Shown here one piece after another: positions 1 through 64,000 of a stretch of DNA of 64,000 bases; position 1 is the first letter of the stretch; each line of letters begins with the position of its first letter. The notes under the pieces were generated by a model. It did no database searches. It saw only the letters and a list, made by a program, of their open reading frames with translations, and had not been told where the DNA came from. This DNA comes from Candidatus Limnocylindrus sp. GTDB lineage: Bacteria > Chloroflexota > Limnocylindria > Limnocylindrales > Limnocylindraceae. The DNA is taken from contig JBBAWJ010000001.1 in NCBI GenBank assembly GCA_040397255.1, forward strand, positions 53,850 through 117,849, written 5' to 3'. The translations under genes and the position numbers were made by a program.

Positions 1-206
1 ACCCCATCGCTGGAGACCCAACCTATGGGAACGGCACCAGTCGACGCGGTCCCGATGCAACAACGCGCCTCTTCCTTCACGCCTGGAAGATCGTCTTTGC
101 TCACCCGCGGGATGGACGCTTGATGCGCCTCGAGGCCGTGCTCCCCGCCGACCTGCAGGCGCCCCTTGATGCGCTACGGTTGCACTCCAGCAGAGGGGAG
201 GGGTGA
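1..206 (+). CDS. RluA-family pseudouridine synthase, C-terminal fragment (5' end lies upstream of window)
   Basis: Frame-3 translation ...GDPTYGNGTSRR...RLFLHAWKIVFAHPRDGRLMRLEAV... matches the conserved C-terminal block of RluA/RluD-type pseudouridine synthases. Stop TGA at 204-206 overlaps the gmk start. Confidence 0.6.
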   Translation, partial: PIAGDPTYGNGTSRRGPDATTRLFLHAWKIVFAHPRDGRLMRLEAVLPADLQAPLDALRLHSSRGEG

Positions 207-829
207 TGGAGCCACAGCGACGAGCCGGGGCACCAGGCGCCCAGGTGATCGTGATCTCCGGGCCGAGCGGCGTGGGCAAAGACACCATCATCAACGAGCT
301 GCGCCGCCGCCCAGTGGGCCAAACCTTCCACTATGTCGTCACCTGCACGACCCGACCACCCCGAACCGGCGAGATGAACGGTGTCCACTATCACTTCCAG
401 AGTCGCGAATCGTTTGATGCCCTGAACGCCGCGGGCGAACTCCTTGAGGCGGCCACCGTGCACGATCGCTCGTACGGAACGCCCCGCGACGAGGTGCGCG
501 GCGCGCTAGCGCGCGGGGAAGATGCGCTCTGCAAGATTGATGTGCAGGGTGCGCGAAGCCTGCGAAAGGTGATCCCTGAAGCGATTCTGATCTTCGTGGC
601 ACCCCCATCCCCAGAGGCGCTCGCGGAGCGCCTTGCCGGTCGTGGCACCGAGACGGCCGATGAGCTGGTGACGCGCGCGCGGAACGCGATTACGGAGATG
701 GAACGCGCGCAGGAGTATGACTATCTGGTGTTGAACGAGACTGGTTATCCCGAGGAGGCCGCGGCTCAGGTCGAGAAGATTGTCCTCGCCGAGCGTGCGA
801 AGCACCCGGAGCGTCGGATTTCGGTGTGA
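203..829 (+). CDS. gmk: guanylate kinase
   Basis: P-loop ISGPSGVGKDT. Guanylate kinase-like sequence throughout (…YHFQSRESFDAL…). 208 aa. GTG 203 or ATG 206 start overlapping the upstream stop. Confidence 0.9.
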   Translation: MMEPQRRAGAPGAQVIVISGPSGVGKDTIINELRRRPVGQTFHYVVTCTTRPPRTGEMNGVHYHFQSRESFDALNAAGELLEAATVHDRSYGTPRDEVRGALARGEDALCKIDVQGARSLRKVIPEAILIFVAPPSPEALAERLAGRGTETADELVTRARNAITEMERAQEYDYLVLNETGYPEEAAAQVEKIVLAERAKHPERRISV

Positions 830-3255
830 CCGGGGGCGCCGAGCCTCACGTGGCCCCTCCGATGACGGTCGTTCGCGTTGCCGTCGATGTGCCAGGAGCT
901 CCTGGCGAGCGACTCTACGACTACCTTGCCGGTGACGTGACCCACGCCACCGTTGGCGATGGCGTGATCGTGCCGTTTGGCGGACGGCGCGCGATTGGCA
1001 TTGTGGTGGCTCTCAATCCAACAGATCTGCCGCCAGTGGGGATCATCCTCAAACCGATTGAGGGCCGACTCGGCAGTGCGCCGCTCGTTACCCCTCTGCT
1101 CATGTCGCTTGCGGAGACCATTGCAGCGCGTTGGGCCGCACCGATCGCCACCACCGTGCGTTCGCTCCTACCAGCTGGGATGCTCGATGCTGTCGTGCTG
1201 GAGTCGCGCAGGGTAGGAGAGGCGAGCGAAACCTCTGCGCGCATCGGGCTTGGCGAGGAGTGGGTGGCTGTAGAGCGTCTCACGGGAGCGCGCGGCAAGA
1301 CACGGGCAGCAACACTGAAGAGCCTCCGCCAACTGGAGCTACTTGGCGAGGCGGAGCGTCGCTGGTCACTGGTACGTCGCGGTGCGCAGAGCCTCGACAC
1401 GACCTTCGCCTCGTTGATCACGGATGTTGCCCCTGCGATCCTGGAGGCGATGCGACTCGGTAGCCGACAGGTTGCCGCAGTGGAGCAGCTCACCGCAGCG
1501 GCACGCAGTGATGATCCTTGGATCGCCGCGAGTGCACTCCCCGGAGGCCTCCCAACGGCGCGCCGACTCGCCGATGCTGGCGCTGTGCAACTTGAGGTTC
1601 GGCGCATCCAGCGACGGCATGCCGATCGGAGGAGTACGCCAGTTGATGGCGCGGGGTCCGAGATCACCCTGACTAGTGTGCAGTGTGAGATTGCTGATGC
1701 CGTCTGTGCGCGCAGTGCGGCGGGGGAGACGCTGCTCGTTGATGGCCCACCTGGCTCTGGCAAGAGTCGCGCGGCCGCCGATGCTGCGGTGCGGATGATC
1801 GCCGCTGGTCGATCGGTGCTCTGGCTGGTGCCAGAGGCGGCGCAGGTGGCGATCGCTGCGGACATGCTCGCCGCTGCTGGCGGCGCGCCCGAGCCGATCC
1901 ACTCAGGCCTCAGTGCTGGTGAGCGCCTCGATGCACACGACCGACTCCTTGAGCCGGGACCGCATCTCGTCGTCGGCACGCGCGTCGCCCTCGGTGCCTT
2001 GCGTGACGAGGTTGGCCTTGTTGTTGTGGACGAAGAGCATGAGAGTGCCTATAAATCTGATCGCACACCGCGACTGCATGCGCGTGAAGCGGCGCGTGAG
2101 CTGGCACGCCTTGCTGGCGCTGCGACCCTTTTTCTGAGCGCTACCCCTGCAGTTGAGTCGCTGGCGCGCGCCGAGATCGAGGGCTGGCGCCGCTTCACGT
2201 TGACGCGACGTACTCCAGCTCCTCTCGTTGAGGTGATTGATCTGCGGCAAGAGCTCGCCGATGGGTGGCGCGGCATGATGAGCCGCTCGCTGCTCGAACG
2301 CCTCACTGCGCTGGATTGGAGTGGGGGATCACAGGCGCTCCTGATCATTAACCGCCGCGGATTGGCCTCGGCGCTCCTCTGCCGTGACTGTGGTGCAGCG
2401 CAATCGTGCCCCTCATGCGAGCGGCCACTGGTGCTCCATAGCGCCGGATCGCTGCTGCGCTGCCACGGCTGCGGCATTGCAGCGGAGCCACTCACTCGCT
2501 GCCCTTCGTGTAGTGGGGCACGTATTCGCGCGTTGGGTGGTGGCACCGAACGCCTCGAGGCCGAGGTGCGTGCGGCGCTCCCCGACGTGGTTGTTGATCG
2601 CCTCGATGCAGACGCGGCATCGGCGATCGGCTCTGGCGACCGCATTCTTGATGCGTTCCGTAGTGGCCGAACGCAGATCCTCGTCGGCACCGCCCTCGCC
2701 GCCAAGGCGCTTGACCTGCCGGCGCTGGCGCTGGTCGGCATCGTCTCGGCTGACACGGGCCTCCTCCTCCCCGACGAGCGGGCGGCGGAGCGCGCAGTCG
2801 CGCTGGTCGTTCAAGCGGTAGGGCGACTCGGACGCGGTACAGAGGCCGGTGTGGCGGTCATTCAAAGCTACCGCCCCGAAGACCCCGCGATCACGGCGGC
2901 CGTGGAGATCGCCCGCGGGGGGAGTGTCGACGCCTGGCGTGCCCGCGAGATCGGTTTGCGAAAGGCGGCCGGTGGCGCGCCATTCTTGCGCACGATCAAG
3001 GTCAGTTCGGCGGCGGCAACCGCGGCCGCGGCACGGCGCAGCATCGAAGGGTTGGCAGCCACCCTCCGCACCGCTGCGGCAGCGGGAGGCGACGATCAGG
3101 CGCGCATTCTCGGGCCGATCCCCGCATGGGTACCGCGGCGGGCTGGGCGCTGGCGGGAGAACTTGATCCTTCGTGCCGCGAGCATTGAGCCGTATCTACC
3201 GCTGATCCGTGGACGCGACCTCACGGTCGATGTGGACCCAGAGACGCTCCTGTAA
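826..3255 (+). CDS. priA: primosomal protein N' (replication restart helicase PriA)
   Basis: Walker A DGPPGSGKS and DEEH box (VVVDEEHESAYK). C-terminal Cys-rich zinc-binding region (CRDCG…CPSCERPLVLH…CHGCG…CPSCSG). 809 aa. The true start may be ATG 862 (MTVVRVAVDVPG). Confidence 0.9.
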   Translation: MTGGAEPHVAPPMTVVRVAVDVPGAPGERLYDYLAGDVTHATVGDGVIVPFGGRRAIGIVVALNPTDLPPVGIILKPIEGRLGSAPLVTPLLMSLAETIAARWAAPIATTVRSLLPAGMLDAVVLESRRVGEASETSARIGLGEEWVAVERLTGARGKTRAATLKSLRQLELLGEAERRWSLVRRGAQSLDTTFASLITDVAPAILEAMRLGSRQVAAVEQLTAAARSDDPWIAASALPGGLPTARRLADAGAVQLEVRRIQRRHADRRSTPVDGAGSEITLTSVQCEIADAVCARSAAGETLLVDGPPGSGKSRAAADAAVRMIAAGRSVLWLVPEAAQVAIAADMLAAAGGAPEPIHSGLSAGERLDAHDRLLEPGPHLVVGTRVALGALRDEVGLVVVDEEHESAYKSDRTPRLHAREAARELARLAGAATLFLSATPAVESLARAEIEGWRRFTLTRRTPAPLVEVIDLRQELADGWRGMMSRSLLERLTALDWSGGSQALLIINRRGLASALLCRDCGAAQSCPSCERPLVLHSAGSLLRCHGCGIAAEPLTRCPSCSGARIRALGGGTERLEAEVRAALPDVVVDRLDADAASAIGSGDRILDAFRSGRTQILVGTALAAKALDLPALALVGIVSADTGLLLPDERAAERAVALVVQAVGRLGRGTEAGVAVIQSYRPEDPAITAAVEIARGGSVDAWRAREIGLRKAAGGAPFLRTIKVSSAAATAAAARRSIEGLAATLRTAAAAGGDDQARILGPIPAWVPRRAGRWRENLILRAASIEPYLPLIRGRDLTVDVDPETLL

Positions 3256-3259
3256 CGCT

Positions 3260-3268
3260 TGCTAGAAT
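3260..3268 (+). promoter_or_regulatory. extended -10 element TGcTAGAAT, 6 nt upstream of the def ATG (leaderless candidate)
   Basis: TGCTAGAAT at 3260-3268 and ATG at 3275. No room for an SD. Confidence 0.45.
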
Positions 3269-3274
3269 CTCGCC

Positions 3275-3826
3275 ATGAGTGTTCGACCGATCCTGCTCCT
3301 CGGTGACCCGCGGCTCCGCCTCCCTGGCGCGCCCGTGGAGAGTTTTGGCAAGCTGCTGCACTCCCTTCTCGATGATCTTACCCACACGATGCGCGCCGCG
3401 CCAGGGGTCGGACTCGCCGCTCCACAACTGGGTGAGCCGATGAACGTCGCCGTTGTGGAGGCGAAGGGGAAGACCTATGAGTTGGTGAACCCACGCATCG
3501 TTCGCGACACTGGTGACCAGACCGACCTTGAGGGCTGCCTCTCGATTCCCGGATACGTCGCCGAGATCACGCGAAGAGAGCGCGTCTGGGTTGAGGCGCA
3601 GGATCGCAACGGCCGCCCGTACAAGTTCAGCGAGCAGGGGTTCTTGTCCCGCGCAGTGCAGCATGAACTCGACCACCTCGCCGGCACCCTCTACATCGAT
3701 TATCTCGACTCGATGGATCAGCTCATCGCCGTCGATGAGGACGACGACGAGGAGCCAGGCGATTCAACTGAGGCCGCCGTCGTTGCACGGCGCCGCAAGG
3801 CGCTGCGAGGGCATAGTCACAAGTAA
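3275..3826 (+). CDS. def: peptide deformylase (with acidic C-terminal tail)
   Basis: Def motifs GVGLAAPQLG, EGCLSIPG and QHELDHLAG. ATG sits 6 nt after a TGcTAGAAT -10-like element, suggesting a leaderless mRNA. C-terminal tail DEDDDEEPGDSTEAAVV…. Confidence 0.9.
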   Translation: MSVRPILLLGDPRLRLPGAPVESFGKLLHSLLDDLTHTMRAAPGVGLAAPQLGEPMNVAVVEAKGKTYELVNPRIVRDTGDQTDLEGCLSIPGYVAEITRRERVWVEAQDRNGRPYKFSEQGFLSRAVQHELDHLAGTLYIDYLDSMDQLIAVDEDDDEEPGDSTEAAVVARRRKALRGHSHK

Positions 3827-3830
3827 TCGT

Positions 3831-4769
3831 CTAATCCTATTTGGCAGTGGCGGATTCGCCGTCCCGTCGTTCTGCGCCGTTGCTTCGGACCCCCGTTTTG
3901 AAATCACCGCTGTGGTGACGGCGCCGCCACGCGCCGCCGGCCGAAGCGGTGCACTCTTGCCGACCCCTGTCAATACCTGGGCGAGCGGTGCCGGACTACG
4001 GGTTGAACACGTCGCCAAGGTTCGTGACGCAGCAGCAATTGAACGAATCAAATCAATCGGTGCAGAGGCGGCGCTGCTTGCGGATTTCGGTCAGATCATT
4101 CCTGCGGCGCTCCTGGATCACTACCCACGCGGCATCGTCAACCTGCATCCGTCACTTCTGCCACGACATCGCGGCGCGAGCCCGATTCCCGCAACGATCC
4201 TCGCTGGCGATCGCGAGACGGGAGTCTCCATCATCGTGATGGATCAAGGGGTTGACACAGGGCCAATCATTGCGGTGCAGCATCTGCGAACGCGTCCAGC
4301 TGTCACCGCCGCAGAGCTTGAGGCAGAACTCGCCGAACTCGCCGCCGTGGGCGTCGCCGACACCCTTGCAACATGGCTGCAGGGGAGTGAGGCGGCACGC
4401 CCCCAGGACGTCGATGGTGCGACACAGACGACGCGCCTCGCCCGTGCCGATGGCCGGATTGGCGCAGGAGCGACCTCCGAGTCGGCGTTGCGGATGTGGC
4501 GGGCGTATCAGCCATGGCCAGGCGTCTGGGTTGAAATCCCTGGCCTGGTCGATCGGCTGATCCTGTCGAGCGTCAGCCCGGCAGAGGGAGGTGCTCCAGT
4601 CGCCCTCGGTGGGCTCGAGCTGCACGACGGCACGCTGCTCCTCGGCCTTGCGGGTGGAACGCTGCGCCTTGACCGCGTGACCCCCGCTGGCGGCAAGAGC
4701 ATGACGGGAGGGGAGTTCGCAAGAGGGCGTCTGGGAGAACTCCTCGCGCATGGGAGAATCGCAGAATGA
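3831..4769 (+). CDS. fmt: methionyl-tRNA formyltransferase (start codon unresolved)
   Basis: The conserved Fmt N-terminus LILFGSGGFAVPSF…VVTAPPRAAGRSG begins at about 3831. Formyltransferase core NLHPSLLPRHRGASPI. No ATG/GTG/TTG is in frame at the expected position. The only upstream in-frame ATG (3735) overlaps def by 92 nt. Confidence 0.75.
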   Translation, partial: LILFGSGGFAVPSFCAVASDPRFEITAVVTAPPRAAGRSGALLPTPVNTWASGAGLRVEHVAKVRDAAAIERIKSIGAEAALLADFGQIIPAALLDHYPRGIVNLHPSLLPRHRGASPIPATILAGDRETGVSIIVMDQGVDTGPIIAVQHLRTRPAVTAAELEAELAELAAVGVADTLATWLQGSEAARPQDVDGATQTTRLARADGRIGAGATSESALRMWRAYQPWPGVWVEIPGLVDRLILSSVSPAEGGAPVALGGLELHDGTLLLGLAGGTLRLDRVTPAGGKSMTGGEFARGRLGELLAHGRIAE

Positions 4770-5983
4770 AAGAGACAGCGGCAGCAGGAGGATCGCAGCG
4801 CCCCCTCAGCCTCTCTGACCTCAACGTGAACCAGCTCGCCGCGCGAGTGAGCGACCTTGGCGCTGAGTCGTATCGGGTCACACAGGTTCTCGATGGTGCG
4901 TGGCGTTCCGTGGCTACCTCCTGGAGCGAGGTGACAACACTCGGAAAGCCGCTCCAAGAGCGTTTGGCGGGCGAGATCCGCTTCAGTGCCTTCGATGAGA
5001 TTGAGCGACAAGAGGCTGAAGATGGCGCCACCACGAAGTTGCTCCTCACTCTCTCTGATGGAGCGAAGGTTGAAGCGGTGTTAATGCGTTCTCCCGCTGA
5101 CCCGCGCCGAGGGTCAGGGCCACGTGCCACCGTCTGTGTCTCCAGTCAGGCGGGATGCGCGGTCGGCTGCCCATTCTGCGCCACGGGTGAGCTCGGCTTC
5201 ACCCGCAATCTCAGCGCGGGCGAGATCCAGGACCAGGTGCGCATCGCACGCCAGATCCTCCGTACCGAGGATCGCGAGCTGACCAACGTCGTCTACATGG
5301 GAATGGGGGAGCCGCTGCAGAACATTGATGCCGTCTTTGCATCCATTGATGGCCTCACCGATCCGGCACGGGGCGGGATCGGGCAGCGCCGCATCACCGT
5401 CTCCACCAGCGGCGTCGTGCCCGGGATTGAGCGACTCGCCAAGCAGCGCCCGCAGATCACCCTCGCCGTCTCCTTGCATGCGGCACGTAACCCGCTGCGC
5501 GATCTCCTTGTACCGCTCAATCGCAAGTGGCCAGTTGAGGCGGTCATCGCCGCCGCAGACGGGCATTCGCGTGCCACGGGGCGCCGCACCACCTACGAGG
5601 TCACGATGATCGACGGCATCAATGACCGAGCGGAGGATTCCGCGGCGCTCGCCTCACTGCTGCGCGGGAGCGGCGCGCATGTGAACTTGATCCCCATGAA
5701 CGCCGTTGCGCACACCCCGTGGCAGGAGTCCACGCCGGAGCGCATCGAGCAGATCGCCAATCAGCTCCGCGCTGCTGGCCTGACGGTGACCGTGCGCCGC
5801 AATCGTGGCCGCGAGGCGGGCGCCGCATGTGGGCAGCTCGCCGCCGAGAAGGCGGGCGCACCGACGCCTATTGCCGTTGCCCGTCGTCGCGAGTTACTGG
5901 TAGCGGCGAGCGCCGCCGCCCTGCAAGGGCAGCGCACCGCACAGCCGATTGCCCCATCTGGGCCGCTGGGCGGTGATGCATGA
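4766..5983 (+). CDS. rlmN: 23S rRNA/tRNA m2A methyltransferase RlmN (radical SAM)
   Basis: Radical-SAM motif CVSSQAGCAVGCPFCATG plus RlmN-like flanks. ATGA overlap with the fmt stop. Confidence 0.9.
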   Translation: MKETAAAGGSQRPLSLSDLNVNQLAARVSDLGAESYRVTQVLDGAWRSVATSWSEVTTLGKPLQERLAGEIRFSAFDEIERQEAEDGATTKLLLTLSDGAKVEAVLMRSPADPRRGSGPRATVCVSSQAGCAVGCPFCATGELGFTRNLSAGEIQDQVRIARQILRTEDRELTNVVYMGMGEPLQNIDAVFASIDGLTDPARGGIGQRRITVSTSGVVPGIERLAKQRPQITLAVSLHAARNPLRDLLVPLNRKWPVEAVIAAADGHSRATGRRTTYEVTMIDGINDRAEDSAALASLLRGSGAHVNLIPMNAVAHTPWQESTPERIEQIANQLRAAGLTVTVRRNRGREAGAACGQLAAEKAGAPTPIAVARRRELLVAASAAALQGQRTAQPIAPSGPLGGDA

Positions 5984-6660
5984 GTGGTGTACGCATCGAA
6001 ATTGCCGCGAGCATCTTGAATGCCGATCTTGGTGCGCTCCGCGAGGCGGTGCAGGCGGCAGAGGCGGCGGGTGTTGACCGGATTCATCTCGACATCATGG
6101 ATGGCCACTTCGTGCCAAATCTCACGTTTGGCCTCGCAACAGTTGAGGCGCTGCGCTCCGCAACCAAACTTCCGTTTGATGCGCACCTGATGATTCTCTC
6201 GCCGGGACTCTGGGCGACCCGCTACGTTGATGCTGGGTGTGAATCGGTCGCGATCCATGTTGAGGCGCCAGACCAGCACCGAGTGACCCTCGATGCAATT
6301 CGTGACAGCGGTGGGCGCGCCGGACTCGCACTCGACCCTGAGACGCCGATCGAGTCGCTGGTCCCATTTCGCGAGCAGCTGGACTTCGCCCTTGTCATGA
6401 CGGTGAAGTCAGGATTTGGCGGTCAGTCGTATCGGCCCGAGGCTGCTGCGCGCATGGCCGCGATCCGGGCACTTGTCGGTGAGCGAGATGGCCACCCGCT
6501 GCCACTCCATGTTGACGGCGGCATCAGCGCGACAACGGCGGGAGGCGCTGCGCGAGATGGGGCAGACCTACTGGTTGTAGGCAGCGCGCTCTTCTCGGCG
6601 CAGGACGCCAATGGTATGGGTGGAGCGGTTCGTGCGATCCGGGAGTCGGCGACCCGCTAG
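5980..6660 (+). CDS. rpe: ribulose-phosphate 3-epimerase
   Basis: IAASILNADLGALREAV…HLDIMDGHFVPNLTFG is the Rpe signature. ATGA overlap with the rlmN stop. Confidence 0.9.
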   Translation: MSGVRIEIAASILNADLGALREAVQAAEAAGVDRIHLDIMDGHFVPNLTFGLATVEALRSATKLPFDAHLMILSPGLWATRYVDAGCESVAIHVEAPDQHRVTLDAIRDSGGRAGLALDPETPIESLVPFREQLDFALVMTVKSGFGGQSYRPEAAARMAAIRALVGERDGHPLPLHVDGGISATTAGGAARDGADLLVVGSALFSAQDANGMGGAVRAIRESATR

Positions 6661-6673
6661 GGCCGCGGTCGGA

Positions 6674-6868
6674 TTAGGCGCCCTTGCTGGCCGTGCGACG
6701 GCAGCGGGTGCAGACCAGGACGCGCTTCGTGGTCGTTCCAACGGCGATCACCGTTGGCTGCAGGTTGGCGCGGAAGCGGCGGTGAGCCCGAACGCGGTTC
6801 ATCCCGACCGACTGGGGGTTGAAACCCGCGATCGAATCCTTGCCGCAGAGGGTGCAGAAGCGAGCCAT
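6674..6868 (-). CDS. rpmB: 50S ribosomal protein L28 (zinc-ribbon C+ form)
   Basis: MARFCTLCGK…KRRFRANLQ…VCTRC matches bL28. AAGGAG RBS upstream. The ORF-track N-terminal extension MSHWEPHHVRRLE is rejected. Confidence 0.85.
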   Translation of the reverse strand: MARFCTLCGKDSIAGFNPQSVGMNRVRAHRRFRANLQPTVIAVGTTTKRVLVCTRCRRTASKGA

Positions 6869-6981
6869 CTCTAATCTCCTTACGTGGTGGGGCTCCCAGT
6901 GGGACACGCCCGTCGTTCGTGCCGTATCGTAGCAGGTACGTCCGATGCCTTGCCCAGGCTCGGTTAAGGGAGGGAGCCCGC

Positions 6982-7032
6982 ATGAGTCGCACTGAGCAGA
7001 TCCAAGCGGCCGCAGGGGTCACCCTGAGATGA
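6982..7032 (+). CDS. 16-codon upstream ORF (MSRTEQIQAAAGVTLR) with strong SD, stop overlapping the yloV start (ATGA)
   Basis: A GGGAGGGAG Shine-Dalgarno sits 5 nt upstream of ATG 6982. The TGA at 7030-7032 overlaps the yloV ATG at 7029. yloV itself has no obvious SD. Confidence 0.3.
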   Translation: MSRTEQIQAAAGVTLR

Positions 7033-8720
7033 GCCGTAAGAGCTGGGATGGCGTCGAGCTGATGGCCGCCCTCCGATCGGGCCTCGAGCGCCTGGAGAGC
7101 CGCGTCGAGGAGGTCAATGCCCTCAACGTCTTCCCCGTACCCGATGGCGACACGGGGACCAACATGCTGGCAACCCTAAAGGCCGCCATCGCTGAAGGCG
7201 ACGCCTCGCTCGCAACCGGAGTGACGGCGATCGACGAGGTGAGTGCCGCGGTGGCACGTGGCGCTCTCCTTGGTGCGCGGGGCAACTCGGGCGTCCTTCT
7301 CTCGCAGATCCTCCGTGGACTCCCGCAGGCGGTCCGTGGCCGCCAGCGCGCCCGGGCAACCGAGATCGCGCAGTCACTCTCACTCGGCGTGCTGCACGCC
7401 TATTCGGCGGTGGCGACACCGACAGAGGGGACGATCCTCACCGTGGCACGTGAGGTCGCCGCTGCAGCGATGAAGGAGTCGGAGGGGGCATCAGAGCTGC
7501 GCCCATTCCTCGAGCACATCGCCGCCGCCGCTCGCATCTCTGTAGAGAAGACACCGACCCTGCTGGCCGTCCTCCGCGAAGCTGGCGTCGTCGACTCTGG
7601 CGGCGCAGGGTTGCAGCTGATCCTTGAAGGGATCGCCAATGTTCCCTCGGTGGCTCCATCGCGCGGCACTGTTGAAGCGGAGCGTCGCAGCTCCTCCCCC
7701 CCATCTTCTAAGCCCGCCGTCGCTGCAGCGCCAGTCGACGCCGCTCCTACAGAATTCGGCTACGAGACCGTCTTCATCCTGAGCTCGCCAACGACGCCGC
7801 TCGACCTCGCCGCGATTCGCGCCCACCTGGAGACGATCGGGGAGAGCGTGTTGGTTGCAGGCGATGAGGTGACCTGCAAGGTACACGTGCACAACCTGCG
7901 ACCCGACGAGGTCTTGGCGTATGGGATCAGCCTTGGCGATGTGCGTGCCGTCACGATTGAGAACCTCGACCAGCAGAGTGCAGAGCGAGCAACGGGGCAT
8001 GCGGCGTTCAATCAGTTGGCCGATGGACCACTGAGCGCCTCCCCACGCCCTGCAGCCGCGTCGCTCGGCCGTGGAACCTCCATCGTTGCCGTCGCCGCCG
8101 GAGCTGGTCTCGGCGATATCTTGCGCTCAGCCGGCGCATCGCAGATCGTTCACGGCGGCCAGACAGAGAATCCCTCTGCGGCGGAGATCGCATCAGCAAT
8201 CGCCCATGCCGGCACCGAGTTCGTTGTCGTTCTTCCGAACAACAGCAACATCGTGCTGGCGGCACGCCAGGCAGCCGACCTCTCAGCGGCGAACGTCGTG
8301 GTCATTCCAACCCGCAATGCCGCCGAAGGGATTGCCGCGCTCCTCTCGTGGGACCCATCCCTCTCGCTTGAGGAGCTCGTCCCGCGCATGGAGGCGGCTC
8401 GTGCTGCCGCACGCACCTTCCGTGTCGTTGAGGCTGTGCGGGACGCCGTTGTTCGTGGTGTGTCGGTGAAGGCCGGACAGATCATGGCGCTCGACCCAGT
8501 TGACGGGATCATCGCAACGGGAAGCAGCGACGTTGAGTCCATCGTTGCGGCGCTCGCAGGGCAGTCGGCAGATCTGATCACCCTCTACGTTGGTGCCGAC
8601 GTCTCAGACGAGCAGGCCACCGAATTTGTGAGCGCGGTGCGCGGCGCAATCGCTGGAGTCGAGGTCGACCTTCAGCACGGTGGCCAGCCAATCGAACGGG
8701 TGCTCGTGAGCTTGGAGTGA
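7029..8720 (+). CDS. DAK2-domain protein (YloV family, dihydroxyacetone-kinase-like)
   Basis: N-terminal DAK2 motif PVPDGDTGTNM. 563 aa. The rpmB-(Asp23)-yloV-recG neighbourhood is typical, but no Asp23/YloU gene is present here. Confidence 0.85.
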   Translation: MSRKSWDGVELMAALRSGLERLESRVEEVNALNVFPVPDGDTGTNMLATLKAAIAEGDASLATGVTAIDEVSAAVARGALLGARGNSGVLLSQILRGLPQAVRGRQRARATEIAQSLSLGVLHAYSAVATPTEGTILTVAREVAAAAMKESEGASELRPFLEHIAAAARISVEKTPTLLAVLREAGVVDSGGAGLQLILEGIANVPSVAPSRGTVEAERRSSSPPSSKPAVAAAPVDAAPTEFGYETVFILSSPTTPLDLAAIRAHLETIGESVLVAGDEVTCKVHVHNLRPDEVLAYGISLGDVRAVTIENLDQQSAERATGHAAFNQLADGPLSASPRPAAASLGRGTSIVAVAAGAGLGDILRSAGASQIVHGGQTENPSAAEIASAIAHAGTEFVVVLPNNSNIVLAARQAADLSAANVVVIPTRNAAEGIAALLSWDPSLSLEELVPRMEAARAAARTFRVVEAVRDAVVRGVSVKAGQIMALDPVDGIIATGSSDVESIVAALAGQSADLITLYVGADVSDEQATEFVSAVRGAIAGVEVDLQHGGQPIERVLVSLE

Positions 8721-10894
8721 CCGTCGATCCGGGCGAACTCCCACTGAAAGGGCTCGCCCTCCCTGGTGGTTCGAGTCTTCTTCGAGGCCTAGCGAAACTT
8801 GGTGTCACCACCGTTGCCGACCTGCTGACCTACCTGCCACGCCGCTATGAAGATCGCCGCGAGATCACGCCGATCGCGGATCTTGCTGGAGGGAGTAGCG
8901 CCACGATCTCAGCGCGCGTGACCGACCTGCGAGTAGAGAAGACCTGGCGTCGTGGTGTGCAACGCACGATCGCGACGCTCGTCGACGACTCAGGGGCGGT
9001 CGATGCGATCTGGTACGGGCGGCGGTTCATTGAGCGACGACTGACGGTTGGGACGACGATTGTTGCCACCGGGCGCGTGAAGGCGATGGGGTGGACGAAG
9101 CAACTCGAAGCGCCAGAGTTCAGTCCGGTTGGCGGGGGAGACCAGGTCAGCGCCGGCCGCATCGTTCCTATCTATCGGCTGACCCGTGGCGTAACGGCGC
9201 TGAGCCTGCGTCGGGCGGTACGGGCACTCCTGGACCAGTTCGGCGCCGACCTTGTTGATCCGCTGCCAGAGGGGGTGCTGTCACGTAACGGGCTCCTGCC
9301 ACTCGCGCAGGCAATTGAGGCGCTGCACTGGCCAGAGGAGTTTGACCTTCGAGATACGGCACTACGCCGCCTCGCCTTTGATGAGCTACTCGCGGTGCAG
9401 ATCGCGCTCGTGCATCGCAGTCGGCGGCGCGCCGGTGGTGGTGCATTCAGCATTAAGCCAACCAAGACGGAACGGACCACGATCGAGTCCGCAATCTTGG
9501 GCGGCATCGGCGGAGCCACATTAAAAAGCAAGACACCGTGGACGGGTGATCAGCGGCGTGCGATTGACGAGATCCTTGCCGACCTTGCGACGGGGTCGCC
9601 GATGCTGCGCCTCCTGCAGGGTGATGTGGGCACCGGTAAGACTGCGGTCGCCTTCGTTGCCGCTGCCGCCACGGCGGCCGCTGGGCATCAGAGCGCCCTC
9701 CTGGCACCGACGGAACTGTTGGCCCGTCAGCACGCTGCGACGGCGAAGCGACTCCTCGCCCCACTCGGCATTGAGGTGGCGCTGGTGTTGGGCGGAGCGC
9801 CTGTCGCTGAACGCCGAGCGGTGCGCGCGGCGGCCGCGGATGGGCGTGCAGCACTGGTCATCGGCACGCACGCCCTCTTCGCCGAGGGGACGCAGTTCGC
9901 CTCACTCGGCCTCGTCGTCGTTGACGAGCAGCACCGCTTCGGTGTGGAGGAGCGGGCGAAGCTCCTCTCCAAGGCATCACGTGAGCCACACCTGCTCCTG
10001 ATGACCGCAACGCCAATCCCTCGCACCATCGCGCAGCTCCTCTATGCCGATGTTGCCTCTTCGGAGCTGCGAGAGCTCCCCGCGGGGCGCCAGCCGATCC
10101 GCACCGCGATTCGCACTAGCGCCGATCTGGAGCGCGTCTGGACCTTTGTGGATGAGGAGGCAGAGGCTGGCCGACAGACCTTTGTGGTCGTCCCACGCAT
10201 TGCCGATGCCGACTCAGGCGGCGAGCCGGAGCAGGGGACCACCTTTGATGACGATCTCGACGCCGGTAGCGCAACGGGAGTTGAGGCCCAGGCGGAACTG
10301 CTGCGTGAGCGCCTGCCACATCGCCGTATCGGCGTCGTTCACGGGCAACAGCGTGCAGCGGAGCGCACCGTCGCCATGCAGGCTTTTGTTGCTGGTGAAT
10401 CCGACGTGCTCGTCGGCACCACGGTGATTGAGGTGGGCGTTGATGTGCCAGCCGCCAGTGTCATGGTGATCCTCGAGGCGGAGCGTTTTGGCTTGGCCAC
10501 GCTGCATCAGCTGCGCGGTCGTGTCGGCCGCGGTGGTGATAAGGGGTGGTGCATTCTGGTGAGCGACAGTGATGACGAGGTAGCCGCTGCGCGGCTTCAG
10601 GCGATCGAGTCAACCCGTGACGGGTTCCTGCTCGCAGAGCAAGACATCGCGCTGCGCGGGGAGGGGAGTGTCCTCGGGACGTCGCAGAGTGGCCTCCCGC
10701 CGTTGCGCATCGCAACGCTGGCGCGTGCCGAGGATCGCGCCCTCGCCCTCGTTGCGCGAACGGAGGCTGAGCGACTGCTTGATCAGCACGGCGAGGCAGA
10801 GGGCGAGGCGGCGCTGCTCGTTCAGTCGTATGCACGCGGCTGGCCGATTGGGCGGGCGACGGGCGCGGCGCTTACCGAGAGCGCGCCGGTATGA
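8717..10894 (+). CDS. recG: ATP-dependent DNA helicase RecG
   Basis: Walker A LQGDVGTGKTAVA, DEQH box (VVVDEQHRFG), helicase C-terminal domain. 725 aa. Contains a small acidic insertion (DADSGGEPEQGTTFDDDLDAG). Confidence 0.9.
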   Translation: MTVDPGELPLKGLALPGGSSLLRGLAKLGVTTVADLLTYLPRRYEDRREITPIADLAGGSSATISARVTDLRVEKTWRRGVQRTIATLVDDSGAVDAIWYGRRFIERRLTVGTTIVATGRVKAMGWTKQLEAPEFSPVGGGDQVSAGRIVPIYRLTRGVTALSLRRAVRALLDQFGADLVDPLPEGVLSRNGLLPLAQAIEALHWPEEFDLRDTALRRLAFDELLAVQIALVHRSRRRAGGGAFSIKPTKTERTTIESAILGGIGGATLKSKTPWTGDQRRAIDEILADLATGSPMLRLLQGDVGTGKTAVAFVAAAATAAAGHQSALLAPTELLARQHAATAKRLLAPLGIEVALVLGGAPVAERRAVRAAAADGRAALVIGTHALFAEGTQFASLGLVVVDEQHRFGVEERAKLLSKASREPHLLLMTATPIPRTIAQLLYADVASSELRELPAGRQPIRTAIRTSADLERVWTFVDEEAEAGRQTFVVVPRIADADSGGEPEQGTTFDDDLDAGSATGVEAQAELLRERLPHRRIGVVHGQQRAAERTVAMQAFVAGESDVLVGTTVIEVGVDVPAASVMVILEAERFGLATLHQLRGRVGRGGDKGWCILVSDSDDEVAAARLQAIESTRDGFLLAEQDIALRGEGSVLGTSQSGLPPLRIATLARAEDRALALVARTEAERLLDQHGEAEGEAALLVQSYARGWPIGRATGAALTESAPV

Positions 10895-11493
10895 CCGCGC
10901 AGGGGGGAACCCTCCGAATCATTGCCGGCGACCATCGCGGTCGACGCATTGCCGTGCCGCCAGCCGATACCCGTCCGATGACCGATCGAGTGCGCGAGTC
11001 GCTCTTTGGGGTGCTTGAGCCACGAATCGTTGGGGCGAGATTCGCCGATCTCTGCGCGGGGAGTGGCGCGGTCGGCATTGAGGCGCTGAGCCGCGGCGCC
11101 GTTCACGCGCTCTTTGTTGAGCGCTCTCGCGATGCCGTGGCAATCATTCAAGCGAATCTGGCGAGGCTTAAGCTCACGGAGCGGGCAACACTCCAGGGCG
11201 CCGATGTGCTGCTGGCTCTCGATGCGCCAGGCGCCTCCTTCGATCTGATCGTTGCCGATCCCCCCTACGACGACGCCGCGCTGGCGGAGGGGATCCTGGC
11301 GCGCTGTGCAGCCCCTGGCGGCCCGCTCGCCGACGAGGGGCTCCTCGCGCTCACCGGGCGCACGCGATCGGGCAACCTTCCCCTAGCGCTCCCTGAAGGA
11401 CTACGATGTGTGCGGACGCTGATCTACGGCGACAGTTGCGTAGATCTGATGGAACGCACCGAGATAACGCGAGCGGAGGTTGGCAATGAGTGA
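10891..11493 (+). CDS. rsmD: 16S rRNA (guanine966-N2)-methyltransferase RsmD
   Basis: RIIAGDHRGRRIAVPP…DLCAGSGAVGIEALSRGA…ADPPY is the RsmD/N6-MTase signature. Confidence 0.85.
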   Translation: MTAQGGTLRIIAGDHRGRRIAVPPADTRPMTDRVRESLFGVLEPRIVGARFADLCAGSGAVGIEALSRGAVHALFVERSRDAVAIIQANLARLKLTERATLQGADVLLALDAPGASFDLIVADPPYDDAALAEGILARCAAPGGPLADEGLLALTGRTRSGNLPLALPEGLRCVRTLIYGDSCVDLMERTEITRAEVGNE

Positions 11494-12001
11494 ACGAGTG
11501 GCGCTCTATCCGGGCAGTTTCGATCCCGTGACGTTTGGCCATATCGACCTGATCCGTCGCAGCCTTGCGATCGCTGATCGCCTCGTCGTTGCAATCCTGC
11601 CGAACTCTGACAAAGAGGCACTCCTCACCCTTGATGAGCGCACGGCTCTCCTGCGAAGCGTGATTGACGCTGAGCTCGGCGCTGCGAGCGCACGAGTGCA
11701 GATCCTCTCCGCATCGAACCTTGCCGTCCGCGTCGCTGCTGACGCGGGGGCAACCCTCATTATTCGTGGTCTCCGCGCCGGCTCTGACTTTGAGGCCGAG
11801 CTGCGCATGGCGCACGCCAATCGCCTGCTCGCCCCAGAGATTGAGACCGCCTTCTTAATGACGGCGCCTGAACACGCCTCAACCTCAAGCCGGCTCGTTC
11901 GCGAGGTTGCGCGGTACGGCGGACCACTCGACCGACTCGTGCCAGCCGCCGTGGTCCCCGTCCTCACCGACGCCGCACGACGACGAGCGTCGAAGGCGTA
12001 A
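11480..12001 (+). CDS. coaD: phosphopantetheine adenylyltransferase
   Basis: VALYPGSFDPVTFGHIDLIRR is the PPAT nucleotidyltransferase motif. 14-nt overlap with rsmD (alternative ATG at 11486). Confidence 0.9.
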   Translation: MAMSERVALYPGSFDPVTFGHIDLIRRSLAIADRLVVAILPNSDKEALLTLDERTALLRSVIDAELGAASARVQILSASNLAVRVAADAGATLIIRGLRAGSDFEAELRMAHANRLLAPEIETAFLMTAPEHASTSSRLVREVARYGGPLDRLVPAAVVPVLTDAARRRASKA

Positions 12002-12004
12002 CTG

Positions 12005-12544
12005 GTGGAGAGCGAATCGGCGGCGTTGGCGCCGCCCCTCTATCCCGTTGATCTCTCACCGCTTCTCGCCGAGTCTGCGGGGGGCACCTTCACCCTGGAT
12101 CCATTTACGGCCGAGGACCGAGTCGGAGATGAGCACTTCAAGGCTGCGGTCCAGGTTCGGATCGACCGAACGAATCGCGGCGTGCGCATTGTTGGAACCG
12201 TGCGCGGCAGCCAGGAGGGAGCCTGTGGGCGCTGCCTCGCCCCCGCAGCAGCGCAGCTGAGCGCCCCAATCGACGAGGAGGCCCTTGAGTCCCGGCACGC
12301 GACGGAGGGGGCCCTCCTCATCGGCAAGGGGAACAGCGTCGACGTTGGTCGCCTCGCCATGGAGGCGCTCGATCTCACACGTCGCCTGGTGCTGCTCTGC
12401 ACGCCACCCTGCCCAGAGCGCTGCGGACTCTGCGGCGCGGAGCACCCCGCCAGCGCCTGTCCTGAGCGGGGGCTAGACCCTCGTTTGGCTGGCCTTGCGG
12501 CCCTCCTCCCCCCTGAAGGGGACGAAGGCGCGCCGATCGGGTAG
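12005..12544 (+). CDS. yceD: YceD/DUF177 family protein (large-subunit accumulation), Cys-cluster
   Basis: Position immediately upstream of rpmF-plsX. CGRC…CTPPCPERCGLC Cys motifs typical of DUF177. Confidence 0.7.
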   Translation: MESESAALAPPLYPVDLSPLLAESAGGTFTLDPFTAEDRVGDEHFKAAVQVRIDRTNRGVRIVGTVRGSQEGACGRCLAPAAAQLSAPIDEEALESRHATEGALLIGKGNSVDVGRLAMEALDLTRRLVLLCTPPCPERCGLCGAEHPASACPERGLDPRLAGLAALLPPEGDEGAPIG

Positions 12545-12547
12545 GAT
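12542..12547 (+). promoter_or_regulatory. -10-like TAGGAT upstream of rpmF
   Basis: gGGTAGGATTC, same motif family as at def, rpsP and rpsB. About 45-nt leader containing the hairpin ggcgc…gcgcc. Confidence 0.35.
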
Positions 12548-12597
12548 TCCCCTCCAAGGCGCGTCCAGTCGGGCGCCAACGAGCGAGGTCAAAAAAC

Positions 12598-12801
12598 ATG
12601 GGCGTACCTAAGCGGAAGAAGTCGCACGCACGTCAGGGTGACCGACGTTCGCACCATGCCTTGACGCTCCCAACCATGGATCGCTGCCCACAGTGCAACG
12701 CCGCCAAGCGTGCGCATCATGCCTGCCTAGAGTGCGGAACCTATCGCGGCCGCGAGGTCATCCGCCGACCTGCGCCGGACGCGGACGTCGCCGACGCCTA
12801 A
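12598..12801 (+). CDS. rpmF: 50S ribosomal protein L32 (zinc-ribbon form)
   Basis: MGVPKRKKSHARQGDRRSHHAL…CPQCNAAKRAHHACLECGTY matches bL32. Confidence 0.9.
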   Translation: MGVPKRKKSHARQGDRRSHHALTLPTMDRCPQCNAAKRAHHACLECGTYRGREVIRRPAPDADVADA

Positions 12802-12807
12802 TTCGCA

Positions 12808-13854
12808 ATGAGCGCGTCGGGCGGCACTGTCCGCCTCGCCCTCGATGCGATGGGTGGCGACCACGGTCCCACCGAAGTTGTCCCAGGTGGCCTGCGATGG
12901 GCCAAAGAGAGCCCCAACGACCACCTCACCCTTGTCGGTGACGAGCAGGTCATTCGCACCATAGCCGGTGGCGATCTCCCGTCGAATGTTTCCATTGTTC
13001 ACGGCCCAGGTGTGATCACTATGGAAGAGAACCCCGCGATCGCCGTGCGCGAACGCAAAGACGCATCGATGGTCGTTGCAGCAACACTTGTACGCGACAA
13101 GCTCGCCGATGCGGTCGTCACCGCTGGGCACACCGGCGCCGGGATGGCGGCAGGGGTCCTGATCATCGGCCGCATTAAGGGAGTGATTCGACCGGCCATT
13201 GCCGTGCAGTTCCTCTTGCGCGAGAAGCCGCTGCTGCTGCTTGATGTTGGAGCGAACCCAGATTCAACCCCAGAGAATCTGTATCAGTACGCGCATATGG
13301 GTCAGATCTTCTCGGAGCGCGTCCTTGGCGTTGCTAATCCACGCGTGGCACTCCTCTCTATCGGCGAGGAGAAGGGGAAGGGCGATGCGCGCATCCAACG
13401 CGCCACCGAGCTCCTCGATCAGTCGTCGCTGAACTTCACGGGGAATGTTGAGGGGCGCCACCTTGCCGCCGATGAGGCCGATGTGGTGGTCTGCGATGCG
13501 GTGCTCGGCAATGTTGCGATCAAACTTGTTGAAGGGGTAACGACCACCATCACCGACATGTTCCGTGCAGAGTTTCGTCGCTTCCCATTCGGCCCAATCG
13601 CCGCGCTGCTGATGCGCGGTTCAATCGCGCGAATTCGCACCCAGCTCGACTACGAGCGGATTGGCGCAGCAATTCTTTTGGGGGTGCAGGGAACCGTGGC
13701 AATCACACATGGCCGTGCCCGTTCGCGCATGGTCTACTTCGCCTGTGCGACGGCGGCGCGAGCGGTGCGCGAGCGAGTCACCGAGCAGATCGCCTCGTCG
13801 CTCGCTGAGAGCAACATCTCCGCCCCCGACGGTCTCCCCGTCGGGCCGGCGTAG
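12808..13854 (+). CDS. plsX: phosphate acyltransferase PlsX
   Basis: RLALDAMGGDHGP… is the PlsX signature. 348 aa. Confidence 0.9.
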   Translation: MSASGGTVRLALDAMGGDHGPTEVVPGGLRWAKESPNDHLTLVGDEQVIRTIAGGDLPSNVSIVHGPGVITMEENPAIAVRERKDASMVVAATLVRDKLADAVVTAGHTGAGMAAGVLIIGRIKGVIRPAIAVQFLLREKPLLLLDVGANPDSTPENLYQYAHMGQIFSERVLGVANPRVALLSIGEEKGKGDARIQRATELLDQSSLNFTGNVEGRHLAADEADVVVCDAVLGNVAIKLVEGVTTTITDMFRAEFRRFPFGPIAALLMRGSIARIRTQLDYERIGAAILLGVQGTVAITHGRARSRMVYFACATAARAVRERVTEQIASSLAESNISAPDGLPVGPA

Positions 13855-13855
13855 G

Positions 13856-14335
13856 GTGGCAACCCGGCGAGCCTCGGCTGCGCCGAAGGATGCGGCTGCG
13901 CGTGCCCATACGGCGGGTCGACGCGATGCACTCACCGCCCTCTATGAGTCGGACTTTGGGATGCGCACCGCGCTGGCGGTACTAGAGCGACGAATTGCCG
14001 CCGGGGAAGTCCCCGAGGAGACGCTCCTCTGGTCCCGGCCGCTTCTCGAGGTGGTGGAGGCAAACCGCCCGCAAATTGATGCCACAATTGAGCGCCTCGC
14101 CACCGCCTTCCCCCTTGCAACAATGGCCCGAATTGACCGTTCCCTCCTGCGGTGCGGCCTAGGGGAGGTGATACACTCCCGCACGGCGGCGCCGACCGAG
14201 GCGATCGCTGCGTGGACCTCGCTCGCTCGCACGTATAGCGGCGAACCGGCCCGCAAACTGGTCAACGGCGTACTCGGCACCGCGCTTCGCGAGGTTGCCG
14301 TCACGGCGGAGATAGACGGAGGGAGTAACTCATGA
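13856..14335 (+). CDS. nusB: transcription antitermination factor NusB (N-terminally extended)
   Basis: GTG 13856 lies 1 nt after the plsX stop. RRDALTALYESDF…ARIDRSLLRCGLGEVIH…ARKLVNGVLG matches NusB. 4-nt overlap with the acpP start. Confidence 0.75.
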   Translation: MATRRASAAPKDAAARAHTAGRRDALTALYESDFGMRTALAVLERRIAAGEVPEETLLWSRPLLEVVEANRPQIDATIERLATAFPLATMARIDRSLLRCGLGEVIHSRTAAPTEAIAAWTSLARTYSGEPARKLVNGVLGTALREVAVTAEIDGGSNS

Positions 14336-14577
14336 CCGACAAGGATCAGATCTTCCAAGAGCTCCAGGCTTATATCGTTGAGCAGCTCGGTGTTGAGAAG
14401 GAGAAGGTCAAGCCTGAGGCCGCCTTCATCGAAGACCTCAATGCAGACTCCCTCGACCTTGTTGAGTTTGCGATGGGCCTCGAGGAGAAGTTCGGCGTGA
14501 CCATTGCTGACGAAGAGCTTGGCAAGATCAAGACGGTCCAGGACGCCGTCAACGCCATCATCGAGAAGAAGGGCTGA
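14332..14577 (+). CDS. acpP: acyl carrier protein
   Basis: 81 aa. Phosphopantetheine attachment site LNADSLDLVEF. Confidence 0.95.
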   Translation: MTDKDQIFQELQAYIVEQLGVEKEKVKPEAAFIEDLNADSLDLVEFAMGLEEKFGVTIADEELGKIKTVQDAVNAIIEKKG

Positions 14578-14685
14578 GATGGGGCGGCCCCTTGGCCGCC
14601 GGCGTGAGGCGCGAGCCTCGCGCGGCGCAGCCAGTGGGGCGTGCCACCACTCCCCCCAATGACGCTCGTAGTGGCGCCACTTTCG

Positions 14686-15378
14686 ATGACCCCAGCGCAG
14701 CGTGAACGTCTCGGCATCCCAGCAGGGGGTGAGGCGCTCGTAGAGTTGGCCCTCACACACCCTTCGCGTCGCCACCAAGCTGGGGCCGGCGCCGACAATG
14801 AGCGCCTTGAGTTTCTCGGCGATGCCATCCTCGGCGCCGTCGTTGCCGCCCGACTCTATGCCGACGACGCCGCAGCCGAGGAGGGGGACCTCTCTGAGCG
14901 TCGCGCCGCTGTTGTCTCACGCGCCGCACTTGCCGAGGTTGCGCTGCGCATCGGCATCGACGAGGTGCTGATGCTCGGCGAGGGCGAGGCGTCTCGCGGT
15001 GGCGCACGTCGTCCAGCGGCACTCGCCGCGGCGTTCGAAGCGCTCATCGGCGCGATCTACCTGAGCCATGGCTTCGCCGCCGCCATCACATTCATTGAAG
15101 GGCACATGGGCGCCGAGCTCGCCGCACCTCGCGCCGCACTCGGCAAGGGGATCAAGACCCTGCTGCAGGAGTGGACACAGGCGCGCAACGGCTCCCTGCC
15201 GCGATACGACGTTGTCGCGACCACCGGTCCCGAGCACGACCGCACGTATGAGTGTGTCGTGCGCGTCGACGGCAGTGAAGTAGCGCGCGGATCAGGGCCC
15301 AGTCGCCGTGCCGCTGAAGCCGCCGCCGCTGAGGCCGCCATCGACCTGCTCGGCATCACCGCCGGAGGTGAAAAGTGA
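14686..15378 (+). CDS. rnc: ribonuclease III
   Basis: RNase III signature ERLEFLGDAILG and C-terminal dsRBD (GSGPSRRAAEAAAAEAA). The start was chosen at ATG 14686 (MTPAQRERLG…LALTHPS) by N-terminal spacing. The ORF track begins at 14641. Confidence 0.85.
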   Translation: MTPAQRERLGIPAGGEALVELALTHPSRRHQAGAGADNERLEFLGDAILGAVVAARLYADDAAAEEGDLSERRAAVVSRAALAEVALRIGIDEVLMLGEGEASRGGARRPAALAAAFEALIGAIYLSHGFAAAITFIEGHMGAELAAPRAALGKGIKTLLQEWTQARNGSLPRYDVVATTGPEHDRTYECVVRVDGSEVARGSGPSRRAAEAAAAEAAIDLLGITAGGEK

Positions 15379-18300
15379 GCCGCCTGCGACTGCGCGAGGT
15401 GCGACTGAGCGGCTTTAAGACCTTCGCCGACAAGACGACCATCGCCTTCACCCCAGGGATCACCGCGATCGTTGGACCAAACGGAAGCGGCAAGTCGAAC
15501 GTGGTGGATGCCCTGCGCTGGGCGCTCGGCGAGGCTGGTCGCGGCATTCGCTCGAAGCGTGTGGAAGAGGTCATCTTCGCGGGATCAGAGAGGCGCCGCC
15601 CTCTGGGCCTCGCCGAGGTATCGCTCTCCATCGCCAATGAGGATGGTCTCTTCGATCTGCCATTCACCGAGATTGAGATCGCCCGTCGTGCCGATCGCGG
15701 CGGCGGCCAGGAGTACCTGCTCAATCGCGAGAAGATCCGCCTCCGCGATCTCAACGAGCTGCTCGATGGTGCGGGCCTCGCCGAGAACGGCCTCCTCTTC
15801 ATCGGTCAAGGTGCTGTTGACCAGGCGCTGAGCCTCAAGGCTGAAGAGCGCCGCGCGCTCGTCGAAGAGTTCGCCGGCACCGCGCGCCACGAGCGACGCC
15901 GTGCACGAGCTGAAACCGAAATGAAGGAGGCGATCGATAATCGCGCCCGCGTCGAAGAGATCCTCGGCACGCTCCGACCACAAGAGCGTCGCCTCGCCAC
16001 CCTTGCCAAGCAGGAGGCCGGTCGCGAAGAGCTGCTGACCGAAGCGGTTGAGCGCATCGCTGCGCTTGGAGCGGCACGAGGCGCCTGGATCGCTTCGCGA
16101 CGAGTGCGCATCGGCGGCCAGCTCTCAACGGTGACCAGCGAGCTGCAGTCCATTCGCGAACAGCTCCGTAACGCCGACGAAGAGGCCCATCGCCGCCGCG
16201 AGCGCCTTGGACTTGCCCGCACCGATCTCGACGTTGCTCGACGCGCCCTTGAGGCGGCGCGCGAGGCCCGTGAATCTGCTGAGCGGGCACACGCCCGCGT
16301 TGACGCTGAATCCTCCGCCTTGTCGCGCGATGTGGAGCGCATTGCGACGGAGGTTGCCGTCGCTGAGTCAGAGATCGCATCGGTTGAGGCACTGCGCGCC
16401 GCTGCGGCGCCTGCCGTCGACGCAGAGGCCGTTGCCGCACTTGAGATCCTTGATGCCGACCTCTCTGCCGCGCGCCGCGAGCTTCAAGCGCTAACCGAGG
16501 GCACTGGAGAGGGGAGCAGTGACTCTGCCGCGCGCGCCCAGCGCTCACGCGAAGTGGAGCGCGCAGATCTCACCGCCCGTCTTGAGCGACTCCAGGCGGA
16601 GCGCACCGCCGTTACTGCAGATGGCGCCAGCGAAGATCCCGCCGCGGCTGAGAGCGTCCTCATTCTCGCTGCAACCGCCGCGAGCGATGCCGCGGCCCGT
16701 CTCGCCGCCGCGTCACGGGAACTCGCCGAAGCGGAGTCAGGCGCCGCCGCCGCCCGAGCAGCAGTTGGCGAGAGTGAACGTGCCGCTCGCGCCGCAGAGG
16801 CCGAGGCGGCGTCGCTCTCTGGCCGGCTCACTGCGCTTGAAACGCGTCGAGCAGCCCTGCAGGAGCGCGCACTATCAAAGGCGGCGCATGCGATCGGTGG
16901 GCGAAGCCTGCTGGCGGGCGTTGAACTTCGTGAAGAGGGTCGCACCGCGGTCCTCGCCGCCCTTGGTGCGTTGGCACGAGGCTTCGTTGTTGATCAGCGC
17001 GGTGCGGGCCTGCTTGATGACGAGCAGGGGGCACTCCTTATTGATGGCGCTGACGCGATCGGTGCAACGACACATCCGACCCTCCCATCCCTTAGTAGCG
17101 AGATCATTAGCGATCCCGATGGACTGCTCGGACGCCTCCTCGCCAGCGTCTTCGTTGCGCCAAGCGTTGCGGCCGCGCTGAGCGCCCTCGCTGACCTTCC
17201 GCTCGGTGGCACGATCGTGACGCGCGCCGGCGCCGTTGTGCGCCACGGTGGCGTCGTCATTCGTGAGACGGAGCCAGAGGATGCTCTTGTTGACTCAGAG
17301 ATCAGTCGTGCCGCCGCAGCAACGGAGCGGCTGCGTGCCACAGCGGCGGCCCTGCGCAGCAATGCCACCGTAGGGGCGGGCGCCCTCACGTCAGCAGAGA
17401 CACGACTCACGCAGGGGCGTGACGCCGAGGTGAGCACACGGGCAGCGCTCCGGGCGGCTGAATCGGCACGCGCCGAGGCCGAGCGCCGACGTGACGCGGT
17501 CCGTCGAAGCACATCTGAGCGCGCGGAGCGCATCGGTAGGCTCGACGCCGCCGTCACCGCCGCCCAGGTGCGACTGAACGAGATTGCCCTCACCCCTGAA
17601 CAGGCGATTGCCACCGACGCTACGACGCAGTGGCGAGCCCGCGTTGGAGAGCTAACCGCCCGCCGTGCCGATCTCGCCACCGCTGTTGAGACAGATCGAG
17701 CCGCTCTGCGCACCTGGGAGCTGGCGCGCGCACGTGGCGATGCCACCGTTGCCGGCGCATCCGCTCGGATCACTCGAGCAGCAGAGGAGCGCGGCGCACT
17801 TGAGACGCGCGTCGCGAATCTTCGCGCCCAGCTCGCCGAACAGTCTGGTCTCGCCACAGCAGCCCGAGCCGCCGCAACGCAGCGTGAAGAGAGCGTGCAG
17901 GCAAAGGCGGCCCTACAGGTTGAGATTGAGAGCGAGATCGCCACAGATGAAGAGGCGAAGCGCGGCCTCCGCACCCGTGAGCAGCATCTCGATGAGGCGC
18001 TGCGTCCGCTCGAACGCGATGCACAGGCGGTTGAGTTTGAGCGCGAGCGGTTCATTGAAGAGTTGAGTGGAGACCTTGCCGCCTTCGGCCGCCGCCTCTC
18101 TGAAGACGCTCGCTTGGCCGCCGGAATCCCGGTTGCACTGCGCACCGTCGCTTCCACCGATGACGCCGAGGTTCTCGCCGAAGGGGACACCGCTGCACGT
18201 GAGTCGCTCGCGCGCCAGCAGGCGGCAGCCCTTGCCCTCTACTGGGAGGGTCGGCACTCTTCGGCAACGGCCACAGCGCTCGTTGCGCCTGACCCTGAGG

Positions 18301-18986
18301 AGTTGCGCGCGCTGGAGCGCCTGCGACGCAAGATCGGCCCGCTCGAGGCTGGTGGCGCCAGCATTGTGATGGAGCACCAAGAGCTTCGCTCTCGACTCGA
18401 GTCACTCGAGGTGCAGACGCGCGATCTTGACGGTGCGATCGAGAAGGCGGCAACGCTGATGCGGGAGCTTGATCTCCTAGTTGAGTCAACCTTTGCGGAG
18501 CAGTTCTCTGCACTGCAGACCACGTTTGCATCGAACTTCCAGCTCCTCTTCGGCGGCGGAGATGCGCAGTTGCGCCTCGCTGATGACGGCGAGTCGCGCC
18601 GACCCGGAGTTGAGATTGATGCACGCCCACCACTGAAGCGTCGACAGCAGCTCTCACTCCTATCAGGCGGAGAGCGCGCACTCACCGGCGTTGCCCTTCT
18701 GCTGGGCATGTTGGCGGTGCGACCACTCCCATTCGTGGTCCTCGACGAGGTTGATGCCGCGCTCGACGAGGCGAATGTGACGCGCTTCGGTGACGCGATT
18801 CGCGAGCTGAGTGAGCGCACCCAGGTCGTGGTGATTACACATAACCGGGGCACGGTCGAAGTGGCCGATAGCCTCTGGGGCGTGACGGTCGGTGAAGATG
18901 CCGCAAGTCGTGTCTTCGGGTTGCGCCTGGATGAGGCGAAGCGCATCGCCGATCAGGCGCGCGCTGAGCGTGAGGCGGCGCGTTGA
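15375..18986 (+). CDS. smc: chromosome segregation protein SMC
   Basis: N-terminal Walker A GPNGSGKSN, long coiled-coil A/E/R-rich arms, C-terminal LSGGERALT signature and Walker B VVLDEVDAALD. 1203 aa. GTGA overlap with rnc. Confidence 0.95.
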   Translation: MSRLRLREVRLSGFKTFADKTTIAFTPGITAIVGPNGSGKSNVVDALRWALGEAGRGIRSKRVEEVIFAGSERRRPLGLAEVSLSIANEDGLFDLPFTEIEIARRADRGGGQEYLLNREKIRLRDLNELLDGAGLAENGLLFIGQGAVDQALSLKAEERRALVEEFAGTARHERRRARAETEMKEAIDNRARVEEILGTLRPQERRLATLAKQEAGREELLTEAVERIAALGAARGAWIASRRVRIGGQLSTVTSELQSIREQLRNADEEAHRRRERLGLARTDLDVARRALEAAREARESAERAHARVDAESSALSRDVERIATEVAVAESEIASVEALRAAAAPAVDAEAVAALEILDADLSAARRELQALTEGTGEGSSDSAARAQRSREVERADLTARLERLQAERTAVTADGASEDPAAAESVLILAATAASDAAARLAAASRELAEAESGAAAARAAVGESERAARAAEAEAASLSGRLTALETRRAALQERALSKAAHAIGGRSLLAGVELREEGRTAVLAALGALARGFVVDQRGAGLLDDEQGALLIDGADAIGATTHPTLPSLSSEIISDPDGLLGRLLASVFVAPSVAAALSALADLPLGGTIVTRAGAVVRHGGVVIRETEPEDALVDSEISRAAAATERLRATAAALRSNATVGAGALTSAETRLTQGRDAEVSTRAALRAAESARAEAERRRDAVRRSTSERAERIGRLDAAVTAAQVRLNEIALTPEQAIATDATTQWRARVGELTARRADLATAVETDRAALRTWELARARGDATVAGASARITRAAEERGALETRVANLRAQLAEQSGLATAARAAATQREESVQAKAALQVEIESEIATDEEAKRGLRTREQHLDEALRPLERDAQAVEFERERFIEELSGDLAAFGRRLSEDARLAAGIPVALRTVASTDDAEVLAEGDTAARESLARQQAAALALYWEGRHSSATATALVAPDPEELRALERLRRKIGPLEAGGASIVMEHQELRSRLESLEVQTRDLDGAIEKAATLMRELDLLVESTFAEQFSALQTTFASNFQLLFGGGDAQLRLADDGESRRPGVEIDARPPLKRRQQLSLLSGGERALTGVALLLGMLAVRPLPFVVLDEVDAALDEANVTRFGDAIRELSERTQVVVITHNRGTVEVADSLWGVTVGEDAASRVFGLRLDEAKRIADQARAEREAAR

Positions 18987-19894
18987 AACTCGCCTTCTGG
19001 CGAAAGAGTTCACCCGACGATGAGAAGCGTGTGGCTGAGGCCATCACTCCAGCCACAAACCCGCTTGCCGCCGTCTTGCGACGATTCATTGCGTCAGAGC
19101 CTGACTGGCGCGAGATCGAAGAGGCACTCCTCGCCAGCGACGTTGGGCTCGCAGCCACCACCGCGCTCATTCAGGCGGCGCGCGATGGCAATGGGGCCAG
19201 CGGGCGTGCCCGGGTGCGGGCCGCCGCACTCAGCCTGCTCGGCGATGACCCGGCGAACCTGACCGATGAGGCCGATGTTGTGCTGCTGGTTGGTGTCAAC
19301 GGCGTAGGGAAGACGACTACCGCCGCCAAGCTCGCCGCCCGTGCGAAAGGGGCTGGACTCTCGCCCCTCCTCGTGGCCGCAGATACGTTCCGCGCCGCAG
19401 CCATCGATCAGTTACGCGCGCTCGGCGTGCGCGAAGGGGTCGAGGTGGTCGAGGGTCGACCAGGCGGCGATCCCGCAGCCGCCATTCACGATGCGCTGAC
19501 CCTGGCCGCGGCGCGTGATTTTGCTCCCGTGATCATTGATACCGCCGGCCGCATGCAAACGCGGAGTGGCCTGATGGATGAGCTCGCGAAAATCCGACGC
19601 GTGGTAACGAAAGTTGCCCCGACCCGCACCGTTGAGGTGCTGCTCGTATTGGATGGCACGGCCGGACAGAACGGCCTTGCGCAAGCGCGCGGGTTTGACG
19701 CATCGGCGGGAATCGATGGCATTGTTCTGACCAAGCTCGATAGCGGCGCGCGCGGTGGGGTGGCGCTGGCGGTACGACGCGAGCTAGGTCTGCCGATTCG
19801 CTGGATCGGAACGGGCGAGCGTGCCACCGATCTCGTGCCATTCGCCGCCGAGGCGTACGTCGACGGATTACTAGGCGCGCCCGCGGGCTCCTGA
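18983..19894 (+). CDS. ftsY: signal recognition particle receptor FtsY (short, NG domain only)
   Basis: VGVNGVGKTTT, DTAGR and TKLDSGARGG are the SRP GTPase motifs. 303 aa. Confidence 0.9.
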   Translation: MKLAFWRKSSPDDEKRVAEAITPATNPLAAVLRRFIASEPDWREIEEALLASDVGLAATTALIQAARDGNGASGRARVRAAALSLLGDDPANLTDEADVVLLVGVNGVGKTTTAAKLAARAKGAGLSPLLVAADTFRAAAIDQLRALGVREGVEVVEGRPGGDPAAAIHDALTLAAARDFAPVIIDTAGRMQTRSGLMDELAKIRRVVTKVAPTRTVEVLLVLDGTAGQNGLAQARGFDASAGIDGIVLTKLDSGARGGVALAVRRELGLPIRWIGTGERATDLVPFAAEAYVDGLLGAPAGS

Positions 19895-21181
19895 CGTTGG
19901 GATCTGCGAGAGCGACCGGATTCTGCCGAGGCGGGAGGTTGCGACAAAGAGGCCGACAGCGATAGAGGCGCCGCCACCAACGAGCAGCGCAACGCCACTC
20001 CCGGCCACAGAACTACCGATCAGGCCACCAACGATGATCCCCAACAGTCGGCCGAGGATGCCGATGCCATCATTCGCCGCGTTGGCGCGCCCCTGGAAGG
20101 CGGCCGGCAAAACTCGCCCACGAATGGCCGCCTGATTCGCCTCCCAGACTGTCTCAAAACCGTCGCTCAGCAGCTGATGCCCAACGAGCATGGCGAATCC
20201 GACGATCGTTGCGCCCGGCGCGAGCGGCACAAGGATCAGGCCGAAACCCACGATCCCCAAGCTGACCGATATTGCTCGCCCAACGCCAAGGAGTCGAGAG
20301 ATGCGCTCGGTCAGCGCTCCGCCGAGGAAGGCGGCAATGCCGCCAGTTGCGATCACCAGCCCGATCGCCTCTGGTCCGAGACCGAGCCCGTTGGTGACAA
20401 AGAGCAGGTACGAAGATCGGAAGAGTCCAAAGTAGAGACCAATCACAAAGGTCGAGATGAGCAGCGGTCGCATGATCGCAACAGACCAGGTCTTCTTCAG
20501 GCCATCGGAGAGCTCGCGGCGGAAGCTTGATCGGGCAGATGCTGGCGGCAGTTTCGGCTCCGCCACACGCAGGAACCCGATCAGCACCGCCGAAGCGATG
20601 TAGGTCAAAGCATCGATGCCAATTGCCGCGGGCCCACCGAATGCGCCAACCAGGAGACCGGCAGAGCCAAACCCGAAGAACTCCGCTGCGCCACGAATCC
20701 CCAACGTTCGAGCCAGAACGGCACGCAACGCCGATGAGTTGACGAGCCCGGCGAAGTAGCTCCGTTCGGCAATGTCAAAGGTGGTTGCGCACATGCCACA
20801 GAGGGCGCTTACTGCGATCAAGTGGGGGAGGGTTACCCCGTCGAAGAGGGCGGCGGCGAGTGGAATCGTGCCGAGCAGCAGGGCCCGCAGCAGGTCGGTG
20901 CCGATGAGTACGGGCTTACGGGGGAGTCGGTCGATCCACACCCCCGCGAACTGACTGACGACCGCGCCCGCAATGAGGTCCACAGCGGCGAGGGCGGCCG
21001 CCTCAGCCGCGTTGATGCCGAGGCCAATGATGGCGAGGAGGGGGAGGGCGGCTCTAGTGATGAATGAGCCGTAGGTCGAAATAGCCTGCGCGCTGATCAG
21101 CACGTTCACGTCGCTCCGCACGAGCGGGGTTAGATCCTGGAGGCCACCCCGCCTCTTGGACGTAACTTTTCGAGCACTCAT
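19871..21181 (-). CDS. MFS transporter
   Basis: About 12 predicted TM helices rich in G/A/L/I (e.g. LLAIIGLGINAAEAAALAAVDLIAGAVVSQFAG). The real start is probably MSARKVT… or MSRVYARAMSARKVT…, because the upstream ORF extension overlaps the divergent ffh start. Confidence 0.7.
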   Translation of the reverse strand: MSARKVTSKRRGGLQDLTPLVRSDVNVLISAQAISTYGSFITRAALPLLAIIGLGINAAEAAALAAVDLIAGAVVSQFAGVWIDRLPRKPVLIGTDLLRALLLGTIPLAAALFDGVTLPHLIAVSALCGMCATTFDIAERSYFAGLVNSSALRAVLARTLGIRGAAEFFGFGSAGLLVGAFGGPAAIGIDALTYIASAVLIGFLRVAEPKLPPASARSSFRRELSDGLKKTWSVAIMRPLLISTFVIGLYFGLFRSSYLLFVTNGLGLGPEAIGLVIATGGIAAFLGGALTERISRLLGVGRAISVSLGIVGFGLILVPLAPGATIVGFAMLVGHQLLSDGFETVWEANQAAIRGRVLPAAFQGRANAANDGIGILGRLLGIIVGGLIGSSVAGSGVALLVGGGASIAVGLFVATSRLGRIRSLSQIPTSGARGRA

Positions 21182-21203
21182 CGCGCGAGCGTACACTCTG
21201 GAC

Positions 21204-22637
21204 ATGTTTGACGCGCTCGGCAGCAGTCTTCGGGCCTCACTCCGCCGCCTTACGGGGAGTGGGCGAATCAGTGCCGCCGACCTTGAGGCCGGCCTTGCCG
21301 ATATTCGCACCTCCCTGGTCGGCGCAGATGTTGCGATGCCCGTTGTTGCGCAGCTGTTGGAGCGCATCGGCGAGCGCGCGCGCGCGAGTGAGATCGTTGG
21401 CGACTTAGGCGCTGGCGAGCGCATGTTGGGAATCCTGCACAGCGCGCTGACGGAGACACTGGGTGGCTCTGGTCGCGACCTCGACCTGCGCGAGCGACCA
21501 GCCACCATCCTCCTGCTCGGCTTGCAGGGTGCGGGTAAAACAACAACGGCGGCAAAGCTTGCCTACCGCTTGGCGAAAGATGGCCGACGTCCGCTGCTCG
21601 TTGCCGCCGACCCACGTCGACCGGCAGCGGCAGAGCAGCTCGCCACCTTGGCCGCTGCAATCAAGGTGCCAATGCATCGCGAACCGCTCGGTACGCCAGT
21701 GGCAGAGATCGGAACGCGTGCCATCGCTGCAGCCCGACGCCTCGGCCTTGACGTGGTGATCATCGACAGCTCAGGGCGCACCACCCTTGACGACGAGCTC
21801 CTAGAAGAGTTGCGCGACCTTCGTGACGCGACGAAGCCGCGTGAGCGGCTCTTGGTTCTCGACGCGGCCACCGGTCAGTCAGCCCTGGCGATCGCCGAAG
21901 GATTCAAGGCCGTGGCTGAGCCGACGGGACTCATCCTCTCCAAACTTGACGGAGATGCGCGCGGTGGTGCCGCACTCTCGATTGCCGGCGGTGCAGGAAT
22001 TCCGGTCGTCTATGTGGGCACCGGCGAGCGCTCCGATGCGCTGGAGCGTTTCCATCCTGAGCGCATTGCGAACCGCATTCTCGACATGGGCGATCTTGCA
22101 ACGCTGGCCGAGCGCGTCCACGACGCCGAGATTGGACCGCTCGCGGCGCCGGATGCCGAGGTCCGCGCGAAGGCGGTAGAGGCTCGTGCACTGCGTGGCG
22201 GGATGACCTTCGACGATCTTCTCGGCCAGCTCCGCCAAATGGCATCGCTTGGGCCGATCGGCCAGGTGGTCAAGATGATCCCTGGGATGGGCGGGATGGC
22301 CGAGCAGGCCGAGGCCGCCGTCGCCAGCGGTGAACTGAAGCGCACGGAGGCGATCATCCTCTCGATGACCCCCGCCGAACGGCGTGACCCAGCCCTCTTG
22401 ACCCTGCCGCGGCGCCGACGCATTGCCGCAGGGGCGGGGCGAGCGATCGAGGAGGTCAATCGGCTGGTCAAGCGACTCGAGGAGATGCGCACCCTGATGC
22501 GACGTGCCGGTGGCGGAGACCCGAGCCGGCTGATGGGCGGCGGCGCAGGCCTCCCTGGCAAGCACGCGGGCGGGCGGATCCCTGCGAAGGCGGCGAAGCG
22601 TGAAAAGCGGGCGAAAAAGGGTGGCAAACGGCGCTAG
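21204..22637 (+). CDS. ffh: signal recognition particle protein Ffh
   Basis: MFDALGSSLRASLRRLTGSGRI… is the canonical Ffh N-terminus. GLQGAGKTTT GTPase motif. M-domain (Met/Arg-rich) C-terminus. The ORF-track start at 21156 is rejected. Confidence 0.9.
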   Translation: MFDALGSSLRASLRRLTGSGRISAADLEAGLADIRTSLVGADVAMPVVAQLLERIGERARASEIVGDLGAGERMLGILHSALTETLGGSGRDLDLRERPATILLLGLQGAGKTTTAAKLAYRLAKDGRRPLLVAADPRRPAAAEQLATLAAAIKVPMHREPLGTPVAEIGTRAIAAARRLGLDVVIIDSSGRTTLDDELLEELRDLRDATKPRERLLVLDAATGQSALAIAEGFKAVAEPTGLILSKLDGDARGGAALSIAGGAGIPVVYVGTGERSDALERFHPERIANRILDMGDLATLAERVHDAEIGPLAAPDAEVRAKAVEARALRGGMTFDDLLGQLRQMASLGPIGQVVKMIPGMGGMAEQAEAAVASGELKRTEAIILSMTPAERRDPALLTLPRRRRIAAGAGRAIEEVNRLVKRLEEMRTLMRRAGGGDPSRLMGGGAGLPGKHAGGRIPAKAAKREKRAKKGGKRR

Positions 22638-22673
22638 TCCACGGGGAGGGATGCGCCCGAGCCGCTGAGCGGC

Positions 22674-22679
22674 TAGGAT
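22674..22679 (+). promoter_or_regulatory. -10-like TAGGAT upstream of rpsP, abutting a 6-bp hairpin (22660-22674)
   Basis: agccgcTGAgcggcTAGGATTC. About 78-nt leader to the rpsP ATG. Confidence 0.35.
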
Positions 22680-22756
22680 TCACGGACTGACCCCCTGGCA
22701 ACGCCAGGACCACCAGCCGCACCGTAAGGGGCGGCGCCTCGGAGGATGCATCAGGG

Positions 22757-23245
22757 ATGAGTGTTCGGATCCGTTTGACCCGCGTGGGCGCATCTAAGCA
22801 GCCATCGTATCGTGTGGTTGCCACTGATCGCCGTTCGCCACGCGACGGTCGCTCACTGGAAATTCTCGGCCACTACAACCCACGCACCGAGCCAATGACG
22901 CTGGTGCTTGATCTCGCCAAGGTTGATGCCTGGATCGCCAAGGGCGCACAGCCATCTGACGTTGTCGGCAAGTTGATTACGAAGGCGCGCACTGGCGGGA
23001 TTGCCACGGGCGGCAAGACGTTGGCGAAGGCTGCAACGCCGGGCTACACCAAGCCTGGGACGCGGCCAGTTGTCGAAGAGCGAACGGTGGTCGTTGAGGC
23101 TGCACCAGAGGCCGCTGTTGAAGCGACCGCTGAAGATGCACCTGTCGTCGAAGCGGCACCGGTAGAGGAAGTCGCGGCTGTTGAAGGTGCACCCGTTGTC
23201 GAAGAGGCACCAGCAGAGGCGGCACCTGCCGCCGAGGAGGCGTAA
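22757..23245 (+). CDS. rpsP: 30S ribosomal protein S16 with Ala/Glu/Val/Pro-rich C-terminal extension
   Basis: [42 protein letters not shown] matches bS16. About 80-aa low-complexity tail. Confidence 0.9.
23090..23245 (+). repeat. low-complexity coding repeat (A/E/V/P-rich) forming the bS16 C-terminal tail
   Basis: [51 protein letters not shown]. The underlying imperfect direct nucleotide repeats are gc(a/t)cc(a/g)g(t/a)(a/t)g(a/t)(a/g)g. Confidence 0.6.
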
Positions 23246-23479
23246 TTGGCAGCAGCGCAACTTGTTGAATATGTCGCAAAGTCCCTTGCCGATAATCCAG
23301 ACGGTGTCAGCGTTGAGGTCGAAGAGGATGGCGACTCCATCATCTTGCGCCTTCTCGTTGATGAAGAGGACATGGGCCGAGTCATCGGGCGCAACGGCAG
23401 CATTGCCAAGGCGATGCGCAGCCTGTTGAAGGTCGTTTCAAATCGCACCGGAGAGAACTACGTCCTCGAAATTGGCTGA
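23246..23479 (+). CDS. KH-domain RNA-binding protein (YlqC family)
   Basis: LVEYVAKSL…GRVIGRNGSIAKAMRSLLK is the KH GxxG motif. Conserved rpsP-KH-rimM-trmD position. Confidence 0.85.
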   Translation: MAAAQLVEYVAKSLADNPDGVSVEVEEDGDSIILRLLVDEEDMGRVIGRNGSIAKAMRSLLKVVSNRTGENYVLEIG

Positions 23480-24113
23480 TGTAACGACGGACCTGCGCGT
23501 TGCGCAGGTGCGCGGCGTTCGCGGTCTTGATGGCACCCTTCGCCTCGAGGTCCTGACCGACCTTCCCGAGCAGCGCTTTCTTCCTGGTGCTCGTCTCTCT
23601 GTTGAAGGCTCTGAGCGCGTCCTCACAATCCTCGAGGTAACCCCTAGCTCCCCAGGCCTCTTTATTCGCGTCGGTGAGGTGCAGAGTCGACTGGCGGGCG
23701 AGCGGCTCGTTGGCGCCTATCTCACCATTCCAGCCGCCCAGGTGCAGATCCCGCCAGACCGTGTGCTCTGGGACGAAGTGATTGGAGTGACGGTGCGCGA
23801 CCCTCAAGGTGAAATCATCGGTGAGGTTCATGATCTCTATCGCGCAGGCGGCGCCGAGGTGTATGTCGTACGAACGCCAGATGGGGGAGAGATCGACCTC
23901 CCGGCAGTCGCCTCGGTCATTGTCGAGTTCGCACCACGCGAAGGGCGCATCGTTGCCGATCTCACCGGGTCAGAGCTCACCGTTCGCGCGGCAAAGGCCG
24001 TTCGCCGGCGTGGACCCCAGAAGACGCCCGGCAGCGTCGCCTCGCTGCGTGCCGCAAAGGCATCACGCCGACCGAAGCATCGCGACGCCAAGCCCCCGGC
24101 AGGTGACGCATGA
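23472..24113 (+). CDS. rimM: ribosome maturation factor RimM (basic C-terminal extension)
   Basis: RVAQVRGVRGLDGTLRLEV…LWDEVIGVTV matches the RimM PRC-barrel. Basic tail …RRPKHRDAKPPAGDA. Confidence 0.85.
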   Translation: MADVTTDLRVAQVRGVRGLDGTLRLEVLTDLPEQRFLPGARLSVEGSERVLTILEVTPSSPGLFIRVGEVQSRLAGERLVGAYLTIPAAQVQIPPDRVLWDEVIGVTVRDPQGEIIGEVHDLYRAGGAEVYVVRTPDGGEIDLPAVASVIVEFAPREGRIVADLTGSELTVRAAKAVRRRGPQKTPGSVASLRAAKASRRPKHRDAKPPAGDA

Positions 24114-24820
24114 GCGATGAGGCTCGCACAGTGCTGAAGATTGATGTGATCTCACTCTTCCCGGAAACGATCATGTCGGCGCTCTCCGCCAGCATTCCAG
24201 CGCGTGCCCTTGAGCGCGGCTTGGCCTCCCTCACCTGCCACGATCTACGCACTTGGGGGATTGGGAAGCACCGCTCGGTCGACGATGAGCCGTATGGCGG
24301 CGGGGCGGGGATGCTCCTGCGACCAGAGCCGCTTGTTGATGCGATCGAGGCGCTGCGCGGCCCAGGCTCCACCGTCATCCTCTTTGATGCGGGCGGCGAA
24401 CGCCTGCGGCAGCCGCGCGTTCGCGCACTTGCGGCGGCCTCGCATCTGATCATCATCTGCGGTCGCTACGAAGGGGTGGATGACCGCGTCCGCGCCTATG
24501 TGGATCTCGAGCTGAGCATCGGCGACTTCGTCCTCTCCGGTGGTGAGCCGGCGGCGATCGTCCTCTGTGACGCGATCTTGCGCCTCGTCCCAGGCGCCAT
24601 CGATGCCGCCTCGCTCTCTGAGGAGTCGTTCTCTGGCGATCTCCTCGAGTACCCCCAGTTTACCCGCCCCGCCGAATTCCGAGGCGTGGGCGTCCCCGAG
24701 ATCCTCCTCTCAGGGAACCACGCTGGAGTGGCCGCCTGGCGGCACGAGGAGGCGGTCCGCCGCACCCAGCGCCAGCGTCCTGACCTCGCCAAGCCTGCGA
24801 AGGGAAGCGAGGGGTCATAA
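24110..24820 (+). CDS. trmD: tRNA (guanine37-N1)-methyltransferase
   Basis: LKIDVISLFPE…DEPYGGGAGMLL…ICGRYEGVDDR matches the TrmD SPOUT motifs. Confidence 0.95.
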   Translation: MSDEARTVLKIDVISLFPETIMSALSASIPARALERGLASLTCHDLRTWGIGKHRSVDDEPYGGGAGMLLRPEPLVDAIEALRGPGSTVILFDAGGERLRQPRVRALAAASHLIIICGRYEGVDDRVRAYVDLELSIGDFVLSGGEPAAIVLCDAILRLVPGAIDAASLSEESFSGDLLEYPQFTRPAEFRGVGVPEILLSGNHAGVAAWRHEEAVRRTQRQRPDLAKPAKGSEGS

Positions 24821-24841
24821 GGGGAGGCCCCAGAGGGGCTG

Positions 24842-24850
24842 TGCTATTCT
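24842..24850 (+). promoter_or_regulatory. extended -10-like TGcTATTCT upstream of rplS, followed by a leader hairpin at 24861-24879
   Basis: TGCTATTCT. Then gccgacag-GTT-ctgtcggc (8-bp stem) between the -10 and the GGAGA RBS. Confidence 0.35.
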
Positions 24851-24896
24851 CACCGCCCGCGCCGACAGGTTCTGTCGGCCACCACGGAGACTAACT

Positions 24897-25553
24897 ATGA
24901 ATCTGATCCGCACGCTGACCGACGCCCAGATGAAGAGCGATCTCCCGGAGATCAAGACCGGCGACACCGTCAAGGTGTCGGCAAAGGTCGTTGAAGGGAA
25001 CCGAGAGCGCATTCAGGTATTCGAGGGCACCGTCATGCGCCTGCGCGGCGGCGGACTCGGCTTGAACATCACCGTCCGACGCATCGCCTCAGGCGTTGGC
25101 GTTGAGCGAACCTTCAAGGTGCACAGCCCACGCATCGAGAAGATTGAAGTGGTCCGCCACGGTGTGTCGAATCGCGCCCAGCTCTACTTCCTCCGTGATC
25201 GTGTCGGCAAGCAGTCATCGCTCCGCGAGCGCCGCGATAGCGCCACCGACATTGCCAAGAACGAGGTGAAGGCCGCCGCAAAGAAGGCCATTAAGGACGA
25301 AGCAGACGCCGTGATCGCCGCCGCTGCCGCAGTCGTTGCAGCTGAAGAGGCGGCAGTAGCCGCCGCAGCCGCTGCAGCCGTTGCTGCTGAAGAGGCCGCC
25401 GCCGCTGCAACTGCAGCCGAGGTCGTTGCCGAAGCTCCAGTCGTTGAGGCGCCAGTTGCCGAAGCGACCGAGGTGAACGCCGAAGTCGCCACCGAAGAGA
25501 GCGCACCTGTTGAGGCGCCAGTCGCTGAGGAGACGGAGAAGGCTCCGGAGTGA
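24897..25553 (+). CDS. rplS: 50S ribosomal protein L19 with long Ala/Glu-rich C-terminal extension
   Basis: MNLIRTL…KTGDTVKVSAKVVEGNRERIQVFEGTV matches bL19. GGAGA RBS 5 nt upstream. The ORF-track Ser/Arg-rich N-terminal extension from 24540 is rejected. Confidence 0.9.
   Translation: MNLIRTLTDAQMKSDLPEIKTGDTVKVSAKVVEGNRERIQVFEGTVMRLRGGGLGLNITVRRIASGVGVERTFKVHSPRIEKIEVVRHGVSNRAQLYFLRDRVGKQSSLRERRDSATDIAKNEVKAAAKKAIKDEADAVIAAAAAVVAAEEAAVAAAAAAAVAAEEAAAAATAAEVVAEAPVVEAPVAEATEVNAEVATEESAPVEAPVAEETEKAPE
25300..25553 (+). repeat. low-complexity coding repeat (A/E/V-rich) forming the bL19 C-terminal tail
   Basis: …AAAAVVAAEEAAVAAAAAAAVAAEEAAAAATAAEVVAEAPVVEAPVAEATEVNAEVATEESAPVEAPVAEETEKAPE. Imperfect about 27-nt direct repeats (gttgaggcgccagt(t/c)gc(c/t)ga(a/g)g…). 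Confidence 0.6.
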
Positions 25554-26221
25554 GCGACCTGCGGCCCAAGAGTGGCCGCACACTGCCAACTCGCGAACTT
25601 GAGCTGCGCCACGGTCATCCTGAACGTGCCGTCATCGGCATTGATGAGGTTGGCCTTGCCCCGCTCGCCGGACCTGTCGTGGCCTGCGCCATTTTGATGC
25701 CTGCAGGGGATCCGATCCCAGGCGTTCGCGATTCGAAGATGCTGACGCCAGCGCGCCGCGTCGTGCTCGCGCAGCAGATCCGAGACGTTGCGCTCGCCAT
25801 CGGTATCGGCGCCGCTTCAGCGCGAGAGGTAGAGCGCATCAACCCCCGCGCAGCATCACATCGCGCGATGGCTCGCGCCGTAGCGCAACTCTCTCGCAGA
25901 AGGGGGGCGGCGCCAGACTTTGCCCTCGTCGATGGGAGTAGCGCGCGCGAACTCCGCGACCTGATCGGACCACATGCGACGGTCGTCCGCGGCGATCAGT
26001 CGGTCTATGCGATCGCCTGTGCCTCCATCGTCGCGAAGGTGCTTCGCGACAAGCTCATGGCCGAACTCTCACTGCGCTACCCCGGATATGGCTGGGAATC
26101 GAATGTGGGCTATCCAGCCCCCGCACACCTTGCAGCGCTTGATGCGCTCGGCGTGACGCCGCATCATCGCCGCACCTATGCGCCCGTCGCAGCACGTCTC
26201 GGGCTGACGCCTCGAGGCTAA
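25550..26221 (+). CDS. rnhB: ribonuclease HII
   Basis: VIGIDEVGLAPLAGPVVACAIL…DSKMLTPARR matches RNase HII. Confidence 0.9.
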   Translation: MSDLRPKSGRTLPTRELELRHGHPERAVIGIDEVGLAPLAGPVVACAILMPAGDPIPGVRDSKMLTPARRVVLAQQIRDVALAIGIGAASAREVERINPRAASHRAMARAVAQLSRRRGAAPDFALVDGSSARELRDLIGPHATVVRGDQSVYAIACASIVAKVLRDKLMAELSLRYPGYGWESNVGYPAPAHLAALDALGVTPHHRRTYAPVAARLGLTPRG

Positions 26222-26241
26222 ATCTTGGGAGTACGCGATAG

Positions 26242-26616
26242 GTGCGCGGCTGGCCTGAACATGTCGAAGTGGCAGTCAGCAGTGCGCAGCGTGCAATCGT
26301 CGGTCGTGAGGCCGAAGCTCTTGCGGCGCGATCCCTGGCTCGCAGCGGCTGGGTGATCCTTTCGCGCAACCTGCGACTCGGGCAACTTGAGGTGGACCTG
26401 CTCGCGCGTGACCCGCGCGGCCTCCTCGTTGCCATCGAGGTGCGGCGCCGTGGCTCCGTGGGTGCCGCCTCGCCGTCAGAGCTCCTGGGGGCACGCAAGA
26501 TGCGGGCCCTGCGGCGGCAGCGTGCCCACCTCCCAGAGCGGTGCCGCATTGACCTCCTCCTCGTGCTCGGCAGCCCCGGGCGCGAGCGGCTCCGCCTCGT
26601 TCGCGGGGTCGCCTAG
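26242..26616 (+). CDS. yraN: YraN family (UPF0102) predicted endonuclease
   Basis: REAEALAARSLARSGWVILSRNLRLGQLEVDLLARD…LVAIEVRRR matches the YraN/UPF0102 pattern. Conserved position after rnhB. Confidence 0.8.
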   Translation: MRGWPEHVEVAVSSAQRAIVGREAEALAARSLARSGWVILSRNLRLGQLEVDLLARDPRGLLVAIEVRRRGSVGAASPSELLGARKMRALRRQRAHLPERCRIDLLLVLGSPGRERLRLVRGVA

Positions 26617-26630
26617 GGGCTCGGCGCCCG

Positions 26631-26639
26631 TGCTAGGAT
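26631..26639 (+). promoter_or_regulatory. extended -10 TGcTAGGAT upstream of rpsB-tsf
   Basis: TGCTAGGAT. About 130-nt structured leader follows. Confidence 0.4.
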
Positions 26640-26666
26640 TCCCGAGCGTCCGAAACGGGCGTCCGC

Positions 26667-26730
26667 CCCCGCGAGGGGTCGAAATACGCACGCGGAACAA
26701 GACGCCTCACTACGGTGGCCCTTCGGGGTC
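26667..26730 (+). promoter_or_regulatory. structured rpsB 5' leader with GNRA (cccc-GCGA-gggg) and UUCG (ggccc-UUCG-ggguc) tetraloop hairpins
   Basis: Perfect short stems closed by the two most stable tetraloop classes, at 26667-26678 and 26717-26730. uS2 is known to autoregulate rpsB-tsf through its leader. Confidence 0.4.
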
Positions 26731-26771
26731 GTGACGGCGCCCCGCGGTGGAATAACCGTGCAAGGAGAACT

Positions 26772-27641
26772 ATGGCACCAGTAACGATGCGCGACCTCCT
26801 CGAGGTCGGAGCCCACTTCGGGCACCAGACGCGCCGATGGAATCCCAAGATGGCGCCGTTTATCTACGCGCAGCGTAACGGGATCCACATCCTCGACCTC
26901 GCCAAGAGTGCGAAGCACCTGCAAATTGCCCTCGACGCCGTGCGCGACGCGAGCGCAAACGGGGAGACCATTCTCTTCGTCGGTACCAAGAAGCAGGCGC
27001 AGGCTCCGATTCAGGAAGAGGCAACCCGCGCTGGCCAGCCATACGTGATCAAGCGCTGGCTCGGCGGCATGCTCACCAACTTCATGACGATTCGCAAGCG
27101 CCTCACCCTCATGGAGCAGCTTGAGGCTCGAGAGCAGGCTGGCGAGTTCGCCATCATGTCGAAGAAAGAGGCGTCCAAGCTTGGCGACAAGCTGGAGAAG
27201 CTTCGCGGAGCGCTCGGCGGCATGCGCCGTTTGCGAAAGGCCCCAGGCATGGTCTTCATCATTGACCCAAGCCGCGAGACCCTCGCCGCGATTGAGGCGA
27301 ACAAGCTCGGGATCCCTGTTGTCGGCACCGCCGACACCAACGTCAATCCCGATCTGCTCACCTATCCGATCCCAGTAAACGACGACGCGATCAAGTGCAT
27401 TCGCTTGATCTGCACCGCCGTTGCTGATGCGGTGATCGAAGGCGCTGCGATTCGCGCCGCACGTTTGCCTGAGCTTGAGGCGCAAGAGGCCGCAGCAGCA
27501 GCTGCTGAGAACGCCGCTGACGCCCCTGAGGCATCCGATGTGCAGGACGACCTCGTTGCCGCGCTGAGTGCTACCGGCACGCTGAGCTTCTCGCCTGACG
27601 AGGAGCCTGCGCCCGCCGTTGGCACCACCCCAGCAGTGTAA
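26772..27641 (+). CDS. rpsB: 30S ribosomal protein S2 (Ala/Glu-rich C-terminal tail)
   Basis: MAPVTMRDLLEVGAHFGHQTRRWNPKM matches uS2. AAGGAGAA RBS. The ORF-track start at 26715 is rejected. Confidence 0.9.
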   Translation: MAPVTMRDLLEVGAHFGHQTRRWNPKMAPFIYAQRNGIHILDLAKSAKHLQIALDAVRDASANGETILFVGTKKQAQAPIQEEATRAGQPYVIKRWLGGMLTNFMTIRKRLTLMEQLEAREQAGEFAIMSKKEASKLGDKLEKLRGALGGMRRLRKAPGMVFIIDPSRETLAAIEANKLGIPVVGTADTNVNPDLLTYPIPVNDDAIKCIRLICTAVADAVIEGAAIRAARLPELEAQEAAAAAAENAADAPEASDVQDDLVAALSATGTLSFSPDEEPAPAVGTTPAV

Positions 27642-27651
27642 GGAGGCCACC

Positions 27652-28248
27652 ATGGCGATTAGCGCAGAGGCGGTACGAGATCTACGCGAGCGCACAGGCG
27701 CTGGGATGATGGATTGCAAGCGTGCACTCGAAGAGTGCGACGGCGATGTTGAGAAGGCCGTACTGGCACTTCGTGAGGCTGGCCTAGCCGCCGCCGCGAA
27801 GAAGGCCGGTCGAGATGCACGTGAGGGGCTCGTCTCTTCGTACATCCATACCGGCGGCCGTGTGGGCGTGCTTCTTGAGATCAATTGTGAGACAGACTTC
27901 GTGGCGCGCAATGAGCAGTTCCAGAAGTTGGTGAAAGACATCGCGATGCAGATTGCAGGACTTCACCCGCTCTATGTCAGCCAGGAGCAGATCCCTGCCG
28001 CTGCACTCGAGGTGAAGCGCGCCGCACTCCTTGAGGATGAGGCGCTCGCCAAGAAGCCAGAGGCGATGCGGGCGCAAATCGTTGAGGGCCAACTCCGCAA
28101 GTGGTTCGAAGAGGTCTGCCTTCTCGATCAGCCGTTCCGCGACGGTGACGAGACGGTTGCTCAGCTGATCACGAACGCGATTGCCACGATTGGTGAGAAC
28201 ATCCGAGTACGGCGCTTCGTGCGCTACGCACTCGGCGAGGAGCTGTAG
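27652..28248 (+). CDS. tsf: elongation factor Ts
   Basis: ISAEAVRDLRERTGAGMMDCKRALEE matches the EF-Ts N-terminus. AAGGAGG RBS. Confidence 0.9.
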   Translation: MAISAEAVRDLRERTGAGMMDCKRALEECDGDVEKAVLALREAGLAAAAKKAGRDAREGLVSSYIHTGGRVGVLLEINCETDFVARNEQFQKLVKDIAMQIAGLHPLYVSQEQIPAAALEVKRAALLEDEALAKKPEAMRAQIVEGQLRKWFEEVCLLDQPFRDGDETVAQLITNAIATIGENIRVRRFVRYALGEEL

Positions 28249-29551
<1,303 letters not shown>

Positions 29552-29555
<4 letters not shown>

Positions 29556-30301
29556 CCGACGCCGAAATTCGGCGACCTGCTGACGCGCAGCCGCTGGTGC
29601 ACAGCACCCCACCGCCCGAAGGCGGGCCGAGCCATGTCGCCATCATCATGGACGGGAATCGGCGCTGGGCACGCAGTCGGAACCTCGATGAACTCGAAGG
29701 GCACGTCGCCGGCACAGAGGCGTTGCGCACCGTCCTCAAGCACGCAGTGCAGATCGGCATCCCACACCTAACCGTCTACGCCTTCAGCCGTGAGAACTGG
29801 GCCCGTAGCGACAAGGAGGTAGCGCAGCTCTTCAATCTCCTGGCGAAGGTGATCGATGATGAAACGCCCGAGCTGCTTGCGCAGGGGGTGGCCGTCCGCT
29901 TTCTCGGTCGACTCGCCGAGCTGCCAGACCAGGCGCAGGAGCGCATTGCCGCTGCGTGTGCAAAGACGGTAGGTGGCACAAAGCTCCAGTTGGCTGTCGC
30001 TTTTAACTACGGCAGCCGCACCGAGATTGTTGATGCCATTCGCACGATTGTGACCGCTGGCCTCTCCCCTGAGAGCATCGATGAGCGTACGATCGCCGAC
30101 GCCCTCTACACCGTCGGCACACCAGACCCTGATCTCGTTATCCGCACGGGCGGGGAGGAGCGCCTCTCGAACTTCCTGTTGTGGCAGAGCGCCTACGCGG
30201 AGATCGTGACGACGGCAACACTCTGGCCGGATTTTGGCGCTGCGGATCTTGATGCGGCGATCGCGGCCTATGCCCAGCGCATCCGGCGGTTCGGGCGATG
30301 A
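29552..30301 (+). CDS. uppS: undecaprenyl pyrophosphate synthase
   Basis: HVAIIMDGNRRWA…TVYAFSRENWAR matches the cis-prenyltransferase motifs. Confidence 0.9.
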
Positions 30302-31140
30302 GCAGCGGGGCGCTGACCCAGCGGGCGATCGGCTCGCTCTTGATCCTCCCCGTCGCCGCCGTTGCGCTCTTCCCGCCAGCAGGCACACTCGGGGTAACCG
30401 TTCTCCTCATCGGCCTCGCTGCACGAGAAGCGGCTCGAATCCTCACCAAGGTGCTTGGTGGTGCTTCCGCATTCTGGATCACCGTCATCTTGGTCAGCCC
30501 GCTCTTCGCCGCCATCTCACCGGTACTAGGTGGAGTGTTGACCATCTCAGCACTCCTGATCTTCGTAGGAACGGTGATCCGTCGAGCGGTGCGCGCAACA
30601 GAGAAGAGGTTGGAACCTGAGCTGCGACTACTTCTTGGAACGATGGCTGCCGTGATCTGGTTGAGCCCGTTGACGCTGCTCCCACTTCTCGCGTCGCTCG
30701 ACCCACTTGATCGAGGCGCGCCGGCACGTTGGATCGTGTGGCTCCTGGCGATCGTTTGGACGGCAGATAGCGCCGCCTACCTCGTTGGGCGCACGATCGG
30801 TCGACGCAAGCTGGCGCCGGTCCTTTCGCCGCGCAAGAGCCTCGAGGGCTTCATCGGCGGCATCCTTGCTGCGGGACTCGTTGGTGCGCTGATCGCTGGG
30901 CCACTCTTCACACTCGGCACCCCCGAAGAGGCGCGCCCGCTCTGGGGGCTGGTCTGGGGCCTGATCATTGCGACTGCCGCTGAGGCGGGTGACCTCCTGG
31001 AGTCGCTCTTCAAGCGTGTTGCAGGCGCCGAGAGTGCATCGAATCTGATCCCCGGACATGGCGGCGTTCTGGATCGCATCGATAGCCTGCTGCTCGCGGC
31101 GCCAGTGACGCTCATCGCCGCGCTGCTACTGCGAGCCTAA
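30298..31140 (+). CDS. cdsA: phosphatidate cytidylyltransferase
   Basis: Polytopic membrane protein. C-terminal motif SLFKR…PGHGGVLDRIDS. Confidence 0.9.
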   Translation: MSSGALTQRAIGSLLILPVAAVALFPPAGTLGVTVLLIGLAAREAARILTKVLGGASAFWITVILVSPLFAAISPVLGGVLTISALLIFVGTVIRRAVRATEKRLEPELRLLLGTMAAVIWLSPLTLLPLLASLDPLDRGAPARWIVWLLAIVWTADSAAYLVGRTIGRRKLAPVLSPRKSLEGFIGGILAAGLVGALIAGPLFTLGTPEEARPLWGLVWGLIIATAAEAGDLLESLFKRVAGAESASNLIPGHGGVLDRIDSLLLAAPVTLIAALLLRA

Positions 31141-31141
31141 G

Positions 31142-32269
31142 GTGAGCCGCATCCGCGTCGCACTGCTCGGTGCAAGCGGCTCGATCGGCCTGCAAGCTGC
31201 CGAGGTTATTGCGCAGCACCCCGAGGAGTTTGAACTCGTTGCTCTGGCATCAGGCCGCGGTGGTGAGCAGCATGATGCTCTGGTAGCGGCCACTCCGCAG
31301 GCGCGCAGCCTCGTCGGCGGCAGTGCGGATGATCTGCGGGCCATCGTCCTTGATACCGCGCCCGATGTTGCCCTAATCGCCACGACTGGTGTTGTCGGCC
31401 TTGCCGCAACCGTCGCCGCTCTTGAGGCGGGTGTGGCGGTGGCGATCGCGAATAAGGAGACGATCGTCGCCGGAGGTGATGTGGTGATGCGCGCCGCCCG
31501 TGCAGCTGCAGAGCGCAAGGGGAGCAACGCTCTGGAGCGCCTTCGACCAGTGGACTCAGAGCACTCGGCGCTCTGGCAATGCCTCGTCGGCGAGACGCTC
31601 GATCGCGTTCGGTCACTCTGGCTGACGGCGAGTGGCGGACCGTTTCGTGAATCGACCGCCGCCGAGATAGCCGCCGCAACTCCCGCGACGGCGCTCAAGC
31701 ACCCAACCTGGAGCATGGGGGCGAAGATCACCATCGATTCAGCGACCCTGGTGAACAAGGGCCTTGAGGCGATCGAGGCGCATCGGCTCTTCTCCGTGCC
31801 CATGGCGCAGATCAAGATCGTAGTGCACCCGCAGAGCGTCGTGCACGGCCTCGTGGAGTTCGTTGACGGATCAACAAAGGCGCAGATGGGGAGCCCAGAT
31901 ATGCGCGGGCCGATCGGTTATGCCCTCGGCTATCCTATGCGTATGGCTTCGACAATCCCGAACGTAGACCTCGTATCGCACGGATCACTCACGTTCACCG
32001 CGCCCGACCTTGTGCGCTTCCCGGGGCTGGCGATCGCCTTGGAGGCCGGCCGAGCCGGCGGTGCCGCTCCAGGCGCGCTGATCGCTGCCGACGGTGTGGC
32101 GGTTACCCGCTTCCTGGCCGGCGAGTTCCCGCTAGGCGGCATCCCGCAGCTGCTCCGCGATGCGGTGGAGCGGTTTGGCGTTCGCTCAGCCCCAGCGAGC
32201 GTCTCTGAGGTGATCGCACTGCATGAAGAGGTGACGCTGTTCGCAGAGCGCTGGAGTGGGGCCGCCTGA
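31142..32269 (+). CDS. dxr: 1-deoxy-D-xylulose 5-phosphate reductoisomerase
   Basis: LLGASGSIGLQA…ATALKHPTWSMGAKITIDSATLVNKGLE matches Dxr. Confidence 0.95.
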   Translation: MSRIRVALLGASGSIGLQAAEVIAQHPEEFELVALASGRGGEQHDALVAATPQARSLVGGSADDLRAIVLDTAPDVALIATTGVVGLAATVAALEAGVAVAIANKETIVAGGDVVMRAARAAAERKGSNALERLRPVDSEHSALWQCLVGETLDRVRSLWLTASGGPFRESTAAEIAAATPATALKHPTWSMGAKITIDSATLVNKGLEAIEAHRLFSVPMAQIKIVVHPQSVVHGLVEFVDGSTKAQMGSPDMRGPIGYALGYPMRMASTIPNVDLVSHGSLTFTAPDLVRFPGLAIALEAGRAGGAAPGALIAADGVAVTRFLAGEFPLGGIPQLLRDAVERFGVRSAPASVSEVIALHEEVTLFAERWSGAA

Positions 32270-33351
32270 TGGAGATTCTGACCGGCATCACCGGACCTGT
32301 GCTCGCATTCGTGCTCCTCGTGGTGCCACTCATCGTCGTGCACGAGCTGGGCCACCTCATCGTTGCGCGACTCCGCGGCATCGACGTGCCAGAATTTGGC
32401 ATCGGGTTCCCGCCACGCCTCTTCACGCTGCTACGCGGTCGGCGCACGGAGCTCACCATCAATGCTCTCCCGCTCGGTGGCTTTGTGCGCATGGCTGGCA
32501 GCGAAGAGGGTGATACCGACCGTGCAGGCTGGGAGCGAGCCACCCTGACCTCGAAGGTGTTGGTGATGGTCGCGGGCGTTGCAATGAATGTTGTGGTCGC
32601 CTTCCTGCTGATGTTGCTCCTCTCTGGGCCACTTGCCGAGCGTGCCAGCATCCTCCTCGCCGACGTTCAGCCAGGCTCCCCAGCGGCGGCCGCTGGCCTG
32701 CTCCCAGGTGATCGCATCCTTGGCCTCGAAGGAGAAACCTTCGACCGATTCGATTCACCTCTACGGAGCCTCCCCGAGCGAGCTGGGGAGACCGTGCGCG
32801 TGACGGTGGAGACTCCTGGCCAAACGGCGCGCGAGGTTTCCATGACGCTGCGCACCGCTGCTGAGGCGGCGGGGCCGGGGTACATGGGTGTGCAGATTGC
32901 ATCGATTGATGGCGCCGGGCCGCTCTCTCGTCCGATCGTTGATGCGCTTGGACTTGCGGTCGCGCGCACGTGGGATGCCGGCACCTCGATCCTCGGCGCA
33001 CTGGGTACCTTCATTACGTCACCATTCAATCCATCTGACGGCACCGGTGGCGTTGCCGGCCCGATCGGTATTGCCGTCGGTGTCTCAGCGGCCGCAGGTC
33101 AGCTCGGCTTTGTAGGCCTCCTGCATATCGCCGCTCTGCTCTCAGCGAATCTTGCGGTGCTGAATCTACTGCCGATCCCGCCACTCGATGGTGGCCGCGT
33201 TGCTGCGCTCTTCCTACGTCGCCTGCTCGGTGAGGTGCGTGGTCGCCGCGTCGAACGCCAACTCGTCACTGGAGGTGCAGTACTCATGCTCGCCCTCTTC
33301 GCCTGGATCTCCCTCGGGGACATCCTGAATCTCTTTGGAGTAGATCGATGA
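32269..33351 (+). CDS. rseP: RIP zinc metalloprotease RseP (site-2 protease, M50)
   Basis: HELGH motif within the first TM. PDZ-containing middle region. [10 protein letters not shown]-terminal motif. Confidence 0.9.
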
Positions 33352-34616
33352 GCCGCGAGCTGAACGTCGTCGCCCGCCCTGCAGCCGACAGTCCAGACCA
33401 ACTTCGTCCAGTTCGTCGCTCAACTCCGAGCGTCTCTGTTGGCGGCGTGCTGGTTGGCTCTGCCCACCCAATCGTTGTGCAATCGATGACGAACACCGAC
33501 ACCGCTGACGCGGCGGGCACCGCGGCGCAGGTCGCGCACCTGGCACGGGCTGGAAGTCAGATCGTGCGCGTCACCGTGAATAACGACGCATCTGCCGCGG
33601 CGATCCCCGAGATCGTGCAGCGACTCGCCGATGAGGGGCTCACGACGCCCATCGTTGGTGACTTCCACTACAACGGTCACAAGCTACTTGCCGCTCACCC
33701 GAAGAGCGCCTCGCTGCTGGCAAAGTATCGGATCAATCCGGGCAATGTGGGGAGCAAGCGCCGTGACGAGAACTTCCAGATGATCGTTAAGGTTGCGATT
33801 GATCACGATAAGCCGGTGCGCATTGGCGTCAACTGGGGGTCGCTGGACCAGGACCTCTTAACGAAACTGATGGAGGAGAACGCCGCAGCGGACTCTCCAG
33901 CAAGCGCACGAGCAGTAACGATCGAGGCGATCGTGCGCTCTGCAACGCAGTCGGCCGAACTCGCCGAAGCCACGGGACTGCCGCACGATCGCATTCTGCT
34001 CTCTGCCAAGACCTCAAACGTGCGCGATCTGTTCGACGTGTACACCAATCTTGCGGGCCGCTGTGACTATCCACTGCATCTCGGCCTGACCGAGGCGGGG
34101 ATGGGGATGAAGGGGATCGTGGCCACTAGCGCCGCGCTCGGGCATCTGCTGAACCAGGGGATCGGCGACACGATTCGCGTCTCATTGACGCCAGAGCCGG
34201 GCGCCGACCGCGCGCTCGAGGTTGAGGTGGCGCAACAGATCCTGCAGTCACTTGGCCTCCGCGCCTTCTCGCCACAGGTCACCTCTTGTCCGGGGTGTGG
34301 GCGCACAACGAGCACCTTCTTCCAGGAGATGGCGCAAGAGATCCAGGCGTACCTCAAGGCGCGCCTGCCAGAGTGGCGCCCGCTGCATCCAGGGGTCGAG
34401 AACCTCGAGGTCGCGGTGATGGGCTGCGTGGTCAACGGGCCAGGGGAGTCGAAGCACGCGAACCTCGGGATCAGCTTGCCTGGGACGTTCGAGGAGCCAG
34501 TTGCCCCCGTATTCCAGAATGGCGCCCTGCTCACCACCCTTCGCGGGGAGAAGATCGTCGCCGAATTCCTGGAGATCCTCGAGCGCTACGTAGAGGCCCA
34601 CTACCCGAAGAGCTAG
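33348..34616 (+). CDS. ispG: 4-hydroxy-3-methylbut-2-enyl diphosphate synthase (GcpE)
   Basis: [20 protein letters not shown]…[16 protein letters not shown] matches IspG. Interdomain insertion typical of the long IspG form. Confidence 0.95.
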
Positions 34617-34692
34617 GGCCGCTGTCTTTGCGCAGCCTTGAGGCGCGCCAAGAGGGCTCGTGGGGACGCCGGTTTTAGGCTCTTCATGCCCA

Positions 34693-34701
34693 TGGTATAG
34701 T
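34693..34701 (+). promoter_or_regulatory. extended -10 TGgTATAGT, candidate nusA-infB operon promoter
   Basis: TGGTATAGT. Weak -35 TTTTAG 17 nt upstream. Lies upstream of the leader terminator hairpin. Confidence 0.35.
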
Positions 34702-34728
34702 TCGTGTAACAACGGCCGCCGGACGAGA

Positions 34729-34755
34729 GACGTGGGTGACCCCCACGTCTTTTTT
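34729..34755 (+). terminator. intrinsic-terminator-like hairpin (8-bp GC stem + T6), 34 nt upstream of the nusA start (leader attenuator or ispG terminator)
   Basis: gacgtggg-tgacc-cccacgtc followed by tttttt. Confidence 0.6.
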
Positions 34756-34788
34756 ATCGGGGTCGCAAGTACAGAGGGGAGGCGTGAC

Positions 34789-35859
34789 GTGAGCAAAGAG
34801 CTTGTGAGCGCCCTCATTCAGCTAGGCGCTGAGCGCGGTATTGATCGAGCTGCGGTGTTGCAGGCGGCAGAGGAGTCCTACGCGGTCGCTCTGAATCGCC
34901 GACACACCTCATCCGACATCCACGTGCGCCTTGATCCTGAATCAGGGGCAATGCGGGTCTTTCGGGCCCGCCGAGTCGTAGAAGAGGTACTCGTCCCCGG
35001 CGCAGAGTGGACGCCAGAAGAGGCCCAGGCAACGAGGCCAGGTGCTGTCGCTGGAGACCTCATCGAACTCGAAGAGATGGATGCCGATATGGGTCGCATC
35101 GTTGCGGCCCAGGCTCGCCAGGCGCTCCAGCAGCGCCTCATCCAGATCCAGCGCGACCTGACCATGCAGTCGTTCGCCGAGCGTGCGGGTGAGATTCTCA
35201 CCGGCGTCGTGATGCGCGTCGATCGCCGCAACCTCGTCTTGGACGTGGGGAAGGCGGAGGCATACCTGCCTGCAACGGAGCAGTCGCAGCTCGACACCTT
35301 CCGCATCGGCGAAAACGTCAAGGCACTCCTACTGGAAGTGCGAACAACCCTTCGTGGCCCAGAGATCCTTCTGACGCGTACGCATAAGAACTTCGTCAAG
35401 AAGCTCTTTGAACTTGAGGTTCCTGAGCTGACTGCGGGCACGGTGGAGATCACCTCGATCGCTCGTGAGCCGGGGAGCCGCACCAAGATTGTTGTTGCAA
35501 CGAAGCAGGTCGGACTCGATCCGGTCGGCGCAGTTGTGGGCCAGCGTGGCGCACGTGTGCAGGCTGTTGTTGAAGACCTTGGCGGCGAGAAGATTGACAT
35601 CATCGCGCACACTGACGATGCAGCTGAGGCGATTGGGCGAGCCCTCTCACCGGCGCCCGTCGTTTCGGTCACCGTTGACGAGGCGGCCAAGTCGGCAACC
35701 GTCGTGGTTCCCGAGCGCGCACTCTCGCTTGCGATCGGCGCTGGCGGACAGAACGCCCGCCTAGCGGCGCGACTCACCGGATTCCGCATCGACATCGCCA
35801 GTGATGGAACCGGAGCTGCTGAGGTGCCTGCAGTGGCCCCAGCGGGCGAGGAGGCCTAA
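34789..35859 (+). CDS. nusA: transcription termination/antitermination factor NusA
   Basis: The GTG 34789 start gives VSKELVSALIQLGAERGIDRAAVLQAAEES, matching the NusA N-terminus. S1 and KH domains follow. AGAGGGGAGG RBS. The ORF-track start at 34660 is rejected. Confidence 0.9.
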   Translation: MSKELVSALIQLGAERGIDRAAVLQAAEESYAVALNRRHTSSDIHVRLDPESGAMRVFRARRVVEEVLVPGAEWTPEEAQATRPGAVAGDLIELEEMDADMGRIVAAQARQALQQRLIQIQRDLTMQSFAERAGEILTGVVMRVDRRNLVLDVGKAEAYLPATEQSQLDTFRIGENVKALLLEVRTTLRGPEILLTRTHKNFVKKLFELEVPELTAGTVEITSIAREPGSRTKIVVATKQVGLDPVGAVVGQRGARVQAVVEDLGGEKIDIIAHTDDAAEAIGRALSPAPVVSVTVDEAAKSATVVVPERALSLAIGAGGQNARLAARLTGFRIDIASDGTGAAEVPAVAPAGEEA

Positions 35860-36127
35860 GACGCCCGCCGTTCGTGCGCGCACCTGCGTGGCCTGTCGGC
35901 TGACACAGCCGCCAGAGACGCTCGTGCGGTACGGAGCCTCCGCAGATGGAGTGGTGCGAGAGGGCGCTATTGGCGGTCGAGGTGCGTGGATCTGCCAGAG
36001 CGGCGACGAGGCACACGACCTGCAGATTGGTGAAGGACTACGACGAGGGTTGAAGGGTCGCATCGCGGCCACAGATCTTGAACAGATTCTGATTGAGCGA
36101 CGAAGCCGACGAGACGAAAGGGGGTAG
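35804..36127 (+). CDS. ylxR: YlxR/DUF448 family protein (nusA-infB operon RNA-binding protein)
   Basis: RTCVACRLTQPPETLVRY…GRGAWIC matches DUF448. No canonical start lies downstream of the nusA stop, so the gene overlaps the nusA 3' end by about 56 nt. Confidence 0.7.
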   Translation: MEPELLRCLQWPQRARRPKTPAVRARTCVACRLTQPPETLVRYGASADGVVREGAIGGRGAWICQSGDEAHDLQIGEGLRRGLKGRIAATDLEQILIERRSRRDERG

Positions 36128-36130
36128 CAG

Positions 36131-38002
36131 ATGACGAAGCAGCGTAAGAGCATCCGTCCACCGCGCCCCGATCGCTTACCACCGGAGCCGAAGCCAGCAC
36201 GCGTTGCGCAGGTTCATGACGGTATCCTCGAGTTGCCCGCCTCAATCGCGGTCGGCGATCTTGCAACGCTGCTCAAGGTAAACCCCGCAGACATCATCAA
36301 TCCACTGATTCGCAGTGGTGTCTTTGCCACGATGAACCAGGGCATTGATCGCGAGACAGCCTCCCTGATTGCGACTGAACTCGGCTTCACTGTAAAAGAG
36401 CCGGAGCCTGACGAAGACGAGGTTGCGCCAGAGGCGACCCCCGAGGCCGTACCGGCTGCAACAAAGACAGAATTCTTTAGCGAAGATCCGGGCGCCGCAC
36501 TTATCTCGCGCGCCCCCATCGTTACCGTCATGGGCCACGTCGATCACGGCAAGACGAGCCTGCTCGATGCGCTGCGCAAGACCAGCGTTGCGGAGGGCGA
36601 GCGTGGCGGCATTACCCAGCACCTTGGTGCTAGCCAGGTACAGCGTGGCGACCGTTCGATCCTCTTCCTCGACACCCCTGGACACGAAGCGTTTACGGCG
36701 ATGCGGGCGCGGGGCGCGCGAGTGACAGATATCGCCATTGTCGTAGTCGCCGCTGACGATGGCGTGATGCCGCAGACAAAAGAGGCGATCAGCCATGCTC
36801 GTGCGGCAAATGTTCCGATCATCATCGCGCTCAACAAGATCGACAAGCCAGATGCAAACCCGGATCGCGTGAAGACGGAGCTCGCGGAATCTAACGTCGT
36901 GATCGAGGATTACGGCGGCGATGTGCCGCTCGTAGCGGTGTCGGCTCGAACCGGCGCCGGCCTCGACGATCTCCTCGACATGGTCCTCCTCGTCGCCGAT
37001 CTCGGTGACTACAAGGCTGATGCGGCGCGACTTGCGGTGGGCACGGTGATTGAGGCCCAGCGCGACAAGGGGCGCGGTCCGATCGCCACAGTGATCGTGC
37101 AGACGGGCACCCTCCGCGTTGGTGACCACATGGTCGTCGGTGCCATCTCAGGGAAGGTCCGCTCGCTGGAGTCGACCGATGGGGGCCGGATCAAGTTGGC
37201 GGGCCCGTCAACAGCAGTAGTCGTCTCAGGTCTCCCCGAGGTCCCCGTCAGCGGTGAGATCTTCCGTACTGCGGTGGACGAGAAGGAGGCCCGCTCCTGG
37301 TCTGAGGCCGCCGCCGACGCTACGAGCGCCGGGCGTGATAGTGGCCACGCCACGATGGAGGACCTCTATAAGCGCATTCAGTCTGGAGCTGGCAAAGAGG
37401 TCCGCGTCATTCTGAAGTCTGATGTGGCCGGATCACTCGGCGCTATTGAACACCAGCTCGAGAAGATGCAGAGCGATGAGGTGCGCATCAACGTGCTCCT
37501 CTCGGCCGCGGGGGAGGTCACCGAGAACGACATCCTGCTCGCCTCAGCATCTGACGCAATCGTGCTCGGCTTCACTACAACGCTCACCCCAGGTGCGCGC
37601 CGCATGGCTGAGACCAACAAGGTTGACGTGCGCCTCTACGAGATCATCTACGAACTCGCCGACGATATGAAGGCTGCGCTTGAGGGGATGCTCGATCCTG
37701 AGAAGTCAGAGGTGGTCGAGGGGCGTGCCGAGGTGAAGCAGCTCTTCCCTGGAAAGGGCTTCGTCATTGCGGGTTCGATCATTCGCGAGGGCCGCGTTAC
37801 GCGCGGCGCTAAGGTGCGCGTGATGCGCGGCGGTAGCCTTGTTGCAACTGACGTGATCGAGTCGCTGCGTCGCTTCCGTGATGATGTTCGTGAAGTGAAA
37901 GAGGGCCAGGAGTGCGGCATCGGCCTTGGTGCGTCGGTCACCGTACTTGAGGGCGACATCTTGGAGATCATCGGCGAGAAGTCGACGAGGCGGACCCTCT
38001 AA
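36131..38002 (+). CDS. infB: translation initiation factor IF-2
   Basis: [17 protein letters not shown] and NKID are the GTPase motifs. 623 aa. Confidence 0.95.
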
Positions 38003-38004
38003 GC

Positions 38005-38427
38005 ATGTCTGAGCGGATGCCCCGTGTCGACGAGCTTCTCCGAGAAGAGATCAGTGCCCATATCGGACGATCTCTGAGCGATCCACGGCTCGGCTTTGTG
38101 ACCGTTACCTCCGTCTCTACGTCGCCGGACCTGCGACACGCGAAAGTCTTTGTTAGCACCATCGGTAGCGAAGAGCAGCGCGTCGCCTCACTTGCAGCGC
38201 TAAAGAGTGCCGCATCGCACCTTCGCACCCTGATCGGCAAGGGGCTGCGCATTCGACGCGTCCCCGATTTGCACTTTGAACTCGACGAGGCGGGCGATCG
38301 TGGCGCGCGCATTCAGCAGCTGCTCGGTAGCATTGCCGATGGAGGGCTCCCACCAGAGACGCTCTCGCCGCTTCCAGCCCCAACCCGTACAGGAGTTGAA
38401 GAGAAGAGCCGAAGGAGTAAGGGATGA
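38005..38427 (+). CDS. rbfA: ribosome-binding factor A
   Basis: RMPRVDELLREEIS…DPRLGFVTVTSV…AKVFVS matches RbfA. Confidence 0.9.
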   Translation: MSERMPRVDELLREEISAHIGRSLSDPRLGFVTVTSVSTSPDLRHAKVFVSTIGSEEQRVASLAALKSAASHLRTLIGKGLRIRRVPDLHFELDEAGDRGARIQQLLGSIADGGLPPETLSPLPAPTRTGVEEKSRRSKG

Positions 38428-39491
38428 GCGAGCAGGGGATTGCCCACGCAGCGGAATACGTGCGCCGAGCCGACGAACTGCGGCCGATGGCACTTGCGGC
38501 CGTGCCTGCAAACGTGCTGGATGCGCTTCGAGTGGCGAAGAGGCTATGGGTCGTGCCGCATGAGCGACCAGATGCCGATGCGCTCGGTGCAGCCCTCGGA
38601 TTAAAGAAGATCCTCGGTCAGTTCGGCGCGGAGGTCGCCGTGATCAGCGCCGACGCCCCACCAGCGGTCTATGACGTCATCCCAGCAATCGGCGACGTCT
38701 CCCTTGAGGCACCGAGCTGGTCGCCAGACGCCATCGTGCTAGTGGATTGCGCCGATCCGAAGCGAGCCGGACGCATCGGCGACCTGATCAATGCGCTGCC
38801 AGCCTCCACGCCACGGATCTTGATTGATCACCATGTCTCCAACGATTCGACCTGGCCACTCGCCTGGGTTGATGCGCGCGCCGCAGCAACCTGCGAAATG
38901 GTGAGCTTGATCGCACTCGCGCTCAAGGCAGATCTCTCTGCAGACCAGGGGCGGCTCGCTACGACACTCGCAGCCGGCGTGATCATGGACACCGCCACCT
39001 TTCAGCATGGCAACACGACCCCTCGAACCCTCGAGGTGGGCGGGCTCCTGCTTGCTGCCGGCGCACCGATCAGTGAGATCTCACGAAAGATCTACCGCTC
39101 GAAGCCACTCGCGCAGGTGCAACTGCACGCGCGCGTGTTGGTGAGCTTGAGGTCCACTGATGGTGGTCGCACCGTGTTCGCGACGATGATGCTGGCTGAC
39201 CTCACCGAAACTGGCGCAACGCTCGAGATGAGCGAGGGGATCGTTGATGCACTCGCGCAGGTCTCAGAGGCCGATGTCGCGATCTTCTTCAAGGAGGACG
39301 GCCCAACCACCGCGCGCATCTCTGTGCGCACGAAGGGGGAGGGCCCCGACGCCACCGCCATCGTTGCCTCATTCGGTGGTGGCGGTCATGCGCGTGCCGC
39401 CGGAGCCACGATTGAGCGCCCCGTGAACGAGGCAGCCACCCTGGTGCTGGCGCGCGTGACGGAGCTTCGCGCGCACGCTGTAGCGGGCTGA
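38424..39491 (+). CDS. nrnA: DHH/DHHA1 phosphoesterase NrnA (nanoRNase / pAp phosphatase)
   Basis: VVPHERPDADALGAALGL, LIDHHVSN (DHH motif), and a DHHA1 GGGGHARAAGA C-terminus. rbfA-nrnA-truB position. Confidence 0.85.
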   Translation: MSEQGIAHAAEYVRRADELRPMALAAVPANVLDALRVAKRLWVVPHERPDADALGAALGLKKILGQFGAEVAVISADAPPAVYDVIPAIGDVSLEAPSWSPDAIVLVDCADPKRAGRIGDLINALPASTPRILIDHHVSNDSTWPLAWVDARAAATCEMVSLIALALKADLSADQGRLATTLAAGVIMDTATFQHGNTTPRTLEVGGLLLAAGAPISEISRKIYRSKPLAQVQLHARVLVSLRSTDGGRTVFATMMLADLTETGATLEMSEGIVDALAQVSEADVAIFFKEDGPTTARISVRTKGEGPDATAIVASFGGGGHARAAGATIERPVNEAATLVLARVTELRAHAVAG

Positions 39492-39495
39492 GCGA

Positions 39496-40458
39496 ATGGC
39501 GCGGCGACGGCCGAGCACACCCGGGGTTGACGGGGTCCTTCTCGTCGACAAGCCGAATGGTCCGACCAGCCACGACATCGTGGCTAAAATCCGCAGAATG
39601 GCGGGCCAACCCCGCATCGGCCATGGCGGCACACTCGATCCGTTCGCCACAGGCCTCTTGGTGCTCGTCCTCGGCCGCGCAACGCGCCTAGCGAGCCTGC
39701 ATCTGGGCGGCGAGAAGCGCTACGAGGCCACCTTCTCGTTTGGCGGAGGGACCACAACCGATGATCTCGATGGCGAACGCCTGGACCTTGCTGGAGCACC
39801 CCCTTCGCAGGCGGCGATCAGCGCACTGCTGCCGCGCTATCGGGGCGCCTTAGAGCAGGTGCCGCCATCGCACTCTGCCAAGCGCACAGATGGTGTACGC
39901 GCCTACGAGCGCGCGCGTGCAGGGGAGGTGGTGGAGCTGGCGCCACGCCCGATCGAGATCAGGCGATTTGACGTACTTGGCTGGGACGACTCTCACGCCG
40001 AAGAGCCGCTCATGCATGCCAGGCTCGACGTGAGCTCTGGCACCTACATCCGCGCCATCGCCCGTGACCTCGGTCGCGATGCGGGGAGTGGGGCACACCT
40101 CGTTGCACTGCGGCGTGTGGGCTCTGGTGTCTTTGCAGTAGGGGAGGCGCACACCATGCAGCAGATCGCCGCCGCTGCGCTGGCGGGCGAGCTTCGCGAC
40201 CTGCTCTTGCCGCTCGACGCTGGACTCGAGCACATTGCATCAACGGAGGTTGGCGAGAAGGGTGCGGCACTGCTGCGCGACGGCATTGCACTCCCGCTTG
40301 GCATGCTGGACAGTGCCGGTCAGCAGACGGCAGAGGGGAGCCCGCTGCGACTCCACGTCCACGGTGCGATCGCCGCATTCGGGCGGCGTACGGCATTCGG
40401 CGCTCAGCCTGAGCGTGTCTTCATCAAATCGAACGCGCTGGTAGGGCCGCGCCTGTGA
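39496..40458 (+). CDS. truB: tRNA pseudouridine(55) synthase
   Basis: GVLLVDKPNGPTSHDIV…HGGTLDPFATGLLVL matches TruB. Confidence 0.9.
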   Translation: MARRRPSTPGVDGVLLVDKPNGPTSHDIVAKIRRMAGQPRIGHGGTLDPFATGLLVLVLGRATRLASLHLGGEKRYEATFSFGGGTTTDDLDGERLDLAGAPPSQAAISALLPRYRGALEQVPPSHSAKRTDGVRAYERARAGEVVELAPRPIEIRRFDVLGWDDSHAEEPLMHARLDVSSGTYIRAIARDLGRDAGSGAHLVALRRVGSGVFAVGEAHTMQQIAAAALAGELRDLLLPLDAGLEHIASTEVGEKGAALLRDGIALPLGMLDSAGQQTAEGSPLRLHVHGAIAAFGRRTAFGAQPERVFIKSNALVGPRL

Positions 40459-41291
40459 AGCGGGTGATTGGATGGGACGAGCTGGCGTCGGAGATGGCGG
40501 CAACGGAGGCCCCGCTTGGATCAGTGCTGACGCTCGGGGTCTTTGATGGGTTGCACCGTGGCCATGTGCGCCTGCTCGCCGCGGCTGAGCGGCTTGCTCG
40601 GTCGGCAGGACTCCAGCGCGTGCACATCGGCTTCACCCCACACCCCGACCAACTGATTCGGGGTGCAACCCCACTCCAACTCCTAGATGCATTGGAACTC
40701 GAGCTCCGTATGGCGGGGGCGGGGGTCGACCTCTGGTGCGACCTGCCGTTTACCCCAGAGACGCGCGACACCCCTTGGGAGCGCTTCATCGAACGTCTCG
40801 TAGCGGTGACGGCGGCGAAGAGCATCGTTCTCTCCCCAGAATCTGCCTTCGGGCAGGGCCGTCAGGGGACGCTGCCAAACGTTCGTGCCTGGGGTGCCGC
40901 CCACGGCCTGCAGGTCCACCCGGTGGCCGAGGCGACCGCTGGCGGAGCCCCCATTCGGAGCACCCGTATCAGGGATGCCATCGCGGGCGGGGAGCTCACA
41001 GGGGCAGCTCGCCTGCTCGGTCGACCCTACGCCCTGGTCGGCACCCTCCAGGGGGACCAGGTTCGCCTGCAGCCCAACATGGCGGCCGTACCTCCGCCAG
41101 GGGAGTATCGGGCTCGCATTGGGGCGGCGGGACGCCCGGAGGGGCGGCTCCCCCTCATTGGCCGGCTCACCACCGTACGCGTCGATGCGGATGGGCTGAC
41201 AATCACGCTCCTGCGGCCAGAAGCGGCAGATCAACGCTTTGACGGGGATCCAATACGGGTCGCCCTGCTCGGTGGGAGCCTCAAGGCGTAG
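40455..41291 (+). CDS. ribF: bifunctional riboflavin kinase / FAD synthetase
   Basis: LTLGVFDGLHRGHVRLL nucleotidyltransferase motif plus a C-terminal riboflavin-kinase-like domain. Confidence 0.85.
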   Translation: MKRVIGWDELASEMAATEAPLGSVLTLGVFDGLHRGHVRLLAAAERLARSAGLQRVHIGFTPHPDQLIRGATPLQLLDALELELRMAGAGVDLWCDLPFTPETRDTPWERFIERLVAVTAAKSIVLSPESAFGQGRQGTLPNVRAWGAAHGLQVHPVAEATAGGAPIRSTRIRDAIAGGELTGAARLLGRPYALVGTLQGDQVRLQPNMAAVPPPGEYRARIGAAGRPEGRLPLIGRLTTVRVDADGLTITLLRPEAADQRFDGDPIRVALLGGSLKA

Positions 41292-41375
41292 ATTTGCTAC
41301 CCTATGCATATCCAAGATGTGATGAAGAGATGAGGGGTGCCCTTGGAGCACCTCCGATGTAAGGAGAACTATCAC

Positions 41376-41645
41376 TTGCCACTAGACCAAGTAACAACCG
41401 CACGCATCGTTGCCGAAAACGGGCGTCACGGTACTGACACCGGGTCCGCAGACGTTCAGATCGCACTCCTCACGGAGCGCATTCAGGGGCTGACGGCGCA
41501 CCTGCAAACCTTTAAGCAGGACAACCACTCGCGCCGCGGGCTCTTGAAGCTCGTCGGTCAGCGACGTCGACTGCTGACATTCCTTAAGCGTGAAGATGCA
41601 GCGCGCTACGCCGCGCTCTCCGAGAAGCTCGGACTTCGACGCTAA
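41376..41645 (+). CDS. rpsO: 30S ribosomal protein S15
   Basis: The TTG 41376 start sits after an [63 protein letters not shown] matches uS15. Confidence 0.9.
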
Positions 41646-41651
41646 CCACCT

Positions 41652-41668
41652 CCCAGCCACTGGCTGGG
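41652..41668 (+). promoter_or_regulatory. rpsO-pnp intergenic hairpin (7-bp stem, no U tract), candidate RNase III/processing site
   Basis: cccagcc-act-ggctggg. In other bacteria the rpsO-pnp intergenic hairpin is the site of pnp autoregulation. Confidence 0.4.
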
Positions 41669-41721
41669 ACTACATCGGCACGCTGACGGAAGAACCGCCA
41701 GCGGCCTGACAGGAGAACAGA

Positions 41722-44319
41722 ATGAGCAACATCACCAGCGTATCCGCCGAGTTCGGCGGTCAGACCCTCACGATTGAGACCGGTCGAATGGCCCGCCTCG
41801 CCGGTGGCGCAGTCACCGTTCGCTACGGCGATACCGTTGTCCTTGGCACTGCAAACCGCAGCGAGCCACGACCAGGCCTTGACTTCTTCCCACTCACGAT
41901 TGAATTCGAAGAGCGCATGTACGCCGCAGGGAAGATTCCAGGCGGATATATCAAGCGCGAAGGGCGAGCCTCTGAGAACGCAACGCTCTCCGCTCGTCTC
42001 ACCGACCGACCGATCCGACCACTCTTCCCAGAGGGGTACAAGGACGACGTTCAGGTTGTGATCACCGTGCTCAGCGCGGACCAGGAGAACGACCCAGACA
42101 TTCTTGGAACGCTCGCCGCCTCTGCGGCGCTGACGATCTCCGAGATCCCATTCCTTGGGCCTATCGGCGCAGTGCGCGTCGGCATCGTGCACGGTGCCTT
42201 TGTGATCAACCCAACCTTCGAGCAGCTCAAGGAGAGCGATCTCGATTTGGTGGTCTCAGGGACAGTCAGCGCGATCATGATGGTTGAGGCTGGCGCAAAC
42301 CTGATCACCGAAGACAAGATGGCTGAAGCCATTGAGTTCGGACACGGCGCGATCAAGGCGCTCGTTGCCCTGCAAGAGGAGCTGCGCGCCAAGGTCGGCA
42401 AGGAGAAGCGCGTTCCGTATATCGAGCCAAGCACCGACAGCGTGCTTGCGTTTGCTGAGGCAGCTGCGAACGGCGGCACCTTCGTGATTGTCGACACTGA
42501 GACGACCGGTCTCGATCCAAAGATTTCGGATCTCGTCGAAGTCGCTGCAGTAAAGATCAAGGGTGGCAAGATCACCGACCGCTGGAGCAGCTTCGTCGAC
42601 GCCGGCAACGGCATCGTCGGCGCCCAGATGCACGGCATCACCAACAAAGACATTAAGGGCGGCCTGACGCCGAAAGCGGCAGCCGAGAAGATTGCTGAAT
42701 TCGCCAAGGGCGCAATCCTTGTCGGACACAACCTTGGCTTTGATGTCGCCTTCCTCGACGAGGCACTCGGCAAGGGTCGCACCTTCGCGACCGAGCAGGG
42801 GAGCTACCTTGACACCTACGTCCTCTTCAAGGAGGCGTACCCAGAGAGCGAATCGTTCAAGCTCGGAGATCTCGCACGCGTCTATGGCGCAGCGACAACC
42901 CCGAACCATCGAGCCGCCGCTGACGCTGAAGCAACAGCAGAGCTCTTGCTGATCCTCGCGAACGAACTCCCAGGGCGCCTCGCGGCGCTCAAGGAGGGGA
43001 TTGCCGATTCGATCCGCGCCGCACGCAGCGGCAAGGGCGAGCCAAAGGTGATTTTCGAGGCGGCACGTCGCAAGGCGCGCGTCGGCAAAAACCTCTTCGG
43101 TTGGATGCATAAGAAGACAGCACGTAGCCTCACGATGAAGGAGGGAATCCGCCTCGACGGCCGTAAGGCTGATGAGATTCGCAAGATCTCGGTAGAGGTT
43201 GGTCTCCTCCCGCGCGCGCATGGCTCCGGCCTCTTCACCCGTGGTGAGACGCAGGCGTTGAGCGTGGCCACCCTTGGCCCAGTGGCACAGGGGCAGCGCC
43301 TCGACACGATCTCGCCGATCACCGAGAAGCGCTACATCCACCACTACAACATGCCGCCATACAGCACCGGCGAGAACAAGCCGATGCGTGGCCCAGGCCG
43401 ACGCGAGATTGGGCACGGAGCCCTTGCCGAGCGAGCACTGATCCCAGTGCTCCCATCGATCGAGGAGTTCCCATACGCCATCCGGGTCGTCTCGGAGTGC
43501 GTGACCTCCAACGGGTCGACCTCAATGGCCTCAACCTGTGGCTCGAGCCTCTCACTCCTTGATGCCGGCGTGCCGCTCAAGGCGTCGGTCGCTGGTGCTG
43601 CGATGGGCCTGATGTCGGAGCCAGATGGCGAGTTCATCGTCCTCACGGACATCCTCGGCAAAGAGGATGCCTTCGGCGACATGGACTTCAAGGTGACGGG
43701 AACCCGCACAGGGATCACCGCCTTGCAGATGGACATCAAGGTGCAGGGGATCAACGGGGCGATCATTCGCACCGGCCTCAAGGACGCGCTCGCTGCGCGC
43801 CTTGAGATCCTCGACAAGATGGACGCGATCATCAGCACTGCTCGACCAGAGCTCTCTGACTTCGCCCCACGCATCACTACGATCAAGATCAATCCGGAGA
43901 AGATCCGCGACATCATTGGTAAGGGTGGCGCGGTCATCCGCAAGTTGCAGGATGACTTCCAGGTCAATATCAACGTGCAGGACGACGGCACCGTGCAGAT
44001 CGCTTCGGCTGACCCAGAGCGCACCAAGGGCGTCCTTGATGCGATCAACGGGATCACCAAAGAGGTTGAGCTCGGCGCGCTCTACATGGGCAAGGTCACC
44101 CGCATCATGGGCTTCGGCTGCTTCGTCGAGATCCTGCCAGGCAAGGAGGGCCTCGTACGTATCGGCGAGCTCGCCGACTATCGTGTGAACACCGTCGAGG
44201 ACGAGGTTGCCGTTGGCGACGAGATCATGGTTGTGGTCACCGAAGTTGACCGCCAGGGTCGCGTAAACCTGTCACGCCGCGCCGCCATGCAGCGTCACAA
44301 GGCCACACCTCAGGAGTAA
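41722..44319 (+). CDS. pnp: polynucleotide phosphorylase with an inserted DnaQ-like DEDDh 3'-5' exonuclease domain (865 aa)
   Basis: RNase PH domains 1 and 2 (…IRLDGRKADEIRKISVEVGLLPRAHGSGLFTRGETQAL…), KH (GKGGAVIRKLQ) and S1 domains are all present. A roughly 165-aa extra segment at aa 253-416 carries Exo I DTETTG, Exo II HNLGFD and Exo III HRAAADA motifs. Confidence 0.9.
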   Translation: MSNITSVSAEFGGQTLTIETGRMARLAGGAVTVRYGDTVVLGTANRSEPRPGLDFFPLTIEFEERMYAAGKIPGGYIKREGRASENATLSARLTDRPIRPLFPEGYKDDVQVVITVLSADQENDPDILGTLAASAALTISEIPFLGPIGAVRVGIVHGAFVINPTFEQLKESDLDLVVSGTVSAIMMVEAGANLITEDKMAEAIEFGHGAIKALVALQEELRAKVGKEKRVPYIEPSTDSVLAFAEAAANGGTFVIVDTETTGLDPKISDLVEVAAVKIKGGKITDRWSSFVDAGNGIVGAQMHGITNKDIKGGLTPKAAAEKIAEFAKGAILVGHNLGFDVAFLDEALGKGRTFATEQGSYLDTYVLFKEAYPESESFKLGDLARVYGAATTPNHRAAADAEATAELLLILANELPGRLAALKEGIADSIRAARSGKGEPKVIFEAARRKARVGKNLFGWMHKKTARSLTMKEGIRLDGRKADEIRKISVEVGLLPRAHGSGLFTRGETQALSVATLGPVAQGQRLDTISPITEKRYIHHYNMPPYSTGENKPMRGPGRREIGHGALAERALIPVLPSIEEFPYAIRVVSECVTSNGSTSMASTCGSSLSLLDAGVPLKASVAGAAMGLMSEPDGEFIVLTDILGKEDAFGDMDFKVTGTRTGITALQMDIKVQGINGAIIRTGLKDALAARLEILDKMDAIISTARPELSDFAPRITTIKINPEKIRDIIGKGGAVIRKLQDDFQVNINVQDDGTVQIASADPERTKGVLDAINGITKEVELGALYMGKVTRIMGFGCFVEILPGKEGLVRIGELADYRVNTVEDEVAVGDEIMVVVTEVDRQGRVNLSRRAAMQRHKATPQE
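42478..42969 (+). other. embedded DEDDh (DnaQ/epsilon/Orn-like) exonuclease domain inside pnp
   Basis: TFVIVDTETTGLD (Exo I D,E). ILVGHNLGFDVAFL (Exo II D). NHRAAADAEATAELL (Exo III H-x4-D). All five catalytic residues appear to be present. Confidence 0.75.
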
Positions 44320-44346
44320 CCGTGCTCCTAGGCTCTAGAAACACAA

Positions 44347-44379
44347 CTGAGGACTTGCGGTCAACCCGCAGGTCCTCAG
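44347..44379 (+). promoter_or_regulatory. compound hairpin 3' of pnp (ctgaggac…gtcctcag enclosing tgcgg-tcaac-ccgca), no U tract
   Basis: Perfect 8-bp outer stem plus 5-bp inner stem. Directly followed by the asd -10 box. Confidence 0.5.
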
Positions 44380-44382
44380 TCG

Positions 44383-44388
44383 TATACT
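44383..44388 (+). promoter_or_regulatory. -10 box TATACT, 7 nt upstream of the asd ATG (leaderless candidate)
   Basis: TATACT at 44383-44388 and ATG at 44396. No SD possible. Confidence 0.45.
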
Positions 44389-44395
44389 GGACAGC

Positions 44396-45445
44396 ATGAG
44401 CAACGCATCGAACCCAGAGGGCTACGTGGTCGCCGTGCTCGGCGCCACAGGTCTCGTTGGGCAGACCATGATCGCCGTACTTGAAGAGCGCAACTTTCCC
44501 GTGCGCACGTTCATTCCGCTTGCCGCGACGAGCGGTGGCCGAACCGTACGTTTTCGTGGCGCAGACATTCCGGTGCAGCAGGTTCAGCCCGATTCGTTCA
44601 GCGGCGTAGACATCGCCATCTTTAGCGCCGGTGGCGCCGCAAGCTTGACCTACGCGCCGGAGGCGGCGGCACGAGGCTGCGTCGTTGTCGACAATTCCAG
44701 CGCCTGGCGCATGGATCCGAGTGTTCCGTTAGTTGTCTCCCAGGTGAACCCTGCCGCACTCAGCACACACAACGGCATCATTGCCAATCCAAACTGTTCG
44801 ACGATGCAACTTGCACCGCTACTCAAGGCGCTCTCTGATGCGGCCGGACTGCAGCGGGTCGTTGTTGCCACCTACCAGGCGGTCTCAGGAGCGGGTGCAA
44901 AGGCCGTGGCGGATCTTGTCCAGCAACGCGCCACCGTGGTGAACGGCGGCGTACCCACCTCAACGATCTACCCCCACGCCGTAGTGGCGAGCCCCATCCC
45001 AGCCATTGATCTATTCCTCCCGGATGGTTCAACCAAAGAGGAGACGAAGGTCGTGAACGAGAGCAGGAAGATCCTCGACCTGCCGAACCTGCGTATCTCT
45101 GCAACCGCTGTTCGTGTGCCAGTTGAACGGAGTCACTCCGAGGCGGTGCATGTTGAGTTAGCTCGGGCGCTCAGCCCCGACCAGGCTCGCGTCGCATTTG
45201 CTGCGATGCAGGGGGTGACGGTCGTTGATGACCCTGCGAGCAACTCCTACCCACTGGCGGCAGATGCAGCCGGCAGCGACGAGATCTATGTTGGGCGTGT
45301 TCGCACCGACGCCAGCGTTGAACATGGGATCGCCTTCTGGGTGGTGAGCGACAACGTGCGCAAGGGCGCCGCAACGAACGCCGTGCAGATTGCTGAGCTC
45401 TTGGTCAGCATGAACCTGGTCCATGGAGCGAACCACGACGCCTGA
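44396..45445 (+). CDS. asd: aspartate-semialdehyde dehydrogenase
   Basis: VAVLGATGLVGQ Rossmann fold. Active-site region NPNCSTMQLAPLL. ATG sits 7 nt after a TATACT -10 box (leaderless candidate). Confidence 0.9.
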   Translation: MSNASNPEGYVVAVLGATGLVGQTMIAVLEERNFPVRTFIPLAATSGGRTVRFRGADIPVQQVQPDSFSGVDIAIFSAGGAASLTYAPEAAARGCVVVDNSSAWRMDPSVPLVVSQVNPAALSTHNGIIANPNCSTMQLAPLLKALSDAAGLQRVVVATYQAVSGAGAKAVADLVQQRATVVNGGVPTSTIYPHAVVASPIPAIDLFLPDGSTKEETKVVNESRKILDLPNLRISATAVRVPVERSHSEAVHVELARALSPDQARVAFAAMQGVTVVDDPASNSYPLAADAAGSDEIYVGRVRTDASVEHGIAFWVVSDNVRKGAATNAVQIAELLVSMNLVHGANHDA

Positions 45446-46106
45446 CAGGGTCGCCCTCGAGCTCGCCTCGGTAGCCCGCGACGCCTCCACCTGCACGGCG
45501 TGCGGGCTCTCGGCGACGAGAACACAGGCGGTTCCCGGTGAGGGGAGCCCCACGGCAGCGCTGGTCTTTGTTGGGGAGGCTCCTGGGGCACGAGAGGACG
45601 TAGCTGGTCGCCCATTTGTGGGTGCCGCTGGCCGCCTTCTCGACGACCTGCTGGCCTCCATCGGCCTCCGGCGTGAGGAGGTCTTCATCCTGAATACGGT
45701 GAAGTGTCGACCACCAGAGAACCGCAACCCACAACGATCTGAGATCGCCGCATGCGCGCCACTCCTCTCGCGGCAGCTGCAAGCGCTGCAGCCGCGGGTC
45801 ATCGCCACCCTTGGCAGGCACGCTCTTGCTGTCTTTGCGCCCAGCGCGAAGATTGCAGAGGTGCATGGACGTCCGTACACACAGACAGAGGGTGGCCAGC
45901 AGGGAGGTGCCGTGCTCTTCCCCCTGTATCACCCTGCAGCGGCACTGCACAACGGGAGTTTGCGACCGACCCTGGAGCGCGATATGGCGGCCTTGCGGGA
46001 GCACCTCAACGCGGATGCTCGCGAAGGGGCGGGGGAGGCTACCCTACGCGAGGTGGATTCGGTGCCGACTCGGCCCCGTCCCAGGACGCAAGGGGAGGCT
46101 GAATGA
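45423..46106 (+). CDS. uracil-DNA glycosylase, family 4 (Fe-S type)
   Basis: CTACGL…VFVGEAPGAREDVAGRPFVGAAG…LNTVKCRPPENR matches family-4 UDG. Confidence 0.85.
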   Translation: MERTTTPDRVALELASVARDASTCTACGLSATRTQAVPGEGSPTAALVFVGEAPGAREDVAGRPFVGAAGRLLDDLLASIGLRREEVFILNTVKCRPPENRNPQRSEIAACAPLLSRQLQALQPRVIATLGRHALAVFAPSAKIAEVHGRPYTQTEGGQQGGAVLFPLYHPAAALHNGSLRPTLERDMAALREHLNADAREGAGEATLREVDSVPTRPRPRTQGEAE

Positions 46107-47842
46107 CCCAACGCCCGCAACCGGCACGCCGACCAGCTGAGGCGAGGCGTCCCCAGGAGACCCGTCGCCCCCATAAGGCGGCTGCGAGCGGACCAGCACT
46201 TCGCCTGATCCCGCTCGGCGGCATGGGGGAGATTGGGAAGAACCTCTACCTCTACGAGTATGAGGACACCATCATCCTCGTCGACTGCGGCCTCGCCTTC
46301 CCCGACGAGACCACCCTCGGCGTCGACATCATCATTCCTGACATCAGCTACCTGCGCGCACGCCGTAGTGCCGTGAAGGCGGTCCTCATCACCCACGGAC
46401 ACGAGGATCACGTCGGCGCGCTCCCGCACATCCTCCCTGAACTCCCTGGCGTGCCGGTCTACGCCAGCACCCTTGCGCGTGGGCTCCTCGCCAACAAGCT
46501 GAAGGAGTTCAAGGTCACCGCAAACCCGTTGCGCCCGCTCGATCCGGGCGGCCGACTTGAGGTTGGACCGTTCACGATCGAACCCTTCCGCGTCGGTCAC
46601 TCCATCCCAGATGCCATGGGCTACGCAATCCATTCACCTGTTGGAACAGTGATCCACACCGGCGACTTCAAATTTGACCAGACCCCAGCCGATGGAAAGA
46701 CGGCAGACTTCGCCATGCTGGCAAAGTTCGGCGCACAGGGGGTGCTTGCACTGGTGTCGGATAGCACGCGCGCTGAAGCTCCCGGGTACACGCCAAGTGA
46801 GCAGGTCGTTGGCCAGGCGTTCAAGGGGATCATTAGCAGCGCACCTGGCCGAGTGATCATCGCGACCTTCGCCTCGAACATTGCACGTATCCAGCAGGTG
46901 CTTGACGCGGCGGCGGAGTTCCATCGCAAGGTCGCCGTTGTCGGTCGCTCAATGGAGCAGAACGTCAAGATCGCACGCGACCTTGGCTATCTGAAATTCC
47001 CGACTCCACTCCTTGCGAAGGAGGAGATTGCGCGCCGCACGAAGGAGCCGCTCGTGATCGCCACCACCGGTGCGCAGGGTGAGCCGATGGCCGGACTCGC
47101 GAAGATGGCGAACGGGGAGCATCGCAACGTGGAGATTCAGAACGGCGATACCGTCATTGTCTCCGCATCACCGATTCCAGGCAACGAAGAGGCGGTCGGT
47201 CGAACGATTGACAACCTCTTCAGGTCCGGCGCCAACGTCATCTATCACTCCATCGCACAGGTGCACGTCTCGGGTCACGCCTCGCAAGAGGAGCTGAAGA
47301 TGATGCTCGCGCTCACCAAGCCGAAATACTTCGTACCGATGCACGGTGATATGCGCATGCAGGTGGCCCACGGGCGACTTGCAACACAGATGGGGGTACC
47401 ACCATCCGCGGTGTTCATCATCGATAACGGCACGCCGGTCGAGTTCTCTGCAGACGGCAGCGCGCGTCGTGGCAAACCGGTTGAACATGGCTCTGTCTTT
47501 GTTGATGGTTCGTCGGTGGGCGAGATCAGTGAAATCGTCCTCCGCGATCGACGCACCCTTGCTGACGATGGCATCGTTGTCGTGATCGCAACGATCGATG
47601 CACGGACCGGTAAGCCTGTCGGTCGCCCGGCACTCGTCACCCGCGGATTCCTCAACGGCGATGAGGACAACAAGCTCGTTGAAGAGGCGATCACGATCGC
47701 CCTGAAGGCAATCCAGCACAAGGGTGACCGTGGGGCAGAGGTGGGACTGATCAAGGCGCAGCTGAGTGAATCAGTATCGCGATTCCTCGGCAAGGAGACT
47801 CGACGTCGCCCTCTCGTGGTCCCTGTGGTGGTTGAGGTTTAA
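46103..47842 (+). CDS. rnj: ribonuclease J
   Basis: LRLIPLGGMGEIGKN…ITHGHEDHVGALP is an MBL/beta-CASP RNase J. 579 aa with a basic Pro/Arg-rich N-terminal extension. Confidence 0.9.
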   Translation: MTQRPQPARRPAEARRPQETRRPHKAAASGPALRLIPLGGMGEIGKNLYLYEYEDTIILVDCGLAFPDETTLGVDIIIPDISYLRARRSAVKAVLITHGHEDHVGALPHILPELPGVPVYASTLARGLLANKLKEFKVTANPLRPLDPGGRLEVGPFTIEPFRVGHSIPDAMGYAIHSPVGTVIHTGDFKFDQTPADGKTADFAMLAKFGAQGVLALVSDSTRAEAPGYTPSEQVVGQAFKGIISSAPGRVIIATFASNIARIQQVLDAAAEFHRKVAVVGRSMEQNVKIARDLGYLKFPTPLLAKEEIARRTKEPLVIATTGAQGEPMAGLAKMANGEHRNVEIQNGDTVIVSASPIPGNEEAVGRTIDNLFRSGANVIYHSIAQVHVSGHASQEELKMMLALTKPKYFVPMHGDMRMQVAHGRLATQMGVPPSAVFIIDNGTPVEFSADGSARRGKPVEHGSVFVDGSSVGEISEIVLRDRRTLADDGIVVVIATIDARTGKPVGRPALVTRGFLNGDEDNKLVEEAITIALKAIQHKGDRGAEVGLIKAQLSESVSRFLGKETRRRPLVVPVVVEV

Positions 47843-47845
47843 GCG

Positions 47846-50146
47846 ATGGCAAAACGGGGAGGGGGGAGCACAGGGCGCGAGGCACGCCGAGGCCCGCTGG
47901 CATCACGCTCAGCACTCCGCACGCTGCTCTCACTCGCCTTTGCCGTCACTGGCGTTATCTTTGCTGTCGGCCTGATACTCCCCGGACGCGGGGCCCTCGC
48001 CGACGTGTTGCGCGACGTGCTTGCCCCGTGGTTTGGCGCAGGCCGCTGGCTGGTTCCAGTACTGCTCATTGGCTTCGCCGTCTGGATCGAGCGCCGCGCT
48101 GCCACCGCCTCACGGGCCCCTCTGCGCATCGCCCTGTCGCTGCTTGCGCTTGTCGGCCTTCTTGCCCTCGTTGAGATCGTCTTCCCGACCCACGGCGGCC
48201 GCATCGGGAGCATCGCTGGCGGCGGCGCTGCGAGCCTACTCACCGGCATCGGTGCCTTTGCAGCATGGACCGGGATCCTGATCGGCGTTGGGCTGGTCCT
48301 CGCTGAATCTACGGTGCGGAAGCTCTTCGCCGCCCTCTTTGCGGGGGCGAAGGTGGGGGCGGAGGCGCTCAGCGAAGGGGTCGATAAGCTTGCCGCGGAA
48401 CGCGAGCGCATCATGCAAGAGCGTGAGGCTGCACGCGCCGCTGAAGCTGCTCGAGTTCATGCTGAAGTGGCGAGTCAACCGGTGAACGACGTTGCGGCCG
48501 CAACGGACACTGCTGCACCCGTCTTGACCACAGAAACCACTGCCGAAGCAGACGACGTAAACGTACGGGCCGGTGCCCCCGTACGAGGACCAGGGGGCGG
48601 CTCTACAAGCGGAAGTGCAGCGCATGCTGCCAGGACACGATCGGGTGGGGCGCTCTCGTGGGAGCTACCCTCCACGAGCCTTTTGGATGCTCCCGGAAAG
48701 TCCGTCAGCCCAAACGCAAGCATTCATCAGACGAACGCCGCGATCATCGTGCAGAAGCTGCGCGATCTTGGCATTGAGATCACCTCCGTCACGGCCAATC
48801 CAGGACCGGTCGTTACGCAGTACGAGCTGACACCTGCGCCGAATGTGCGGATTAGCCGCATCGAAGGCCTTGGCGATGACCTGGCAATGGCGTTGAGCGC
48901 TCGCTCAATCCGCATCGAAGCACCGATCCCTGGCAAGGCTGTCGTTGGCATTGAGATCCCGAATCACGAAGCAGAGGCGATTCGTTTCAAGCCACTACTC
49001 ACGCCGATCGATAAGGCGGGCGCATGGACACCGAGCCAGGTAATTCCGTTTGCTCTCGGTAAAGATGTTGGCGGAACACCGCAAGTACGCGATCTCGCGA
49101 GCATGCCGCACCTTCTCATCGCAGGAGCGACGGGCTCAGGGAAGAGCGTCATGGTCAACGCCATCATCGCCTCGTTCCTCTTTGCCCGTACTCCGCAGGA
49201 GCTACGCATGATCTTGGTCGACCCGAAGCGCGTTGAACTATCTGGATATAACGGCCTACCGCACCTACTTGTTCCGGTGATCACCGAATCGGATAAGGCT
49301 GCCTCTGCCCTGAAGTGGGCGGTTCTCGAGATGGAGAATCGTTACCGCATGTTCGCAAGCGCCGGCGCACGGAACCTTGAGGGTTATAACTCCAGCCGCG
49401 AGGATATCAACCATCCGATGTTCTCCATCGTGATCATCATTGACGAGCTGGCTGACCTGATGATGCAAGACGGACGAGAGACGGAAGAGGCAATCGTGCG
49501 AATCGCGCAGAAGGCTCGCGCCACTGGCATCCATCTGATCCTCGCCACACAACGCCCATCCGTCAACGTGGTCACAGGGCTGATCAAGGCAAATATTCCG
49601 AGCCGAGTCGCCTTCTCCATGGCGAGCCAGATTGATTCGCGAACGGTGCTTGATGCTCCGGGCGCTGAAGACCTGATCGGTCGTGGCGACATGCTCTTCC
49701 AGCCATTCGATGCCCCAAAGCCCACGCGTATGCAGGGAGTCTTCGTCTCGGATCGCGAGATCAACGCCGTGGTTACCCATTGGCGCGATCAAGGGCTGCC
49801 AGATTACCAACCGGGTATCGTCGCTTCCGCCGAGCGAAGTGGCGGCGGAGGGACGGATCGTGGACGTGACGACGAGCCGGCAGACAGACTCTTCGATGAG
49901 GCGGTGCAGGTTGTTGCCGAACACGATCGTGCCTCTGCTTCACTGCTGCAGCGCCGTCTACGTATTGGCTACGCGCGAGCCGCTCGAATCATTGACCAGC
50001 TCGAAGAGAGGGGCTACATCGGATCGTTTGATGGGTCGACCGCCCGGGTGGTGAATCGCGACAAGATCGCCGCTGACGCAAACAGTGCCACCGGCGGCGG
50101 TGAGGGCGGAGCGAGCGCAGCGGGGGAGACAGGGGAGGACGCTTAG
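47846..50146 (+). CDS. ftsK: DNA translocase FtsK
   Basis: N-terminal TM segments. Walker A AGATGSGKS. ILATQRPSV motor motif. C-terminal gamma (winged-helix) domain SLLQRRLRIGYARAARIIDQLEE. Confidence 0.9.
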   Translation: MAKRGGGSTGREARRGPLASRSALRTLLSLAFAVTGVIFAVGLILPGRGALADVLRDVLAPWFGAGRWLVPVLLIGFAVWIERRAATASRAPLRIALSLLALVGLLALVEIVFPTHGGRIGSIAGGGAASLLTGIGAFAAWTGILIGVGLVLAESTVRKLFAALFAGAKVGAEALSEGVDKLAAERERIMQEREAARAAEAARVHAEVASQPVNDVAAATDTAAPVLTTETTAEADDVNVRAGAPVRGPGGGSTSGSAAHAARTRSGGALSWELPSTSLLDAPGKSVSPNASIHQTNAAIIVQKLRDLGIEITSVTANPGPVVTQYELTPAPNVRISRIEGLGDDLAMALSARSIRIEAPIPGKAVVGIEIPNHEAEAIRFKPLLTPIDKAGAWTPSQVIPFALGKDVGGTPQVRDLASMPHLLIAGATGSGKSVMVNAIIASFLFARTPQELRMILVDPKRVELSGYNGLPHLLVPVITESDKAASALKWAVLEMENRYRMFASAGARNLEGYNSSREDINHPMFSIVIIIDELADLMMQDGRETEEAIVRIAQKARATGIHLILATQRPSVNVVTGLIKANIPSRVAFSMASQIDSRTVLDAPGAEDLIGRGDMLFQPFDAPKPTRMQGVFVSDREINAVVTHWRDQGLPDYQPGIVASAERSGGGGTDRGRDDEPADRLFDEAVQVVAEHDRASASLLQRRLRIGYARAARIIDQLEERGYIGSFDGSTARVVNRDKIAADANSATGGGEGGASAAGETGEDA

Positions 50147-50149
50147 TTC

Positions 50150-51472
50150 ATGAGCGATCAGGTGCCTCTCACTCCCCAGCAGTCAGGATCAATCGAAGAG
50201 GCTGCACCACAAGCCCCAAAGATTGGTGATCGGCTGCGCCAGGCTCGCGAACGGCGTGGCGTAAGCATCGCTGAGGCGTCTGCCACGCTAAAGATTCGCG
50301 CCCCGATCCTGGATGCATTTGAACGTGAGGACCACAGTCAGCTTCCGCCACGCGTCTACGCACTCGGGCAACTTCGTACCTACGCCGCCTACCTCGGGCT
50401 TGACCCGGCCACGGTCGCAGCGGTGTGGCAGGGGGCCCCAACCCCTGAAGGAGCACCCGCCCCGACACCATCGCAAGGAGCAACATCGGCAATGGGTCGC
50501 CTCGTCGCACTGCGCCCAGGCGTCATCCGCTCAACGCGAGGGGTGCTGGCGATGGGCGGGCTAGGGCTCGCGGTGCTGGTGATCAGCGGCTTCATGGTGC
50601 TCCAGCTCCTGCGGTTTATCTTGCCGCCCTCCATCGCCATTACCTATCCGGTCGAAGCGCTCAGCAACCTTGAAGCAGGGACGCTCTCGTACGAACTCAG
50701 GGGGACTGCCGATGCACGCGCCAGTATCGTGATTGACACGAGCGCTGGGGCGCAGCTGACAACTGAGGCCGACGAGAGTGGCCTCTGGAGCCTTGTTGTT
50801 CCACTCGGCACCGGCCGCACGGAGGTCGTGGCGCACGCGGTTAAGCCGGGCACTGGCGGTGAGTCCAGCACCACAGCGGAACGAGTGTTTGTGGTCGCCC
50901 TGCCCGATAAGGTTGCCCCCGAAGTCACCGTGACGCAGCCCTCAACCAATCTCGCTGTTGAGAACGGTGACGTGCCGATCTCGCTCCTCACGGCCCCGAA
51001 CTCCGAGGTTGCGATCACGGCAACAGATACCTCAGGGGGGCTTATCGCCGCAACGATTACGAGTGATGCGAGTGGGACGGCCACTGGCGGCATCTCCCTC
51101 CCAGCGGGACGCTGGACCTTGAGCTTCAGCGTCACCGCCGCCGACGGCGCGCTCGGCCAGGCTACCCGCACTGTGGACGTCTCCTTCCGTGGCGTCATGG
51201 TGAGCGTCACTGGCGGCGCCTCCTCAACCTGGATCCGCGTATGGATTGACGGCCAGCTCGACCCGACGATTGGCGTTTCGGGGAAGACGATCGCCCCTGG
51301 CACGCGGTTAATCTTTACTGGGGAGAAGCGAATTGACATCCGTAGCGGCGATCCCTCGCTTCTACTTATCGCCCTCAACGGGCGTACCATAAGCGGGATT
51401 GGGAGCGGCACCGGAGCCGAAACCTATGCCTTCCTCAGTACGGGGAAGGTCAAGAAATCATCAAGGAGGTAG
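50150..51472 (+). CDS. RodZ-like cytoskeleton protein (HTH-XRE + TM + Ig-like region + DUF4115)
   Basis: N-terminal HTH (IGDRLRQARERRGVSIAEASATLKIR). Single TM. Ser/Thr/Ala-rich beta-rich middle. C-terminal DUF4115-like block (…WIRVWIDGQ…). Confidence 0.65.
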   Translation: MSDQVPLTPQQSGSIEEAAPQAPKIGDRLRQARERRGVSIAEASATLKIRAPILDAFEREDHSQLPPRVYALGQLRTYAAYLGLDPATVAAVWQGAPTPEGAPAPTPSQGATSAMGRLVALRPGVIRSTRGVLAMGGLGLAVLVISGFMVLQLLRFILPPSIAITYPVEALSNLEAGTLSYELRGTADARASIVIDTSAGAQLTTEADESGLWSLVVPLGTGRTEVVAHAVKPGTGGESSTTAERVFVVALPDKVAPEVTVTQPSTNLAVENGDVPISLLTAPNSEVAITATDTSGGLIAATITSDASGTATGGISLPAGRWTLSFSVTAADGALGQATRTVDVSFRGVMVSVTGGASSTWIRVWIDGQLDPTIGVSGKTIAPGTRLIFTGEKRIDIRSGDPSLLLIALNGRTISGIGSGTGAETYAFLSTGKVKKSSRR

Positions 51473-51475
51473 TGC

Positions 51476-51967
51476 ATGCCAGCCGACAATTCGTTTGACG
51501 TCGTCTCGGAGTATGACGAACAGGAGCTCAAGAACGCCCTCGACCAGACGCGGCGTGAGGTTGCCACGCGATACGATTTTCGCGATGCCACCGCCGAAAT
51601 CAAGGAGGAGAAGGGGGAGCTGATCATCCGCGTCGACGGCGACCTACGCCTGAAGGCGCTGCGTGACATCCTCGAATCAAAGTCGGTGAAGCGCGGCATT
51701 GACCTTCGAACCTACGACTGGGGGAAGGCTGAGGCGGCAGGCGGGGATACCCTTCGCGTGCACGTCAGGCTGCGCAAGGGCCTTGACGATGTCGCTGCGA
51801 AGAAGATCGCCAAGTTCATTCGCGACACGTTCCCAAAGGTAAAGACCCAGATCCAGGGCGAGGTGGTGCGTGTCACCGGAAAGTCACGCGACGAACTGCA
51901 AGAGGTGATGACGAGCCTCAAGGACCTCGATGTTGAGCGGCCGCTGCAGTTTGAGAACTATCGGTAG
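51476..51967 (+). CDS. yajQ: YajQ family (UPF0234) nucleotide-binding protein
   Basis: MPADNSFDVVSEYDEQELKNALDQTRREVATRYDFR matches YajQ. Confidence 0.85.
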   Translation: MPADNSFDVVSEYDEQELKNALDQTRREVATRYDFRDATAEIKEEKGELIIRVDGDLRLKALRDILESKSVKRGIDLRTYDWGKAEAAGGDTLRVHVRLRKGLDDVAAKKIAKFIRDTFPKVKTQIQGEVVRVTGKSRDELQEVMTSLKDLDVERPLQFENYR

Positions 51968-51970
51968 CCT

Positions 51971-53518
51971 GTGACCCGCTCGATTAGCGATATTGCTGCT
52001 GGATTAGAGCCCTCCCGTGGAGGGGCGCCGCTCCAGCCTGGATCGCGCCTCCACATCATTGGGGTTGGCGGTACCGCCGCACTTGCGGCGGCGCTGCACG
52101 CCAAGGCACTCGGGCTGAGCGTTTCAGGGTACGACCAGGCGCTGGCAGGGGAGTCGGCGGCGATCCTCTCGCACGCGGGGATACCGGTCGGCTCTTCGAC
52201 CAGCCCCGAGGTCCTGCAGGCCTGCGCAGCACTGAACGCTGGGAGCGTGGTCGCCATCTCCAAGGCGATTACGAGCACCCAGCCGAATCATCCTGAGGTG
52301 CTGCTCGCACGAGCAGCTGGCGCGCATGCGGTCTCCGTGCAGCAGGTGATCGCTGACGCCGCTGCAACACGCGGCGGGCTCATGATCGGCGTTGCCGGAA
52401 CGCACGGCAAGACGACCTCTACTGGATGGGTTCTCGATGCGCTCGTTCGTTCTGGTATTGACCCATCAGCCTTTGTCGGCGGCCCACTCGGCATAGAGCT
52501 GGGCACACCTACCGGCTCGCCCGTACATATCGGTACCGACCCTGGTTTCGTCGTTGAGGCTGACGAGTACGGCGGCAACTTTGACACCTACAACGCTGAT
52601 CGCGCACTGGTTCTCAATGTGGATTGGGATCATCCCGACATCTTTGCCGACCGTCGCGCCGCTGCAGAGACCTTTGCACGCTGGGCGGCTTATCCGGCCG
52701 AGAGCGGCGCCGCGTTCATCAATAGTGGTGACCAGGGTGGCGCTGAGCTCGCCGCGCTCCTCGCTTCTGGAGGGCATCGCAACATCTACACCCTCTCAAC
52801 CTCAACGACAGCTGGCGCACCGCAGGCAGACGTGATCGCGACGGTAAGGTCACGCGGGGAGGCGGCCTTCTCAATCACCATCAAGCACCTCTCCGACCGC
52901 GCCGCCCTCGCAGCTCCAGCACTTCGCGATCTTCTCAATTGTGAGTTGCCGATCGGGCTCCTTGGCGCGCATAACGCCTCGAATGCTCTCGGTGTTGCCG
53001 CGCTTGCGGCCAGCGCAGGCGGGAGCGCCGATGCGATTGCGCGTTCACTCGCCACCTTTGGGGGTGTAGGTCGCCGCATGGAGGTGCGCTATGACCACGG
53101 TTCGATCACTGTCCTCGACGACTACGGCCATCATCCAACCGCAATTGACGCCACGCTGGAAACGGTCCGTCAGCGATATCCCGGCCGAACGCTTCTCCTC
53201 GCAATTGAGCCACTGACATATCACCGTACCGCTGCGCTGCTGGAAGGCCTGGCGCAGTCGTGCAGTGCTGCAGACCGAGTTGCGGTCGCCGAGATCTTCG
53301 CCGTGCGCGACCTCGACACCACGAGCGTTTCGGCCGCTGACCTTGCCGAACGGATCGCAGCCATGGGCACACCCGCCACCGCGCCAGGAACCGTCCTGGA
53401 GACCGCGGCAGCCCTCCTCCCGAGCATCACCCCTGGGACAGTGGTCCTGGTGATGGGCGGCGGACGATCAACTGAGCTGGCAGCGGCGCTGGCCCGAGGA
53501 CTCACGGCCGCGTCGTAA
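51971..53518 (+). CDS. Mur ligase family protein (MurC- or Mpl-like UDP-N-acetylmuramate--L-alanine ligase)
   Basis: IGVGGTAALA…GYD N-terminal domain. VAGTHGKTTST P-loop. EADEYGGNF. DDYGHHPTAIDATL C-terminal motif. Not located in a dcw cluster. Confidence 0.75.
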   Translation: MTRSISDIAAGLEPSRGGAPLQPGSRLHIIGVGGTAALAAALHAKALGLSVSGYDQALAGESAAILSHAGIPVGSSTSPEVLQACAALNAGSVVAISKAITSTQPNHPEVLLARAAGAHAVSVQQVIADAAATRGGLMIGVAGTHGKTTSTGWVLDALVRSGIDPSAFVGGPLGIELGTPTGSPVHIGTDPGFVVEADEYGGNFDTYNADRALVLNVDWDHPDIFADRRAAAETFARWAAYPAESGAAFINSGDQGGAELAALLASGGHRNIYTLSTSTTAGAPQADVIATVRSRGEAAFSITIKHLSDRAALAAPALRDLLNCELPIGLLGAHNASNALGVAALAASAGGSADAIARSLATFGGVGRRMEVRYDHGSITVLDDYGHHPTAIDATLETVRQRYPGRTLLLAIEPLTYHRTAALLEGLAQSCSAADRVAVAEIFAVRDLDTTSVSAADLAERIAAMGTPATAPGTVLETAAALLPSITPGTVVLVMGGGRSTELAAALARGLTAAS

Positions 53519-53546
53519 CGAGTGCTCCGCGGGGCAGGGGAGGGGC

Positions 53547-55157
53547 CTAGGCGCCTTCCGGTGAGCCAGCGGCGGCATCAGGGCCCGGCGGCGGCTGCGT
53601 TGCAGCGGTAGCGGCGAGTGCTTTCGCCTCCTCGCTCTCGGGACGCGCAAAGAGGGGATGACCATCGGAGGTTAAACAGCGTCCCGTCGCCAGATCCCAC
53701 TGCCACCCATGGATGCTGCAGGTCAACGTTTCGCCGTCTGTCGTTCCAAAGCGTGTCAGGTCGGCCTTCATGTGCGGGCAGCGGCGCTGGATCTGCCAGC
53801 CGGTCAGGTCGAACGTCCCCTCCGTTGGGCCGTTCTCGGCATAGAAGCCTTCGGCGTACTGGATCCGTGCCGTGGAGAGGCACTTAAACCAGGTGTAGAC
53901 GTAGTCGTTATAGGCACCTTTGCGCCACGCTGAGAAGCGCAACGAGAGGAAGAGGCTGTTGACCCAGTCATCGGTGCGCGTGCGTACCAGGTGGTCCAAG
54001 AGGTAGCGGGGGATCGTGAACCGGAAGTCGACCTCTCGGCCATCATCGGCGATGACCGACCGCTCAGGGAAGTCGAGGAGGATCGCCTCGTCATCGGTCT
54101 GGATCTTGATCGTGGTGCCGATCCCGTCGCAGACACGAGGGCCGAGTGCCATGAGTGGCTCTAGCCAGGTCTTCAGCTCTGGTACGAGGTTGCTCCGAGG
54201 TCCAGCCCACGACGCCTTTTCCGCTGCAATGACAGGAGCCATGTCGGCTGCGTATCTGCGCAAATACACCTCTTTGTTCGCAAAGACATCCTGCACAGAC
54301 AGATCACCCTGTAAATGCTGCACGTTGAAGATTCCGTCAGCATTGAACTCTCCAACGCTCCCCGGGAGCATCAGAACGGCCGCCTGACCCTCAGCCTGCA
54401 GGCGCTCAACCATGAAGCGCTGGTCGGGGAAGATCGAATCGTCGGCGTCGTTGACGTCATTCCAGCGGAAGAGCTCGTCATCGAGGAAGCAGGGGGGTCC
54501 CGCAGAGGGGATCACAACACGGGGCGAGATGATCTCCACGTAGCGAGCGGCGCGGGTGAACTGCGCGGCGCGTTTCTTCTTGGCAAGCGCCTCAGCGGCC
54601 CTCGCCGGCATCTCATAGACCATCGGGTACCAGATCGCACCGCTGAACTGCAGGAGGCAGATATCGATTGCGCCCTGCACCAGAAGGCGATCGGGGTCTG
54701 TGGGGCGGCTGTCATTCAGGTTCAGGAGGCGCTCTACGCCGTCGTCGATGAGCAGCGCGGAATCACCAATGGGGCCGTCTGTAGGGGCTGTGAGGGCCTC
54801 CACGACGATGCTGAGGCCACCATGGCGCACAGGAACGCCCGACTGCGTCTCGATAAACGTATGGAATCCGAGCCCCTGGAGGGCCTCTTTCAGCTCCGGA
54901 AGCGGGTAGGCGGGGAGGATGACCACTGCGTCCTTGTTGCAGTAGGCCTTGAGCCACTCAGGGTCGAAGTGGTCTCGATGCAGGTGGCTGATGTACAGGT
55001 AATCAGTGGCACCCAGGGCGGTATGGTCAAGGTTGTCGTTTCGTGGGTATGGGAACCAACCCGCGTAATACGCAGGGTTGAACCAGGGGTCGCACAAGAT
55101 TGAGCCGTGCGCGGTGAGGATCTTGACTCCGGCCTGGGCGATGAATTCAATCCGCAT
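53547..55157 (-). CDS. MBL-fold metallo-hydrolase fused to a C-terminal Rieske [2Fe-2S] domain
   Basis: N-terminal HxHxDH (YISHLHRDHFD). C-terminal CPHMKADLTRFG…(17)…CSIHGWQWDLATGRC is a Rieske CxH…CxxH motif. 536 aa. Own AT-rich promoter region upstream. Confidence 0.7.
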   Translation of the reverse strand: MRIEFIAQAGVKILTAHGSILCDPWFNPAYYAGWFPYPRNDNLDHTALGATDYLYISHLHRDHFDPEWLKAYCNKDAVVILPAYPLPELKEALQGLGFHTFIETQSGVPVRHGGLSIVVEALTAPTDGPIGDSALLIDDGVERLLNLNDSRPTDPDRLLVQGAIDICLLQFSGAIWYPMVYEMPARAAEALAKKKRAAQFTRAARYVEIISPRVVIPSAGPPCFLDDELFRWNDVNDADDSIFPDQRFMVERLQAEGQAAVLMLPGSVGEFNADGIFNVQHLQGDLSVQDVFANKEVYLRRYAADMAPVIAAEKASWAGPRSNLVPELKTWLEPLMALGPRVCDGIGTTIKIQTDDEAILLDFPERSVIADDGREVDFRFTIPRYLLDHLVRTRTDDWVNSLFLSLRFSAWRKGAYNDYVYTWFKCLSTARIQYAEGFYAENGPTEGTFDLTGWQIQRRCPHMKADLTRFGTTDGETLTCSIHGWQWDLATGRCLTSDGHPLFARPESEEAKALAATAATQPPPGPDAAAGSPEGA

Positions 55158-55188
55158 GGGGGGAGGATAGCGACGTTCTGTACTCGGC

Positions 55189-55210
55189 GCCCAGCCTGCG
55201 CCCAGCCTGC
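55189..55210. repeat. perfect tandem 11-mer gcccagcctgc x2 in the MBL-Rieske leader (candidate operator)
   Basis: Units at 55189-55199 and 55200-55210, between the promoter and the start codon. Confidence 0.5.
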
Positions 55211-55227
55211 TTCGTCACATAACTATC

Positions 55228-55256
55228 ATTATCGGAACCAAGATAGGATAAGCCAA
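55228..55256 (-). promoter_or_regulatory. sigma70-like promoter TTGGCT-17-GATAAT for the MBL-Rieske gene, in an unusually AT-rich stretch
   Basis: Minus-strand -35 at 55251-55256 and -10 at 55228-55233 with a 17-nt spacer. About 75-nt leader with no SD (CCUCCCCCC precedes the AUG). Confidence 0.4.
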
Positions 55257-55315
55257 AGCACGGGGCCGCCTCCTGTAACTACCCCGCTGACGTGTGCGCG
55301 GGCTCGGGTTCCGGC

Positions 55316-56602
55316 TTAGAGCAGCTTCGCCGTTGAGTTGCGCTTCAGCCGCTTCAGTTCGCTAGCCAGCTCGGCGGTGGCAAAACCTGTGACATGGAGG
55401 GCATCTTCGTCGTAGGCCACCTGGATGCCGCCCCGGGCGCGAATCGCCTCAACCTCCCCCACCGCCGTGTATGGGAGGCGGAGGTCGACCGGGGTCCCTT
55501 GACGCTGTAGCGCCTCTTCGAGGGCGCTGCGGAGCGGACCGAGGCCGAGCCCCGTCGCCGCCGAAACGCCTAGCGCTGCGGGGTCAATTTCACGCGCGTG
55601 CATCTGCGCCGCGTCAATCTTGTTAGCGGCAATGATGCGGGGCTTCTCAGCGGCACCGAGTTCATCGAGAACGGCCTGCACCGTGGCGCGGTGCTCCAGG
55701 GCGTGATGGTCTGAGGCGTCAACAACCTCAAGGAGGAGGTCGGCGCGGGCGACCTCTTCGAGGGTGGCGCGGAATGCGTCGACCAGCTGGTGCGGCAGCT
55801 TATGGATGAACCCCACCGTGTCCGTGACGATGGCGTGGAGGCCGCCAGGCAAGCGAACCCTGCGGCTCGTTGGATCGAGGGTGGCAAAGAGGCGATCTTC
55901 GGCTAGCACCACGCTGCTCCCGACCAGGCTATTGAGGAGCGTCGACTTTCCAGCATTCGTGTAGCCAACGATGGCAACGGTCGGTTCGCCACGTGTGGTG
56001 CGGCTCTTTGCGCCCGTCTCGCGGCTGCGGCGCACCTGGTCGACGCGCGCCTTCATGACCGAGATGCGATCGCGGATCAGTCGGCGGTCGGTTTCAAGCT
56101 GCGACTCACCGGGGCCGCGCGTACCGATGCCGCCGCCCGTCCGCGAAAGGTGCGTCCACAGCTTTGTCAGTCGCGGCAGCTGATACTCCAGCTGTGCCAG
56201 CTCCACCTGTAGGCGACCCTCGCGCGTTCTGGCGTGCAAGGCAAAGATGTCAAGGATGAGTCGGCTGCGGTCAATGACCTTCACGCCGAGCACCTCTTCA
56301 AGGCCACGCTGCTGCGTCGGCGAAAGCTCGTCATCGGCGATTAGCACCGTGAAGCCCGTCTCAACCTTCGCTGCAAGCAACTCTTGCGCCTTACCAGCGC
56401 CGATGTAGGTGTCGGGGTCGGGGTGTCGTCGCTGCTGCCATTCAGCACCAACAACTTCAGCGCCCGCCGTGCGTGCGAGGCTTGCGAGCTCCTGAAGGCT
56501 ATCCTCAGCCGGCCAGCCCACGTCGCTACCAGTGTCTACTGCAATGAGGAAAGCGCGCTCTGGCGCAGGCGTCAGGTCAATCGGTGCGAGTTTCTTTGTC
56601 AC
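55316..56602 (-). CDS. hflX: GTPase HflX
   Basis: IVGYTNAGKSTLLN G1 motif, DTVGF G3 and NKID G4 (FIHKLPHQLVDAF). The GTG 56602 start was chosen to avoid a 67-nt overlap with miaA. Confidence 0.85.
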   Translation of the reverse strand: MTKKLAPIDLTPAPERAFLIAVDTGSDVGWPAEDSLQELASLARTAGAEVVGAEWQQRRHPDPDTYIGAGKAQELLAAKVETGFTVLIADDELSPTQQRGLEEVLGVKVIDRSRLILDIFALHARTREGRLQVELAQLEYQLPRLTKLWTHLSRTGGGIGTRGPGESQLETDRRLIRDRISVMKARVDQVRRSRETGAKSRTTRGEPTVAIVGYTNAGKSTLLNSLVGSSVVLAEDRLFATLDPTSRRVRLPGGLHAIVTDTVGFIHKLPHQLVDAFRATLEEVARADLLLEVVDASDHHALEHRATVQAVLDELGAAEKPRIIAANKIDAAQMHAREIDPAALGVSAATGLGLGPLRSALEEALQRQGTPVDLRLPYTAVGEVEAIRARGGIQVAYDEDALHVTGFATAELASELKRLKRNSTAKLL

Positions 56603-56609
56603 TGTCCCT

Positions 56610-57581
56610 CTAGCGTACCGCGATCCGCAGCGCGTGCGGTAGGAGGCTCTGTGCAATCTCTTCTGCCGGGCGCCCATCCGTTGGGATCGTCTCGATCAGC
56701 TCCTCACCGCGGTACCAGGTGCGCTGTCGGCGGGCATACGCCCACGTCCGGGTCGCAGCAGTGCCGATGGCGCGCTCGCGATCCATTGTTTGATCGATAT
56801 ACGCCTGCGCTTCGCGATAGCCGATCCCAGAGAGTGCTGGGGTTTCAGCTGGAAGACGTGCTGCTAGCTGTGTAGTCTCTTCCACGAGGCCACCATCAAA
56901 CTGAGCACGTACACGTGCTGCAATAGCGGTGCGGTGTCGCTCAAAATCGGTGTCATCAATCTGCACGTACGCCGTTGGCGCAGCCCACGGATTCTCCTCT
57001 TCGGCGAGCGGATCGCCGCCGAGGCGCACGATCTCCAGCGTTCGAATCAGGCGCCGAGCACTCGCAGTGGCTACGGCGTCTGCCGCCGCTGGATTCCGTT
57101 CGCGGAGCTCCTTGTCGAGCGGTTCGCGGCCAACATTCGAGAACTGCAGCTCAAGCTGTTCGCGAATCAGGGGGTTGCTTGGCCGAGCGCCACCCGAGAG
57201 GAAGCCCTTCAGCAGGCCGCGCTGGTAGAGGCCGGTGCCGCCAACCACGATGGCGATCCCCGCTCCCCCACTCGCCTGGGCGTGGCCAGCGATGGCGGCG
57301 CGGGCTGCGTCGAGCCAGTCGTACAGGGTGAATACGTCGCTCGCCTCAGCAATATCGATGCATGCATGCGGGCGAACGGCACGAATTTCGGCGCTGATCT
57401 TGTCGGTGCCGATGTCGAAGCCACGGAACACCTGGCGTGAGTCTGCCGACACCAAGATTGAACTCACCCCCGCAGCGTCGAGAGCGTCGACCAGCGCAAG
57501 CGCGGCGGCGCTCTTCCCTACCGCGGTAGGACCACCGATCGCGAGGATCGGTAGGGTCGGCATGCTATCGGGCGTAATCAA
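56610..57581 (-). CDS. miaA: tRNA dimethylallyltransferase
   Basis: ILAIGGPTAVGKSAAAL P-loop. SADSRQVFRGFDIGTDK. The start may be ATG 57563 (MPTLPIL…). Confidence 0.9.
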   Translation of the reverse strand: MITPDSMPTLPILAIGGPTAVGKSAAALALVDALDAAGVSSILVSADSRQVFRGFDIGTDKISAEIRAVRPHACIDIAEASDVFTLYDWLDAARAAIAGHAQASGGAGIAIVVGGTGLYQRGLLKGFLSGGARPSNPLIREQLELQFSNVGREPLDKELRERNPAAADAVATASARRLIRTLEIVRLGGDPLAEEENPWAAPTAYVQIDDTDFERHRTAIAARVRAQFDGGLVEETTQLAARLPAETPALSGIGYREAQAYIDQTMDRERAIGTAATRTWAYARRQRTWYRGEELIETIPTDGRPAEEIAQSLLPHALRIAVR

Positions 57582-59091
57582 CCGCCCGTGTCTCTCGGAT
57601 CACCGTGACACGAATCTGACCCGGATAGGCAAGCTGCTCTTCGATGCGCTTGACCACCTCGCGGGCAATCGTGCGCGCCTCTTCGTCGCTGACCTGATCA
57701 GGGCGAACCAAGATGCGCACCTCTCGGCCGGCCTGCACCGCGTAGACCTTCTCAACGCCCTCGAACCCGAGTGCGATCTGCTGCAGGTCCTCGAGGCGAC
57801 GGAGATGAGCCTCGCCTTGATCGCCACGTGCGCCAGGTCGTGCGGCGCTGATTGCATCCGCAACCTGCACGATTGGAGCCTCACGCGCGGTGCACTCCAC
57901 CTCCTGATGGTGCGCAGCGATCGCATTGACGATCCCCTCTGGCATACCGTGGCGACGCGCCAGGTCGGCGCCGATCGCCGCATGCGTTCCTTCAATCTCG
58001 TGGTCGAGCGCCTTGCCAATGTCGTGGAGCAGGCCACCGACCTTTGCGGCACGAATATCCATGCCGAGCTCGCCGGCAACGGCTCCTGCGACTTGCGCGG
58101 TTTCAATCGAGTGGAGCAAGACGTTCTGGCCGAACGAGGTGCGCCACTGCAGCCGACCAAGGATGCGGAGCAGCTCTGTTGGAATGCCGGTTACACCAAC
58201 CTTGAGTGCGGCGGTCTCACCGTTCTTGAGCGAGTCAGCATCAACTTCACCCTGCGCCTTTGCAACAATCTCTTCGATGCGAATCGGATGAATGCGCCCG
58301 TCCTGCATGAGGCGCTCAAGGGCGACACGCGCCACTTGGCGACGAACTGGGTCAAACGATGAGAGTGTCACCTGCAGTGGGGTCTCGTCGATGAGCAGCT
58401 CAACTCCGGTGGCTGCCTCAAGGGCACGGATGTTGCGCCCCTCACGACCGATCAGTCGGCCCTTCATCTCGTCGCTCGCGAGCTTTACGTGGGTCACGGA
58501 GTGCTCAGCACTGTGGTCCGCCGCAACGCGCTGCATCGCCGTCAGGATCATGTCGCGTGCTCGGTCGGCCGCATCCTCTTGGGCGCGTCGCTCCAGGGTT
58601 GCCTGAAGTCGCTTCGTCTCGCGCTCAGCCTCTTCGGTGAAGCGCGAGAGCACCTCGGTCCGAGCGGCCTCTGGATCGAGGCCGGCTACCTCTGCAAGGC
58701 GTGTGTTGACGTTGGCACGTGCCACATCAAGGGCAACAGATTCATCAACAAGGGTGCGCTCGCGCTCTGCGATGGCGACCTCACGGCCGGCAAAGAAGCT
58801 CTCTCGCTCACCAAGGGTGACTTCGCGAAGGCGAAGGCGTTCAGCCTCGGCTGCCGCCGCCTCGCGGTCGGCCTGCTGGGCGAGCTCGGCCTCGGCACGA
58901 AGGCGTGAGATCTCGCCCTTTGCGCCGATGACCAGGGTGCTCTGCTGCTGGCGCGCCTCCTCGAGAATGGTGGCGGCCCTACGGTTCGCGGCTCGAATAG
59001 AGGCGGCGGCGATCACGCTTCGTAGCGCGAGTCCAGCTCCTACGCCGAATAGAGCAAACAACACGGGGGCGATCCCGTTCAAATCAGGCAT
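57565..59091 (-). CDS. rny: ribonuclease Y
   Basis: N-terminal TM (IAPVLFALFGVGAGLAL). KH domain (GRLIGREGRNIRALE). HD domain (LLHDIGKA). The start was set at MPDLNG. The ORF-track extension is rejected. Confidence 0.9.
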   Translation of the reverse strand: MPDLNGIAPVLFALFGVGAGLALRSVIAAASIRAANRRAATILEEARQQQSTLVIGAKGEISRLRAEAELAQQADREAAAAEAERLRLREVTLGERESFFAGREVAIAERERTLVDESVALDVARANVNTRLAEVAGLDPEAARTEVLSRFTEEAERETKRLQATLERRAQEDAADRARDMILTAMQRVAADHSAEHSVTHVKLASDEMKGRLIGREGRNIRALEAATGVELLIDETPLQVTLSSFDPVRRQVARVALERLMQDGRIHPIRIEEIVAKAQGEVDADSLKNGETAALKVGVTGIPTELLRILGRLQWRTSFGQNVLLHSIETAQVAGAVAGELGMDIRAAKVGGLLHDIGKALDHEIEGTHAAIGADLARRHGMPEGIVNAIAAHHQEVECTAREAPIVQVADAISAARPGARGDQGEAHLRRLEDLQQIALGFEGVEKVYAVQAGREVRILVRPDQVSDEEARTIAREVVKRIEEQLAYPGQIRVTVIRETRAVDYAR

Positions 59092-59226
59092 GACGCTCTC
59101 CTGCCAGGCTGGCCCCGCGGCCTGGCTCGCGGTAAATAGGTCAAATGCCCAGCCAAAGGCTGGGGAACAGAGGCTACGCCTACCCGCCAGATCGGTCAAA
59201 CGCCCATGGCGTTGTGCGTGGCGGGG

Positions 59227-59835
59227 CTACTCCCCCTCCGCGTCGCCCTCTGTCACTGGGGTCTGGGATTCAGCTTCGACACGTTCCCGGGCCAGGCGCC
59301 AGGAGAGGGCGCTCGGGAAACCCCGTCGGGCGAGCCCCTGGGCCAGTCGCTGTACCTCGGCGCGGACGTCACCGCCACGTAGGCGCAACTTGGCGAGGGC
59401 GGCTCGTGCAGCGCGCTCCTCTGCCCCCTCCGCATGCTCTTCAACGACGCGCAGGGTCGCCCCCCAGACGGGCTCCGTGCTTTGTGCCTCTCCCGCTGCG
59501 CGCTGCGCCAACAGCCGCTGCGCGAGCTCGTCATCGATGCCGCGGCGCTTCAGCTCTTGCAGGAGCGCGCGATCGCCACGTTGCCGCGAACGGTCACGCG
59601 AGTCGAGGAGCGCCTGCCCAAACCGTTCGTCATCAATCAGGCCGATCTCAACGAGGCGCGCAACTGCGGTGCGCACATGCTCTTCCGGGTATCCGGCGGT
59701 GATCAGACGCTCTTCGAGACTCTTGCGCGAGCGCGGTGCACCGCTAAGCGAGCGTGCAGCTGCCTCCAATACGTCGGAGGCCTCTGCCGCTGCTCGGCGG
59801 GCTTTCTGCGCTTCAGGGTCGCGGCGACGCGCCAC
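59227..59835 (-). CDS. recX: recombination regulator RecX
   Basis: Conserved position downstream of recA. Three-helix repeat pattern (…RSRKSLEERLITAGYPEEHVRTAVARLVEIGLIDDERF…). Confidence 0.85.
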   Translation of the reverse strand: MARRRDPEAQKARRAAAEASDVLEAAARSLSGAPRSRKSLEERLITAGYPEEHVRTAVARLVEIGLIDDERFGQALLDSRDRSRQRGDRALLQELKRRGIDDELAQRLLAQRAAGEAQSTEPVWGATLRVVEEHAEGAEERAARAALAKLRLRGGDVRAEVQRLAQGLARRGFPSALSWRLARERVEAESQTPVTEGDAEGE

Positions 59836-59844
59836 GACGCACCG

Positions 59845-60927
59845 TTACTCCGCTTCGGGAGCGATGGCGACAGGAACCTCAAGCGTCGTCGACATTGCGC
59901 GAAGTTTCGCGTCAATCTCAGCGGCCACCTCAGGGTTCGCCTTGAGGAACTCCTTCGACTGCTCTCGGCCCTGGCCGAGTCGCACGTCGCCATAGTTGAA
60001 CCAGGCGCCGGTCTTAGAGACCACGTCAGCAGCGACGCCGACGTCAAGCAGGCCGCCCGCCATGCTGATCCCTTCGCCGTACATGATGTCGAACTCGGCA
60101 ATGCGGAATGGGGCGGCCACTTTGTTCTTCACCACCTTCACGCGTACACGCGAGCCGACGGCCTCAGTGGCGTTCTTGATTGTCTCGATTCGCCGGATAT
60201 CGAGGCGGACCGAGGCGTAGAACTTCAGCGCACGACCACCTGGAGTCGTCTCTGGGCTGCCGTACATGACCCCGATCTTTTCACGCAACTGATTTGTAAA
60301 GAGCAGCACCGTGTTGGAACGGGCTACTGCGCCAGTGAGCTTGCGAAGTGCCTGGCTCATGAGCCGAGCCTGAATACCGACAAACGAGTCACCCATCTCG
60401 CCCTCAATTTCAGCGCGTGGCACAAGTGCCGCAACTGAGTCGATGACAACGATGTCAACGCCGCCTGAACGGATCAGGGTCTCAGCGATCTCGAGTGCCT
60501 GCTCGCCGGTGTCTGGCTGGCTGACAAGTAGCTCGTTCACGTTCACACCAGTCTGTGCGGCATACGCTGAATCGAGCGCATGCTCGACGTCAATGAATGC
60601 GGCCACGCCACCGCGGCGCTGTGCCTCGGCAATGATGTGCTGGGCGATCGTGGTCTTACCTGACGATTCTGGCCCGAAGATTTCGCTGATGCGTCCCTTC
60701 GGTAGTCCACCAATTCCAAGGGCGATATCGAGTGAGATCGCTCCAGTTGGAATGGAATCAATCGCGAGTCGCTCGCGTGAGCCGAGCTTCATGATCGCTC
60801 CGCGACCGAACTGCTTTTCAATGGTGAGGATCGCCGCGTCAACTGCGCGGGTGCGCTCAGTGGAGGGCTTCCCCTCCTCCTTTGGCTCGACGGCTGCGCT
60901 CTTCTTGGATTCGCTCTTCTCTGCCAT
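59845..60927 (-). CDS. recA: recombinase RecA
   Basis: GPESSGKTT Walker [31 protein letters not shown]. Confidence 0.98.
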
Positions 60928-60930
60928 GGG

Positions 60931-62202
60931 TTACTCCTTATCTTCCGACGCTACAGCCCTCTTCTGCTGAGCTCCTCGTAGTCTGCCTGCCTCGGCGTAC
61001 CGCGGCTGCATCGCACCGCGCTCTGGCACGGCGCCCGGCTCATCGCCGGCTCCAAGTCGGGGGGTCCCCGGCCCCCCAGCCGCAGCCCGAAGGCGCGGCA
61101 GTTCAGCGGCGAGTGTACCCGACGCGATGGCTCTCCGAACCTCCCCAATGAAGGCGCTCATGTGGCGCAGGTTGTGGATCGTGAGGAGGCGGTACGCCAG
61201 CAGCTCCTCCGCTCGGAAGAGGTGCGCCAGGTAGGCACGGCTGAAGCGCTTGCAGGTGCTGCAGTCGCACTGAGCATCGACCGGCTCCTGCTCGTCGAGG
61301 TGGCGCGCGTTGCGCAGATTGAGGCGCCCTCCCGTGACCCAGGCCTGCCCATTGCGGGCAACCCGGGCGGGCAGGACGGAGTCGAAGAGGTCAACGCCAC
61401 GAAGGACGGCTTCAAGGAGGTCAACTGGTGACCCGAGGCCCATCAGGTAGCGGACACGGGGATCCCCTTCAAGCGCGGCAACAGTCGCGTCGATCGCTAT
61501 GTTGCGCTGCTCTGGGGTTTCGTCCCCCGCCAGACCGCCAAGGTTGATGCCGTCAAACGGGAGTGAGCGGATGTAGGTGGCTGATTCAGCGCGTAGCTCG
61601 GGGTTGATTCCGCCCTGCGCAATGCCGAAGAGCGCCTGGCCTGGGCGGTTGTGCGCTCGCAACGAACGAACCGCCCAACGATGCGTGCGATCCATTGCGC
61701 GGCGTACCTCACAGTCGGTACTCCCCTCTGGCATCACCGGCTGATCAAAGGCAACGGCGATGTCGGGGCCGAGCGCCTGCTGCACCTCAATGGAACGCTC
61801 CGGCGTAAAGAGGTGCATGGAACCATCGAGATGGCTGCTGAACTTCGCACCCTCCTCGTTGATGCGCATCAGCGGCCCAAGGGAGACCACTTGAAATCCA
61901 CCTGAATCGGTGAGGATCGGTCGATCCCATTGCATGAACTCGTGAAGACCACCGAAACGTTGCACCCGCTCATGCCCTGGGCGCAAGTAGAGGTGATAGG
62001 TATTCGCGAGGATGATCTGTGCGCCGAGCGCCTTCAGATCTTCTGGATCGAGTGACTTCACAGTAGCGTTCGTGCCGACAGGCATAAAGTCTGGCGTCTG
62101 TACGACGCCGTGACCTAACCGCAGCTCGCCCGCTCGAGCGCGCGATGTCCTGTCCTGCGCGGTAATCGTGAACTGTGCGGCGCCACCGGCGCGCGCTGGC
62201 AG
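60931..62202 (-). CDS. tgt: queuine tRNA-ribosyltransferase (start codon unresolved)
   Basis: Zinc-site CDCSTC and ILANTYHLYLRPG. The conserved Tgt N-terminus …FTITAQDRTSRARAGELRLGHGVVQTPDFMPVGT extends about 30 codons upstream of the first canonical start (62085). There is no in-frame ATG/GTG/TTG. CTG at 62202 is a candidate. Confidence 0.8.
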   Translation of the reverse strand: MPARAGGAAQFTITAQDRTSRARAGELRLGHGVVQTPDFMPVGTNATVKSLDPEDLKALGAQIILANTYHLYLRPGHERVQRFGGLHEFMQWDRPILTDSGGFQVVSLGPLMRINEEGAKFSSHLDGSMHLFTPERSIEVQQALGPDIAVAFDQPVMPEGSTDCEVRRAMDRTHRWAVRSLRAHNRPGQALFGIAQGGINPELRAESATYIRSLPFDGINLGGLAGDETPEQRNIAIDATVAALEGDPRVRYLMGLGSPVDLLEAVLRGVDLFDSVLPARVARNGQAWVTGGRLNLRNARHLDEQEPVDAQCDCSTCKRFSRAYLAHLFRAEELLAYRLLTIHNLRHMSAFIGEVRRAIASGTLAAELPRLRAAAGGPGTPRLGAGDEPGAVPERGAMQPRYAEAGRLRGAQQKRAVASEDKE

Positions 62203-62243
62203 CGTGGCCGGATCAGAGAGCGCAGCGAACTGTTCTGATCGGT

Positions 62244-63248
62244 TCAGCGCTTCCCCCAGAGTGAACCCGCGTCTTTGCCGAGATGGGCGCGGGCCGCTTC
62301 GGTTACAACGCGACCCTGTGCTGTGCGGTCAATGAATCCGATTCGTAGCAGGTACGGCTCAAAGACATCTTCGAGCGCGTCGGTGGATTCACCGAGCAGT
62401 GCCGCCATCGCGGCCACGCCTACTGGTCCCCCATTGAACTTTTCAATCATGACGGTGAGGAGCTTGCGATCGGTTGCGTCAAGGCCCGCCTCATCAATCT
62501 GTAGTCCCTGCAGTGCCTGCGCCGCTGCCCCAGCGGTGATGTTCGTGGAACCAGCGACCTGCACCTCATCGCGAACGCGGCGCAAGAGGCGATTCGCCAC
62601 GCGTGGCGTGCCGCGGCTGCGCGCCGCAATAAGCGCGGCGGCATCAGCGGCGATCTCAATCCCGAGGATTCCGGCGGAGCGGCGGACGATTGCAGCGAGA
62701 TCGGCATCGTCGTAGAAGTCGAGGCGCTGCACGGCACCGAAGCGATCGCGCAACGGCGAAGAGAGCATGCCGACACGAGTGGTGGCTCCGATGAGCGTGA
62801 ATGGTGCAATGTCGAGTCGCAGCGACTGCGCCGAGCCACGGTTGCCAATGACGATGTCAATAGAGCGATCTTCCATTGCGGGATAGAGCACCTCTTCGAC
62901 CGCTCGGCCGAGGCGGTGGATCTCATCAATGAAGAGCACCTGTCGTGGCGTCAGGTCGGTGAGGATCGCCGCCATCTGTCCGCCGTGCTCGATGGCCGGC
63001 CCTGAGGTGAAGCGGATCTCAACCCCGAGCTCCTTGGCGACGATCGCTGCCAGGGTGGTCTTCCCGAGCCCTGGGGGTCCGTGCAGCAGGAGGTGGTCGG
63101 CAGCTTCTCCACGTTCGCGTGCCGCCTGTAGCAGTGTGGTGAGCGAGCGCTTCGCCTCCACTTGGCCGATGTACTCCCCGAGCGATGCGGGGCGCAGCGT
63201 GGCTTCGGCGCTCAGCTCCGCAGCGTCGGTGCGCGACTCGTCGCTCAT
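62244..63248 (-). CDS. ruvB: Holliday junction branch migration helicase RuvB
   Basis: [18 protein letters not shown]+ Walker A. FIDEIHRL Walker B. Confidence 0.95.
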
Positions 63249-63832
63249 GCTCGCTCCTTGAGGGCTGCGCGAAGACGCTCTGCGAGCGGCGCGGCGGCGA
63301 GTGATGCATTGGCAGAGACGGCAGCAGCCATCTCTTTCGCCTCCCGGGCTGGGAAGCCGAGACTTCGGAGGGCGCCTTGCAGGTCGCGATCCGCATCGCC
63401 CTTTGCGCCGACCTCAGTCTCCGCTGAAGCCTCTCGGCTCATGCGGTCACCGAGTTCGACAATGATGCGCGCGGCGAGTCGCTTCCCTACCCCAGGGGCC
63501 TTGGCGATGAGCGCTTCGTCACCGTCGACCAGTGCGCGGCGGAGGAGATCTGGTCCGTGCGTGGCGAGGAGGGCAATCGCAACCTTTGGACCCACACCAG
63601 TCACATCAAGCAGGGTGGCGAATAGCCGCGCCTGGTCACGTGTGGGAAAGCCTACGAGTGCTTCGCTGTCTTCGCGCACGATGTGGTGCAGATAGAGCTC
63701 AAGCACAGCACCCTCGGTTGCGGTGCTCAGCACTGCTGGAAGGGTGCGAATACGTAGCCCGAGGCCGTTTGCGCTGATCACCACGGCGTCGTCCTCGACC
63801 CAGAGCACGGAGCCGTGGATGTGGGCGTACAT
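63245..63832 (-). CDS. ruvA: Holliday junction DNA-binding protein RuvA
   Basis: HhH motifs ([16 protein letters not shown]; [15 protein letters not shown]). ATGA overlap with ruvB. Confidence 0.9.
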
Positions 63833-63834
63833 GG

Positions 63835-64000
63835 CTACGACCTCCCAGCGCGCAGGGCGGCGCGCACCGCTCGATCAAATCCGCTCTCTGCAGCAACCGC
63901 AGCAGCAGCAGAGCGATCCAGGCGCGAAGAGCCGGAGCGATGTTCCATCTTGCGCGCGCCGGCACCCCAGAGTGCAAGGGCCAGTGCATCGGCTGCATCG
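63835..64000 (-). CDS. ruvC: Holliday junction resolvase RuvC, C-terminal fragment (5' end beyond window)
   Basis: Reverse-strand translation …DAADALALALWGAG…* matches the RuvC C-terminus (HAADALA motif). Its stop abuts the ruvA start. Confidence 0.7.
   Translation of the reverse strand, partial: DAADALALALWGAGARKMEHRSGSSRLDRSAAAAVAAESGFDRAVRAALRAGRS

What the first reader, a model, noticed from the sequence alone, without database searches (positions are those of the whole stretch)
53547..55157. Fusion of an MBL-fold metallohydrolase with a C-terminal Rieske [2Fe-2S] domain, with its own strong promoter
- N-terminus: a metallo-beta-lactamase fold with HxHxDH (ISHLHRDHFD).
- Last about 100 aa: CPH-x17-CSIHGW, a textbook Rieske CxH…CxxH cluster-binding motif.

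A redox cofactor domain fused to a hydrolase/di-metal MBL fold is unusual. MBL-fold di-iron domains occur in flavodiiron O2/NO reductases, where an electron-donating module is also fused. A Rieske domain could be an alternative electron donor, implying an oxidoreductase rather than a hydrolase.

The gene is monocistronic at the junction of the two convergent gene blocks. It has the only AT-rich promoter region in the window and a tandem repeat in its leader.
Basis: partly seen in the sequence, partly recalled or inferred. Interest (0 to 1): 0.55.

Follow-up and report, generated by a model that had tools for sequence, protein, structure and literature searches.

The report
NamH-type muramic acid hydroxylase in Chloroflexota
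The gene encodes a full-length relative of NamH, the known oxygen-dependent enzyme that turns N-acetyl- into N-glycolyl-muramic acid in mycobacterial cell walls, so the domain fusion is an established family; the only mildly new point is that it sits in a freshwater Chloroflexota genome.

Summary
The ORF at 53547-55157 (-), 536 aa, is real, and both quoted motifs are present. It is not an odd hydrolase fusion. It has the three-domain layout of NamH (M. tuberculosis Rv3818, UDP-MurNAc hydroxylase): an MBL-fold domain, the Pfam "Rv3818-like SCP2" domain (E 1e-43), and a short C-terminal Rieske module. It is 47-52% identical over its full length to the single homologue in Mycobacterium, Nocardia, Gordonia, Glycomyces and Micromonosporaceae. 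JGI names its relatives "UDP-MurNAc hydroxylase". The window comes from Candidatus Limnocylindrus (Chloroflexota).

The HxHxDH motif, D127, D132, D149 and the four Rieske ligands are invariant in 79 sequences. The MBL domain is homologous to animal CMP-Neu5Ac hydroxylase (hhalign 95%) and resembles the di-iron hydroxylases CmlA and FrsH.

"Unusual" is wrong. The tandem repeat is an 11-bp duplication specific to this sequence. The best promoter candidate is a conserved TATCCT box 6 nt before the ATG, implying a leaderless mRNA, not the AT-rich site.

A MurC-like ligase is a conserved convergent neighbour. This is a new member of a known kind, and interest is low to moderate.

The parts
53547..55157 (-). 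namH-like CDS, 536 aa (MBL domain - SCP2_Rv3818 domain - Rieske module - disordered tail)
   Evidence: ORF. Pfam domains. JGI names its homologues 'UDP-MurNAc hydroxylase'. 49% identity over 513 aa to the Mycobacterium simulans 516-aa orthologue, E 6e-180.
54258..55157 (-). N-terminal MBL-fold domain (about aa 1-300), the presumed iron/O2 catalytic domain
   Evidence: Foldseek: TM_1162 MBL E 9e-11, CmlA 2.5e-10, FrsH 1.2e-9. Profile against PDB: FrsH E 2e-7, CmlA E 4e-4. hhalign to CMAH 95.4% over aa 1-221.
54969..54986 (-). HxHxDH motif (H58, H60, D62, H63)
   Evidence: Invariant in 79 of 79 family sequences from Chloroflexota, Dormiibacterota and Actinomycetota. Aligns with HxHxDH of CmlA and H197/H199/D201/H202 of CMAH.
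54709..54779 (-). Invariant acidic residues D127, D132 (motif-3 loop 'TDGPIGDS') and D149 (motif-4 'NDS'), candidate additional iron ligands
   Evidence: 79 of 79 invariant. D149 aligns with the Asp of CmlA 'AADS' and CMAH D289. D127 and D132 align with CMAH D265 and D272.
53835..54188 (-). SCP2-like domain of the Rv3818 family (aa 324-441)
   Evidence: PF25451, E 1.2e-43, full profile 1-119. The same domain is present in Mycobacterium, Nocardia, Ktedonobacteraceae and Dormiibacterota orthologues.
53670..53789 (-). Rieske [2Fe-2S] cluster-binding module (aa 457-496; ligands C460, H462, C480, H483 at 53709-53780)
   Evidence: PF00355, E 8e-9. Ligands align residue for residue with SxtT and NdmA. 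Invariant in 79 of 79 sequences.
55164..55169 (-). -10-like hexamer TATCCT exactly 6 nt upstream of the ATG; candidate promoter of a leaderless mRNA
   Evidence: TANNNT lies 6-7 nt before the start codon, with no SD, in 14 of the 15 retrieved Limnocylindria-type loci whose intergenic regions are otherwise diverged (the window makes a 15th case). L005 has GATAAT at 8 nt. Ktedonobacteria and most Actinomycetota have an SD instead.
55211..55242 (-). AT-rich block CTTGGTTCCGATAATGATAGTTATGTGACGAA (31 of 32 positions invariant), containing the scan's -10 GATAAT (55228-55233); candidate operator, UP element or alternative promoter
   Evidence: Conserved in 6 Limnocylindrus-type sequences with one substitution (L004), including L016 (84% protein identity), where the rest of the spacer differs. 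Single promoter-scan hit. Lowest-GC spot of the window.
55187..55210 (.). 11-bp tandem duplication (GCGCCCAGCCT x2.2)
   Evidence: TRF score 48. The five related sequences have a single copy, so this is a recent private duplication, not a conserved element.
51971..53518 (+). MurC-like Mur ligase, convergent neighbour 28 nt away
   Evidence: Mur_ligase_M and Mur_ligase_C. TIGR01082 murC, E 1e-72, 245 bits, below the 335-bit cut-off. The MurC-like/NamH convergent pair is kept in 12 Limnocylindria-type loci (L001-L004, L006-L008, L010, L012-L015) although DUF520 changes sides; in L006 the MurC-like match lies about 4.4 kb away.

Best explanation
The gene encodes an orthologue of NamH, the O2-dependent monooxygenase that hydroxylates the N-acetyl methyl group of the peptidoglycan precursor UDP-N-acetylmuramic acid to give UDP-N-glycolylmuramic acid.

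Proposed mechanism:
1. Electrons from NAD(P)H reach the C-terminal Rieske [2Fe-2S] cluster (C460/H462/C480/H483) through an unidentified reductase or ferredoxin.
2. The cluster passes them to a non-haem iron site, mono- or di-nuclear, in the MBL-fold domain. That site is built from H58/H60/D62/H63 plus invariant carboxylates (D127, D132, D149).
3. O2 is activated there and the acetyl C-H bond is hydroxylated.
4. The SCP2-like middle domain probably shapes the substrate pocket or the subunit interface.

What is shown: the family assignment, the domain architecture and the conservation of candidate ligands. What is inferred: the substrate in this organism, the nuclearity of the iron site and the electron path.

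In Limnocylindria the gene is probably transcribed from its own promoter as a leaderless mRNA, and it is kept next to a MurC-like ligase.
For: - **Architecture.** MBL + PF25451 'Rv3818-like SCP2' (E 1e-43) + Rieske. Mycobacterium, Nocardia, Ktedonobacteraceae and Dormiibacterota orthologues show the same layout.
- **Names.** JGI calls the homologues 'UDP-MurNAc hydroxylase'.
- **Similarity.** 47-52% full-length identity to the homologue in Mycobacterium, Nocardia, Gordonia, Glycomyces and Micromonosporaceae. A pairwise comparison gave 49% over 513 aa, E 6e-180. PMC6194230 records namH across Corynebacteriales and MurNGlyc cell walls in a Glycomycetales/Micromonosporales sub-lineage.
- **Conservation.** 115 positions are invariant or nearly so across 79 sequences from three phyla. 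They include all four Rieske ligands, HxHxDH, D127, D132 and D149.
- **Homology to CMAH.** The MBL domain is homologous to animal CMP-Neu5Ac hydroxylase, which does the same N-acetyl to N-glycolyl chemistry. BLASTP gave E 1e-9. hhalign gave 95.4%, E 1.7e-8, with ligand columns matching.
- **Nearest solved relatives.** These are the di-iron MBL hydroxylases FrsH and CmlA.
- **Literature on the reaction.** UDP-MurNAc + O2 + NADPH -> UDP-MurNGlyc (PMC2722178; PMC10234563).
- **Context.** Conserved pairing with a MurC-like ligase.
Against: - No biochemical or cell-wall data exist for any Chloroflexota. I found no held paper linking namH or N-glycolylmuramic acid to this phylum.
- More distant subfamilies, about 30% identical, share the same architecture. 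The architecture alone therefore does not fix the substrate.
- The MurC-like neighbour is convergent, not co-transcribed, and the pairing is absent in Ktedonobacteria and Actinomycetota.
- Canonical motif-3 and motif-5 histidines are absent, so the composition of the iron site cannot be read from sequence.
- No reductase partner is nearby.
Confidence: 0.8

Rival explanations
1. Same enzyme type (Rieske-fed iron monooxygenase in an MBL fold), but in Chloroflexota it hydroxylates a different N-acyl sugar precursor. Examples are another UDP-N-acetyl-hexosamine for a secondary cell-wall polymer or S-layer glycan, or a lipid-linked intermediate bound through the SCP2-like domain.
For: - The architecture extends into roughly 30%-identical subfamilies of unknown substrate.
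- CMAH shows that the catalytic domain can act on a different N-acetyl sugar nucleotide.
- The step at which mycobacterial NamH acts is itself debated, with lipid II proposed (PMC3605390).
- An SCP2-like fold is present.
Against: - About 50% full-length identity and 115 (near-)invariant positions shared with actinobacterial NamH are well above the level at which substrates usually diverge.
- The conserved neighbour is a MurC-like ligase, the consumer of UDP-MurNAc.
Confidence: 0.13
2. A metal-dependent MBL hydrolase whose Rieske cluster acts only as a redox or iron sensor, or as a structural element.
For: - Most MBL-fold proteins are hydrolases.
- The top Foldseek hits include hydrolases such as TM_1162 and Igni18.
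Against: - The canonical motif-3 and motif-5 histidines of Zn hydrolases are missing. No invariant His lies between H63 and H281, and carboxylates take their place.
- The best sequence relatives with structures are the oxygenases FrsH and CmlA.
- The domain is homologous to CMAH, a hydroxylase.
- The family's genetics show an O2-dependent hydroxylation.
Confidence: 0.04
3. The ORF is an assembly or frameshift artefact joining two genes.
For: None found.
Against: - The frame is uninterrupted.
- More than 4600 homologues were found; the best 120 listed are almost all full length with the same domain set. 553 matches encode a relative in species-representative genomes of several phyla.
Confidence: 0.01

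Closest known systems
NamH, N-acetylmuramic acid (UDP-MurNAc) hydroxylase of Mycobacterium (Rv3818 / M. smegmatis namH; Raymond et al. 2005 J Biol Chem 280:326, as cited in PMC10050696, PMC10234563, PMC2722178)
   Same: - Same three-domain layout and length.
- 47-52% identity end to end.
- Identical Rieske and HxHxDH/Asp residues.
   Different: - The host is Candidatus Limnocylindrus (Chloroflexota), not an actinomycete.
- The Chloroflexota and Dormiibacterota sequences form their own clade in a rough NJ tree.
- Conserved MurC-like neighbour and apparently leaderless expression.
- The product in this organism is untested.
CMAH, animal CMP-N-acetylneuraminic acid hydroxylase
   Same: - Same chemistry class, N-acetyl to N-glycolyl.
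- Homologous MBL-fold domain (hhalign 95.4%, E 1.7e-8, NamH aa 1-221 against CMAH 139-363), with HxHxDH and three Asp columns shared.
- Also carries a Rieske domain.
   Different: - Domain order is permuted: Rieske is N-terminal in CMAH and C-terminal here.
- Only about 23% identity.
- No PF25451 SCP2 hit on CMAH.
- The substrate is a CMP-sialic acid.
CmlA / FrsH, di-iron beta-hydroxylases with an MBL fold (PDB 4jo0, 5kik, 8a90)
   Same: - Best solved relatives of the N-terminal domain by sequence profile (E 2e-7 and 4e-4) and among the top Foldseek hits.
- HxHxDH and the motif-4 Asp align.
- Carboxylates replace histidines.
   Different: - No Rieske or SCP2 domain in CmlA/FrsH.
- They have a distinct N-terminal domain and act on carrier-protein-tethered amino acids.
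- The positions of CmlA E377 and E430 do not align exactly with acidic residues here.
Flavodiiron O2/NO reductases
   Same: An MBL fold used for iron/O2 chemistry, with a fused electron-transfer module (PMC7785958).
   Different: - No flavodoxin domain.
- Motif 2 is HxHxDH, not HxExDH.
- No flavodiiron protein appears among the sequence or fold hits.
- Those enzymes are reductases, not hydroxylases.
Rieske non-haem iron oxygenases (SxtT, NdmA, KshA)
   Same: Rieske CxH...CxxH module aligning ligand for ligand. The presumed Rieske-to-iron electron transfer follows the same logic.
   Different: - The catalytic domain here is an MBL fold, not the oxygenase alpha-subunit catalytic domain.
- The Rieske module is C-terminal and covers only the cluster-binding half of the Pfam profile.

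Membership tests
NamH (UDP-MurNAc hydroxylase, Rv3818 family) | Three-domain architecture: MBL (UlaG-like) + Rv3818-type SCP2-like domain + C-terminal Rieske | tested here: met
   (PF25451 E 1e-43; Rieske E 8e-9; Lactamase_B_3 weak). Same pattern in Mycobacterium and Nocardia orthologues. The domain description of NamH is in PMC10050696.
NamH (UDP-MurNAc hydroxylase, Rv3818 family) | Full-length sequence similarity to the namH product of genera that make N-glycolylmuramic acid | tested here: met
   47-52% identity over aa 1-502+ to Mycobacterium, Nocardia, Gordonia, Glycomyces and Micromonosporaceae loci. 49% over 513 aa, E 6e-180. Not compared directly with the H37Rv Rv3818 sequence, which was not retrievable.
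NamH (UDP-MurNAc hydroxylase, Rv3818 family) | Rieske ligands CxH-x(15-17)-CxxH conserved | tested here: met
   C460, H462, C480 and H483 are invariant in 79 of 79 sequences. They align with the SxtT and NdmA ligands.
NamH (UDP-MurNAc hydroxylase, Rv3818 family) | O2- and NADPH-dependent conversion of UDP-MurNAc to UDP-MurNGlyc | not testable with these tools
   The reaction is taken from PMC2722178. It needs an enzyme assay.
NamH (UDP-MurNAc hydroxylase, Rv3818 family) | N-glycolylmuramic acid present in the organism's peptidoglycan | not testable with these tools
   No held paper reports it for Chloroflexota.
CMAH (CMP-Neu5Ac hydroxylase) family | Homologous MBL-fold catalytic domain | tested here: met
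   BLASTP E 1e-9. hhalign 95.4%, 208 columns.
CMAH (CMP-Neu5Ac hydroxylase) family | N-terminal Rieske domain followed by the MBL domain; end-to-end similarity | tested here: not met
   Rieske is C-terminal here. Only aa 1-221 align, and the Rieske segments align in permuted order. This is a sister family, not membership.
Flavodiiron proteins | HxExDH di-iron motif and a fused flavodoxin (FMN) domain | tested here: not met
   The motif is HLHRDH. No flavodoxin hit in Pfam. No flavodiiron protein in the PDB sequence or fold hits.
CmlA-type di-iron MBL beta-hydroxylases | MBL fold with HxHxDH, a bridging Asp and Glu ligands in place of the motif-3 and motif-5 His | tested here: inconclusive
   HxHxDH and D149 align. 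CmlA E377 falls 3 residues from D127. It was identified by the E377D entry 5kil, which differs at that column. CmlA E430 falls on S172. Ligand roles in CmlA are from my own knowledge of Makris et al. 2013.
Zn-dependent MBL hydrolases | Motif-3 His and motif-5 His completing the binuclear Zn site | tested here: not met
   No invariant His between H63 and H281 in 14- and 79-sequence alignments. Invariant Asp residues occur instead.
Rieske non-haem iron oxygenase alpha subunits | N-terminal Rieske domain plus C-terminal oxygenase catalytic domain | tested here: not met
   Only the Rieske segment (aa 454-513) matches SxtT, NdmA and KshA. No ring-hydroxylating catalytic domain in Pfam.

The most novel reading that the evidence does not exclude
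N-glycolylated peptidoglycan is not an actinomycete speciality. A NamH lineage that is separate from, and not recently transferred from, the actinobacterial one is present in Chloroflexota (Limnocylindria, Ktedonobacteria) and Dormiibacterota. That includes the abundant freshwater plankter Candidatus Limnocylindrus, which would then carry N-glycolylmuramic acid in its wall. There the gene is kept beside a MurC-like ligase, which favours action at the UDP-MurNAc step. It would be expressed as a leaderless mRNA under a conserved AT-rich, Fur-box-like upstream element, which suggests control by iron or oxygen.
Probability: 0.5. Interest if true: 0.4.

Novelty: new member of a known kind. Interest (0 to 1): 0.25.

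Why it matters
NamH-made N-glycolylmuramic acid raises resistance to lysozyme and beta-lactams. It also makes mycobacterial muramyl dipeptide a stronger NOD2 ligand (PMC10234563, PMC2722178). The literature I could read treats the enzyme as confined to certain aerobic actinomycetes.

Clear orthologues in Chloroflexota and Dormiibacterota would widen the distribution of this wall modification to other Terrabacteria, including a dominant lake bacterium. There it could matter for resistance to grazer lysozymes.

Neither NamH nor CMAH has a solved structure. A small, well-conserved Chloroflexota orthologue could therefore be a useful target for working out how a Rieske cluster feeds an MBL-fold iron site. 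Beyond that, the finding is an ordinary annotation.

Tried and rejected
- **Frameshift or fusion artefact.** Rejected.
- **Flavodiiron membership.** Rejected.
- **Leader RNA element.** Rfam found nothing at E<=1. RNAalifold on six relatives gave no meaningful covariation.
- **Tandem repeat as a regulatory feature.** Rejected; it is a private 11-bp duplication.
- **AT-rich site as the 'strong promoter'.** Not upheld as stated. Its -35 is not conserved, and a conserved -10 box abuts the start codon.
- **Fur-box idea for the AT-rich block.** It rests only on a 10-nt match to the consensus, which I recalled from memory. There is no second copy in the window at <=3 mismatches. It remains untested.
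- **Cluster-to-iron distance.** It could not be measured. The model (pLDDT 80, pTM 0.74) is returned without coordinates.
- **SCP2-like domain alone against PDB sequences.** No hit.
- **Raymond et al. 2005.** Not held. No held paper states the NamH-CMAH homology, so I tested it directly. I recalled a CMAH sequence only to fetch real database CMAH entries, then compared those entries with the window protein.
- **H37Rv Rv3818.** The sequence itself was not retrievable. Other Mycobacterium species' orthologues were used instead.
Full report
**Observation.** ISHLHRDHFD lies at residues 56-65. The C-terminal motif is C460-P-H462-x17-C480-S-I-H483.
- Pfam gives three hits. PF25451 'Rv3818-like, SCP2-like domain' covers residues 324-441 with E 1.2e-43 and the whole profile. 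Rieske PF00355 covers residues 457-496 with E 8e-9, above the cut-off, but matches only profile positions 40-77 of 88. Lactamase_B_3 is a sub-threshold hit at residues 2-71.
- The MBL fold is confirmed structurally. An AlphaFold2 model built on 22 sequences has mean pLDDT 80 and pTM 0.74. It matches MBL-fold structures at Foldseek E 1e-10.
The folded Rieske part is only about 65 residues, followed by a disordered tail.

**Identity.**
- A search of 5.8 billion proteins returned more than 4600 homologues. The best 120 listed are nearly all about 510-570 aa with the SCP2_Rv3818 and Rieske domains, apart from a few fragments. Where a source names them, JGI calls them 'UDP-MurNAc hydroxylase'.
- Rv3818 is namH of M. 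tuberculosis. It encodes the hydroxylase that converts the N-acetyl group of muramic acid into N-glycolyl. It is described as an N-terminal UlaG-type beta-lactamase-superfamily domain plus a C-terminal Rieske domain (PMC10050696; PMC6194230).
- The reaction is UDP-MurNAc + O2 + NADPH -> UDP-MurNGlyc (PMC2722178; PMC10234563).
- A scan of one genome per species found at least 553 matches encoding a relative. The window is 95-99% identical to Candidatus Limnocylindrus and unclassified Chloroflexota MAGs. It is 47-57% identical to other Chloroflexota, to Ktedonobacterales and to one Dormiibacterota MAG. It is 47-52% identical over the whole length to Mycobacterium, Mycolicibacter, Nocardia, Gordonia, Glycomyces and Micromonosporaceae.
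- Against the 516-aa Mycobacterium simulans protein the match is 49% over 513 residues, E 6e-180.
- Orthologues from Mycobacterium, Nocardia, Ktedonobacteraceae and Dormiibacterota show the same Pfam pattern, including the half-Rieske match.
- The fusion is therefore genuine, ancient and already described. A frameshift artefact is excluded.

**Distribution.**
- A rough neighbour-joining tree with midpoint root and no support values separates a Chloroflexota plus Dormiibacterota clade from an Actinomycetota clade. The window's group sits on a long branch inside the former. This argues against recent transfer from mycobacteria.
- An exhaustive search of 50%-identity representatives gave 2398 hits at E<=1e-3 and 270 at E<=1e-30. 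These include full-length proteins about 30% identical, several of which carry the same three Pfam domains. The architecture is thus broader than the NamH-like core group.
[quoted passage not shown] PMC6194230 maps its distribution only within Actinobacteria. I found no held paper linking it to Chloroflexota.

**Metal sites.**
- In 79 aligned sequences, 115 positions are invariant or have one exception. They include H58, H60, D62, H63, D65, D127, D132, N148, D149, Q170, S172, D226 and D234, and the Rieske ligands C460, H462, C480 and H483.
- No invariant histidine lies between H63 and H281 (H281 itself is His in 76 of 79 sequences). The motif-3 and motif-5 histidines of zinc hydrolases are therefore absent, and carboxylates are conserved instead.
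- A profile of the N-terminal domain finds, as its best solved relatives, the di-iron MBL-fold hydroxylases FrsH (E 2e-7) and CmlA (E 4e-4). HxHxDH aligns, and D149 aligns with the Asp of CmlA's 'AADS'. From my own knowledge of the CmlA structure papers, that Asp is the bridging ligand.
- CmlA Glu377 can be identified because entry 5kil (E377D) differs at that column. It falls three residues from D127.
- I fetched real CMAH entries from the database and compared them with the window protein. BLASTP gave E 1e-9 over residues 1-220. Profile-profile comparison gave 95.4% probability, E 1.7e-8. HxHxDH, D127, D132 and D149 fall on invariant CMAH residues H197/H199/D201/H202, D265, D272 and D289.
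- CMAH carries out the same N-acetyl to N-glycolyl conversion and has its Rieske domain at the N-terminus. NamH and CMAH therefore share a catalytic domain with the Rieske module in permuted position.
There is no HxExDH, no flavodoxin domain and no hit.

**Context.**
- The downstream convergent neighbour, 28 nt away, is a Mur ligase closest to MurC. It scores TIGR01082 E 1e-72, 245 bits, below the 335-bit equivalog cut-off.
- In 12 Limnocylindria-type loci a MurC-like gene follows NamH in convergent orientation, even though DUF520 sits on the other side of the pair in the more distant ones. In L006 the MurC-like match lies about 4.4 kb away. The pairing is absent within 5 kb in Ktedonobacteria and Actinomycetota.
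- MurC consumes UDP-MurNAc. The step at which NamH acts is still debated (PMC3605390). The pairing is weak support for action at the nucleotide-sugar stage.

**Promoter and leader.**
- The spacer to hflX is 158 nt. It contains the lowest-GC 40-50-nt stretch of the window, by a small margin, and one sigma-70-like match, TTGGCT-17-GATAAT.
- In six close relatives a 32-nt AT-rich block (55211-55242) is conserved with a single substitution (L004). This holds even in L016, where the surrounding spacer has diverged. The proposed -35 is not conserved.
- The 11-bp repeat is a duplication found only in the window.
- No Shine-Dalgarno sequence precedes the ATG. Instead TATCCT lies exactly 6 nt upstream (55164-55169).
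- The window and 14 of the 15 retrieved Limnocylindria-type loci, with otherwise unrelated spacers, have a TANNNT hexamer 6-7 nt before the start codon. The remaining locus (L005) has GATAAT at 8 nt. Ktedonobacteria and most Actinomycetota have a clear AGGAG or GGAAGG instead.
- The best reading is a leaderless mRNA from a promoter abutting the start codon. The AT-rich block then lies at about -55 to -85. It could be an upstream operator or UP element. None of this is experimentally anchored.
- No Rfam family matches, and no structure is supported by covariation.

**Mechanism, novelty and limits.**
- The supported picture is a Rieske-fed, O2-activating iron site in an MBL fold that hydroxylates the acetyl group of a muramic acid precursor. 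The family assignment and ligand conservation are shown. The substrate in this organism, mono- versus di-iron, the electron donor and the role of the SCP2-like domain are inferred.
- The finding is a new member of a known kind, of low-to-moderate interest. The fusion is textbook NamH, but its presence in Chloroflexota and Dormiibacterota extends a modification usually regarded as actinomycete-specific.
- Model coordinates and two fold libraries were unavailable. The cluster-to-iron distance was therefore not tested.

Noticed in passing
window 55164-55169 (- strand); L006-L008, L010, L012-L016 just upstream of the NamH start: A -10-like hexamer (TATCCT or TACCAT) sits 6-7 nt before the start codon, with no Shine-Dalgarno, across Limnocylindria-type loci. 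This suggests leaderless namH mRNAs. Neighbouring DUF520 genes in the same loci have strong GGAGG sites.
   Followed up: partly
window 55211-55242 (- strand): An AT-rich block, CTTGGTTCCGATAATGATAGTTATGTGACGAA, is conserved at 31 of 32 positions upstream of namH in six Limnocylindrus-type sequences. Its core GATAATGATA equals the first 10 nt of the Fur-box consensus as I recall it. There is only one copy in the 64-kb window at <=3 mismatches.
   Followed up: partly
window 51971-53518 (+): The MurC-like ligase scores well below the TIGR01082 equivalog cut-off (245 against 335 bits). It is a conserved convergent partner of namH in Limnocylindria. Whether it is the organism's only MurC, or one adapted to N-glycolyl substrates, is unknown.
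   Followed up: partly
L001 (CAMAXG010000001.1): This record is titled 'Thermoflexus hugenholtzii JAD2' MAG. It is 98% identical in NamH and syntenic over 11.6 kb with the Candidatus Limnocylindrus loci, so the taxonomic label looks wrong.
   Followed up: no
proteins P0159, P0171, P0184, P0195, P0253, P0262: Full-length relatives only about 30% identical keep MBL and Rieske domains. Four of them also keep the SCP2_Rv3818 domain, and one (P0195, 736 aa) has a 230-aa N-terminal extension. They may be paralogous hydroxylases with other substrates.
   Followed up: partly
window 55324-55363: An imperfect 19-nt x 2.2 tandem repeat (82% matches) lies inside the 3' end of the hflX coding region, next to the namH upstream spacer.
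   Followed up: no
window 55158-55315 (- strand), alignment A2 columns 65-69 and 179-184: A conserved CAGGRGG about 100 nt upstream is complementary to the invariant TATCCTCC before the ATG. RNAalifold pairs them, but no compensatory change on both sides was seen.
   Followed up: partly
window 46103-47842 (+): A second MBL-fold protein in the window is an ordinary RNase J (Lactamase_B + beta-CASP + RNase_J_C), unrelated to the finding.
   Followed up: no
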